Shown here: piece after piece, positions 1 through 47,951 of the stretch
How the letters are laid out: every line of letters starts with the position of its first letter
How positions within the stretch are numbered: the stretch's first letter is position 1
IMG/VR virus record: IMGVR_UViG_3300040985_001055
Coordinates: 1 to 47,951 of that record
Direction: 5' to 3' (one strand)
Length of the DNA stretch: 47,951 bases
Origin: a virus
Taxonomy: Duplodnaviria; Caudoviricetes
Translations under genes and position numbers: made by a program
Notes under the pieces: model-generated
Told to the model about the DNA's origin: nothing
What the model saw: only the letters and a program-made list of their open reading frames with translations
Databases searched by the model: none

Positions 1-94
1 AGATGGGGTGGATGTGATGACCCAAGAGGTATACTTGAAGAGGGGAAAGAATATGTTATTAATCATACAGAGATCCACTCATGGCACACAAAAG
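1..94. repeat. Terminal direct repeat, copy 1 (identical to 47857-47950); circular/permuted assembly overlap
   Basis: Exact 94-nt match read by eye; ORF starting at 47791 continues in frame across the join to TAA at 151-153. Confidence 0.95.
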
Positions 95-317
95 TGTATT
101 TAGAAGGAATGGAAGACAAGCGGTTTCCATCTTCTGCATTTGAAAATGTATAACTAATGTCTCTACAGAAAGGAAGGTGATCACTAGTGACGAAGGCGTA
201 TATCCTTATGATAGTATTGATGATGGTAATACTCAACTCGAAAACCACCTTTGGTAACATCAGCGCGGTATAATGCTGGCTAAAAACACGATATTTTAAA
301 CTTAATGGAGAGAGTGA

Positions 318-524
318 ATGGTAGGAATAAAAATAATACCAGAGCAAGTTGCGAATACTTATTTATGTCCTAATGCGTATAATAAACCATGCTTGGGGTT
401 TAGGTGCATGCTTTGGACTGTCACCACTCAGCATCCACAAAAAGATACAGGTTACTGTGGTCTTCTTGGCGTGGCAGATCCTATGGTTGTACCAAACACT
501 CCAAAGAAAGCACAGGGGCATTGA
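318..524 (+). CDS. Small Cys-rich hypothetical protein
   Basis: GGAGAG RBS; CP..C....C..W...GYCGL pattern; stop overlaps next start (TGATG). Confidence 0.65.
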   Translation: MVGIKIIPEQVANTYLCPNAYNKPCLGFRCMLWTVTTQHPQKDTGYCGLLGVADPMVVPNTPKKAQGH

Positions 525-655
525 TGGCATTCTTCGACTACGATCCGGAAACAGTAACCGATATTAATTTATTCAAGTGGATTATGTTCGTGTCTACTGT
601 GGTTCTGGTTTGTGGTGTTGTTGGAGTATTCGGTTGGTTATTTATGCCGGTGTAG
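524..655 (+). CDS. Small single-TM membrane protein (MAFFDYDP...LFMPV)
   Basis: 3' part of ORF 404..655; ATG at 524 coupled to upstream stop; hydrophobic helix. Confidence 0.55.
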   Translation: MAFFDYDPETVTDINLFKWIMFVSTVVLVCGVVGVFGWLFMPV

Positions 656-725
656 CTTAATATGAAAGCGTCATGGCTTTTAGGAGATCATGAAGACTGT
701 GGGTTTAACTCCCACCACTGGCCCA
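646..725 (+). ncRNA. tRNA-like element with 13-nt anticodon loop (pseudo-tRNA)
   Basis: Acceptor GCCGGTG/CACTGGC, D stem GCTT/AAGC, anticodon stem TCATG/CATGA, T stem GTGGG/CCCAC with loop TTTAACT, followed by CCA. Confidence 0.65.
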
Positions 726-735
726 TTTTTAAAGT

Positions 736-897
736 ATGACACGTAAACTAATCATAACAATTTTAGGCTGTATAGTATTTGCTGCTTTAATGAAGTGGTA
801 TATTGCAGTAGCGGATATAAGTCAGTCAGATCTTGTGAAGGAACTTAGGAAGGAAAACAGTCAGTTACGATACGCATTATGGTTAAAAGATCAATAA
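736..897 (+). CDS. 53-aa membrane-anchored coiled-coil protein (below ORF-track cut-off)
   Basis: Hand translation MTRKLIITILGCIVFAALMKW...LWLKDQ; overlaps start of 879 ORF. Confidence 0.55.
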   Translation: MTRKLIITILGCIVFAALMKWYIAVADISQSDLVKELRKENSQLRYALWLKDQ

Positions 898-2162
898 TAT
901 CACTACTCCTCATAATCACCGTCCTCGTACCTCTATGGTTCGATGGACATTTGTACAGCACCTTTGATCTGAGTAAGATTACCGTTCTGTACATACTTGC
1001 ATTCACACTGCTTGGTGTGTGGGTATATATAGGCAAAGTCAGTGTCTTTAAGAGGGATCCATATAATATATTGACCTATCCTATCCTGGGAATCTTCGCT
1101 TCATGCATAATATCAACAGTCTTTGCAGTCTCTCCATACGTCAGCTTTGCAGGAACGTATAAGCGGTATGGTGGCCTCGTAACCAATGCTGTGTACATGA
1201 TACTCTTCTTTGCGGTGATTGAATTCGTAGATATGAAGAGGGTTCGTTATTTTATACATGCAATATTGATTACTGCTGGGGTTTCTTGTGTTTATGCAGT
1301 TGTGCAGTATGCAGGGCTGGATCCTTATAATTGGTCAATAGATTTCGGATATAGAGGTAGGCCATCCGCAGCATTCGGACATCCAACATTCTTCAGTGCA
1401 TACCTGTCAATGGCACTGTGTCTATGTATATATCTGATTATGAAGGGTAATAAATGGATGTATGGATTAGCTATATTGTTTATATACTGCATGGTAATAT
1501 CTGTGACAAGATCTGCGTTTGTTGGAATGGCAGTATCTCTGATCTACTTTTTCCTGTTATACAAGAAGAGGGTGTCATATAAGCTTGTGGGAGCAGTGCT
1601 AATTGTAATTATTTGTCTGAATATATTCATTCCGGATAGTCCGGTGAAAAGATTACATAGAGAGCTCAAGGGATGGAATCCAACCGGCAACATAGGGTAT
1701 CGTTTAAGAATCGGTGCTGTGTGTAGTGATATAATTAAGGACAATCCTGTGGTTGGTATCGGCCTTGATTGTTTGGGTTCAAAGTATCAGCAGTATTACG
1801 AAAGACGATATAACGAAGTATGTATAAGTGGCAATAACAGAGCTCACAATGCAGTAATGAGTATTCTTGTAGAGCAGGGCGTAATCGGCATGATGATGTG
1901 GCTGTGGCTCCTTTTCTATTATTTCTGGATAGTTTTCCAGAAAAGAGACAATCTTCTTGTTGTGGCGCTGAGTAGTGGAGTAGTAGCTTACTCGGTACAG
2001 AACATGGCAACATTTGGCGGAGTGAGCATAACTCCTTTATTCTGGATGTTGATGGCATTGACGATTGTGGTGATTAAAAATGAAGATAAACATAATACGT
2101 TCACTGGTGATGGTCGTAGCAGTAGTTTTGATTATCCTATCAAGTTTCCGGTATCGCGCTGA
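879..2162 (+). CDS. O-antigen ligase / Wzy_C-like polytopic glycosyltransferase
   Basis: About 10-12 TM helices; motifs RPSAAFGHPTFFSAYL, TRSAFVG, R...W-like YRLRIG, NPVVGIGLD, RAHNAVMSILVEQGVIG typical of WaaL/O-OTase family. Confidence 0.85.
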   Translation: MVKRSIISLLLIITVLVPLWFDGHLYSTFDLSKITVLYILAFTLLGVWVYIGKVSVFKRDPYNILTYPILGIFASCIISTVFAVSPYVSFAGTYKRYGGLVTNAVYMILFFAVIEFVDMKRVRYFIHAILITAGVSCVYAVVQYAGLDPYNWSIDFGYRGRPSAAFGHPTFFSAYLSMALCLCIYLIMKGNKWMYGLAILFIYCMVISVTRSAFVGMAVSLIYFFLLYKKRVSYKLVGAVLIVIICLNIFIPDSPVKRLHRELKGWNPTGNIGYRLRIGAVCSDIIKDNPVVGIGLDCLGSKYQQYYERRYNEVCISGNNRAHNAVMSILVEQGVIGMMMWLWLLFYYFWIVFQKRDNLLVVALSSGVVAYSVQNMATFGGVSITPLFWMLMALTIVVIKNEDKHNTFTGDGRSSSFDYPIKFPVSR

Positions 2163-2544
2163 CTACCACTTCAACGAAGCAATGAAGATGCGGAAGTTCG
2201 GATATATCGATGAACACATAGCGGAGTGTGAGAAGGCTGTACGTCTCAATCCGTTTGTACTCAACTATGTCAATACCCTTGCTATGACATATCACCAGAC
2301 AGCGATTAAGGCTGTTCAGGCTGTAAACAGGAAAGAAGCTAGTAAGTGGCTGGCAAAATCTATTTACACGGCTGAAAAGGTGCAGGAGATGTATCCTGGC
2401 GAATACTATTCTGCTAGAATGCTTATGGAAGACTATATGCTGATGTCTACTATTCAAATATCAAAAAGAGATTTCCTTCCGGAAATAGAGAAATATCACA
2501 ATATTGTTATATCGGCAAGACCGTTTAAGGAGAGGGTGAAATGA
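2080..2544 (+). CDS. Membrane-anchored TPR-like protein (resembles the C-terminal domain of ligase-TPR fusions)
   Basis: N-terminal TM, ADYHF..A, EKAVRLNP TPR-like motif; own GGTGA RBS. Confidence 0.7.
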   Translation: MKINIIRSLVMVVAVVLIILSSFRYRADYHFNEAMKMRKFGYIDEHIAECEKAVRLNPFVLNYVNTLAMTYHQTAIKAVQAVNRKEASKWLAKSIYTAEKVQEMYPGEYYSARMLMEDYMLMSTIQISKRDFLPEIEKYHNIVISARPFKERVK

Positions 2545-2870
2545 ATCGTTTTCAAAAGGAGTATCTAAAGGGGTTTTATGGGTTTTTAATTGTTTTGTCT
2601 GTGATCGTATTGTTTGCTTGTTTTTCAGATGCAAAGGTGAAGAGGCCGTTTTATTGTTATTTTTGTACAGGAGAGAATACCTTCGTTTGTGATGAAGGCA
2701 ATACGCATAAGACATTTGCTGGAATGCTAAAAGAAATCGAAGCACTCAGGGATGAATTAGACTCTTTCGAGAAGCTGATTATGATAAAGACCACTCCTGG
2801 TCCCAAAGGGGAAACCATATACGATAGATACAGGAGAGAGAAAGAGGAGAGAGAAAGAGGAGCGGAATGA
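2541..2870 (+). CDS. Hypothetical membrane-anchored protein
   Basis: GGAGAGG RBS, TM helix, CYFC, coiled C-terminus. Confidence 0.65.
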   Translation: MNRFQKEYLKGFYGFLIVLSVIVLFACFSDAKVKRPFYCYFCTGENTFVCDEGNTHKTFAGMLKEIEALRDELDSFEKLIMIKTTPGPKGETIYDRYRREKEERERGAE

Positions 2871-3223
2871 GTGATATAAAAAGTATATTTGTCTATCAGT
2901 CCATAAAGGGATCGTTTGATTCAGAATATACAAGTATATCAACCCTACCTAATGGGGGTAGAGAATATTTCCCTAAAGACATTGCACAAAAATATGTAGA
3001 TGGGATTGCAAAGACTAATGAAAATTTAATTATTGAGAATGCCAATCTAAAAAGAGAACGTGAAGAAATATTAAAGCTGATTCAAGAGGCGTATGAAGTA
3101 TGGGTGGGTAGTGAGGGTTTTGAACCTAAAACTGCACCAGAAGCATATCAACAAAAATTGATTAAGGGCATGTCCGAGCTACTCAAGGAAGCTCTTGAGA
3201 TTGCGGACAAGGAGGGGAAATGA
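2867..3223 (+). CDS. Hypothetical protein
   Basis: ATGA-coupled, AGGAG RBS. Confidence 0.65.
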   Translation: MSDIKSIFVYQSIKGSFDSEYTSISTLPNGGREYFPKDIAQKYVDGIAKTNENLIIENANLKREREEILKLIQEAYEVWVGSEGFEPKTAPEAYQQKLIKGMSELLKEALEIADKEGK

Positions 3224-3333
3224 TCTATTTAAAATGGATAGGCATAATATGCGGCACATCGTTTATGTTGTTATGGATATTGTTGTATCTTGAGAGACGA
3301 TGGTTGAGTCCATTTGATAAGGAGGAAGAGTGA
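3220..3333 (+). CDS. 37-aa single-TM peptide
   Basis: Hand translation MIYLKWIGIICGTSFMLLWILLYLERRW...; ATGA and GTGA coupling on both ends. Confidence 0.55.
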   Translation: MIYLKWIGIICGTSFMLLWILLYLERRWLSPFDKEEE

Positions 3334-3515
3334 ATATAGGTGAAGATCAACCCTTTACAGCGACTATGGCTACCATCAGGGAAAAAGAATATTGGGAGTC
3401 CAAGGATGAATATTATAAACGACAGGAGCCTTTTGTTAGCTTGGAAAGGATTGCCTATATGGTTATCAAGCATCATTACATAAACAAATACTTTGCAGAA
3501 TGGGGGTGGGTATAA
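3330..3515 (+). CDS. Hypothetical protein
   Basis: AGGAGG RBS, GTG start coupled to upstream stop. Confidence 0.55.
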   Translation: MNIGEDQPFTATMATIREKEYWESKDEYYKRQEPFVSLERIAYMVIKHHYINKYFAEWGWV

Positions 3516-3816
3516 TATGTTTTTCACAGATGACGATGGAGCGCAGGCAGTTCTATTTGGTGGAGAGAAGGTGGTTATGGGTAACTTCATATTGCCTCCG
3601 GTTAATCCCAAGTTCGCAGGGATCCTCTTGGGAGATACGATTAAAGGCGATATAATGACTCCGGAAGGAGAAACCTCTAATACGATTAACACCAAGATCA
3701 GAATATGCTTTGAGAAGGTTGAGCATGTTGACAAGATGATTGAGAGTTTGAAGAAAGTAAAGAAAGTGTTGGCAGGATTCGAAGTATCGCGGATAATTAA
3801 ACCTGGGGATAATTAA
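3493..3816 (+). CDS. Hypothetical protein (probable start ATG 3517)
   Basis: ORF track; packed + strand operon. Confidence 0.6.
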   Translation: MQNGGGYNMFFTDDDGAQAVLFGGEKVVMGNFILPPVNPKFAGILLGDTIKGDIMTPEGETSNTINTKIRICFEKVEHVDKMIESLKKVKKVLAGFEVSRIIKPGDN

Positions 3817-3818
3817 GC

Positions 3819-4013
3819 TTGGATAGATTTGAGAAAGCATATAGGGCGTATAAAAGAGAAAACTGGATATTCGGCATCCTTTTTGTATGCCTTATGATAA
3901 TAATATTTACATGTGCCGTTTTGGGAGGATTTTCTGATGAAGAGGCGAACATTTCTGAAGGCGATGGGCGGTGCGTTCCTTGCTGTATTTGTTCCGAACA
4001 TATTCCCTCCTGA
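3819..4013 (+). CDS. Small membrane protein
   Basis: TM helix WIFGILFVCLMIIIFTCAVLGG. Confidence 0.5.
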   Translation: MDRFEKAYRAYKRENWIFGILFVCLMIIIFTCAVLGGFSDEEANISEGDGRCVPCCICSEHIPS

Positions 4014-4242
4014 AAAGAAAAAGGTGTCTTCAGGTAAGATTCTTGCGTGGGATAGAGATGGATTAAAAATCATTGAGGAAAATTGTACTCCTGTGAAAAT
4101 ATCTGGATATAATGAATATGGTAAATATGTGACCGAAGTTGTGTATATTCCCAATGATCACGGAGTTGTTAATACTAAGAATATCTATAAGAATACTTGT
4201 ATTGAGTATGAATATGTCAATAACAAAAGCTTTCTCAGTTGA
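3937..4242 (+). CDS. Protein with twin-arginine (Tat)-like signal
   Basis: GGAGG RBS, ATG at 3937, MKRRTFLKAMGGAFLAVFVP. Confidence 0.65.
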   Translation: MKRRTFLKAMGGAFLAVFVPNIFPPEKKKVSSGKILAWDRDGLKIIEENCTPVKISGYNEYGKYVTEVVYIPNDHGVVNTKNIYKNTCIEYEYVNNKSFLS

Positions 4243-4462
4243 CTGCTGCAACGAATGCCCTTACATCGAGCAGATGTGGACAGGCGAATATCGAAGGGCT
4301 GAACGTGTATGGTACTGTGCTAATTCTGAAACTCACTTTCTGATACTTAGTCAGGATAGATTCAAGATACATGAATGGTGCGAAGGAGAAGACTTGGAAG
4401 TTTTATTGGAAAGAGAATATCTTATGAAATTGATAGAGGATCGATTAGATGGCTGTGTCTGA
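4139..4462 (+). CDS. Cys-containing hypothetical protein (true start probably downstream)
   Basis: CCNECPY...WYC...IHEWC pattern; abuts terL. Confidence 0.55.
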   Translation: MCIFPMITELLILRISIRILVLSMNMSITKAFSVDCCNECPYIEQMWTGEYRRAERVWYCANSETHFLILSQDRFKIHEWCEGEDLEVLLEREYLMKLIEDRLDGCV

Positions 4463-7130
4463 TACGGGCATGAAATATAATGTTGCTGGAGAAAAGAAGC
4501 TCATTGAGCAGATGCTTACTCCGGACATAATGATATATCCTCTTAACTATGTGATGTTTGCATTTCCTTGGGGTCAACAAGGAACTCCACTTGCAAATAA
4601 GAAAGGTCCGCGTAAATGGCAGCGTGAGGAGCTTGAAAAGATAGGTAAACATAACCTTGAAAATGTCTACAGGATGAATAGGGACGAAGATCCAATTCCT
4701 TATAATCTTGCTATTGCCAGTGGCAGGGGTAGTGGCAAAACGACATTCTTTGGATGGCTTTCGCTATGGGCTGCGTCTACTCAGATAGGGTGTACTGTGA
4801 TAATCACTGCAAATACCGAACAGCAGCTTAGAACGAGAACATGGGCTGAACTTGGCAAATGGCATACAATGGCGATAAACAGTCATTGGTTTGAACGTAC
4901 TGCCACTACTCTGAAACCGGCTAAATGGCTCGACACTTCACTCAGGGACAAATCACAGAAGGACACTGCATATTACTATGTCATGGCTCAGTTGTGGTCT
5001 GAGGAGAATCCTGATGCGTTTGCGGGTGTACATAATGAGAATGGCGTAGTTTTGTTAATGGACGAAGGTTGTCATGATAATAAAACAGAAGTTTTGACAG
5101 AGAATGGATGGAAGATGTTCAAGGATTTAGACGGAGACGATAAGCTTCTAACTAAGAGCCCGGACACCCATGTAGCGGAATATTCAACGCCTACCCAGTT
5201 GGCTGCATTTTACAAAAAAGGAAAAATGCACTTGTACGAGAAGAGGGGCGGTAATTTTTGCGTTACTCCAAATCACAGAATGTTCTATCGAAGTTTAAGT
5301 GCAAAATCTGAGACGAGTAAAGGTAGGTGGAAATTTGGAGAAGTTCAGAATATGTCAAAATCCCAACACCATATTGGGAGGACAATAAAATGGATCAGAA
5401 AAGATCAAGACTTTTTTGTGTTGCCAGGATTAGTTTCTGCAAGAAAAGAATTTCCAGAAAGATGGTTTCATTTAGATGACATCTTAGAGTTATTTGGTTA
5501 TTATTTTAGTGAAGGGCATTTAAACAAAGGCAGTAGAAGGGCAGATGGAAGTAAGCTTGTATATGGTTTTGGGCTAACACAGCAATCTGGAGACGTATTT
5601 GATAAAATGGTAGGAGTTTTGTCCAGGCTCAAATTAAGGTATAAAGTGTATTCATGCTACAGAAACAGCAAGCAAATCCATATAAACGATATGCAGTTCG
5701 GTAGATGGTTGGCTCAGTTCGGTCACACATGCTTGGTTAAGCGCGTGCCGAGGTTTATTCAAGAATTAAGTTCTCGTCAGATAAAGATATTCTTAAAGGC
5801 GTTTTTGGATGGAGATGGATACGTTCATAGGAAAGCTTCTATATATTATACTTCATCAAAAGAAATGGCTGATGACCTGCAAGAACTTGTGCTTAGAACA
5901 GGTAAACATTGTACATTGAAAGTTCGCAAGTTGAAAGGGAAGCGGATTGACTTTGGGACTCATATTGCTCATTCTTCATGTGATGGGTATGTTGTCTCGG
6001 AAAATTCGGGCAGCGAGGAGTTTTCATTTCACACAAAGAAGCAGGAGTTAATAGATTATAATGGTATGGTTTATTGTGCTGAAGTCCCTCCGAATCATTT
6101 ATTGTTTACGCGGAGAGAAGGGTATTGCATGTGGAGTGGTAATAGTAATATTCCGCAGTCTATATGGGACGTGTCAGAAGGTTTCTTTACAGAGCCGATT
6201 TATCTACGGTTTTGGTTGGTAATGTCTAACCCTCGTAGGCCAGATGGTGCATTCTTTAATTGTTTCCACAAAGATAGAGAATTCTGGAATACCAGGAATA
6301 TCGACTCAAGAGATGTAGAAGGTACGGATAAATCGATATACAATAAAATTATTAAAAAGCATGGCGCAGATTCAGATGTTGCCAGGGTAGAAGTAAAAGG
6401 GCAATTTCCTCGTACCGGATCCAATCAGTTGATCGGATATGCTACAACCGAAGAGGCTGCGAGTAGGCATATCAAGCTTGAAGATGTTGCTGGTTCTGCC
6501 AAGATACTCACTATAGATGTAGCAAGATATGGGGACGATCTATCTGTAATCATAAAAAGGCAGGGGCTTCTCTGTCATATTCCAATAGATTTTGCCAAGA
6601 TGGACAATATGACCCTTGCCGGTATAATTGCAAATATCGCTAACGAATGGGATGCAGATGCTATTATTATCGGTTCAGGTGGCGGTCAAGGCGTAATTGA
6701 TCGGTTAAGGCAGTTAGGCTTCAATGTCCTTGAGATTGACGAAGGTGGATCTGCAGACCGTAAAGACCTGTATATCAATAAGCGTATTGAGATGTGGGAT
6801 AAGGTAGATGAATGGCTAATGTCGGGAGGGGTCATACCTAATCACGAAAGACTCAAAGAAGACCTGTCTGCGCCTATGTACGATTTTACTCCAACCAGTA
6901 ATAAGAAGCTTCTGGAAAGTGTTGCTGATATGAAAAAGAGAGGACTGCCTTCTCCTGATTTCGGTACTGCATTGGCCCTCTCATTTGCAATTGAAATTGC
7001 TCCATCACTCGGAATAATGAATAGGGGCAAGGGCAATATTGTGAACACTTTTGATCCATTCTCAATTCCTGATACGTCAAATATTCAAACCGAAAAAGGA
7101 CAAAGATTGAAACGGTTTTTTGAAACTTGA
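4449..7130 (+). CDS. terL: Terminase large subunit interrupted by an intein (about 535 aa after splicing)
   Basis: Walker A SGRGSGKT, Walker B VLLMDE, MSNPRR coupling motif, nuclease DVARYGDD and SPDFG. Confidence 0.95.
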   Translation: MAVSDTGMKYNVAGEKKLIEQMLTPDIMIYPLNYVMFAFPWGQQGTPLANKKGPRKWQREELEKIGKHNLENVYRMNRDEDPIPYNLAIASGRGSGKTTFFGWLSLWAASTQIGCTVIITANTEQQLRTRTWAELGKWHTMAINSHWFERTATTLKPAKWLDTSLRDKSQKDTAYYYVMAQLWSEENPDAFAGVHNENGVVLLMDEGCHDNKTEVLTENGWKMFKDLDGDDKLLTKSPDTHVAEYSTPTQLAAFYKKGKMHLYEKRGGNFCVTPNHRMFYRSLSAKSETSKGRWKFGEVQNMSKSQHHIGRTIKWIRKDQDFFVLPGLVSARKEFPERWFHLDDILELFGYYFSEGHLNKGSRRADGSKLVYGFGLTQQSGDVFDKMVGVLSRLKLRYKVYSCYRNSKQIHINDMQFGRWLAQFGHTCLVKRVPRFIQELSSRQIKIFLKAFLDGDGYVHRKASIYYTSSKEMADDLQELVLRTGKHCTLKVRKLKGKRIDFGTHIAHSSCDGYVVSENSGSEEFSFHTKKQELIDYNGMVYCAEVPPNHLLFTRREGYCMWSGNSNIPQSIWDVSEGFFTEPIYLRFWLVMSNPRRPDGAFFNCFHKDREFWNTRNIDSRDVEGTDKSIYNKIIKKHGADSDVARVEVKGQFPRTGSNQLIGYATTEEAASRHIKLEDVAGSAKILTIDVARYGDDLSVIIKRQGLLCHIPIDFAKMDNMTLAGIIANIANEWDADAIIIGSGGGQGVIDRLRQLGFNVLEIDEGGSADRKDLYINKRIEMWDKVDEWLMSGGVIPNHERLKEDLSAPMYDFTPTSNKKLLESVADMKKRGLPSPDFGTALALSFAIEIAPSLGIMNRGKGNIVNTFDPFSIPDTSNIQTEKGQRLKRFFET
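5070..6143 (+). mobile_element. Intein (358 aa) with LAGLIDADG homing endonuclease in terL
   Basis: Block A CHDNKTEVLTENGW, block B VTPNHRMF, LAGLIDADG motifs FGYYFSEG and FLKAFLDGDG, block F VYCAEVP, ends ...WSGN followed by +1 Ser. Confidence 0.92.
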
Positions 7131-7142
7131 TGCAACCCAACC

Positions 7143-7158
7143 GCAGTAAATTTCCTGC
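7143..7158. promoter_or_regulatory. Palindromic operator-like site GCAGTA-N4-TCCTGC upstream of the head operon
   Basis: One mismatch to the perfect palindrome at 44443-44458; intergenic; TTGACA at 7186. Confidence 0.45.
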
Positions 7159-7272
7159 ATGCAGAAAAAACATTGCACTTTTTCCTTGACATCCTTCCAA
7201 ATGTGTGTTACGAATCTTTGGCATCGTGTTACTATTCGCAGTATTATTCTTTTCTTTTAAGGAGATTTCTTT

Positions 7273-7509
7273 ATGTGTGGAGGAGGCCCGTCAATTCCAG
7301 ATGCACCACCACCGCCACCAGTCACCCCTGCAGTAGCAAAAACTAGATCTCAGCCTAAACTTACAAGTGAAGGAGTCAGGAAGGCTCAGTCAGATACGAA
7401 AGATGCAGCCAGAAGGTTTGCAGGAACAAGGGGAGGTTCATTGGTAACTGGTCCTGGTGGATTATCAACAGAAGCGAATACACAGAAAAAAAGTCTATTA
7501 GGGGGGTAG
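7273..7509 (+). CDS. Small pre-portal virion protein (podovirus tail-assembly/host-range-like)
   Basis: MCGGG..PPPPP...TGPGG...KKSLLGG pattern directly before portal; AAGGAG RBS. Confidence 0.75.
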   Translation: MCGGGPSIPDAPPPPPVTPAVAKTRSQPKLTSEGVRKAQSDTKDAARRFAGTRGGSLVTGPGGLSTEANTQKKSLLGG

Positions 7510-7515
7510 TATATA

Positions 7516-7716
7516 ATGCCAGATCTATCTGATTCAGATAAAGAGTTTGAAGCTGAAATGGATTTAAACACTATGAAAAGAGCAGAAGAGATCAAGGCTG
7601 ATCCTGCTCGTAAAAAGGCAGCAGAAGAAAAAGCTGCTAAAGAGATTAATGCTCTGAAGAAGATTAAAGGTAAAAGTCTCATAAATTCAAGTAATAAATC
7701 TCTGGTAACTAAATAA
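7516..7716 (+). CDS. Hypothetical protein
   Basis: D..T.KRAEEIK.DP.R pattern; operon position. Confidence 0.7.
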   Translation: MPDLSDSDKEFEAEMDLNTMKRAEEIKADPARKKAAEEKAAKEINALKKIKGKSLINSSNKSLVTK

Positions 7717-7733
7717 CAATTTAATCGTCTTGA

Positions 7734-7820
7734 CAGGCTCGCTACCTGAACAGAGGCATAAGCAAAATAGAAAGAGGTGACATAGCCCTATGTGGTTGTG
7801 CCACCTCTTTTTTTATGCCT
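7734..7820 (+). terminator. Structured leader / terminator-attenuator before the portal gene
   Basis: CAGG-CTCGCTA-CCTG hairpin; AAAGAGGTG/CACCTCTTT stem followed by T-run; outer AGGCATAA/TTATGCCT. Confidence 0.55.
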
Positions 7821-7832
7821 ACTTAAAATACT

Positions 7833-9518
7833 ATGACTCATTCACTAATAAGAAAAAAGTTCGATATAAGGCTCTCTGAGATGAAGAATATCAGACAGCC
7901 ACATGAAGCGCCTTTAAAGGATATTAGAGACTATCAGGCTCCTAATCGTGGTAATTTCGATGAAGATAAAGGAAAAGAAGGACAGCGTAAAGATGGCAAG
8001 ATATATAACGGATCTCCCGGTCTTTCTCTCAGGACTCTTGAAGCTGGCATGAATGCAGGGGTAACATCGCCATCTCGCCCTTGGTTTAGGCTGAGTATGG
8101 CTAACCGTGAGCTTATGGAGCGTGAGGATGTCAGGGCTTATCTGCGTGGTGTCGAGGAGGCAATGTATCAGATATTCAGTAGGTCTAATTTCTATCCGAT
8201 GGCCTCTGCTCTGTATCTTGAATTAGGGGCATTTGGAACGGCTGCAATGTCGGTTCAGGCAGATTTCGAAGATGTTGCAATATTTGATACATACACAATC
8301 GGCGAGTATTGGATTGCTACGAATGCCAGAAATAAGGTTGATGTTCTTTATAGAAGGATATGGATGACTCCTACTCAGCTTATTGAGAAGTTTGGTAAAG
8401 AGAATGTATCTCAGAGTGTCAGGACTCTTGCCGGTAAAGCAGGAAACGACCTTGCTACAGAAGAGAAAATAAAGGTAATCCATGCGGTTGAGCCAAATGA
8501 TGACCGTATACCAAATATGATAGATGCCAAGAATAAGGCATATAGAAGTGTATATTACGAAGAAGGTGCTCCTTCTAATCAGAATGAATTCTTGAATGTG
8601 TCTGGATTTGACACTTTTCCTTATATGGTATCAAGATGGAAAACTAATGGATCAGATCCGTATGGTACAGATCAACCTGGAATAATTGTATTAGGAGATG
8701 CCAAACAGTTGCAGTCCGGAACATTTAGGAAAGCTGCTGGCCTTGACAGGAATTTGAACCCTCCTTTGCAAATACCGGCAGATCTCAAGAATCAGACAGT
8801 TCATAATGTTCCTGGTGGTGCTACTTATACAACATCATTTAATCAAGGCGATGGTATCAAGCCTCTGTATGAAGTTCGTGTTCCGCTTGGTGATATAATT
8901 CAGGACATACAGGAAATAGAGAATCGGATCAGAAGTGCGTATTACGTTGATCTGTTTTTAGCTATTCAGGCAAATAACAGGCCACAAGATATGAAGGCAG
9001 AAGTAGCATTCCAGATTGATAAGGAAAGACTGCTCATGTTGGGGCCGGTTCTTGAGAGCTTGAACGAAGATTTTCTTGATCCACTTATAGATAGAGTTTT
9101 TGAATTAGGTGAAAATGCAGGTGCTTTTCCAGAAGCGCCAGAAGATTTAAAGGGAGCAGACCTGAATGTTGAATATGTATCTTCTTTGGCTAAGGCTCAA
9201 AAGATTAACGCAATAAGCAATATGGAGAGGCTTACTGGATTGGTTGGGTTGTGGGCAGGTATAGATCCTGGGGTAGTAGACAAGCTTGATCTTGACCAAG
9301 CAGTAGATGAAGCCTCTGAAATACTCGATGTTCCGACAAGTATAATTAGATCTGACGATGAAGTTAAAGTTGTCAGAGATGCGAAACAGGCAGTCGCAAA
9401 TCAACAGATAATGTTACAAGCCGGTGAAGTTGCTGCAGGAGCAGCTAAAGACCTCGCCAATGCACCGATTGGTACTGGTAATATGCTTGAACAATTAGCG
9501 GGAGTACAGGCACCATAA
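7833..9518 (+). CDS. Portal / head-to-tail connector (T7 gp8 / BPP-1 Bbp21-like)
   Basis: TSPSRPWFRL, SNFY, FGTA, ERLLMLGPVLESL..DFLDPLIDRVF, VEYVSSLAKAQK motifs. Confidence 0.92.
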   Translation: MTHSLIRKKFDIRLSEMKNIRQPHEAPLKDIRDYQAPNRGNFDEDKGKEGQRKDGKIYNGSPGLSLRTLEAGMNAGVTSPSRPWFRLSMANRELMEREDVRAYLRGVEEAMYQIFSRSNFYPMASALYLELGAFGTAAMSVQADFEDVAIFDTYTIGEYWIATNARNKVDVLYRRIWMTPTQLIEKFGKENVSQSVRTLAGKAGNDLATEEKIKVIHAVEPNDDRIPNMIDAKNKAYRSVYYEEGAPSNQNEFLNVSGFDTFPYMVSRWKTNGSDPYGTDQPGIIVLGDAKQLQSGTFRKAAGLDRNLNPPLQIPADLKNQTVHNVPGGATYTTSFNQGDGIKPLYEVRVPLGDIIQDIQEIENRIRSAYYVDLFLAIQANNRPQDMKAEVAFQIDKERLLMLGPVLESLNEDFLDPLIDRVFELGENAGAFPEAPEDLKGADLNVEYVSSLAKAQKINAISNMERLTGLVGLWAGIDPGVVDKLDLDQAVDEASEILDVPTSIIRSDDEVKVVRDAKQAVANQQIMLQAGEVAAGAAKDLANAPIGTGNMLEQLAGVQAP

Positions 9519-9519
9519 T

Positions 9520-9843
9520 ATGGAAAATAATATAGGCATCGTAGACAATACCGAAGAAAAAGAAAAGCAACAAGAAGCGGCTAGATTGCGATGGCTTGAA
9601 TATAGCATGTGTCTCAAAGAGGTAATGAGGACAAAAGCAGGAAGGCATTTTGTTTGGGAGTTTTTAGATGGACTCGGCTCGTATAGAAGTGCTTTTAATC
9701 CTGACCCTTATCTCCATGCTCATGCTGCGGGATTTAAAGATGCAGGACTGAAATTAATGGAAGAACTTTTGACAGCGTGTCCGGACGAACACCAGATTAT
9801 GTTTTCCGAGCACAAATATAAGGAGGAATCAAATGTTAGTTAA
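9520..9843 (+). CDS. Bbp19-like head protein
   Basis: VM.T..GR.FVW..L, G.K..GL motif; between portal and scaffold. Confidence 0.75.
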   Translation: MENNIGIVDNTEEKEKQQEAARLRWLEYSMCLKEVMRTKAGRHFVWEFLDGLGSYRSAFNPDPYLHAHAAGFKDAGLKLMEELLTACPDEHQIMFSEHKYKEESNVS

Positions 9844-10654
9844 TGGAAAAGTGGTTGGCAATCCAGAAGAAGATTGGGACATTCTCACTGATGGCGGTGA
9901 GGAAATAGTCGCAGATAAGACTCCAGAAGGTGTTGAAGAGGGTGACCCTAAAGAGCCTGATCTGAATGCAGCTAAGGATAAGTTGTATCCGGATGGAGAT
10001 AAAACACCAGAAGAAATAGCTGCCGAGAAGGAAGCCTCCGATAAAGAGATTGAAGATAACAAGACACCAGAGCAGAAGGCTCAGGATATCAAGGATGCTG
10101 AAGCTAAAGAAATTGAGGATAAAAAAGCCTTAGATGACAAAAAGGCTGCAGACGATAAAGCCAAAGAAGAAGGCTTGATTACAGCCGAAGAAGAAGGCTT
10201 GATTACAGCCGAAGATATTACGTTTCCTGAAGGTGTTCAGGTCGATGCAGATGTCCAGAAGGACTTCATTGAAATAGTCAATGACAGAGAAATGAGCGTT
10301 AAGGACAAGTCTCAGGCACTCGTTGATCTTCAGGCTAAATTATATGCAACTGCCCATCAATCTAAAGTGGACACCTGGGTTGCAGATGTAAATGCTGATA
10401 AAAAGTTCGTTGGAGATGACGGTACAAAGCTTCCGGAGAATCTTGCACTGGCTAAGACGGGAATGGAAGCACTTAAAATAGAAGGGCTATCTGAATATCT
10501 TGATGCTTCTGGAGAGGGCAATAACCCTTTGATGGTAGAAGCATTTATGAAGATTGGCGCTGCAATAGGTGAAGACACATTTATAGTTGGTGGTAAAGGT
10601 GCAGAGACAGGAAAGAGATCTGCTGCCGAAATACTTTACGGCCCATCAAAATAG
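9833..10654 (+). CDS. Capsid scaffolding protein
   Basis: Acidic low-complexity N-half; G.GNNP.....F.KIG.AI.ED and C-terminal AEILYG; directly before MCP. Confidence 0.8.
   Translation: MLVNGKVVGNPEEDWDILTDGGEEIVADKTPEGVEEGDPKEPDLNAAKDKLYPDGDKTPEEIAAEKEASDKEIEDNKTPEQKAQDIKDAEAKEIEDKKALDDKKAADDKAKEEGLITAEEEGLITAEDITFPEGVQVDADVQKDFIEIVNDREMSVKDKSQALVDLQAKLYATAHQSKVDTWVADVNADKKFVGDDGTKLPENLALAKTGMEALKIEGLSEYLDASGEGNNPLMVEAFMKIGAAIGEDTFIVGGKGAETGKRSAAEILYGPSK
10164..10211 (+). repeat. Perfect 24-bp tandem duplication (EEGLITAE x2)
   Basis: AAGAAGAAGGCTTGATTACAGCCG at 10164-10187 and 10188-10211. Confidence 0.9.
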
Positions 10655-10772
10655 AGTACGTTATTAACTAGCAGAAATGCTTTATCCTAAGATGTTTTAG
10701 AATTGAAGTATATGCTTTATTAAATTGCAACAGGTTTTGTTGCTTCAATTGAATACTTAGGGAGGATTTATT

Positions 10773-11780
10773 ATGGCTACAGTCGGAACCACTTATCTCA
10801 ATATCGCAGATAAGGTAAAAAGGCTCGGTCCTGATGGCGAAAAAATTGCCACAATAATCGAGTTGTTGAAACAAACAAATGAATTAATGGAAGACATGGT
10901 TGTTATTGAAGGTAATACGCAAACCGGTCATAGGACTACAATGCGTAGCGGTCTTCCTTCTACAACTTGGAGAAAGTTATATGCGTTTACCAATCCAAGC
11001 AAGTCAACCACAGTACAGGTTGATGATACTGCTGGTATCCTTGAAGCATTCTCAGTCATAGATAAGGATTTGGCAGACTTGGGTGGAGATGCTGGGAGTC
11101 TCAGACTCTCTGAAGATCTTGCTTTTTTCCAGGCAATGAATCACGAATTTGTTCAGACTTTGTTCTATGGTAATACCGACACGGATCCAGAAGAATTCAT
11201 GGGACTTGCTCCTCGTTTCGGTGACACAAGTGCTGATAACGGTGGACAGATTATAGATGCTGGTGGTACTGGATCGGTCAATACTTCAATGTGGTTGATT
11301 AAATGGTCTGAGAATCACACACATACTTTCTTTCCTAAAGGTACGATGGCTGGTCTTCAGCATGAAGATATGGGCGTTGTAACTGAGAGTAATTCAAGCC
11401 AAGGTAAGAGAGTTGTCTATCAGACTCGTTATCTCTGGAAAGTCGGTCTTTCTGTCAGAGACTGGAGACATGTGGTAAGGATTGCCAATATCGATGTAGC
11501 TAAATTGCTGACTATTGGTAGCGGTTCAGATACGTCTGCAGACCTTATCAATGACATGATTGATGCTCTGTATTCAAAAATGGAAAATCATACTGGAGGC
11601 CGAATGGTGTTCTATTGTGACAGAGTTGTTCATACTGCTCTTGTAAAGAAGGCTGCCGCTAAAGACAATGTGAATCTGTCATTTGCAAACTTTGGTGGAG
11701 AAGGCCCAATATTGCATTTCCATGGTACTCCGATCAGAAGGGTAGATGGGCTGCTTGCAACTGAAGAGCAAGTAACATAA
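10773..11780 (+). CDS. Major capsid protein (BPP-1 Bbp17 / epsilon15 gp7-like)
   Basis: IIELL.QTNE...D, GHRTTMRSGLP..TWRKL, GLSVRDWRHVVRIANID, GTPIRRVD..L.TE. Confidence 0.93.
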   Translation: MATVGTTYLNIADKVKRLGPDGEKIATIIELLKQTNELMEDMVVIEGNTQTGHRTTMRSGLPSTTWRKLYAFTNPSKSTTVQVDDTAGILEAFSVIDKDLADLGGDAGSLRLSEDLAFFQAMNHEFVQTLFYGNTDTDPEEFMGLAPRFGDTSADNGGQIIDAGGTGSVNTSMWLIKWSENHTHTFFPKGTMAGLQHEDMGVVTESNSSQGKRVVYQTRYLWKVGLSVRDWRHVVRIANIDVAKLLTIGSGSDTSADLINDMIDALYSKMENHTGGRMVFYCDRVVHTALVKKAAAKDNVNLSFANFGGEGPILHFHGTPIRRVDGLLATEEQVT

Positions 11781-11871
11781 ACAAGCTTTAATAGTGTGTG
11801 TTCTTATTAAAGAAAAGCGTGAAATACTTTATTAGTGATGTATTAATCCTTAGAACTTAGGGAGAATAACT

Positions 11872-12288
11872 ATGATATTAGACGTAGAGAATCTTTATAG
11901 TGACGATCAGGCAATAACAACAACCGCAGACTCTACAAATGTAATTGATTTGGGAGTGCCGAATAGAGGCCCAGGTAATCCGTTGCTTATCGACATTTTG
12001 GTAACAACTACCTTTGCGGGTGGTACCAGTATTACTATTGACCTTGAGACTGACAGTGCTGAAGGATTTGGAACACTGTCTACAGTAGCATCTACTCAGG
12101 CGATAGCATTAGCGACTCTTGTGGCAGGGTATCGTTTCTCAATCCAGTTTGCTCCGGATCTAATGAAAAGGTATTCGCGCCTTGAGTACACGGTTTCAGG
12201 AACAATGTCAGCCGGTAATATCACAGCAGGGATCGTCTTTGAGAGACAGTCTTCAAAGAGTACTTTCCCTTCTGGTAGCAATCCGTAA
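11872..12288 (+). CDS. Capsid cement/decoration protein (Bbp16-like)
   Basis: MILD....SD.QAIT.TA.STNVIDLG ... RYSRL.YTV.G...AG.ITAGI. Confidence 0.88.
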   Translation: MILDVENLYSDDQAITTTADSTNVIDLGVPNRGPGNPLLIDILVTTTFAGGTSITIDLETDSAEGFGTLSTVASTQAIALATLVAGYRFSIQFAPDLMKRYSRLEYTVSGTMSAGNITAGIVFERQSSKSTFPSGSNP

Positions 12289-12308
12289 GCTATATTTTAT
12301 TATTATCT

Positions 12309-12346
12309 ATATGGGGTAGGGTCTTCGGGCTCTACCTTCATATTTT
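12309..12346 (+). terminator. Rho-independent terminator after capsid genes
   Basis: Stem with C(UUCG)G loop followed by TATTTT. Confidence 0.75.
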
Positions 12347-12358
12347 CGGAGAACATAA

Positions 12359-13372
12359 ATGAAAAAACTTATATTAGGCGTAATGTCGTTCCTGCTTCTT
12401 TCGGTTGTTGGAAGTGTTTGTGTTGCAGGTAGCTCTGTAGACAAGGCATTCAACGACAATATAAGGGCAGGGGATGGCAAGGTAGGGATTAGTGCTACAG
12501 ATATATGCATAGATATTGCTGCTGATCTTGAATCTGATTTGCACGGTATAAACAAGTTTGGTCGGGCTCCTACTGGTATTCAGACAACGGCAACTGATAT
12601 ATGGGATAGGGCAACACAAATTCCTCTTCAGCCAGTATGGTTAGCTCCTGCTTCGGCTGCACCATTAGAGATTGCCTCTTCTGATGCTGGTGACACTTCT
12701 GCTGGTGCTGGTGCTAGAAAACTACGAATCTTCGGGTTAATAGATTGGGAGTTGCCTGAAATATCGGAAGACATTGTTATGAACGGTACAACATCGGTCA
12801 CAACTACTCAATCTTACGTGGTTTGTTATCGTATGCAGGTAATAGAAAAGGGAGCTACGAATAGTAATATTGGAACTATTACTGCTAAGGTGCAGGGTGA
12901 GGGGACTGTAACTGCTCAGATCAATGATAGTGAGGGTCAAACGCAGATGGCTATATATGCTATATCGTCTTTAGATAAGGCGTATGTGCAGAATTATTAT
13001 GCATCTGTCAATAAAGCACAAGGGGCAGCAGCTTCGGTAAACTTTTCGATTGTTGTCAACCTTGAACCTGCTTCAGAGCTGACCAATTTCGTAAAGAAAA
13101 ATACGATAGGAGCACAGTCTACTGGGTCTTCTCATTTTAGTCATAATTTTTGCCCATATATGAGAGTTGATGGTCCTGCTATAATCAAAATGCAAGGCGT
13201 GGCAAGTGCTAATGATGTTGAAGGGAGCGCCGGGTTTGACATTGTAAGATGGACAGACACTTCTGGATTCGATGCCATTCTTGCAAGCAATAAAAGAGAC
13301 AGGGCTAATCTGAGGATATTAACAACTTCAGATGGCAGAGTAATAAGAACAACACAAGATATACCTAATTAA
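12359..13372 (+). CDS. Virion-type beta-rich protein with N-terminal Sec signal peptide
   Basis: MKKLILGVMSFLLLSVVGSVCVA signal; body INKFGR..DIW..SS.AGDT.AG.GAR....GL resembles phage structural proteins. Confidence 0.75.
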   Translation: MKKLILGVMSFLLLSVVGSVCVAGSSVDKAFNDNIRAGDGKVGISATDICIDIAADLESDLHGINKFGRAPTGIQTTATDIWDRATQIPLQPVWLAPASAAPLEIASSDAGDTSAGAGARKLRIFGLIDWELPEISEDIVMNGTTSVTTTQSYVVCYRMQVIEKGATNSNIGTITAKVQGEGTVTAQINDSEGQTQMAIYAISSLDKAYVQNYYASVNKAQGAAASVNFSIVVNLEPASELTNFVKKNTIGAQSTGSSHFSHNFCPYMRVDGPAIIKMQGVASANDVEGSAGFDIVRWTDTSGFDAILASNKRDRANLRILTTSDGRVIRTTQDIPN

Positions 13373-13395
13373 CTTTATTCATAGGGAGAAACGTA

Positions 13396-14040
13396 ATGTG
13401 GAATCACAAGTCTAAATATTTTCTCATGGGAGCATTGCTTTCTGCGTTGTTAGCGTTTGCTCCTGTGAATGCAACTAATTATGTAAAGGATTCTGATTTA
13501 ACCGCGGAGACTACCGTGGCTACAGGTGACAGTGTTATCTTGTACGACACTTCAGCCGGTAATACGGTCAAGGCAACAATAGCAAATATCTTTGCTTCTG
13601 CCGGTAATATAGGTGCAGCTACCATCGTCACTGTTGGAGCGTTAGATTCTGGCTCAATAACATCAGGATTCGGGAACATCGACAATGGAACATCTAATAT
13701 CACTTCCGGAGGTATATGGTCAGTTGACGTAGATGGTACCGGTCTTGGTGCTGCCGGTGCAATGACCTTCGGTGCAGGAGGGGATTCTGGTGAATATTGG
13801 GATGGATCTGATTATATTATTACCTCTTCTAATGGTATGGTTTTAGGAGTTGTTGAAGCTGCTGAAGTCAATTTTATGGAAGTTGATACCGGAACAGCAA
13901 GGATTGACTTTAGCGATGCAACTTCTGCTACTGCTCTTATGCTTTGGAATCGAGCAGACAACTCGCTAATAAGAGTTACTACAGGTGCGAATGATACAGG
14001 TGGTACTGGTTTCAGGTCCCTTCATATTCCGAACTTATAA
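13396..14040 (+). CDS. Fibre-like protein with Sec signal peptide
   Basis: MWNHKSKYFLMGALLSALLAFAPVNA signal; TVGALDSGSITSGFGNIDNG fibre-type motif. Confidence 0.72.
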   Translation: MWNHKSKYFLMGALLSALLAFAPVNATNYVKDSDLTAETTVATGDSVILYDTSAGNTVKATIANIFASAGNIGAATIVTVGALDSGSITSGFGNIDNGTSNITSGGIWSVDVDGTGLGAAGAMTFGAGGDSGEYWDGSDYIITSSNGMVLGVVEAAEVNFMEVDTGTARIDFSDATSATALMLWNRADNSLIRVTTGANDTGGTGFRSLHIPNL

Positions 14041-14234
14041 TGGAACGAACAGTAATCTTTAGTACATTGTTTTTTGCAATAATCTGGTTTCTGTCAGGGA
14101 ACTTCGGGGCAACTGCATCGGGGCATCCTGACAGAGCATATTCTTTTCTTGGCGAGGACAGTATTGTAGTCAAGGGCGAAGAGAAGGAACGAGCTTTAAA
14201 GGAAATAAATGAAATACTCAGAAATCAGAGATGA
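14040..14234 (+). CDS. Small exported/membrane protein
   Basis: Hydrophobic N-terminus ending ATA; TAATG coupling. Confidence 0.55.
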   Translation: MERTVIFSTLFFAIIWFLSGNFGATASGHPDRAYSFLGEDSIVVKGEEKERALKEINEILRNQR

Positions 14235-14796
14235 ATTAAATACTGGCGATATTGTTTTGTTTTCCGGCAAAGGGTTTATCTCAGGCTTAATCAAATGGTT
14301 TACTCGTTCACCACATTCGCATGTTGGCATGGTTATACGCTCTGTAGAGATTGATATGATTCTTTTATGGGAATCAACGACTCTGAGTAAGGTAAAAGAC
14401 ATATTGAGCCATACGTCGAAGCAGGGAGTACAGTTGGTATTGCTCAGTGAAAGGGTTAATACGTACAAAGGCAAGATTGGTATACGAAAGCTCGAAGGGG
14501 TTGACATGACAGGTAAGCGGATAGAAACGCTGACTGATTTTAGGAATGAGATGAAAGATTGTGATTATGAACAAAACAAGCTTGAGTTGGCTAAGTCTGC
14601 TTATGATGGTCCTTTCGGCAGAAATAAAGAAAACCTGTCATCGGTGTTTTGTTCAGAATTGATTGCCGAAATGTATGAGAGGTGGGAATTGTTGCCGGAA
14701 GCAGTAGCAAGTAACGAATATACTCCTGCTGATTTCGGGAATGAGATTGAACTGGAACAAGGAAGTTTATCAGAAATTATAGAAGTGGGGGCGTAG
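14209..14796 (+). CDS. Permuted papain-like NlpC/P60 (YiiX/YaeF, C92) hydrolase
   Basis: GDIVLF, SHVGM (His) precedes FCSELIA (Cys), YTPADF. Confidence 0.85.
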   Translation: MKYSEIRDELNTGDIVLFSGKGFISGLIKWFTRSPHSHVGMVIRSVEIDMILLWESTTLSKVKDILSHTSKQGVQLVLLSERVNTYKGKIGIRKLEGVDMTGKRIETLTDFRNEMKDCDYEQNKLELAKSAYDGPFGRNKENLSSVFCSELIAEMYERWELLPEAVASNEYTPADFGNEIELEQGSLSEIIEVGA

Positions 14797-15009
14797 ATGA
14801 ATATAATGAGCATATTTCAAGATGAAAACAATCAGCTAAGTATGACTAGAATGGTACTGCTCCTTGTTGTCCTGTGCATAGTAACAGAATGGCAGAAGGC
14901 AATTTGGGGAGGAGATACTGCTTGGACACCGGATGCTTGGAGGATGGGTATTTTAGGTGGTACCGGTGTTATGAAGCTTATCCAGAAACCGTTTGAAAAG
15001 AAGGGATAG
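14797..15009 (+). CDS. Holin-like 2-TM protein
   Basis: IFQDE...LSMTR.., two TM segments, basic tail QKPFEKKG. Confidence 0.6.
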   Translation: MNIMSIFQDENNQLSMTRMVLLLVVLCIVTEWQKAIWGGDTAWTPDAWRMGILGGTGVMKLIQKPFEKKG

Positions 15010-15110
15010 TTCTCACTACTCCTCTTTAACAAAAAACTGTGATCATCTCAATGCCAACCTTGAGACTCACATCCCCCTATTTGTAAGGGGAGGGTAGGGG
15101 GTAAATAATT

Positions 15111-15326
15111 ATGGGCAAAGGCGAATTAAAAATAGACATATCAACCACACACGGGAAGCTGATAATCCTTATCGTGATGGCAGCCTGTGGAGCCTTGTGG
15201 AAGTTTGCAATCCTTGATACTCATACCAGTATTGGTAAGCTCTGGAGGAAGTACGGGGAAGTTACACAGGAGCTTAAAGAAGTGCATAAAGACATCGGGC
15301 GTTTAGAGGGGAGACACGATCAATGA
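15111..15326 (+). CDS. Membrane protein with coiled-coil (lysis accessory?)
   Basis: TM helix then ELKEVHKDIGRLEGR. Confidence 0.6.
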   Translation: MGKGELKIDISTTHGKLIILIVMAACGALWKFAILDTHTSIGKLWRKYGEVTQELKEVHKDIGRLEGRHDQ

Positions 15327-15601
15327 AAAAGATAATATGGATTCCCTTATTATTATTTATGGCTCTAAATAGCATTATGGGATGCCTGCCGATAGCCGTT
15401 GCTGTGATTGGTAGTGCGGGTACGATTGCTGCAGCCAGGATGAAGATGAATGGTGATGTAGAAAAAGCAAAGGGCATCGAAGTATTCAGAGATACCGTCA
15501 TTGAAAGCCTTGAGGATATAAATAAGAGGTTGGAGGATAAGGAAGAAAGTGAAGTCTTGAAATCTATTGGTATTATCTACGATAACCAAGAGGAGAATTA
15601 A
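15323..15601 (+). CDS. Putative lipoprotein (spanin-like candidate)
   Basis: MKK + hydrophobic stretch + IMGC lipobox-like. Confidence 0.55.
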   Translation: MKKIIWIPLLLFMALNSIMGCLPIAVAVIGSAGTIAAARMKMNGDVEKAKGIEVFRDTVIESLEDINKRLEDKEESEVLKSIGIIYDNQEEN

Positions 15602-15924
15602 TGACTTCTGATGATGTGATTTCTTTGCATAGCAAGCTAGACACAATCCATTCTGACATAAAGGAGTGTGCAAAAGAAAATGCTGTCAACACAAGTAATG
15701 TTAGTAGGCATGAAGAACTGATAAGTGGCTTATATGATGACAGAAATAATCATTCAAGCAGACTTAATACGATAGAAACAACTTATGACCTTGAGCAGAA
15801 ACATGACGGTGAGGATCGAAGAAGTAGTAATCATACATTTGACAGAGTTACAAGGATACTGACAATTACAGCTATTGTTGTTTTTGGAATATTGACAGTA
15901 TTATCGAGAATTGGCATTTTATAG
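15601..15924 (+). CDS. Coiled-coil protein with C-terminal TM (XhlA/holin-like)
   Basis: Heptad pattern then ILTITAIVVFGILTVL; GAGGAG RBS. Confidence 0.6.
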   Translation: MTSDDVISLHSKLDTIHSDIKECAKENAVNTSNVSRHEELISGLYDDRNNHSSRLNTIETTYDLEQKHDGEDRRSSNHTFDRVTRILTITAIVVFGILTVLSRIGIL

Positions 15925-15933
15925 AAAGGCAGG

Positions 15934-16233
15934 TTGGCTATGAGCATGATACAGATGTTGGTAAATGAGCAGTGTTATTATGATGGAAAAATAAGAAGTG
16001 TAGGTTCGATAATAGATTATGACATGGATGACAGAGGTGAAGATGATGATGGAAACAGGACGATTCTGCCTACGTGGGGAGAACCGGTAAAGGGGCAGCA
16101 AGTAAGAGAGGCTGAGCCTGTAAAGACTGAATTCAAAGAGACAACTCTTCACGCCATAACTCAAAATCCTAAACCCAAAGTAAGGACTTCAAATGTCAGA
16201 AAGAAATCTAAGGCAAAGAAAAAGAAAGGTTAA
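15934..16233 (+). CDS. Hypothetical virion-module protein
   Basis: Position before tail tubular A; basic C-terminus. Confidence 0.65.
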   Translation: MAMSMIQMLVNEQCYYDGKIRSVGSIIDYDMDDRGEDDDGNRTILPTWGEPVKGQQVREAEPVKTEFKETTLHAITQNPKPKVRTSNVRKKSKAKKKKG

Positions 16234-16236
16234 AAA

Positions 16237-16845
16237 TTGTCAAGTCAAGTAGATATATATAATTTGGCGTTGTCGAATATTGCTGCTAAGTCGAGAGTGA
16301 ATTCATTGACTGAAGACAGTGACGAGAGGAAGGTTTGCGATGTCCATTACGAGAATGCAAGGGAAATTGTTCTTGAAGACCATGACTGGAACTTCGCTTC
16401 TTTCTTTGAAACACTGGCACTTTTGAAGGAGTCTACGGACGCTATTCCTCCTCCTCTTCCCTGGATTTTTGAATATGCTTATCCGTCTACTTGTGTAAAG
16501 GTTAGGGAGATAACGAGAGATACTGACAGTGAGCCTCCTGTTCCTTTTAGTGTTGGCGTTAATGATAATAGAACAGGTAAGGTTATTCGTACTGATAAAC
16601 AGGCCGCGAAACTTAGATATACATTTAGAATAACAAATTCTTCCCTGTTCACGCCAAGAGCAGTTGAGGCAATAGGATGGAAACTGGCAACATTGATAGC
16701 AATATCATTAACCGGCAATCTAAAGCTAAAGCAAAATGCTGAGGAGTCTTATTTAAGGGCAATCATCGATGCTAAATCATCAAACTATAATGAGAATATA
16801 GATAGAAAGTCTGCCGATCCTTCATTAATCGCTGCAAGGAGTTAA
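16237..16845 (+). CDS. Tail tubular protein A / adaptor (T7 gp11-like)
   Basis: SQVDIYNLALS.I, HDWNFA, W.FEYAYP..C, C-terminal IAAR; TTG start. Confidence 0.85.
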   Translation: MSSQVDIYNLALSNIAAKSRVNSLTEDSDERKVCDVHYENAREIVLEDHDWNFASFFETLALLKESTDAIPPPLPWIFEYAYPSTCVKVREITRDTDSEPPVPFSVGVNDNRTGKVIRTDKQAAKLRYTFRITNSSLFTPRAVEAIGWKLATLIAISLTGNLKLKQNAEESYLRAIIDAKSSNYNENIDRKSADPSLIAARS

Positions 16846-16848
16846 GAA

Positions 16849-19800
16849 TTGACAGTATATAAGCAACTGGCATTTGTGGGTGGCGAGGTAGATCCTGCTA
16901 TTTATGGTAGATCAGATCTCCAGAAGTTTGATACTTCTTGCCGAGTCTTAAAGAACTTCATCGTTCATGTAACCGGTGGTGCAAGTAATAGATCCGGCCT
17001 TGAATTCATAGGTGCGGTACATGACAGCTCGGAAACCACTCGTCTAATCAGATTCAGATTCAATACTGAGCAAACATACATTCTAGAGTTTTCAGACTTC
17101 TTCTTCCGTGTTATTAAAGACGGTGCCTATGTAATGCACTCTGCTGACACCATTACCGCTGCCACTAAAGCGGATCCATGCGTAGTTACAATCGGTGCTC
17201 ATTCATACGTTGTTGGGCAAGAAGTATTTATTTCGTCTGTTGGTGGGATGACTGAACTTAATAATAAGTTCTATCGCATAAAAGCGGTTGCTGCAACTAC
17301 GATCACCCTTGAAGATATATTCGGAACTGCTATTGACAGTACTGCATTTAATACATATACGTCCGGTGGAACCACTGAAGTAACTCCCATCTTTGACACG
17401 TTCTGGCCCCAAGCTGATCTGGCTAAATTAAAGTTTACTCAGAACGCAGATACATTAACAGTGGTCCATCCCGATCATAACACAATATACGACATTACTC
17501 GTACTGCTCATGATGTCTGGACTGTGACTGCTGTTGACTTTACCTCGCAGGTTACAGCACCTACCGGATTCTCTGCCACTCCAAGTACCGCGAATACCGG
17601 TTTTGTGAGAAATTATGTAGTTACGGCAATCGATGATACTACCGGAGAAGAGAGCTTGGCATCTACTGCGAATAATGCTGATCATGATTTGGCTGCTGAC
17701 GCTACGAGGACAAATGACTGTGCATGGACGTTGGTTGCTAATGCGTCAAAGTATAAAGTTTATTGTGATGATAACGCATCGGGCATATTTGGGTTCATTG
17801 GAAATGCTGCTACAAATGCGTTTGAAGATAATTTTATCACTCCTGATTACGATATAACTCCTCCTGAGAACAGAAGTCCTTTATTCGTGTTTGAGGACTT
17901 TGTCATTACCGGAGCTACCCAGGCAGATCCGTGTGTTCTTACAATAACGGCAGGGGCGCGAACACCTACAGTTGGCGATCAAGTAGATGTCTCTGGCGTA
18001 GTCGGAATGACAGAATTAAACGGTAATACTTATTTTGTGAAAGCTGCGACATCTACCACTATTGATCTTGAAGATAAAACAGGAACATCTCTTGATAGTA
18101 CGGGATTTACTGGTTATGGATCTGCAGGGGTCGCTAAAGTTTCTGAGCAAGACAATGCTCCTAGATGCGTAACGTACCATCAGCAGAGAAGAATATTTGC
18201 TGGACCAGACAACCATCCATCTACATTTGATGCCAGTAGGATTGGTCTGTTTAGCAACTTTAATGTGTCTGCGATTACTCAGGCTGATGATGCGATTAGT
18301 TTTAATGTGGTTGCTGATGATGTTAATGAGATTCGTGATATGAAGTCTCAGAAGGATCTGTTTCTTTTTACATCTTCTGGAGTTTTCAGGATTGTGACCG
18401 GAGATAATTTGGTATTTTCTCAAACAACTATAGCTTCAGAAGAACAGGAATCTTGGGGAGTCAGTGATATAGAAGCACTTAAAGTTGGTCAATCGTTCCT
18501 TTATGTGCAGGATGGCGAAAGAGTAATAAGGGATCTTCAGGACAGTCTTGAAACTAATGGATTCTCTGGCGATGATTTAACCTTGCTGGCAAAGCATTTA
18601 TTCAAAGAAACAAAAATAGTTGAGTGGACTTATGCCAGGGATCCTGACAGTATTGTTTGGTGTGTTATGGATGATGGCACTGTTAATGCACTGACATATC
18701 TCAGGAAGCATCAGATATGGGCATGGACACATCATACTACTGATGGCCTGTTTAAGTCTGTCGCATCGATCCCTGAAGGTACCAGCGAATACGGTGTGTA
18801 CTTTGTTGTTGAACGGAAGATAGAAGGCACTACGGGATCCACAAGCACAATGCAATATGTGGAGCGATTAAAAAACAGAGATGTGTTGGATATAAAAGAT
18901 TCATTCTTTGTAGATAGTGGATTATCTCTTGATTCTCCTGTAACGGTTTCTGGTGCAACGGTCGCGTCACCTGTAGTGATTACTGCGACGGCTCATGGAT
19001 TTACTGATGCGGATTTCATAGATTTTGCAGAAGTAAGTGGGATGACTGAACTCAATGGAAATAGATATAAGATCGGAAATAAAACAGCCAATACTTTCGA
19101 GTTATTTGATAGAACTCAGAGCGTATACACTGTAACTGCTGCAACTCAGGCAGATCCTTGTGAGGTCACTATTGGGGCTCATTCTCATACTGAAGGGCAA
19201 CAGATAACACTTTCCGGTGTTATTGGTATGACTGAGCTTAATGGCAATACATATCAGGTGAATACTGCAACTGCGACTACTGTTACCCTGAAAAGCATAG
19301 CCGGTGTGACAACTGATGCAACTGGATTCACAGCATATGTATCAGGGGGTATGGCAGAAATTGATGCAGACGTAGATGGCAGTGCTTTTACGACTTATAT
19401 AAGTGGAGGAGAAGCGAGGTTGTCTGTTACAACGGTGTCTGGACTTGAGCATCTTGAGGGTGAAACGGTATCTGTTCTTGCAGATGGAGGTACTGCGCAT
19501 AACCCATTGGATTCAGATTTGGTAACAAAGACTGTTTCGGGGGGATCAGTAACTATTGCAAATGCAGCATCAAGGATCCATATAGGTCTTCCGTTTACAA
19601 GTGACCTTGAAAATATCGGAGTAGATCTTACATCGGTTAATGGTCTTGGGGATTCTCCTGCGAGAAAGAAACATATACCTGTGGTTAAGCTTAGAGTACA
19701 GGACACGGCAGGGATATTGATTGGTCCGGACTTTGATACATTAGAACCATACAAGCCTGAAGGCGTTGATGCTAACGAAGGGCCTGGATTCCTTCTTGAT

Positions 19801-19947
19801 GATGCGGGGGGAACAACGCCGGTAATAGCAAAGAGCCTTTCGCCTGTTCATCGTCATGATGGAACGATTGCCATTAGGCAGATTAATCCATTGCCAGTGA
19901 CTATACTTAATCTTCTTCCGGAGGTTGAAGTTGACCAAATTAGTTGA
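16849..19947 (+). CDS. Tail tubular protein B / nozzle (T7 gp12-like) with four inserted beta domains
   Basis: F.GGE..P..YGR.DL, RLI.F.FN..QTY.LEF, HQQR..F, LTY....Q..AW..H.TDG.F.SV, SGLEHLEGETV.VLADG, PLPVTIL. Confidence 0.88.
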   Translation: MTVYKQLAFVGGEVDPAIYGRSDLQKFDTSCRVLKNFIVHVTGGASNRSGLEFIGAVHDSSETTRLIRFRFNTEQTYILEFSDFFFRVIKDGAYVMHSADTITAATKADPCVVTIGAHSYVVGQEVFISSVGGMTELNNKFYRIKAVAATTITLEDIFGTAIDSTAFNTYTSGGTTEVTPIFDTFWPQADLAKLKFTQNADTLTVVHPDHNTIYDITRTAHDVWTVTAVDFTSQVTAPTGFSATPSTANTGFVRNYVVTAIDDTTGEESLASTANNADHDLAADATRTNDCAWTLVANASKYKVYCDDNASGIFGFIGNAATNAFEDNFITPDYDITPPENRSPLFVFEDFVITGATQADPCVLTITAGARTPTVGDQVDVSGVVGMTELNGNTYFVKAATSTTIDLEDKTGTSLDSTGFTGYGSAGVAKVSEQDNAPRCVTYHQQRRIFAGPDNHPSTFDASRIGLFSNFNVSAITQADDAISFNVVADDVNEIRDMKSQKDLFLFTSSGVFRIVTGDNLVFSQTTIASEEQESWGVSDIEALKVGQSFLYVQDGERVIRDLQDSLETNGFSGDDLTLLAKHLFKETKIVEWTYARDPDSIVWCVMDDGTVNALTYLRKHQIWAWTHHTTDGLFKSVASIPEGTSEYGVYFVVERKIEGTTGSTSTMQYVERLKNRDVLDIKDSFFVDSGLSLDSPVTVSGATVASPVVITATAHGFTDADFIDFAEVSGMTELNGNRYKIGNKTANTFELFDRTQSVYTVTAATQADPCEVTIGAHSHTEGQQITLSGVIGMTELNGNTYQVNTATATTVTLKSIAGVTTDATGFTAYVSGGMAEIDADVDGSAFTTYISGGEARLSVTTVSGLEHLEGETVSVLADGGTAHNPLDSDLVTKTVSGGSVTIANAASRIHIGLPFTSDLENIGVDLTSVNGLGDSPARKKHIPVVKLRVQDTAGILIGPDFDTLEPYKPEGVDANEGPGFLLDDAGGTTPVIAKSLSPVHRHDGTIAIRQINPLPVTILNLLPEVEVDQIS

Positions 19948-20395
19948 TATACGAAAAGCTGAATTTGCGGATATTGCTCCTATTGCAATTCGAATGAGGT
20001 ATGCAGATAAGAAGGAAATATGGGATTCTCATAGGCTTAATCCATATCAGGCGTTGTTGAGAGGAGTCAAAAGCCTTGGTAATTGTTGGACTATCCTGGG
20101 CGATGACATGCCTGAAGGGATGATGGGTATTTCAAGGATTTCATTGTTGAGTAACAAAGGCATTATCTGGCTACTTGGAACAGATGTCCTTACTCAAGAC
20201 AGGCGATTATTTGTCAAAGTAAGCAAGAAGGTGTTTGATGGAATGCTTGACGGATTTGATTATGTAGAGAATCATGTATCAACTGAAAATGAAATATCTC
20301 TTCGGTGGCTTGAGAGATTAGGATTTAATATAGAAAAGGAACCTGTAATGATAAATGACGTTCCCTTTAAGAAGTTTTACATGGAGATGAACTAA
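19925..20395 (+). CDS. Internal virion protein A-like GNAT-fold protein (T7 gp13-like)
   Basis: MR.AD..E, IWLLGTD, N.V...N..S.RWLE.LGF. Confidence 0.8.
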   Translation: MKLTKLVDIRKAEFADIAPIAIRMRYADKKEIWDSHRLNPYQALLRGVKSLGNCWTILGDDMPEGMMGISRISLLSNKGIIWLLGTDVLTQDRRLFVKVSKKVFDGMLDGFDYVENHVSTENEISLRWLERLGFNIEKEPVMINDVPFKKFYMEMN

Positions 20396-20994
20396 TGTGT
20401 GTCGGTGGAGCTACGCCAGTACAAGCAGCAACGGCAGCGGTAGGAATTGCTGCAGCACCGGCAACTGGTGGTGGTAGCTTAATCACATTAGGTAATGTCT
20501 TAACTGCTGCATCTGCCATAAGTACGGTTGTGCAGACCATTGGCGTAATCAGGCAGTCAAGGGCTGCGTCTGGACAGGCTACGTTTAAAGCAGGAATCGC
20601 CAATAACAATGCAATTATAGCAGAGAATAACGCTCAAGCCGTTCTTCAGACCGCCGAAGCTGATGCCCAAGACAAGAGGAGAGAGACGCGACAGCGTATA
20701 GGGCTACAACGTGCTCAGTTAGCTGCTGCTGGATTCAGTGTTTCAGAGGGCAGCTCAATAGACATCCTTAGTGACACGGCTGCATTGGGAGAATTAGACG
20801 TACTCAGGATAGAATCAGATGCACAGAACAAGGCAGATAACTTCAGGAATCAATCTGCAAACTTTCAGGCTGAGTCTGATTTGGGTAGACTTTCATCTAA
20901 GAACAAGAAGAAGGCTGGCAATATCAATGCAGCTTCTAGTTTAATATCCGGTGCATCAAAGACCGGAACAACCTTTTTAGCAACAAGACCATAA
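20395..20994 (+). CDS. Internal virion protein B-like (DNA ejection)
   Basis: MC start, Ala/Gly-rich, G.QRA..AA.G.....GS..D...DT motif. Confidence 0.78.
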   Translation: MCVGGATPVQAATAAVGIAAAPATGGGSLITLGNVLTAASAISTVVQTIGVIRQSRAASGQATFKAGIANNNAIIAENNAQAVLQTAEADAQDKRRETRQRIGLQRAQLAAAGFSVSEGSSIDILSDTAALGELDVLRIESDAQNKADNFRNQSANFQAESDLGRLSSKNKKKAGNINAASSLISGASKTGTTFLATRP

Positions 20995-22799
20995 TGGCAA
21001 GAATAACAAAGACTGAGAAACCGAGTGTAAAGGCTCCTAATCTGTTACAAAATCAACAGAATATAAATATTCCTTCTGGTGCATTCGGAGAAGATGTGAA
21101 TGCTGCTGTAGGGAATTTGGGAGGATCCGTAGCTGATTCTGCAAATAGGCTGAATCAGGCGTTTGCAAGGCAAGCAGAGCGTAGAAGCATTACGGAGGCA
21201 TCTGGAGCATTTAAAAATGTGCCGGTGACTGCTCTCGCTGATCTCGAAGCTGCGAAGGCTCAGGCAAGGCAGGATCCGAGTCTGCTCCCAACATTCCAAC
21301 AGGATTATTCTGAATCCTTTGACAAGAAGATGAAGGCTATCAGGGATGGCTTATCTGAAAGGGCTCAGAATAAATTTGATCAGAAAGCTCTTTCTACTGG
21401 TACTTCTATGGCGAAGAGTGCTGCTGTTTGGGCCAGAGGCGAAGAAGTACTTAATGGCAGAAACAATATGAATTCAGAGGTTGCCAATATTGTATCAGTC
21501 GCGCCTGGAGATCTTCTTAATCTGGATCAATACAGACAGGATGTTGTCAATGTTATTAATGATGCCGATGCAAATGGATTCCTTATAGACGGAAGAGGAA
21601 GACAGATAGACTCAGCAAAGGCGGTTTCTGATGCGTTAAGAGCTATCGATCTTAATATTGCTAATTCGTTGATTCAAGAGAATCCTGAAAGCCTTTTGAA
21701 TATGATTGAAGGTGATTTCCTTCCTAATTTGACTGAAAAGGATCAGTCTCAGAAGTTAAGAGAGATCCCGGGAGCAGCTAGAAACATTAAAGAAAGAGCA
21801 GATCTAACATTTGCTGATTCGTTATTGGCTAATCGTGATCAATTAAGGACTGCCAGAACAACAAGGACCGCAACATACCAAATGTATGAGCAGAATATAA
21901 GAGCTCTTGATGATAGGGTTGATGCTGGAGATACGTTGGCTCAAGCTGAACAGGCATGGCTTGAAGAAGAGCAAAAGACTTCTATAAAATCAAGAGAAGA
22001 TTTGATAAGTGAAAAGTCTGAGAAAAAAGAGATTGAGATTGAATCAACTAAACGTGCCAAAGAAGCAACAGGAACACAGAAGCAACCGAAGCCTTCCGAT
22101 GATGTAAAGGCAAATGCATTCAATGATTTCAATGAAGAGTTTCTTGATTTTGCAATTATTGGTACTGGCAAAAAACCAACAGCTAAAAAGAAAGGCAAAA
22201 GAGGCGATAAGTTTGAGCTTGAGGACGAAGACAATCCAATGGCAAGGATGACTGCTGTTCTGGATTTCTGGACAAGGGTTTCTGAGGCACAGAGAGATGG
22301 ACTTCTGACAGAAAAAGAAGGGAACACTTTCTTTGAACAGCTAATACCGGTCATGAGGTCTAAGATTGAGTCTAAACATTTTAAAGAAGCTACTGACTCT
22401 CCTTGGTGGGGAGCCGTTAAGCAATCTCTTGGAGGCCAAAGAGAAATAGAGAGAACTGCAGATAAGTATTCAGATGTTTATTCTTCTGTTCTTGAAACAT
22501 TGGGAGATGCTGCAAGCTCTGTTGATAAGAGAAATGCAATGATTCATGCTTACGATATTATACAGGCTACTGATTTTGGAGAAAATGAAGGCGTTACTGA
22601 CAGAGTAGAAAAGTCAAGTAAGATTGCTCAGGATGCAGTGCAGCTAATGAATTGGGATAAGCGTCCGAGCACAAGGGGCCTGAAAACAAATGCTGTTGTA
22701 GAGCTTAATCCGGCTGAACCTGACTTTCAGGTAATGGTAGACGCAAAGGGCAACAGGGCAAGAGTTTTTAAAGACGGAAGAATTGAGGAAATTAATTAA
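20994..22799 (+). CDS. Internal virion protein C-like (DNA ejection)
   Basis: Helical 601-aa protein in the ejection gene cluster. Confidence 0.65.
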   Translation: MARITKTEKPSVKAPNLLQNQQNINIPSGAFGEDVNAAVGNLGGSVADSANRLNQAFARQAERRSITEASGAFKNVPVTALADLEAAKAQARQDPSLLPTFQQDYSESFDKKMKAIRDGLSERAQNKFDQKALSTGTSMAKSAAVWARGEEVLNGRNNMNSEVANIVSVAPGDLLNLDQYRQDVVNVINDADANGFLIDGRGRQIDSAKAVSDALRAIDLNIANSLIQENPESLLNMIEGDFLPNLTEKDQSQKLREIPGAARNIKERADLTFADSLLANRDQLRTARTTRTATYQMYEQNIRALDDRVDAGDTLAQAEQAWLEEEQKTSIKSREDLISEKSEKKEIEIESTKRAKEATGTQKQPKPSDDVKANAFNDFNEEFLDFAIIGTGKKPTAKKKGKRGDKFELEDEDNPMARMTAVLDFWTRVSEAQRDGLLTEKEGNTFFEQLIPVMRSKIESKHFKEATDSPWWGAVKQSLGGQREIERTADKYSDVYSSVLETLGDAASSVDKRNAMIHAYDIIQATDFGENEGVTDRVEKSSKIAQDAVQLMNWDKRPSTRGLKTNAVVELNPAEPDFQVMVDAKGNRARVFKDGRIEEIN

Positions 22800-25700
22800 T
22801 GGCATTTGACATCGCTACTGCACAGCCTATTGAAGAAGAGGATACTGGTTTTGATTTGAACACGGCTCAACCTGTAGACTCTACAAGTAGATTACCTGAT
22901 GATCAGCTTAGTGAGATTAATAGGTTGAATGAGAATCCAGGCAACAGGGAATTCATGTATATTCCAGGCCAGAACGTCAATGTTGATTTGCCTAAAGGTG
23001 GTATTAGTAGCTTTTGGAATATGACTAAGAGGGCATTTGATAGTGGAAACAAAGGTACTGAACGTAGCCAGTTGGGAGCTCAGGTATTTAATGGTGATAA
23101 GAGTCCTGAAATTGAAGCAAGAATATCAAAGCTTGATAAAGAACTTGGAGGTCCTAATCCTGTTATTGGTGTGTTGCCTCCTCCGGAAGAAGGTTGGGCT
23201 TCGTATGCTGCCAAGGCAATAGCTGAAGAGATTCCTAATATTATGGGATTTATGCACTCAGGACTTGAGACAGGATTAGTTACAGGTGGCACTACAATGG
23301 CTGCTGCCGCGATACCAGGACCTCAGCAACCGTTTATGGCAGGATTAACCGCCCTTACATTCGGTGCAGGATTTACGGCTGGATCCCTTGAATATGCTTA
23401 TACGCAAATGGCTGGAGATTCTTTCCTTGAATATAGGAATTTCACTGATGATGAAGGTAATAAGCTTCCGGAAGATCTGGCAAGGCTTGGCGCATTTATG
23501 ACTGGGGTTGTTGGTGCAGGTATGGAAGCTGCTCCAATGGGCCTTCTGTTTAGAATGTTACCTGGAACCAGAACAGTATTTCAGAAGGCTGGATTCAAAG
23601 CTACCGAAGCAATTAAGTTTCCGAAATCTACTAAAATAATGAAAGACTTTCTCTTTAATATGGCACAAATAGCTGCTGCAGAGGGCATAACTGAAGTGGC
23701 TCAGGAAGGTACTCAGATTGAGATAGGAGAACTTCTTAAAAAGTTTGCAAATACATCAGGAGAATTCGAACCGGTATCAACTACAGAGATTCTTGACAGG
23801 ATGAAAGAGGCTGGAATTAAAGGTGCATTAGTCGGCGGATTCTTGGGCGGTGCTGCAACTGGCGTGAGTACGGTTGTTGATGCAGCTACTCCTGGAACAT
23901 CTAAGAAGGTTTTAGATAAAGGTGTTGATGAAGATATTGAGGGGCAAAAGGTTGAGTCGCAATCTACTGATATATCTCCGGAGAATATTGCTAAGGTTGT
24001 TGAGAATGTGAAAACTGTTGTGAGTGAGGTTGCAGAAGAAACACAGGTTGGTGCTCCAACAGCGCCAACCGAAGAAGGAGATACATCATTTAGTCCAGAA
24101 GAGCTTGAAGAAAAGCAAATTACACAAGTTGAAGAGTCATTACAGTCAATCGCACCAACTAAAAAGACAAGGGATACTCTTATTAGGGGAAGGCTTGAGG
24201 TTCTTGACAAAGATATTAGGAATATAGATACTCAGGTTGAATCTCTGAATAATCAGATTGATCAAAGGAATAATGACAGAAAGCCTACCAAGGCTTTGGA
24301 AACGAAAGTAGATAAACTTCTCAATGATCGTGCGGAACTTGATATTGAGAGGGATAATGTTCTCTTATTGGGATTGGCAAACAATCTAAAAGTCAGCAAA
24401 AAGGCTTCTCCGGAAGAAGATAAAAGGCAGAGGGCTGAAGCTGAGACTGAACTGAAAATGGAAGAGGCCGAATTAATTCTTGAGGAACTTGAGGAGGGTA
24501 CTGAACCGGAGAGGCAATTTGAGAAAGATGCTCTTGGGGTTATAGTAGATGTGTTTTCTGCTGAGTCTACTAATCCTGCGTTTCTTTCCGGAAGAGTTGA
24601 TCTTGGTGTTCCGGATCCTCTGGCACTAAATGTTGTTGGACTTAAACAAGGAGGTAAGAAGCCAAACAGAAGATCTAAAAGGGCTGTAATAAATGCTGTC
24701 AAGAGGATTATAAATGGGAAACCGGCGCCAGATGATAAGCCGCAAGCTGCTCTTCATCAAAGGATATTAGATTTAATTGATGATCGTCTTGAAGGTGTTG
24801 ATCCAAGGTTTGCTCCTGGCACTGGTCAGGTTGATCCGAATAGAGGTAATAGTAAGCAGGTATTTCCTGGAGATGTAACAGGTACGGTAACAATACAGGA
24901 TCTCTTTAATGAGGCTTCTGAGGATGCCTTGGCATCACTTGAAGTTGACACTGATAAAGACATTCAGATTAAAGGTAAGAAGCTGGTAAAGTTGGAAGAG
25001 CAGAGTTTGAGAGATCAGGAAAGAGCATTAAGCAAGGGTCTCAGAGAAGGCGCGAGGCTTGCCAATAACGATATTAAACAGGCAATTAAAAATACAAAGC
25101 AACTTATTAGGGAGACATCCTTACCGAAAGCTACCAAGGATTCTATCATTGCTCAGTTTGTTACCGGTGAAGCTGATTTTGTTAAAAATATTCCTAAGCT
25201 CAAAAGCAAGATCGGCTCTGAATTCGAGAGGCTTGGAGTAAAAGAGCAGAAGAACCGTATCAATAAATCGTTAAGTAGAAAGACGCTGAAGCCTAAAGTG
25301 GTAAGTGGTGTAAAACAGGGCAAGTTTGATGCTGAAATTCAGAGTGCTCTTGATAATCTTTCAGTTCTTAATAAAACAAGTGGCAAGGTTAATCCTGACA
25401 CCGGGGAATCTGACGCAAGTATTCTCTTGGATGATCGTATTTCTAAGGCTATAGATGATCCCCTTGGGAATGCAATAATAAACATAAAGGCGAATCCAAG
25501 AAGTGTCACAAGTGCCGAACTTAAACAATTAGCAGATGACATCGATATCCTTTTGAGTGAAGGAAGACTTCAGGCAAAAGAAAGAGTACTTAGAAAACAG
25601 ATCAATGTCGCTAATGGAGCAAATGAGATAAATAATTTCGTCACTAAAGGCGAAAACATACAGGCATGGCAGAGAAGCGGAACCACAGGGGCATTCAGGA

Positions 25701-27643
25701 CTGCAAAGAATTGGGTGCAACAGACCGTATCGAGGCTTACTGACGGGTGGGATGAAGTCATCGATAGGATAGTTCCAGGTAATAAGGCTTCATCTTTTGA
25801 GATTGGTATTGAGATTCAAAAGGAAAAAGGGATTAAAAGAAGGATGGCAAATAAGCTTACCAAGGCTGCTGAATCATCTTTTGGAATTAAAGATGGAAGG
25901 AAGCTTAGGAACCTTCTCGACTCAAGTAATGAAATAGTAGACCACGGGCTATTCGTCAATACTGCCGGAAAAGAAGTACGGCTTGAAATGTCAGTCTCTC
26001 AGGCCAGAAAACTATTCATGGAATGGCAAGACCCTACTCTTAGAGAAACCTTGACTGGCGAAACCGGAAACGCATATTCTGATGAAATGCTGACCTATAT
26101 ATTTAACAGTATACTTGGAGAGCAAGACAAATCCTTTGCGGAGGAGCAGCTTCAAATTTACAGAGAATTCTATGATGAAATCAATGAAGTGTATAAAAGG
26201 GTATTTGGAATCAATCTTGATAGGAATGAATTCTATAGCCCGATAAGAAGGCAGGTAGATGGCCAGGAGATCGGCTTAGATGAATTCGGGAATGATATAA
26301 ATTATAGATCCAAGGTAAATACGAGTAAGTCATTAATCGCAAGGCAGAAATCTATTCAGCCTATAATGCAGAGATCGGACATTAGCGTATTCAACCAGCA
26401 TATAACTGCAATGAGCAGATTTATCGCTTTAAGAGAGAAGACACAATTTTTAAATTCTGTATTTGGGAAAACAGAAGTGCGGAAAAACTTGGAAGCTAAG
26501 TTTGGCAAAGATTTTAATTTGTTTATTGGGGAGCACCTTGAAAGTTTTGTTAATGGCGGGAATAGGGCTTCCGATATTCTATCTAAGACAATCAATTTCT
26601 TTAATAGAAATTTTGCCGCATCTCAATTGGGCGCAAAGGCCAAGATTGGGTTTACACAAACAGTTTCATATTTTGCTTATGCAGAATTTGTTCCGGCAAC
26701 TGACTTTATTGCAGGTACGAGAGATTTTTTCCTGAATATGCCAAAAGCTATTAAGACCTTGAGTAAATCTGAGTTGTTAAAAGCGAGAGGATTCAGCCAA
26801 GAAGTAGAAATTGCAAGACTTGGAAAGGTTTTCGATAATGCATTTATAAATAGGATACAAAAAAAACAAGACAAAATGATTGACTATATGCTTATTGCCA
26901 CAAAGGTCGGGGACAGGCTTCCTATCCTTGTTGGAGGATGGTCGGTATACAGGCATGTTCTCAAAGAGACCGGTAGCGAGGTAAAGGCCATGCAAGCGTT
27001 TGAGAGAGCTACTGCAAAGACGCAGCAATCAACAGATCAAGACCAGCTTTCTCTGGCGCAGAAAACAAATCCTCTAATGAGAGGGCTTACAATGTTTATG
27101 TCTGCACCAATTGCACAGTTCAGGGGTGAGTCTCGTGCTGTGCGACAACTTCTTAAAGGGGAGTCTTCGCCAAGGCAGTTTGCCAAAGCAATATTAATAT
27201 ATCACTTTATCCTTCCTGGACTTTATCAGGCAATTTCAAATGGCTTGATATTTGGAGAGTGGGATAAAGAAGATCAGATAAGGGCAGCGATATTAGGGTC
27301 TTTTAATGGCATTCCAATAATGGGAGACATAATGAATAGTACCATAAGGAAGATCCAGGGGAAGAGTACCAGAGGTACTGAAATCTTAAAATGGACAAAG
27401 CCAATTATAGAAATGCTTGATGATCTTTTTGAAGCGATGGAATCAGGAAAAGAAGGAGATTTTGAGGAGCTTACTGAATCTATTTATGATGCATTTAAAA
27501 ATTCAGGATCTCTAACAGGTCTTCCTACTCCTCAAATTGATAATGTTAAAAAAGGATTTGAAGACCTTGACAATGGAGATCTCAAGGCAAGCTCTCTCAG
27601 GTTCCTTGGATGGCCTGATAGTACCATACAAAATATAGAATAG
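22799..27643 (+). CDS. Large internal virion / DNA ejection protein (gp16-like position)
   Basis: 1614 aa, Ala/Gly hydrophobic segments, AEG.TE..QE motif, directly before the tail fibre. Confidence 0.72.
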   Translation: MAFDIATAQPIEEEDTGFDLNTAQPVDSTSRLPDDQLSEINRLNENPGNREFMYIPGQNVNVDLPKGGISSFWNMTKRAFDSGNKGTERSQLGAQVFNGDKSPEIEARISKLDKELGGPNPVIGVLPPPEEGWASYAAKAIAEEIPNIMGFMHSGLETGLVTGGTTMAAAAIPGPQQPFMAGLTALTFGAGFTAGSLEYAYTQMAGDSFLEYRNFTDDEGNKLPEDLARLGAFMTGVVGAGMEAAPMGLLFRMLPGTRTVFQKAGFKATEAIKFPKSTKIMKDFLFNMAQIAAAEGITEVAQEGTQIEIGELLKKFANTSGEFEPVSTTEILDRMKEAGIKGALVGGFLGGAATGVSTVVDAATPGTSKKVLDKGVDEDIEGQKVESQSTDISPENIAKVVENVKTVVSEVAEETQVGAPTAPTEEGDTSFSPEELEEKQITQVEESLQSIAPTKKTRDTLIRGRLEVLDKDIRNIDTQVESLNNQIDQRNNDRKPTKALETKVDKLLNDRAELDIERDNVLLLGLANNLKVSKKASPEEDKRQRAEAETELKMEEAELILEELEEGTEPERQFEKDALGVIVDVFSAESTNPAFLSGRVDLGVPDPLALNVVGLKQGGKKPNRRSKRAVINAVKRIINGKPAPDDKPQAALHQRILDLIDDRLEGVDPRFAPGTGQVDPNRGNSKQVFPGDVTGTVTIQDLFNEASEDALASLEVDTDKDIQIKGKKLVKLEEQSLRDQERALSKGLREGARLANNDIKQAIKNTKQLIRETSLPKATKDSIIAQFVTGEADFVKNIPKLKSKIGSEFERLGVKEQKNRINKSLSRKTLKPKVVSGVKQGKFDAEIQSALDNLSVLNKTSGKVNPDTGESDASILLDDRISKAIDDPLGNAIINIKANPRSVTSAELKQLADDIDILLSEGRLQAKERVLRKQINVANGANEINNFVTKGENIQAWQRSGTTGAFRTAKNWVQQTVSRLTDGWDEVIDRIVPGNKASSFEIGIEIQKEKGIKRRMANKLTKAAESSFGIKDGRKLRNLLDSSNEIVDHGLFVNTAGKEVRLEMSVSQARKLFMEWQDPTLRETLTGETGNAYSDEMLTYIFNSILGEQDKSFAEEQLQIYREFYDEINEVYKRVFGINLDRNEFYSPIRRQVDGQEIGLDEFGNDINYRSKVNTSKSLIARQKSIQPIMQRSDISVFNQHITAMSRFIALREKTQFLNSVFGKTEVRKNLEAKFGKDFNLFIGEHLESFVNGGNRASDILSKTINFFNRNFAASQLGAKAKIGFTQTVSYFAYAEFVPATDFIAGTRDFFLNMPKAIKTLSKSELLKARGFSQEVEIARLGKVFDNAFINRIQKKQDKMIDYMLIATKVGDRLPILVGGWSVYRHVLKETGSEVKAMQAFERATAKTQQSTDQDQLSLAQKTNPLMRGLTMFMSAPIAQFRGESRAVRQLLKGESSPRQFAKAILIYHFILPGLYQAISNGLIFGEWDKEDQIRAAILGSFNGIPIMGDIMNSTIRKIQGKSTRGTEILKWTKPIIEMLDDLFEAMESGKEGDFEELTESIYDAFKNSGSLTGLPTPQIDNVKKGFEDLDNGDLKASSLRFLGWPDSTIQNIE

Positions 27644-27653
27644 GAGAAACAAA

Positions 27654-30600
27654 ATGACTATTAATGCAATAATACCAACAAGGCATGACTTTACCGGCAA
27701 TGATGTAAATGAGACATTTTCATATACTCTCAAAATAACAGATTCGGACCATATAAAGTTGGTCCACACTGATGCTGATGGGGCAGAAAATGTACTTGCA
27801 GATCCTCTTGTAAATGATACGGATTACACTGTCAACGGAGTAGGTGATACAGGTGGAGGATCTGTGACGTTTCCAAAAGCAGGATCGGTTTATAGCACAT
27901 TAGCCTCCGGAGAAAAACTTTCAATCCTTTATAACTTCCCGATAGAACAGACTCTTGATATTGGGAATACCGGCAGAATATTCAATGAATCAGTTGAAGA
28001 CGCGCTTGACTACATGACAGTTCTTATCAATCAGCATGAAGAGTTGTTTGACAGATCTATTAAACTGGTTGAAGGATCTACGCTAACTGATATTTTCTTT
28101 CCGGAAGGAACGAGTGCTGCAAACAGGGCGACGAAGGTGGCTGCGTGGGATGCAGACGGAACAGCGTTGACCCTCGGCACTACTATTGGAGAATTTAGAG
28201 GTGATTGGGTAACTGCAACTGCATATCTTGAAAGAGACACGGTTAAAGATACTGACAATGGAAATATATATTATTGTAATACTGCTCATACTTCAACAGG
28301 ATCTCTACCAATATCTTCAAATGCAGATGTGGCTAAGTGGGATCTGTTAGTAGACACTGAGACTGCGGTAGATGCAGCGAGTGCAGTCGCGTTTAAATAC
28401 AATTTCTCTGACACGACTACTATGGCAGATCCAGGAGCAAGCACTTTAAGGCTAGATAATGCGACTATAGCATCAGTAACTAACATCGCTTTTGATGCTA
28501 CTTCAGCAGATAATGGAGCTCCGGATGTGTCTGATTTCATAGCATCTTGGAGTGCTGGTACAAATAATACTCATGAGGGCTATATCACAATAAGGAAAGT
28601 TGGGACTCCTGCAACCTTTATTGTCTATTCTTTAACTGGCGCAGTTGTTGACAATACCGGATGGCTACAGACACCTGTTACTTTTGTTGATTCAAGCGGA
28701 ACGCTTACTGATGCAGATGAATTATATGTATCGTTTTCAAGATCTGGAAACAGGGGCAATGATGCAGGGCTTGACATGCTATTCGAAGACACAACAACCG
28801 ATACTGACCAGGGTGCAGGTAAGGTTTGGCTGAACAACGCTACTCCTGCCAGCGCAACGGTATTGTATATGGATGACGCAGACTCTAACGGCACAGATAT
28901 AAACAGCCTTGTAGATTCATGGGACGATTCAACGAATTTGCCAATCAGAGGAACTATAACTCTCAGCAAGAAGTCTGATGTTGCGGTATTTGCAATTTAT
29001 AATGTTACAGGAGTAGTTACTTCAGCGAGTACGTATTCAAAAATAGCGGTTACTTATGTAACTGGTGCCGGTAGCTTTACTGACGCAGATCCAGCTAATG
29101 TTACATTTGTAAGATCTGGAGATATTGGTGTTGGTGCCGGATTGGAGATGGAATTTGAATCAACGACAACCGATACTGACCAGGGTGCAGGAAAAACATG
29201 GTTGAATAATGCCACTCCTTCAAGTGCTACTGTTCTATACATGGACGATGTAGATACTGGATCGTCCAATATAAATAGTTTTGTTGATTCATGGGATGAC
29301 TCTTCTAGCTCAATATCTGGAGAAGTAACAATAACAAAAAAAGAAGATACTGCTGTCTTTGCGAAGTACAACGTGACTGGATCGGTTACTTCAGCAAGTA
29401 CGTACTCTAAGGTTGCTGTTACTTATGTAACTGGTGGCGGTAGCTTCAGTGATACAGACCTGATTGATGTTGCATTTGTAAGATCTGGAGATAAAGGAGA
29501 TAATGGATCCCTTGTCAATGTTGTCGAAGATCTTACTCCCCAATTAGGGGGTCCATTAGACACCAACTCGCAAGCTATAAATGAGAGTGAGGGAGCTGCG
29601 GTTGCTTCTGCCACAACAACAGATATATTCGGTGGTGACGATGGTAATACCTTGCATATTACAGGAACTACGCAGATAGATGATTTTACAGATGCTTCAA
29701 GTGTAGGCCAATGGAGGAAGATTATATTTGATGGAATACTTACGCTGACTCATGGAAGCGGTATAACCTTGCCTGGACTCGCAACTATCACAACCGCTGC
29801 TGGTGACTATGCGTTTGTGTATGCTGATGCGGTTGATGCCTTTAATGTTCTTTATTTCAGAGCAGACGGTACTGCACTTGTAGGAGGCAGTAGTGGCAGC
29901 GTTGCAAATCTCCTTATAAATGGGGGGATGGAGGTTGCACAAAGAGGTACCAGTTTTACTTCTGCAACAACTCCCGCGAACAATGATGATACCTATACAT
30001 TAGATAGATGGATATTGTTATCAGATGGTAGTGATATTGTAGATGTCACACAGCAATCAGGCGGTGGTGTTAATGGAGAAGAAGGTTATATAAGATTAGA
30101 TGTAGAAACAACAGCAAAGAAATTCGGGATATTGCAAATAATAGAAGCTAAAAATCTTAAAAATATCATTGACGGAAACCAAGTTGTTTCTCTTTCTTTT
30201 GAGGCAAAAGTAACCAATGCTACCAAACTATCAGATATAAGGGCTGTTGTCTTGGCATGGGATAGTACGGCAGATAGCGTGACCTCAGATATTGTGTCTG
30301 CATGGGGGGCAGAGGGGTCAGTTGTCACTCCTGTTGCCAATTGGACAGCAGAAAATGTGGCAGCAGATTTAGGCGTAACAACTTCATGGGTGAAGTATGC
30401 AATAGAAAATATTGCAATAGATACTGCCTCAACTGCAAATCTGGCAGTGTTCATTTACCAAAATAATGTAGCAACAAATGATACAACAGGGGTGTTCTTA
30501 GAGATTGCTAATGTACAATTAGAAGAAGGTGCTTCGGCAAATACTTTTGAGTATAGGCAAATAGAAGAATCCCTTGCCTTGTGCCATAGATACTATCAAG

Positions 30601-30917
30601 AACTTAATCAGGAAGGACAGGCTAATTATGGTCTTGGGATTGCCCATGCTACAAACACAACAAGTGCTGTACTTATAACTTCATATCCATTTAAAAGGAT
30701 AACGCCATCTATTTCTATTTCTGCTGCTGGTGATTTTATAGCTAAGACTGCATCAGGGGGGAATCAAAATGTAACCTCAATGTCTGGTGCTAATGCAACT
30801 AGAGAAAATACGCAAATTAATATAGGTGTTGCAGCAAATCTGGTAGCAGGAAATGCTAGTCGCGTTATTGATGATGGCGGTGGAAATGGAAGAGTGAAAG
30901 TAGATGCTGAACTTTAA
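27654..30917 (+). CDS. Tail fibre / receptor-binding protein
   Basis: T7 gp17-like N-terminus (GN.....F.Y...I, DYTV.G.G...GG.VTF, E.ALD), three internal repeats, C-terminal NLLINGGM.VAQRG...VQLEEG..A..FEYR....L.LC.RYY. Confidence 0.88.
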   Translation: MTINAIIPTRHDFTGNDVNETFSYTLKITDSDHIKLVHTDADGAENVLADPLVNDTDYTVNGVGDTGGGSVTFPKAGSVYSTLASGEKLSILYNFPIEQTLDIGNTGRIFNESVEDALDYMTVLINQHEELFDRSIKLVEGSTLTDIFFPEGTSAANRATKVAAWDADGTALTLGTTIGEFRGDWVTATAYLERDTVKDTDNGNIYYCNTAHTSTGSLPISSNADVAKWDLLVDTETAVDAASAVAFKYNFSDTTTMADPGASTLRLDNATIASVTNIAFDATSADNGAPDVSDFIASWSAGTNNTHEGYITIRKVGTPATFIVYSLTGAVVDNTGWLQTPVTFVDSSGTLTDADELYVSFSRSGNRGNDAGLDMLFEDTTTDTDQGAGKVWLNNATPASATVLYMDDADSNGTDINSLVDSWDDSTNLPIRGTITLSKKSDVAVFAIYNVTGVVTSASTYSKIAVTYVTGAGSFTDADPANVTFVRSGDIGVGAGLEMEFESTTTDTDQGAGKTWLNNATPSSATVLYMDDVDTGSSNINSFVDSWDDSSSSISGEVTITKKEDTAVFAKYNVTGSVTSASTYSKVAVTYVTGGGSFSDTDLIDVAFVRSGDKGDNGSLVNVVEDLTPQLGGPLDTNSQAINESEGAAVASATTTDIFGGDDGNTLHITGTTQIDDFTDASSVGQWRKIIFDGILTLTHGSGITLPGLATITTAAGDYAFVYADAVDAFNVLYFRADGTALVGGSSGSVANLLINGGMEVAQRGTSFTSATTPANNDDTYTLDRWILLSDGSDIVDVTQQSGGGVNGEEGYIRLDVETTAKKFGILQIIEAKNLKNIIDGNQVVSLSFEAKVTNATKLSDIRAVVLAWDSTADSVTSDIVSAWGAEGSVVTPVANWTAENVAADLGVTTSWVKYAIENIAIDTASTANLAVFIYQNNVATNDTTGVFLEIANVQLEEGASANTFEYRQIEESLALCHRYYQELNQEGQANYGLGIAHATNTTSAVLITSYPFKRITPSISISAAGDFIAKTASGGNQNVTSMSGANATRENTQINIGVAANLVAGNASRVIDDGGGNGRVKVDAEL
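28392..29500 (+). repeat. Three tandem ~125-aa repeats in the tail fibre
   Basis: Each begins F..TTT..D.GA...L.NAT..S.T and ends F.RSG..G; copies 2 and 3 share long DNA identities such as ACAACCGATACTGACCAGGGTGCAGG. Confidence 0.8.
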
Positions 30918-30929
30918 AGGAGGGGAAAA

Positions 30930-31364
30930 ATGGTTTTATATGAAGAGCAAAGAGATGAAGGAAATATATTAATAGGGTATATAAGAAAGCCTGACGGTGC
31001 ATGTATACCTCTGGACACAAGCAATAAAGATTATAGAAAAATACTGGATTGGATATCCCAAGGCAATATCCCCGATTCAGACAACACACTACTTAGAAGG
31101 CTTATAGATTTAAAAGTAGCAGAGTATAAAAAAGAAGGCGTGTTACGAATACAGTCACATGTTTCTAGTTGGGATAGTATTGATATTGTGGGGCTGATTG
31201 CCTCTACATGGAACATGCTTGGCCCTCCCAATGCAGCACAGTCATCAGCTAAAGATATATATGTTTATGTAGTGAATACTGCAATTCCATTCGTAAAGAC
31301 ACGGCCTAATGTTGCTGCAGTACAGGCGATAGATGTGGTGAATGACCCAAACTTCCCGTCATAA
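30930..31364 (+). CDS. Tail fibre assembly/chaperone-like protein
   Basis: DGA.IP.D..N.DY.....W...GN motif; follows the fibre gene. Confidence 0.7.
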   Translation: MVLYEEQRDEGNILIGYIRKPDGACIPLDTSNKDYRKILDWISQGNIPDSDNTLLRRLIDLKVAEYKKEGVLRIQSHVSSWDSIDIVGLIASTWNMLGPPNAAQSSAKDIYVYVVNTAIPFVKTRPNVAAVQAIDVVNDPNFPS

Positions 31365-31370
31365 TCTCAT

Positions 31371-31398
31371 GGTGTCCAGGAAATTCTTCTTGGGCACC
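31371..31398 (+). terminator. Terminator-like hairpin ending the late operon
   Basis: GGTGTCCAGGAA/TTCTTGGGCACC stem; weak T tract. Confidence 0.55.
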
Positions 31399-31448
31399 TC
31401 ATTCAACTTCTTTTCTGATACCATCTTAAGATTTATTTAATTTTCTTC

Positions 31449-31477
31449 TTGATTTGTCTACCATGTTGGTGTACAAC
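31449..31477 (+). promoter_or_regulatory. Sigma70-like promoter (TTGATT-N17-TACAAC)
   Basis: ATG lies 8 nt after the -10 element, consistent with a leaderless transcript. Confidence 0.45.
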
Positions 31478-31484
31478 TTTACCC

Positions 31485-31625
31485 ATGAGTAAATTTAAGC
31501 CACATGAATGTAAGTGTAGGAAGTGCGGTGAGTCTTGGTGGGCAAGGGTTGTTAATCCAGCAAAGTGCCCATTTTGTTTCTGCCGGAACTGGAGAACATA
31601 CAAAAAGAAAGGGGGCAAAAAATGA
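31485..31625 (+). CDS. 46-aa zinc-ribbon protein
   Basis: Hand translation MSKFKPHECKCRKCGESWWARVVNPAKCPFCFCRNW...; ATGA-coupled to next gene. Confidence 0.7.
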   Translation: MSKFKPHECKCRKCGESWWARVVNPAKCPFCFCRNWRTYKKKGGKK

Positions 31626-32014
31626 AGCACGTTTATATTTTATTTTTTATACTATTTGCAATCTCAATTGACACGGGATATGCGGAAGACAGAAAGGAAG
31701 AGATCAAGGCTATGGTCGATAAAGAGGTTGTCGCTCCGACAGAGTATGAGTTTCCGGCGGAGACAATGAAATCGTTGCAGAGTTTTCAGGAGTCGTATAG
31801 TAGGCTTGGAATGTTAATAGAAAACCACAAGAAAGCCATTGCTTTTATGCAGCAAAAGGTAAAGACTTGCGAGGCTAATATGTCACATGATGCCAGTTCT
31901 ATTAAGCACACAGTAAGGACGTTCCTTGCCTCAGAGGGCGTGCCTCTTCGTGACCTTGACAAATGGCATATTGTAGATGACAAGGCTGTACGTAAGGCTG
32001 ATAAGAAAGAGTAG
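31622..32014 (+). CDS. Exported coiled-coil protein
   Basis: Start reassigned to ATG 31622; signal MKHVYILFFILFAISIDTGYA. Confidence 0.65.
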   Translation: MKHVYILFFILFAISIDTGYAEDRKEEIKAMVDKEVVAPTEYEFPAETMKSLQSFQESYSRLGMLIENHKKAIAFMQQKVKTCEANMSHDASSIKHTVRTFLASEGVPLRDLDKWHIVDDKAVRKADKKE

Positions 32015-32045
32015 TCTAATTTTCAAACAATAGAAAGGTTGGTAT

Positions 32046-32300
32046 ATGAGCAAGAAGAGCGTAGGTGATAAGAAGTTGGAAAGAATAATTGATAATGTTC
32101 ATAAGAAGATTGAGCAATATGAGGCTATCAACAAAGAGAAGATGGTTGAAGTTGATAACAATATATCAATGATTAAAGTATTAAAGGAGCAGCTTACATC
32201 CATTCAGGATATGTGTAAGGAGGTTGATGGTGGTCTGCAGAAAGATAAAACACACGATTCAGGAAGCAAGAAAGACGCTAGAGAGAGTAAAGAAGAGTAA
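32046..32300 (+). CDS. Hypothetical coiled-coil protein
   Basis: GAAAGG RBS; ORF track. Confidence 0.6.
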   Translation: MSKKSVGDKKLERIIDNVHKKIEQYEAINKEKMVEVDNNISMIKVLKEQLTSIQDMCKEVDGGLQKDKTHDSGSKKDARESKEE

Positions 32301-32391
32301 AGGACAGAGGGAACAGTCGTATTATTACTGCAAATATTGCAATGGTTGGCATTTAACAAAGAAGTTAAACAGGAAAAAGAAAGGTAGGTAG
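32227..32391 (+). CDS. 54-aa YxCxxCxGWHLT zinc-binding protein
   Basis: Hand translation; AGGAGG RBS; YYCKYCNGWHLTK. Confidence 0.7.
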   Translation: MVVCRKIKHTIQEARKTLERVKKSKGQREQSYYYCKYCNGWHLTKKLNRKKKGR

Positions 32392-32397
32392 GGGGTT

Positions 32398-33279
32398 ATG
32401 GATAATGCAATAGTGAAGTACATGACGGATGGTGGTGGGCAGGTTGAGTTGAGCCCTGATATAATCCGCAATTATTTAGTTAGTGGGAACGGCGAAATTA
32501 GCGACCAAGAAGTAATGATGTTTCTAAAACTGTGTCAATATCAAAAGCTCAATCCGTTTTTGAGAGAAGTTTATATTATAAAGTTTGGGGATTTTCCTGC
32601 CACAACGGTTACAGGAAAAGAAACATTCTTGAAGCGTGCTATGAGGAACCCAAAATATGAAGGACATACTACAGGTATATCCGAAGACGGGAAGGAAGCA
32701 TGGGCAGAGGTTTATCTGGATGGTTATCAGGTTCCAATAAAATGTGAAGTTGATTACGATGAATATGTCGGATTGAAGAATGGCAAGCCAAACAAGATGT
32801 GGGAATCAAAGCCTAAGACAATGCTTAAAAAGGTTGCATTGGTACAGGCTCTTAGAGAGGCATTTCCCGAAGATCTTGGTGGGCTGTACTCACAGGAAGA
32901 GATTAATTCAGTTTCAGTAGAATTGCCCACCACCCCAGTTAAACCTGCAGTGCAGAAAACCCAGAGCAAGAGTAGCCAGAAGCAAACTACTTCAAAAAAG
33001 AAGGAGCCCGAAGGCGAAGAACAGGAACATTTAATTAAGGTTGTTCGTATCGGGAAGAAGGATACCAAGAAGAATCCGAAATACACTCTTTACAGTGCAG
33101 AAGATGCTGCCTATAACACATTTGATCAAGCAATCGCTGACGATGCCAAAGAAATTGAAGGCACAGATATTCAGGCTCTTGTTATCTTCACTACTGATAA
33201 ATGGGGCAATACTATTAAATCGTTTACTGTTACTGGTGCGGAAGAATTTCCAGAAAACTTTGAGAATCCGGCAGAATAG
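32398..33279 (+). CDS. bet: Bet/RecT-family single-strand annealing protein
   Basis: MFLKLC..QKLNPFLREVY.IK, W...P.TML.KVA..QALREAFP.DLGGLY..EE. Confidence 0.9.
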   Translation: MDNAIVKYMTDGGGQVELSPDIIRNYLVSGNGEISDQEVMMFLKLCQYQKLNPFLREVYIIKFGDFPATTVTGKETFLKRAMRNPKYEGHTTGISEDGKEAWAEVYLDGYQVPIKCEVDYDEYVGLKNGKPNKMWESKPKTMLKKVALVQALREAFPEDLGGLYSQEEINSVSVELPTTPVKPAVQKTQSKSSQKQTTSKKKEPEGEEQEHLIKVVRIGKKDTKKNPKYTLYSAEDAAYNTFDQAIADDAKEIEGTDIQALVIFTTDKWGNTIKSFTVTGAEEFPENFENPAE

Positions 33280-33875
33280 TGGACTTCCAATACAACGAGG
33301 AAACTCGTATCCACACATTGAATGGAAAGGTAATCCCGTCAGTGTCTCAGGTGATCGCACCGTTGTCGGATTTCTCCAAGATTCCTGCGTCTATCCTTGC
33401 GAGGAAGACAGAGCTTGGAAAACAATTCCATGAAGCAGCAATGCTCTTCATGCTTAATGATCTTGACTATGACAGCCTGGATCCTGACCTTATCAAGCCA
33501 ATGAGGGCATTCGGTGATTTCTGGAGATATAAGAACTTTCCGATGGATCACATTGATATTGAGGTTCCTTTGTGCCACAAAACATTAAAGTATTGTGGAA
33601 AGCCTGACATTGTTATGCCAATGGATCTAATAGATTGGAAGCTGCGCCCGTATAATCCGGTTACAGATCCTTTGCAGCTTGCAGGGTACAAGCACATGCT
33701 ACCTGCCGGAAGAAGGGGTTTATGGACAGTGTGTTTCGATCTGGAAGGTAATTACCGTATGCATGACTCAAGACATCCAAAAGCTTGGGGTATTTTTCGG
33801 AGAATGTTGGAGCATTGCAATCAAGAATTAGAATTTAATAATTTAATGGAATCATGGAAGGGGTTGGCAAAATGA
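33279..33875 (+). CDS. PD-(D/E)xK exonuclease
   Basis: PSVSQVI, G..FH, YCG.PD, IDWK, QLAGY; adjacent to bet. Confidence 0.82.
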   Translation: MDFQYNEETRIHTLNGKVIPSVSQVIAPLSDFSKIPASILARKTELGKQFHEAAMLFMLNDLDYDSLDPDLIKPMRAFGDFWRYKNFPMDHIDIEVPLCHKTLKYCGKPDIVMPMDLIDWKLRPYNPVTDPLQLAGYKHMLPAGRRGLWTVCFDLEGNYRMHDSRHPKAWGIFRRMLEHCNQELEFNNLMESWKGLAK

Positions 33876-34552
33876 CAACAGAAATAGACTTAGAAAAAGA
33901 ATCAACAGATCTTGCAGAGAGGTCTATGCAGTTGGTAATAGTTGACAATGAATCGTTTGAGGCAACTGCACAGATGAATATAGACCTTGAGAAAATGAAA
34001 AAGGTGGTTAAGGCGTATCACAAGCCGTTAAAGGAAGCCACTCATGCAGCACACAAGGCTGCGACCACGAGAGAGAAAACAGATCTAGTGCCTCTTGAAG
34101 AGGCTGGCAAGCACATAAGAAGTATCAGGTCCGCGTATGTCGCCAAAGAAGAAGATAAGCAGAGGAAGAAACAGGCTAAACTTGATGAAGCTGCAGAGAA
34201 GAAAGCCGAGAAAGAGAGGCAGAAGATACTTGCAAAGGCTGAGGCTGAAAAGGATCCGGAGAAAAAAGAGGAGCTTCAGGAGAAAGCTGAAGAAGTATAT
34301 GCAGATCCTAAAATAGCTGAGAGTACCGTTGTAAAGACTGAAGGGATATCTTGGGTTGAGGATATTGAAGTAACAGTTACAAATGTTATGGATTTATTGC
34401 ATCAAGTATCAATTGGCAAGATACCTGTGACTGTCGTGGAAGTAAAAGATGGTATGTTGAAAAAATGGGCTAAGACTAATGCAGTTATAAATGGTCAGTA
34501 TCCTGGAATCAATATAAAGAAGATAAAGACGGAGAGAGTAAGGACTGCGTAA
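33872..34552 (+). CDS. Coiled-coil protein of the recombination module
   Basis: ATG 33872; EK....PL motif, charged coil, C-terminal PGI. Confidence 0.7.
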   Translation: MTTEIDLEKESTDLAERSMQLVIVDNESFEATAQMNIDLEKMKKVVKAYHKPLKEATHAAHKAATTREKTDLVPLEEAGKHIRSIRSAYVAKEEDKQRKKQAKLDEAAEKKAEKERQKILAKAEAEKDPEKKEELQEKAEEVYADPKIAESTVVKTEGISWVEDIEVTVTNVMDLLHQVSIGKIPVTVVEVKDGMLKKWAKTNAVINGQYPGINIKKIKTERVRTA

Positions 34553-34560
34553 TTTTAGGC

Positions 34561-34674
34561 AACAGAAACGACATGGTAGCGACAGACGAAATTGGGTTAT
34601 ACCAATAAAGGCTATGTTATTACGCTTAACATTACCATGTCCACAGGAGGGTATTGTCGCTAAACCTTTCTGTT
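34561..34674 (+). ncRNA. Candidate pseudoknotted RNA
   Basis: Three long complementary pairs plus two internal hairpins in a non-coding gap. Confidence 0.5.
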
Positions 34675-34860
34675 TTAATTAAATCAATGCCAGTAACAGA
34701 AGTTTAACAATCTTCTGCTAACCGATAAAAGGTCTTTCGGGCTGGCTGTAATTAAGCGCAGAGAGAGGGCTGTTTTCTGGATTTTACTTAGCATTTAATC
34801 TTACCTTCGCTGTCCTCTTTCTGTGTGATATTTTGATAGATAGCTTTAAGAAGTAACATA

Positions 34861-34980
34861 GCTCAGGCGGTAGTGTAAATAGAGCACATGCCCTCTTCAA
34901 GGGTGCAGAGTAGGATGACTAAATCAGTGTATAGGTGCATGGCCTACGAAAACTACTGGCAATTTCCTACCCGTCTGAGT
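34861..34980 (+). ncRNA. tRNA-like RNA with ~50-nt structured insertion in the T loop
   Basis: GCTCAGGCGG/CCGTCTGAGT, GTGT/GCAC, TGCCC-TCTTCAA-GGGTG, GTAGG/CCTAC. Confidence 0.55.
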
Positions 34981-35001
34981 GAATTTATTGAGGAATAAAT
35001 T

Positions 35002-35457
35002 ATGATTCTCTACCAAGAAGTATTCGAAATAGAAGCCGTTGCACAAGAAAGACCAAGGGCCCGTATAATGACACCGAAGGCTAAAGGAAAGAAACCTTTT
35101 GTTGTTATTTACGATCCTGCAAAGTCTAAGAAGTTTAAAGAGGATATCAGGTCAATGATTATGATTAAACCCATGCCAATCCCTTTAATAGACCAACCAA
35201 TGATAATGTCTTGTCGTATATATATTACTCGTCCTAAATCGATAACGATAGCAAAGAGAGCATATCCCGAAGTAAAGCCTGATCTGAGCAACTATATCAA
35301 GGGCATTGAGGATGCAATGAATGGCTTTGTGTATACGGATGATAGTAAGATTATCGGGTATAGAGACTGTTTTAAGTTTTATGCTGATGATGGTCCACCA
35401 AGAATAGAGGTACGACTATTTGATGTTATTGTTGGGTTTCCGGATGTAGAAGTATAG
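35002..35457 (+). CDS. rusA: RusA-family Holliday junction resolvase
   Basis: QERPR, KPDLSNYIKGIEDAMNG.VY.DDS.I, PRIEV. Confidence 0.92.
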   Translation: MILYQEVFEIEAVAQERPRARIMTPKAKGKKPFVVIYDPAKSKKFKEDIRSMIMIKPMPIPLIDQPMIMSCRIYITRPKSITIAKRAYPEVKPDLSNYIKGIEDAMNGFVYTDDSKIIGYRDCFKFYADDGPPRIEVRLFDVIVGFPDVEV

Positions 35458-35632
35458 AGATAATTTTATTTGGAGTCAGTTGAGTGAGTAAAAAAGTGGT
35501 GCATAAAAGAATGACATTTTATTATAGTATTGGGTATTTTGGAATATCTCTTTGCAGGGGATTGAGAATGGTTAATATGAATTATCAGTGGAAAAACGTA
35601 ACCTGTAAGAAGTGTTTGAAAGGGAGAAAGGA

Positions 35633-35847
35633 ATGAGCATTACTTTTACTTCAAATATAACTTTTGTAACTGAAAATTGTTATAAGTGCGGGGTGTCTTG
35701 AAAGTCGCAAGTGGGTATTATCAAGGAAGTACTTCAAGTGCAATCATCACAGAGTTGGGATTAAAGAGGACAACTCTAAACGAATTAACTGAAAAGGGCA
35801 AAAAGTATCTATGGGAACAGTTTCACGATAAGGTGTTAAATTTATGA
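35633..35847 (+). pseudogene. Two gene fragments fused out of frame (deletion scar)
   Basis: ORF with RBS stops after 22 codons just past CYKCGV; a second frame without start or RBS runs GVLKVASGYYQG...LTEKGKKYLWEQF to a stop coupled to the next gene. Confidence 0.45.
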
Positions 35848-36317
35848 GCAACAATCCCAAGAAACCATATGAAACAATTTATTTACAGTGGAGCGAAGAG
35901 GAAGTATCGTGGTGTCAAGATCGTATAAATGATGATGATATTACGTATACTCTCAAATCCACCGCAGATAAGTGTGAACAAGAATTGCGCAATATTATTA
36001 AGATGCATAAGGAGAGTAATTGTTGTTGTGTGATTGAAGATAATGAAGTGACTGAATACTGTGCTCTTCATGCGTATATGCAAGCTAATATAGAGCAAAG
36101 TAATGGAATCTTGGCTACAACTGCTTATTGTTCTGGTTATGATGCAGCAAAGAAGGAATTTGAAGAGGTGTTGAAACCGATTCGGGATCTCAAAGAGAAA
36201 ATAGTAACAGAAAGTCTATCTGCTGATTGCTATAGTGCTAAAGCATTAAAATTAATGATTGATACGCTTAGGGCAATCAAGGAAACTCTTGCTCTTGCGA
36301 ATAAGGTTAATAAATAA
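35844..36317 (+). CDS. Hypothetical protein
   Basis: P...IYLQW...V.WC.DRI.D.D..Y phage-type N-terminus. Confidence 0.65.
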   Translation: MSNNPKKPYETIYLQWSEEEVSWCQDRINDDDITYTLKSTADKCEQELRNIIKMHKESNCCCVIEDNEVTEYCALHAYMQANIEQSNGILATTAYCSGYDAAKKEFEEVLKPIRDLKEKIVTESLSADCYSAKALKLMIDTLRAIKETLALANKVNK

Positions 36318-36339
36318 TTTTAGAAAAAGGAGTATAATT

Positions 36340-36864
36340 ATGTCTAATAATAAAAATTGCTACTCATGCTACTCATGCGACTCATGCTACTCATGCTACT
36401 CATGCTACTCATGCAACTCATGCGACTCATGCAACTCATGCGACTCATGCAACTCATGCTACTCATGCTACTCATGTATCTATTCTAAGGGATTAAGAAT
36501 GTCGGAAAGAATGATTTTTTGCCTTGGAGAAGGTCGTTTAAAATCATCAGGAATTGGATATCAGAAAAATAATATGGTTTTTAATAAGCAAGTTTCAAAA
36601 GAAAGATATGATGCCGTTCTTTCTCAAATCAAAACAATATTTAAAGATTTAAAATTAGAATTAAATAAAAATTCATGGACAGATGAATGGAAGAAGGTAA
36701 CAAAAGAGCAGTGGATTCAATTGTCACAGATTGCAGAATTTGATATTGGTGTAGTTGAGGGTATTGTCGGGTTTAGACCTGGTGATAAGGTCACGATAAC
36801 GGTTGAAGGCAAGAGCATTGAGATAAGCAGGGAATCTGCGAAAGCTCTTAATTTAATTGATTGA
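36340..36864 (+). CDS. Protein with 13 C-[YDN]-S tripeptide repeats
   Basis: AAGGAG RBS, ATG 36340; repeats then FC....FNK.V domain. Confidence 0.8.
   Translation: MSNNKNCYSCYSCDSCYSCYSCYSCNSCDSCNSCDSCNSCYSCYSCIYSKGLRMSERMIFCLGEGRLKSSGIGYQKNNMVFNKQVSKERYDAVLSQIKTIFKDLKLELNKNSWTDEWKKVTKEQWIQLSQIAEFDIGVVEGIVGFRPGDKVTITVEGKSIEISRESAKALNLID
36358..36474 (+). repeat. 13 x 9-bp tandem repeat TGC-NAC-TCA
   Basis: Counted directly; only the first base of the NAC codon varies (T, G or A). Confidence 0.95.
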
Positions 36865-36888
36865 CAAATGAGAATGAACATGTATTAT
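36861..36888 (+). promoter_or_regulatory. Sigma70-like promoter TTGACA-N16-TATTAT
   Basis: Same form as 40382-40409. Confidence 0.65.
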
Positions 36889-36938
36889 AAAGAAATAAAA
36901 TAACGTATATGTGCCGATATACTATGAGATGCTTCACG

Positions 36939-36985
36939 ACCCCTTCTCGTTTACCTCGGCACAGGTAAGCTTGAGGGGTTTTTTT
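36939..36985 (+). ncRNA. c4/CI-like antisense hairpin / terminator
   Basis: ACCCCTT..GTTTACCT-CGGCAC-AGGTAAGC..GAGGGGT plus T run; loop and bulge complementary to boxes at 36910-36929 and 37182-37199. Confidence 0.65.
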
Positions 36986-36997
36986 ATGAATAATTAT

Positions 36998-37075
36998 GCC
37001 GGTGTAGCTCAGTCTGGTTAGAGCAGTTGATTTGTAATCAACGTGTCACGGGTTCGAATCCTGTCTCCGGCCCCA
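36998..37075 (+). tRNA. tRNA-Thr(TGT)
   Basis: Full cloverleaf; anticodon loop TTTGTAA; GGTTCGAATCC; encoded CCA; one T-T mismatch in the acceptor stem. Confidence 0.9.
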
Positions 37076-37080
37076 ATTAA

Positions 37081-37160
37081 TGCGCGGTAGTTCAGTCTGT
37101 AGAGTAGAACAACGAGCTAATAACTCGGAGAAGCAGAGGTTTAATTCCTCGCCTGCGCTC
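37081..37160 (+). tRNA. Degenerate tRNA with AAT anticodon (probable pseudo-tRNA, Met-like body)
   Basis: GTTC/GAAC D stem, CGAG-CTAATAA-CTCG anticodon arm, GAGG-TTTAATT-CCTC T arm, GCGCGG/CTGCGC acceptor; no CCA. Confidence 0.55.
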
Positions 37161-37205
37161 ACTAAGATAAAAGGCAGTATGTGTGCCTATAAAATGAGAT
37201 AAGTT

Positions 37206-37919
37206 ATGGCTAGAATCCGATATTTAAAACCTGATTTTTTCTTTGACGATGATCTAGCTGATCTGAAATTTGAGGCAAGATTGGTTTTTCAAGGTCTTTG
37301 GTGTCATGCAGACAAGGCCGGAAGGCTCGAAGATAAACCAAAAGTGTTAAAAGCCAAAATCATGCCGTTTGACAAGGTAAACATGGATATGCTCTTATTT
37401 GATTTGGCTGAAAAATTCATAACCAGATACGAGGTAGATGGACGTAAGTATATACAGATAAACAGTTTCAGCAAGCATCAAAAACCGCATCACACCGAGA
37501 AAGAATCGACACTTCCTGAGTGTAACGGTGCTTTAACCGTTAAGAAACCGTTAGAGTTGGGAGGGAATGGGGAAGGGAATGGGGAAGAAGAAGATAAAGA
37601 GAAAGAGAAGGGGTTCGATTCTTTCTGGAATTTATATCCACCAAGAAATGGCAAGAAGCTTGAAAAAGGTGTTTGCTTGAAAATGTTCATGGATTTAAAT
37701 AAAGATGATATTCCTAAAATACTCGAAGCTGTGAAAAACTATGCTGACTCTAAACAAATCAAAGATGGCATTGGCATTAAAGATCCAAAGCGGTTCATTC
37801 AGAAAGATTTCTGGAAGGAATGGATTGTTCCGGAAACTGTAGTTCCTGGCAAATCAGACAATTATAGCCTTAAAGAAGTTGACTATACGAAAGGATTGGA
37901 GGGGTTTGAGAAGAAATGA
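37206..37919 (+). CDS. Phage replication initiator / replisome organiser
   Basis: MARIR.LKP.FF.D..L, LW..AD..GRLED.P..LK, F.KHQ.P, C-terminal F..FW..YP. Confidence 0.85.
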   Translation: MARIRYLKPDFFFDDDLADLKFEARLVFQGLWCHADKAGRLEDKPKVLKAKIMPFDKVNMDMLLFDLAEKFITRYEVDGRKYIQINSFSKHQKPHHTEKESTLPECNGALTVKKPLELGGNGEGNGEEEDKEKEKGFDSFWNLYPPRNGKKLEKGVCLKMFMDLNKDDIPKILEAVKNYADSKQIKDGIGIKDPKRFIQKDFWKEWIVPETVVPGKSDNYSLKEVDYTKGLEGFEKK

Positions 37920-38176
37920 AACATGTTGAAAATGTTTATATAAATTATGACCCCTTCGAAGGAGATAGAGACAGTGGTATTCGTTGTAAAAAAGTAAAAC
38001 TTGTTAAGACTCGAAAAGAACATGATTGTATTAGTTTTGATCATAAAGAGCAGCATGAAATTGCAAAAGGGGAAATGGCAAGAGTTGAAACTGCTATAGT
38101 TGATGGTTCATGGGGCTCTTATTATATGTGTACTGACTGTATAGATAAGTGGTTAAATTTAACAGGAGTTCTGTAA
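37916..38176 (+). CDS. Cys-containing hypothetical protein
   Basis: VKTRK.H.C ... Y.C..C.DKWL. Confidence 0.65.
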   Translation: MKHVENVYINYDPFEGDRDSGIRCKKVKLVKTRKEHDCISFDHKEQHEIAKGEMARVETAIVDGSWGSYYMCTDCIDKWLNLTGVL

Positions 38177-38466
38177 TGACCTACTACAAAATCACGTTCA
38201 GGATGCTTAAGAAAATATTATGTTGGACATTCGGCCACGAACCTTATAGCCCTTATCCTGCCGAATATGCTGGATATGATTATCCAAATCATACTCCATG
38301 TGCAAGGTGTGGAGTGTGGGATATTAGCTATCATGATTTAGTTTCTCCATCTAGATATGAATGGATAAAAAGCGAAATCAAACATTACTTTTATTTCAAG
38401 TGGAAGTATTATTTTTCTAAGTCTAAGCAAAATATTGATGGCACTTACGATGACTTGCCTTTTTAA
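38176..38466 (+). CDS. Hypothetical protein (LC..FGH...C.RCG)
   Basis: TAATG-coupled ATG at 38176; ends DDLPF. Confidence 0.6.
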   Translation: MTYYKITFRMLKKILCWTFGHEPYSPYPAEYAGYDYPNHTPCARCGVWDISYHDLVSPSRYEWIKSEIKHYFYFKWKYYFSKSKQNIDGTYDDLPF

Positions 38467-38498
38467 TCTTGTGTTAAATAAATTAGAGGAAGCGAATA

Positions 38499-39050
38499 AT
38501 GGATAACGCCCAAAAACTATACACCGATAACTGTGGCATTCCTGCTCGGTACAAAGATTGCTCTTTTGACAATTACGAGGCTACAAGGCCAGAACAGGTA
38601 AATGCCAGGACAACCATATCCGGTAAACTACACGATACGATCCTCTGTGGTGGCGTTGGCACTGGCAAAACACACTTAGCGTGTGCGAAGATCAATTATG
38701 TGGTTGGCGAGGGCTACAGAGCCGTATACGTTGAAATGATAAAGCTTATTCGGGAGATAAAGCAATCATGGAAAGATCAGAAGTTATCAGAAATATCAAT
38801 TATCCGGAAATATGGCCTTGAAATACCTTTTCTGGTTATAGACGAAATCGGTGTTCAATTTGGATCTGATACGGAAAAGCAATATCTAACTGAAATTATC
38901 AATGATCGGTATAACAACAAGCTTAAAACCTTTCTCATTACTAATCTGGACATGAAAGGACTCACGGATATAGTTGGTGAACGTGTAATTGATCGGTTTA
39001 GAGAGTCGAAACAGGTGATAATCTTTGGATGGGGGAGTTTTAGAAAGTGA
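38499..39050 (+). CDS. DnaC/IstB-like helicase loader ATPase
   Basis: GIP.RY..CSFDNY, GGVGTGKTHLA, LVIDEIG, IINDRY, GERVIDR. Confidence 0.92.
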   Translation: MDNAQKLYTDNCGIPARYKDCSFDNYEATRPEQVNARTTISGKLHDTILCGGVGTGKTHLACAKINYVVGEGYRAVYVEMIKLIREIKQSWKDQKLSEISIIRKYGLEIPFLVIDEIGVQFGSDTEKQYLTEIINDRYNNKLKTFLITNLDMKGLTDIVGERVIDRFRESKQVIIFGWGSFRK

Positions 39051-39220
39051 AAACTGATCATATCGTACTAAGGCAATCGGACATGGCAGGAGAATGTTTA
39101 CATTGCGGAGCAATACTTAAAATGGAATTGCCCGTTGATTTAATTGTATATGCTAAGGCAAATCAGGAATTTGTAAAAATCCATAAACACTGTAAGAAAG
39201 CGAGGGGAAATGAAATATGA
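39047..39220 (+). CDS. 57-aa CxxC...HxxC zinc-binding protein
   Basis: Hand translation; GTGA coupling; ECLHCG...HKHC. Confidence 0.6.
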   Translation: MKTDHIVLRQSDMAGECLHCGAILKMELPVDLIVYAKANQEFVKIHKHCKKARGNEI

Positions 39221-39417
39221 ATAAGGTTAGCCAAGAGGCATTAAAAGAACGTGCGGCGCTGAGAAATATCCGGAAACAATCAGGCAATGTCCAACCCTAC
39301 AACAGAATTGAGCAGGAATAAGCCTCCTGTGAGGCTCGTCACGCGCAAAAAGGGGTTATGGCATGACCACACGCATGTGTATATTTATGACTAACGAGAT
39401 CATTTCAGAGGGTTTTT

Positions 39418-39750
39418 ATGAAAATACTACATCTTAATGTTGAGAAACAATGGTTTGACATGATTCATTACATGCAAAAGCCCGAAGAATATCGCAAGCT
39501 TAGTGACTATTGGTATTCTCGGTTTTTCAAGTATTTTTCTATTAAGGGAGATAATACCTTTCATTCTCATTTTGGAATACCAAAAGGTGAAAAATGGAAA
39601 GTGATCTTTTCAAATGGATATGCTAAAGATAGAGACCAAACAGAAAGAGAACTTAAAGGTATATCCATTGGAACTGGGCAAGCAAAATGGGGTGCAATAC
39701 AGGCACGTAGATATTTTGTATTGAAATTAGGCGCAAAGATTAATCCATAG
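39418..39750 (+). CDS. ASCH-domain protein
   Basis: LHL....WFDMI....K.EEYR....YW..R, F.NGY, G...WGA....YFV.KLG. Confidence 0.85.
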   Translation: MKILHLNVEKQWFDMIHYMQKPEEYRKLSDYWYSRFFKYFSIKGDNTFHSHFGIPKGEKWKVIFSNGYAKDRDQTERELKGISIGTGQAKWGAIQARRYFVLKLGAKINP

Positions 39751-39945
39751 TATAATGGCACATGACAGCCTACCAAAATGCTACGAGCCTGGACCAATTG
39801 ACGGAAAACACATGAAGATCTGCAAATACTACGATTCTCAGTGTTGTATGAAGATGGACTTTCCTATGCTGATTTGTGTTTTAGTTTTAGAACGTATATT
39901 ACCGGATTATGAGAGGATTGAATGAATGGAAAGGGGGTTTAGATT

Positions 39946-40260
39946 ATGAAAAGATTGTTAAAATTAGAAGAAGTTATTGGAAAGAAGATTTCTTCTGCAA
40001 GATTTATTGACTGCGATGAACAGGTTGCGATATTGTTTAGCGATCAATCTTATATTGTTATTAGACCTTCTTTTTATGGCGAGACTTTCAATTTAGGTGT
40101 TTGTGATTATAATAGAGACTATGAGTTAAGGGATGCTGGTGTCATATCTGAAGAGGAATTTGTTGATAGGGAGTCTTGTAAGGATTTAGCAAGCAAGAAA
40201 AAACAGGAAATATCTGAAAAAGCAGAGTTTGAACGGCTAAAACTTAAATATGATACATGA
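39946..40260 (+). CDS. Hypothetical protein
   Basis: RBS; ends E.AEFERLK.KY. Confidence 0.65.
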   Translation: MKRLLKLEEVIGKKISSARFIDCDEQVAILFSDQSYIVIRPSFYGETFNLGVCDYNRDYELRDAGVISEEEFVDRESCKDLASKKKQEISEKAEFERLKLKYDT

Positions 40261-40334
40261 TTACGGTGGGTGTTTGGAAGGAGGCGATGCCTATGCACTA
40301 AGGAAGAATATTGTATAATTGCAATTTCGAATTG

Positions 40335-40373
40335 AGTGGCCCTCTCCAGGTGAGATTCCTGGAAGGGCTATTT
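40335..40373. terminator. Hairpin between convergent units (probably bidirectional)
   Basis: AGTGGCCCT.TCCAGG/CCTGGA.AGGGCTATT. Confidence 0.6.
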
Positions 40374-40381
40374 AAAAATTG

Positions 40382-40409
40382 TTGACAATATAGATCTCTT
40401 GTGTATTAT
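40382..40409 (+). promoter_or_regulatory. Sigma70-like promoter facing the 3' end of the methyltransferase gene
   Basis: TTGACA-N16-TATTAT. Confidence 0.55.
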
Positions 40410-40478
40410 GCTGCTACCTAGCCCTCTGGTCAAGGTAGCTTGAGACACATACCATTATCTCTTCTGCCTTGGCCGGTC

Positions 40479-41207
40479 CTAATCTTCTACACTCGCACCA
40501 CAGTAATCGCAATGAGTTTCCTTGTCCTTATCGTGTATGTGGTCACTGGAACACTCGCAGTACCAATACTGAGCGCCAGTACTTAATACACCCCATTGAA
40601 GTGCGAATGCTTCTGCAATGCCGGTATAAGTTTTTGCTCTTTCTTGACTTCTTGTGTCAGAAGGCCCTATCCGGTTCTGTCCGCTATCTGTCTGGTTGCC
40701 CCATCTTTTTTTGCCATTTACGATTCTTGGTTCAATGTATTTTGTTTGCTCCAACTCGGGCAAATTCTTTAACCACAATCCGGTCTTCTTGCTGGCATCG
40801 TGACCGAATTGATATGGCTGTATGTATTGATCAGCCTTTCTGATTGCGGTACCTAACCGTCCTACTGGATTCTCAATAGCAATCCTTGGGATATCTGCAT
40901 TCATAAGCTTGCGCACGAATGCAACAGCCCTTATAGTTTTGGCTTCCCTACCTTCAGTTTTGTTATTCCAATGTAGTCCGCTTGAGCATAAATATATACA
41001 GTCCGGAAATGCAATCATCATGTCCCAATATTTTTCCGATTTATTTAAGACATTCAAAATATTATCATTGATATGCCATTCAGGATGTCCACCAGAACAG
41101 TCTTTCAGGTCACAACTCCACGCTTCATGCCCTAATTTCCGGAAGGCAATACATACCTCCTGGCTCTCTTCACATGCTACCAAAACTTTCATACTTAAAT
41201 TCTCCAT
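40479..41207 (-). CDS. Phage short DNA cytosine methyltransferase-like protein
   Basis: KVLVACEES, A.SCDL, FPDC.YL (PPC-like), IENPVG, IQPYQFGH...K.T.LWL, R.KTY.GIA.A.A.QWG. Confidence 0.85.
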   Translation of the reverse strand: MENLSMKVLVACEESQEVCIAFRKLGHEAWSCDLKDCSGGHPEWHINDNILNVLNKSEKYWDMMIAFPDCIYLCSSGLHWNNKTEGREAKTIRAVAFVRKLMNADIPRIAIENPVGRLGTAIRKADQYIQPYQFGHDASKKTGLWLKNLPELEQTKYIEPRIVNGKKRWGNQTDSGQNRIGPSDTRSQERAKTYTGIAEAFALQWGVLSTGAQYWYCECSSDHIHDKDKETHCDYCGASVED

Positions 41208-41331
41208 TCAAAAAAGTAAATCAAAACTATAAAATCTGCTTCCTTTCCTTAGCAAAAAACACACTCAGGAATTACTATTTGCAGGAACACGTTTTCCGGA
41301 AACTTTAAAATCATTTCAAGCTAAACACTGT

Positions 41332-41379
41332 GCAACATATTTACTGCTATTTTAAGGCAATTTGGATAGTAAATACTGC
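41332..41379. promoter_or_regulatory. Two imperfect GCAGTA-N4-TACTGC sites 32 bp apart (candidate enhancer/operator)
   Basis: GCAACA-TATT-TACTGC and GGATAG-TAAA-TACTGC. Confidence 0.4.
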
Positions 41380-41455
41380 GGTTTTTAGCTACTATCTCAT
41401 GCCAAAAAACATATAAAAAAAAGAGTAAAATAAATGCAATAAATTACTCAATTCA

Positions 41456-41468
41456 TAACCTGTTGATT
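41456..41468 (-). promoter_or_regulatory. IHF consensus site
   Basis: Minus strand AATCAA-CAGG-TTA matches WATCAANNNNTTR. Confidence 0.55.
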
Positions 41469-41540
41469 TATAACGGTTTACTTGTGGCTGTAACTGTTGG
41501 CATAACTATAAACACAATTAAAAACACTATTATAGTATTA

Positions 41541-41560
41541 TTGGCATACGGTGTGCCATA
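41541..41560. promoter_or_regulatory. Palindromic sigma54-type (-24/-12) promoter
   Basis: + strand TTGGCATACGGTGTGCC and - strand TGGCACACCGTATGCC both give GG-N10-GC. Confidence 0.55.
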
Positions 41561-41611
41561 AGTAAAAGATGTGTAATTTATATTTATAGTTTGTTTGGGA
41601 AGGTGGGAAAA

Positions 41612-41773
41612 ATGAAAATATGTCTTGAGTTGTTTGGGTGTATTGTAGTCGGGTTCGTTCTTATCGGTGCCTGTTGTTGGGCTATCGGTATCAATGAACC
41701 ACCAGTGACGGAGTATGTGCAAGAGGGTAGTTTATTAAATTATGTATGGGAATTTATAACAAGGGGGAATTAA
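41612..41773 (+). CDS. Small membrane protein, first gene of early-type cluster
   Basis: AAGGTGG RBS, ATG 41612, TM helix. Confidence 0.55.
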   Translation: MKICLELFGCIVVGFVLIGACCWAIGINEPPVTEYVQEGSLLNYVWEFITRGN

Positions 41774-41959
41774 ATGAGCGTACTTGAATTGAGTAAGAAA
41801 ATAGGAAAGACGGCAAAGTATGGGGCGAATGGTATGCGGATTGATGTTGAAGTTGTTGATATTGAGGATGCTGGCTGGCAAAGAGTATCTTTTATTATTA
41901 AACCAGTTGCCGGAAGTGGTACGTGCAAGGTTTTAGAAAGTAGTTTAACATTTGATTGA
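41774..41959 (+). CDS. Small SH3/KOW-like hypothetical protein
   Basis: V.V.D.....G/W......PVAGSG...V. Confidence 0.65.
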   Translation: MSVLELSKKIGKTAKYGANGMRIDVEVVDIEDAGWQRVSFIIKPVAGSGTCKVLESSLTFD

Positions 41960-42251
41960 GAGGGATAAAATGGAGAGGATTACTCAAAGAGACCTAGAGG
42001 GGTTATGTGATGTTGTCAATGATGCAAAAGGCTTTGAACGTAGGCCGTATGGAGAACGCACCAAAAAGGGGTGTAATCCAAACCCTAACGTATATCACCT
42101 TAATTACGCTTATGGGCGTGTTCAGTTGGTTCAGATGTCACCTGAAAAGGGATGTACTGGCGTGAGTGAGGTATTCGGCTATGGAACAAAAAGAGAGCTA
42201 TACGGGCAAATGAGAGCATTTATCAAAGGAATGGAGGTGAAAGGATATTGA
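41952..42251 (+). CDS. Hypothetical protein (probable start ATG 41970)
   Basis: RIT..DLE ... Y.L..AYG...L ... G..TKREL...M.AFI.G. Confidence 0.7.
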   Translation: MIERDKMERITQRDLEGLCDVVNDAKGFERRPYGERTKKGCNPNPNVYHLNYAYGRVQLVQMSPEKGCTGVSEVFGYGTKRELYGQMRAFIKGMEVKGY

Positions 42252-42484
42252 ATAACAAACGTAATAGAATAGGCAACTTAATAAGCGAAGAAACGTGTCA
42301 CGATTTAGTGCCCGGAGAAATGGCGGAAAGATGGCAAAACAACAAAAGATGTGAAACTTGCCTAGAGGTTAATTTTAGCGGTAATAATGGCAAGAATGTA
42401 ACATGCGGTATTACTGGTGATATTGTTGTAGATGTTAATACCGTCAATGCCAATTGCCCTCTAAATAAGGAGCCTATGCAATGA
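42248..42484 (+). CDS. Cys-rich hypothetical protein
   Basis: C..C ... C ... CPL; AAGGA RBS. Confidence 0.55.
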   Translation: MNNKRNRIGNLISEETCHDLVPGEMAERWQNNKRCETCLEVNFSGNNGKNVTCGITGDIVVDVNTVNANCPLNKEPMQ

Positions 42485-42672
42485 AAACAGAACAACAAAT
42501 TGCAACAGAATTACGGCTTAAGGATGTAAATACTTTGATTGCTGAGTCGCTTGGCATAGCAAATGATTCTTCTTGTAGTATTGCACTTGAAAAGATCAGG
42601 CTTAACCTGGTTAAAATGCGTGTATTGACAGGCGCGATTAAGGAAGATATTAAACTTTTGGGGGGATGTTAG
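42481..42672 (+). CDS. Hypothetical protein
   Basis: ATGA-coupled. Confidence 0.55.
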   Translation: MKTEQQIATELRLKDVNTLIAESLGIANDSSCSIALEKIRLNLVKMRVLTGAIKEDIKLLGGC

Positions 42673-42673
42673 A

Positions 42674-42940
42674 ATGGATAATGAGTTACAGATTGAAATT
42701 GACGATAAAATACTATGTTTTCCGTCTTATCCGGCAGAATGTGAATATGTCCGGATCATAGACAAGGCAAATAATGAGCGTTTCTACTGGCATTTTGACG
42801 AATGGGGCGAAGATCCGCGTCTTGTCATGGGTGCGATTATGGGTACGTTGTGCACCTCTTTACCTGATACGGTTAAAGACGGTGTATCAAGTGACGATTA
42901 CGAGAAACAGGAATTTAATACAAGGGAGGCGAAAGAGTGA
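42674..42940 (+). CDS. Hypothetical protein
   Basis: YVRI.D....E..YW..DEW.EDP..VMGAI motif. Confidence 0.7.
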   Translation: MDNELQIEIDDKILCFPSYPAECEYVRIIDKANNERFYWHFDEWGEDPRLVMGAIMGTLCTSLPDTVKDGVSSDDYEKQEFNTREAKE

Positions 42941-43131
42941 GGCTTAATGTGATAGGCAGAATTGACGAACTTAAACTATTTCATAATGATTTTAGTCCTA
43001 CGTCATTTAGATGGAAGAATGTAACTTTTCATTGTATGCCGGTGCAAGATGTAGATTATGAGAATTTGAATGACAGTAATTTATTGCTATTCCTTGAGTT
43101 TGTAATATCAAGGCATTACAGGCAAGGGTAA
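42937..43131 (+). CDS. Hypothetical protein
   Basis: GGAGG RBS, GTGA coupling. Confidence 0.55.
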   Translation: MRLNVIGRIDELKLFHNDFSPTSFRWKNVTFHCMPVQDVDYENLNDSNLLLFLEFVISRHYRQG

Positions 43132-43150
43132 TTTATAGGAGGGTTTTGAA

Positions 43151-43498
43151 ATGTGTTTAAAATGTGGAATGTTGGTAAACTGCCAGCTAAAAGATACAGA
43201 GGTTTTGAAAGAGAGCAGAAATGAAGAATATACCGAAGTATATTGTGAAGATTGCAATAAAAGATTTATTGATAAAACGGGATTCTGTCCAGATTGCAAC
43301 AACTCATTTTTAAGGCAAATAGAAACCGTTGATGTGTTTCTTGAAGGTGGCCTTGTCTATGATGTGTCTATGTCATGTCCCTGGGTTGATGTAAAAATAA
43401 TTGATTATGATACGGAAGGTTCTAATGATGAACGCATCACACAAGATAAAGAAGGGCGCGACTGCTTCATGCAGACATACTTTAGATCGGAACAATAA
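43151..43498 (+). CDS. Zinc-finger hypothetical protein
   Basis: Three CxxC; EGGLV.DV...V.IIDYD.EG. Confidence 0.65.
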   Translation: MCLKCGMLVNCQLKDTEVLKESRNEEYTEVYCEDCNKRFIDKTGFCPDCNNSFLRQIETVDVFLEGGLVYDVSMSCPWVDVKIIDYDTEGSNDERITQDKEGRDCFMQTYFRSEQ

Positions 43499-43627
43499 CA
43501 ACAAATTACCACACAAAGCCGGATTGCATCAAAATACTGATGTTTTCCGGCTTTCTTTATGCACACAATACACCACAACAAACGCAAACAATACCAACCA
43601 TACCAATACACCTTCAAATAAATATAC

Positions 43628-43658
43628 TTGACACAATCCATTTCATGATGTATACACT
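43628..43658 (+). promoter_or_regulatory. Sigma70-like promoter upstream of terS
   Basis: TTGACA-N17-TATACA in an intergenic region. Confidence 0.5.
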
Positions 43659-43923
43659 CTATAGCCTGTTTAAATAGGGGCGGCTGGTGTGGGCATAGGC
43701 ATACACACTTATGACAAATAACACACATGAATAATTACTATTATAAACTCACTTTTAAATGTCATCAATATTCATTTCAAACACAATACAAAGAACAATC
43801 AACTATGATAAACAACGAATTAAAAGAAGATGAATTCCTCAAACTTAGAATAAAAGCATTTAACTGGATGAATAGGTAAAATTAAGAACACATTCCGCAA
43901 CATTATGCGCGAGGTTACATAAA

Positions 43924-44367
43924 ATGGCTGGCAGACCTTCAAAATATAACGACACAATTGCTGCTGAATTACTCAAAGAATATTCAGGCGGCAAGACATT
44001 GGTTAGTATATGTAATGCCAATAGGATGCCGTCACGATGGTCTATTTATAGATGGCGTGCTGCTAACCCTGAGTTTGATAAGGAGTTCTTAAAGGCTTGT
44101 GAATGTCATGCTGACGCTATCATAGAAAAGGCTTTTGATGGCGTTATGACGGGTGACAAATCAGAGTCTAAACTATTAGACGTTCAATTCAAGGCATCAA
44201 GCTGGTTGGCCTCTAAGGTAAATAGGGCTAAGTATGGCGATAAGCTTGAACTAAACCACAACGTCACACTTGACATATCACAGGCTATGACGTTAGCACT
44301 CACCAGAATGAAGTCTATCGGTACTGGATCAGCTCCATTACTGGAGGCTGATATCACCCCGAAATGA
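43924..44367 (+). CDS. terS: Terminase small subunit (Sf6 gp1-like)
   Basis: GRPSKY......., G.TL..IC....MP....I..W....PEF, W.ASK.....YGDK. Confidence 0.85.
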   Translation: MAGRPSKYNDTIAAELLKEYSGGKTLVSICNANRMPSRWSIYRWRAANPEFDKEFLKACECHADAIIEKAFDGVMTGDKSESKLLDVQFKASSWLASKVNRAKYGDKLELNHNVTLDISQAMTLALTRMKSIGTGSAPLLEADITPK

Positions 44368-44442
44368 CATAACAAGCCTTATCAGACCCAAGCGTCACAT
44401 AACCAATACCAACACAATCCACCACTCTCATTCGGTATAGGT

Positions 44443-44458
44443 GCAGTACAATTACTGC
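44443..44458. promoter_or_regulatory. Perfect palindrome GCAGTA-CAAT-TACTGC
   Basis: Intergenic, downstream of terS. Confidence 0.5.
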
Positions 44459-44770
44459 GCTTAATCAACAATCATTTCACTCTATCAATTCTCAATCACG
44501 AATCATTCTGATTACATTGACCCACCCCCTGGGGGAAAACACGGGACTCCTAACCCCCTCCACCTATCCCCTAGAACACGTTTTATTTTTTTCTACATGG
44601 AAGCCTTTCCCTTTGTTTCTTTTACGAAACAGTTAAGTCTTTCTTTTCTCTTATCTTTTGGCATGTTTTTTGAATTGGATTGTATATTATTTTTTTTATT
44701 TAGTGTTTGCAAAGAAGTATTCGTTATGTTACATAGGTCAATAGTTATTATGTGACATAGGAGATCTGAA

Positions 44771-45013
44771 TTGTTTAAGGTTACGTGTATTGAGTGTGAA
44801 GAGAAGTTTGAGTCCAAGACTATGTTTGCTGAGTTGTGTAGTGGCAAGTGTAGACAGAGGAGGTACAGGCGTACCCAGAAGGGTAAGGCTAATGTATTGA
44901 AGTTTAGTAAGAAGGTAAAGAAGCGTGTTGTTAAGAGGGTGTGTGGTGTATGTGGTGATGATTTTAAGACTACCAGGAAGGATAGGGTTAGGTGTGATGG
45001 GTGTATTAGGTGA
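44771..45013 (+). CDS. Basic zinc-finger protein
   Basis: CxxC..F....., CS..CRQ..YR, CxxC, CxxC; AGGAG RBS. Confidence 0.7.
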   Translation: MFKVTCIECEEKFESKTMFAELCSGKCRQRRYRRTQKGKANVLKFSKKVKKRVVKRVCGVCGDDFKTTRKDRVRCDGCIR

Positions 45014-45579
45014 CAGATAAATACTGGCTATGTTGTGGTTCTAAGGCGGTGAATCATGATGATGAAGTGGCACTACATTGTATAGGATTCTTGGCAGGGG
45101 ATAGTCATAACTATAATACATCAGAAGAGCATATTGCCCGACAGTTTGAAAGGTTGGGATTTAGTAAGGAAGAGTCAAATAAACTTTGTAATAAGGAGTT
45201 GGCGATGGAAGACTTAGGCAGTGGTCCAAATGTAGGGAGCAGTAAGGAGAGGGAAGATGTTCCTGAGGAGATGAAGGCGTTTACGATAAAGATGAATGAG
45301 AGAGAAGCTGCGCTGTACAGTAGGGGCTATAAAGATGGCAAGGCGTCTGAGGTTGTCTTGATTGAGAAGGATCGTAACAGGCGTGAGAGAGAGCTTGAGT
45401 GGAGGCAGAAAGAGCAGCATGATCTTTGGAATATAAGGGTTAGGGATGAAAAGATTCGTGATATACATGCAGATGCCCGTAATCAACATTACTATTTCCT
45501 GAATAACCTGGACGCTGTCGTAAAGGTAGTTATCGCAGCAGGTATCATATCAATTGTAATCGCACTATTTACATCATGA
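45010..45579 (+). CDS. Hypothetical protein with C-terminal TM
   Basis: YWLCCGS N-terminus, coil, TM. Confidence 0.6.
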   Translation: MTDKYWLCCGSKAVNHDDEVALHCIGFLAGDSHNYNTSEEHIARQFERLGFSKEESNKLCNKELAMEDLGSGPNVGSSKEREDVPEEMKAFTIKMNEREAALYSRGYKDGKASEVVLIEKDRNRRERELEWRQKEQHDLWNIRVRDEKIRDIHADARNQHYYFLNNLDAVVKVVIAAGIISIVIALFTS

Positions 45580-45791
45580 GCATAGTCATCTGTTGCAAAA
45601 ACTGTTTGTATACGAAGCCATGTTTCTTGTGTGAGGACCATTCTCAGTTCTTCCATAAAAAGCATATGGTACCGGAAGAGATTACTGAGGTTAAGTTCCT
45701 GGGAAGTACTCCAGTTCTTAATAGGGGTCATAGTCCTGTGGACTCAAAGAGGCGTTCTAATCGACATGTTAGAGATATGAGGGAAAGATGA
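45576..45791 (+). CDS. Cys-rich hypothetical protein
   Basis: ATGA-coupled; CCKNC..PCFLC. Confidence 0.5.
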   Translation: MSIVICCKNCLYTKPCFLCEDHSQFFHKKHMVPEEITEVKFLGSTPVLNRGHSPVDSKRRSNRHVRDMRER

Positions 45792-45805
45792 AAGGAGGGT
45801 ATTAG

Positions 45806-45961
45806 ATGCCAGTAGCAAGTTGTTGTAATTGTTTAGCTTATAATAATAAAGAAGAGATGTGTAGAGAGAATCCCGTAGAGGTTAAGAAGAAGCCAAGTGA
45901 TTGGTGTAGACAGCATGAGACAGATAGGAATAAGACGCATCCACCTAAAAGGAAATCATGA
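45806..45961 (+). CDS. 51-aa Cys-rich protein (CxxC...CRxNP...DWC)
   Basis: Hand translation; AGGAGG RBS. Confidence 0.6.
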   Translation: MPVASCCNCLAYNNKEEMCRENPVEVKKKPSDWCRQHETDRNKTHPPKRKS

Positions 45962-46128
45962 AGAACTTTATCAAACACATGTTTCAGATTATAACTACCG
46001 GTTATCAGAGAACGGAACTGCCTGATGACAATTGTTGTGTGTGCCATTCCTTTGGGAAAGTAACAACATTGCCTTTTGTTGGGGCGAGAAAGTTTTGTTT
46101 AAACTGTGCAAGATCTATTATGAGATAA
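45958..46128 (+). CDS. 56-aa zinc-finger protein
   Basis: Hand translation; CCVC...FCLNC; ATGA-coupled. Confidence 0.55.
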   Translation: MKNFIKHMFQIITTGYQRTELPDDNCCVCHSFGKVTTLPFVGARKFCLNCARSIMR

Positions 46129-46131
46129 GAA

Positions 46132-46416
46132 ATGACAACTATTAACTTTAAAAATACCAAGCCTAAAGACGAGAAGCAGGAAGAGGCCGAGGCGTTGTAT
46201 GCAGAAATCAATAAACTCTCCGGTGCCGTACATGTAGGTGATAGGCTTGGGCGCAATGACCGGTGTTTATGTGGAAGTGGTAAGAAGTTCAAGAAATGCT
46301 GTCTCAGTGTACACGAAGGGCTGAAGGTGAATTTAAAGAAGAGGATTGAAACGTATAGAGCTCTTTGTATTGAAATAAGAAATAAAATGAGGGAAGACCT
46401 CTTGAAAACGAAATGA
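46132..46416 (+). CDS. SEC-C motif protein
   Basis: GRNDRCLCGSGKKFKKCC. Confidence 0.88.
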   Translation: MTTINFKNTKPKDEKQEEAEALYAEINKLSGAVHVGDRLGRNDRCLCGSGKKFKKCCLSVHEGLKVNLKKRIETYRALCIEIRNKMREDLLKTK

Positions 46417-46516
46417 TAAAGCAGCTACTTAAACACGGAGATAGGTCGTCATCAATTTGTCCTGACTGTCTTTTTTATGTAACATCCATAGGTATAACCT
46501 TAATCCTGGTTGCCGG

Positions 46517-46753
46517 TTGTCTTTTGTTAGGAATAAAATGATCTACATGCCAGACAATAAGAGCATACTTCAAAAGATAATCGAGTTTAAGATTAAGTAC
46601 TACAAGGATCATGGCGTAAAGCCTAATGTAATCTATCTGGATCCGGATGAACGCCAGGATCTGAAGATTGCCTGTAAGATAGTAGAGTGGGATCATCCTG
46701 TTCATATTTTTGAAATGTTAATGAAAAATGCGGAGGATAGAGATGGACTTTAA
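46517..46753 (+). CDS. Hypothetical protein
   Basis: ORF track; G..PN.IYL motif. Confidence 0.55.
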   Translation: MSFVRNKMIYMPDNKSILQKIIEFKIKYYKDHGVKPNVIYLDPDERQDLKIACKIVEWDHPVHIFEMLMKNAEDRDGL

Positions 46754-47006
46754 AAGTGCACTAGGGAAGCTGAATATTGAAGATTATGGAGAAAGGATAT
46801 TCCATAGCAATTCACACGGAGAGTTACTTCACTTGGCTGACTATGCAAACATTGTTGATATGTTTGACGATGTGTCTTGGTTTCGGGAATGGTTTGAAGC
46901 GACTGTGAAGTCTGCAGAGGAAAAATGGGAAAGGCCCGAATCGGTTTTCCAGCATATCCCAAGAATATTAAAAGAACATTTAAAACAGTATATAGATGGT
47001 GAGTGA
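46728..47006 (+). CDS. Hypothetical protein (probable start ATG 46743)
   Basis: GGAGG RBS; L.IEDY.ERI..SNSHGEL. Confidence 0.65.
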   Translation: MRRIEMDFKSALGKLNIEDYGERIFHSNSHGELLHLADYANIVDMFDDVSWFREWFEATVKSAEEKWERPESVFQHIPRILKEHLKQYIDGE

Positions 47007-47280
47007 GCCTAAAATACTTAACGGTACAGTCTATGTAGATCCTCATACCTGCAAGAAGCTTGTCCTGATGCACATAGACAAAGGGAAATATGCAATGCTC
47101 TATGTGCATCAAGGGGCAGTGATAACTTTTGTTCCTTCATTTCAGTTTGACGTTAATGGAGAATTCATGTTTACGATGGATGAATTGAAAGCATTCTACC
47201 ATTTTGATGATTGGGTAAAACTCGATCAATGTATAAATATTGTAAATATAGAACAAGTATGGAATACAAGAGCACTGTAA
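46996..47280 (+). CDS. Hypothetical protein
   Basis: ORF track; operon packing. Confidence 0.55.
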   Translation: MVSEPKILNGTVYVDPHTCKKLVLMHIDKGKYAMLYVHQGAVITFVPSFQFDVNGEFMFTMDELKAFYHFDDWVKLDQCINIVNIEQVWNTRAL

Positions 47281-47308
47281 GGTGCGAGGAAGAAGGAGGA
47301 TAAGGGTT

Positions 47309-47761
47309 ATGAAAATAAACGAGAAACTAAACAAGGCATTTGTTAAACTAATTGAAACAAGCATAGAGACGAATAAGCTGTGCAGGAAAGTGTATTCAGA
47401 GTATTGTTCACTAAAGAACAACCCTGTTGAGAGTGCTATTAACTTTTGTACTGTGAACTGTAATGTGGGAAGGGGAGTTGGCAAGACAGAATATATTCTC
47501 AACAATGCCGGGCCTAACGATTTGATCATTGTAAGCGAGGACAGATTTAAATCCAAGATTAAAGAAAAAAACAATTTTGCAACTGTCCTGTCTGTATGTG
47601 ATCTGCAGAACCGTCGTGCTTCACTCACAAGATTTGTAAATTTCTATATCGACGAGCCTCACAGGATTTTTAGAAACAAAGAGATGTTGTATGAATTTTA
47701 TTGTCAATCTGCATCTGAAGAAAGAGAACAAACATGGATATTTTTAGGGACACAGGTTTAA
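47309..47761 (+). CDS. Small stand-alone P-loop NTPase
   Basis: GRGVGKT Walker A, FYIDEP Walker B; AGGAGG RBS. Confidence 0.7.
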   Translation: MKINEKLNKAFVKLIETSIETNKLCRKVYSEYCSLKNNPVESAINFCTVNCNVGRGVGKTEYILNNAGPNDLIIVSEDRFKSKIKEKNNFATVLSVCDLQNRRASLTRFVNFYIDEPHRIFRNKEMLYEFYCQSASEEREQTWIFLGTQV

Positions 47762-47790
47762 GATATAGAAAGGAAGGGGCGGTAAGGGTT

Positions 47791-47951
47791 ATGGAAAACA
47801 TAGAAGCGGAAAAAGGTGATAAGGTTATTTATACTGGAGCCAGTGATGAACAGGTAAGATGGGGTGGATGTGATGACCCAAGAGGTATACTTGAAGAGGG
47901 GAAAGAATATGTTATTAATCATACAGAGATCCACTCATGGCACACAAAAGC
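47791..47951 (+). CDS. 72-aa hypothetical protein spanning the circular join (continues to 153)
   Basis: MENIEAEKGDKVIYTGASDEQVRWGGCDDPRG...HSWHTKVYLEG...FENV. Confidence 0.8.
   Translation, partial: MENIEAEKGDKVIYTGASDEQVRWGGCDDPRGILEEGKEYVINHTEIHSWHTK
47857..47950. repeat. Terminal direct repeat, copy 2
   Basis: Identical to 1-94. Confidence 0.95.

Follow-up and report, generated by a model that had tools for sequence, protein, structure and literature searches.

A conserved kissing-loop terminator leader, with a predicted regulatory function, ahead of phage replication genes

A kissing-loop terminator leader that is real, conserved and uncatalogued in Rfam stands ahead of the replication genes of a phage; its function is predicted. 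The conserved unit is a leader of about 90 nt made of a promoter, a hairpin (P1), a terminator-type hairpin (P2) and a U-run. It is smaller than the unit drawn by an initial annotation, which had read the locus as a C4/CI-like antisense switch with two embedded tRNA genes and a second pair of boxes just before the initiator. We are highly confident that this is a genuine regulatory leader. Transcription of the replication genes probably depends on it, and on balance we favour a two-state attenuator, formed by the two hairpins and probably sensing its own terminated RNA.

The window, that is, the whole stretch of 47,951 nucleotides that was analysed, is a complete phage genome (94-nt terminal overlap, completeness estimate 100), and the runs containing this phage are marine DNA runs; none of the 19 runs listed was an RNA run, which says nothing about expression. 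The genome encodes podovirus-type virion genes, RecT, RusA, the initiator and a DnaC-like loader, and all genes with family matches lie on the + strand, a methyltransferase excepted. A search of this genome for a tyrosine integrase, a serine recombinase, ParA or an HTH_3 protein found none. The DnaC-like loader likely shares a transcription unit with the initiator. On its 5' side, the promoter is adjoined by a 174-aa ORF with CxxC repeats at its N-terminus (36340-36864), which has 12 viral relatives and no Pfam family. Elsewhere, the genome carries an O-antigen ligase-like (Wzy_C) gene (879-2162, E 9.5e-22) and an 893-aa terminase large subunit (4449-7130) with a LAGLIDADG-like domain inside, where an intein is possible. 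A 450-nt stretch 5' of RusA (34553-35001) is free of long + strand ORFs, and a tRNA-like multi-stem fold of -41 kcal/mol without an Rfam match lies at 34851-34990.

Table 1. Features of the leader and of the genes that follow it, with positions in the window.
Feature	Position	Strand	Evidence or remark
Sigma-70-type promoter, TTGACA, 16 nt, TATTAT	36861..36888	+	11/12; top of 13 sites in 35500-38500
Hairpin P1, 6 bp, loop GUGCCG (36911-36916) = core of box 1	36905..36922	+	Folds; family stem covariation
Box 1, TGTGCCGA	36910-36917	+	Read directly
Box 2, ATGAGA	36924..36929	+	Predicted extension of the cis alternative helix here; not conserved as a box
Terminator-type hairpin P2, long, loop CGGCAC (36957-36962), 7-U run (36979-36985)	36938..36985	+	Fold z -4.3; family
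TCTCGT, P2 segment facing box 2	36945-36950	+	Read directly
P2 loop region, TCGGCACA	36956-36963	+	Read directly
tRNA-Thr(UGU), encoded CCA, cloverleaf and anticodon intact	36998..37075	+	ARAGORN; Rfam 64.3 bits
tRNA-like gene, degenerate: AAU in the anticodon position, T-loop changed, without CCA	37082..37159	+	27.3 bits
Degenerate direct repeat of the leader 5' end (36895-36930), 27/36	37167..37200	+	1/2000 shuffles
Local 5-bp hairpin, predicted mask of downstream TGTGCC	37172..37188	+	Opening cost 6.3 kcal/mol
Putative 7-codon mini-ORF, stop 3 nt 5' of the initiator ATG	37179..37202	+	Sequence; overlaps downstream box
Downstream box TGTGCC	37182-37187	+	Read directly
Downstream box ATGAGA	37194-37199	+	Read directly; initiator ATG at 37206
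Replication initiation protein, 237 aa	37206..37919	+	PHROG 16167, E 2.9e-43; other matches too
DnaC-like helicase loader	38499..39050	+	PHROG 50, E 1.4e-47; IstB_IS21

Read directly, the boxes, the hairpin and both tRNA-type genes of the initial annotation are all present where it had placed them (Table 1). Transcription presumably starts near 36895 (+1), where a contig of run X14 joins behind a different TATAAT, which bears weakly on the start. Box 1 and the P2 loop region form an 8-bp complement, and box 1 is itself the loop of the hairpin at 36905-36922, which had been missed. The complementarity of the P2 loop to box 1 stands, but the loop as predicted is shorter than had been drawn, the 6-mer CGGCAC. 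The proposed TCTCGT bulge is only half unpaired, would cost 6.4 kcal/mol to open, and pairs with ATGAGA through a helix that includes one G-U. P2 has a predicted folding energy of -21.3 kcal/mol (z -4.3), equalled by 0 of 200 shuffles, and was not called by a simple terminator scan. In the 48 kb the box pair TGTGCC..ATGAGA is found twice, where 0.06 occurrences would be expected. By itself TGTGCC is at chance frequency (18 observed, 16.9 expected), so that genome-wide trans targets were rejected. Identical and overlapping contigs from other runs bridge the hairpin, the tRNAs and the initiator; the arrangement is therefore not an assembly artefact. Contigs of 8 runs carry no strain variants within the boxes, so no covariation is readable from them.

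Evidence for a conserved element comes from a family of 19 members, this phage and 18 viral or metagenome contigs, found through DNA pattern scans of viral contigs and protein homology and chosen by eye. Dropped before this count were L149 (a near-duplicate of L147), L284 (no model match) and L192 (P1 of only 3 bp, although it passed the terminator filter); L156 and L261, which did not pass it, were retained by eye, L261 as a doubtful member. Two tests are independent of the choice by eye. In a scan without selection on the upstream box, GTGCCG lay upstream in 3/3 distinct CGGCAC terminator-loop matches versus 0/21 others. In a scan without stem selection (53 distinct matches), a stem of at least 5 bp closed GTGCCG in 12/15 terminator-loop matches versus 5/38 others, two groups that differ in base composition. 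Over the 19 members, P1 stems vary in sequence yet pair, 62 of 76 pairs being in register versus 20-32 when slid, and in a rough alignment (MAFFT, with the structure supplied by the analyst) the whole structure is 77.6% paired versus 58.0% when shuffled (0/500). Together, the family pairing and the enrichment tests bear out one part of the initial annotation: a structured, conserved RNA control element, with complementarity between box 1 and the loop, does lie ahead of the initiator.

The loop pair is GUGCCG/CGGCAC in 16 of the 19 members. Covariation of loop and box among relatives, which the initial annotation had looked to, is seen in L213, whose compensated pair GUUCCG/CGGAAC spans 9 bp, but L031 and the doubtful L261 combine GUUCCG with CGGCAC and so carry a central U-C mismatch, and box 2 is not conserved. 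Loop invariance is no evidence since it was built into the search patterns, and only one two-sided loop change was seen because those patterns fix the loop sequence. Beyond both loops and the terminator base, no conserved letters were found among members. In L031, whose initiator is the nearest full-length relative (64% over 156 aa), the leader has the same -35 hexamer, a P1 and a CGGCAC-loop terminator on a different stem; the initiator ATG follows about 15 nt past the U-run, without a tRNA or a downstream box.

The distribution of the leader is mosaic. Of 145 distinct regions upstream of initiator homologs, only one carries it, and an initiator, loader or replisome-organiser gene lies downstream in 9/19 members (17 scanned), the remaining ones having ParB-like, helicase-like, HNH or unidentified genes in this place. 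The loop sequence occurs behind both sigma-70-type and TAnnTTTG-type promoters. The latter motif, which we take to be a Bacteroidota-type promoter element, stands 18-23 nt 5' of the P1 loop in L156, L162, L173, L194, L197, L199 and L213. The proposal of an RNA-only switch in a phage free of CI and integrase agrees with the absence of a tyrosine integrase, serine recombinase and HTH_3 protein here, but does not extend to the family, given that 3/7 complete member phages encode an HTH_3 protein. A tyrosine integrase is present in 1/7, the L261 phage, and neither a serine recombinase nor ParA was found in 11 member records. The L261 phage also carries two CGGCAC-loop terminator copies with mismatched upstream boxes (G015:C1:16138-16251 and 34588-34675), and these leader copies may form a separate subfamily.

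Viral contigs scanned for the exact hairpin, or for the full two-box pattern, yielded no match, and a third pattern scan gave 3 matches, all unrelated. No match to the leader was found in 12 loci with relatives of the CxxC-repeat gene, no similar leader in annotated phage genomes, and no model match in 80 genome loci that encode relatives of the L166 initiator, in 6 further loci, or in 4 whole genomes with only 150 candidates scored in each. A pattern search of 401 genomes returned 17 matches, close to the reversed-pattern control; its lone weak model match, L397 (25.7 bits, mismatched loops), is not counted as a member. A sequence-free scan of this and 8 member genomes for a second leader with other loops found none that was convincing: a perfect kiss was present in 9 of 128 long terminators, of which 6 belong to known members and 3 are weak. 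Shuffled controls showed a perfect kiss to a hairpin loop at a rate of 0.9%. Long terminator-type hairpins with no kiss detected also lie 14-21 nt (L007, L065, L097) or 200-370 nt (L040, L079, L084, L089) 5' of the initiator match. When the 450 nt upstream of position 3001 were viewed by eye in loci of other initiator homologs, L004, L010, L012 and L015 displayed apparently unrelated structured leaders with internal complementary boxes, and those of L004 and L010 had no Rfam match.

Folding predictions suggest how the two hairpins may compete. For this phage, the predictions have both boxes pairing in cis at first, giving an alternative hairpin that excludes the terminator: in nascent transcripts ending at 36963-36975, one helix joins box 1 to the P2 loop sequence and box 2 to TCTCGT (-17.7 to -19.0 kcal/mol). 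At 36980, P1 plus the terminator fold is favoured instead (-25.6 kcal/mol). In the finished leader both loops are predicted to be open, at a cost of 0.03-0.04 kcal/mol, with a core duplex of -9.3 kcal/mol. The core pairing is within the nascent minimum-energy fold of 11/19 members and missing from that of 8/19, predicted by a program in which pseudoknotted kisses cannot be shown. By a rough geometric length estimate, full P2 excludes the cis kiss in 13/18 members. Pairing that prolongs the alternative helix past the core has p 0.015 here, with weak support among the members as a whole (Fisher p 0.013, or 0.045 without this phage; cross-member permutation p 0.063); a box 2 of at least 6 pairs is found in 2/19 members (p 0.06 in this phage).

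We propose that the P1 loop GUGCCG would pair with the emerging P2 loop CGGCAC and block completion of the terminator, in which case RNA polymerase would continue into the tRNA, initiator and DnaC-like genes. Were P2 completed, transcription would end at the U-run, the two folds excluding each other. The input would most likely be the terminated leader RNA: since both loops are predicted to stand open once the leader is finished, such RNA, as it accumulates, could use its CGGCAC loop to bind the P1 loop of transcripts still being made, acting in trans and tipping them towards termination. We infer this self-sensing step; its outcome could be negative feedback or superinfection control, following a P4 CI-like logic.

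C4 and CI antisense RNAs are multi-stem and cloverleaf-like, and C4 operates through two short boxes and coupling to icd. Like them, the present leader itself contains a target, located 5' of the antisense segment. They differ in that theirs is a multi-stem RNA cut from the leader, and here P1 and one long terminator hairpin are predicted. In PMC4825925, P4 CI is described as a leader-derived RNA before the replication genes, processed from the leader, that pairs with its own leader to cause premature termination and has pairing sites both upstream and downstream. An RNA ahead of replication genes that pairs with its own leader is also the logic proposed here; however, the antisense loop here sits on the terminator itself, and the family is without a downstream site. 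PMC8546580 has C4 acting in trans to repress Ant synthesis, and titles cited there and in PMC11143913 describe it as a processed 77-base RNA with a precursor that is an RNase P substrate; seqA and CI are related to IsrK and C4 in PMC3632133, and PMC2864571 gives a motif table that bears on C4. The downstream copy in this phage resembles P1/P7 C4 (Rfam RF01695; c4-a1b1 motif) in its two short boxes and small ORF, but C4 regulates an antirepressor rather than an initiator, matches this leader neither in sequence nor as a model, and any RNase P site here is that of an ordinary tRNA in this phage alone. As to topology, PMC7736828 and PMC11611296 describe guanidine-IV as a pair of hairpins whose downstream member is an intrinsic terminator; contact between the two loops is proposed to prevent the terminator stem from forming in full, the kissing loop and a lengthening P2 being in competition, and such a topology can antiterminate. 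The leader shares with guanidine-IV (GGAM-1/mepA motif) the pair of hairpins with complementary loops, the second a terminator, but guanidine is bound there through conserved loop letters ahead of transporter genes, and here we find mostly phage replication genes and no Rfam match. Rfam searches returned only tRNAs over the window, nothing with the C4 and IsrK models, and 0 matches at gathering score over the 18 member loci. Thus the leader combines P4 CI-like logic with guanidine-IV-like topology and is a member of neither; nor is it a C4/CI member. No description of it was found in the literature searched, mostly papers outside subscription; the 10,006 candidate RNAs of PMC10690425 could include this family.

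A full C4/CI-type switch, the reading of the initial annotation, would have freed leader RNA act in trans on two-box targets upstream and downstream; termination or an RNase P cut at tRNA-Thr would release it, and downstream pairing would block a mini-ORF coupled to the initiator. We consider this quite unlikely. It would fit the recurrence of both boxes 6-24 nt before the ATG, which only 0.1% of shuffles of 36987-37205 reproduce together, a full two-box duplex of -16.6 to -17.6 kcal/mol, the intact tRNA that begins 12 nt 3' of the U-run, and the pairing of P4 CI with sites on both sides (PMC4825925). The downstream copy also overlaps the seven-codon ORF that ends 3 nt before the initiator ATG, and for this reason the idea of a second target stays alive, at low odds. 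However, the boxes sit in a longer repeat (37167..37200), missed by the initial annotation, in which non-complementary letters are preserved too and the final G of the loop core is gone; the downstream TGTGCC is predicted to be masked, needing 6.3 kcal/mol to open against a duplex of -8.8, and the antisense TCTCGT has its own opening cost (6.4 kcal/mol). A complement to the 6-nt loop within 300 nt downstream occurs in 2/19 members, about chance (~13% per 220 nt), so a conserved downstream target is not supported; nor is a need for tRNA processing, as 0/18 of the other members have a tRNA in their fetched loci. Membership of C4/CI is unsupported as well, with no Rfam C4-family match to E 10 over 36500-37500 and a single terminator hairpin. 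The second tRNA-like gene (37082-37159), at 27.3 bits, is below the Rfam cut-off of 29 and was not called by ARAGORN; another ARAGORN tRNA (Leu, anticodon TAG) at 646-724 shares its first 12 bases with tRNA-Thr (36998-37009). The tRNAs as antisense carriers were rejected on sequence inspection. We infer that the leader was duplicated, that tRNAs were inserted between the copies and that the second copy then lost P2. The tRNAs and downstream boxes are best explained as additions peculiar to this phage, to a switch that would work without them. A bolder view would have an undescribed family of self-sensing kissing-loop attenuators by which integrase-less phages count their genomes or exclude relatives through RNA alone; in this phage, as a further step in evolution, the duplicated 5' end and the inserted tRNAs would have rebuilt an upstream-target/antisense/downstream-target switch independently of P1/P4, in which host tRNA processing frees the regulator and unhooks the initiator mRNA. 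We regard this view as a long shot.

Two simpler readings dispense with the trans step. The same two folds could form a cis-only attenuator, with a protein of the phage or the host, a small ligand or the speed of the polymerase tipping the balance. This is unlikely in our view, though several observations lean its way: the guanidine-IV-like topology (PMC11611296, PMC7736828), the recurrence of the loop sequence behind two promoter types, and the same central mismatch in L031 and in L128 = L261, two members found without selecting for the upstream box, which would suit a loop partly retained for a purpose other than pairing. Also, most complete member phages are without integrase or ParA, so an immunity role is not implied. 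Against it, apart from the loops and the base of the terminator there are no conserved letters from which a ligand pocket might be built; there is a compensated loop change, and the loop conservation is a search-pattern artefact. At its simplest, the leader would be an ordinary terminator close to the promoter, preceded by a hairpin that protects the 5' end, with the loop match having no regulatory effect and read-through due to leakiness or a protein antiterminator. This would agree with the finished terminator fold being the most stable predicted state in this phage, with the kiss being absent from 16/17 initiator-homolog regions that have a long terminator hairpin (145 examined) and with the mismatched kiss of the nearest relative, L031. 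The upstream box (3/3 versus 0/21) and the P1 stem (12/15 versus 5/38), the 0.9% control rate of perfect kisses and the compensated pair in L213 speak against it and make it very improbable. A leader-peptide model was also rejected, an ORF running from P1 to the P2 loop being present in 2/19 members. We continue to favour the self-sensing two-state attenuator.

If it works as predicted, the leader would control phage DNA replication through a compact RNA gate absent from Rfam. The tRNA arrangement is one phage's peculiarity and adds less than the initial annotation supposed. The unit of about 90 nt, with its natural matched and mismatched loop variants, is directly testable in vitro. If the proposal is true, a riboswitch-like fold would be joined to the immunity-type logic of phages, in phages that mostly lack integrases, which bears on how non-integrating phages pace their replication or persist in the host.
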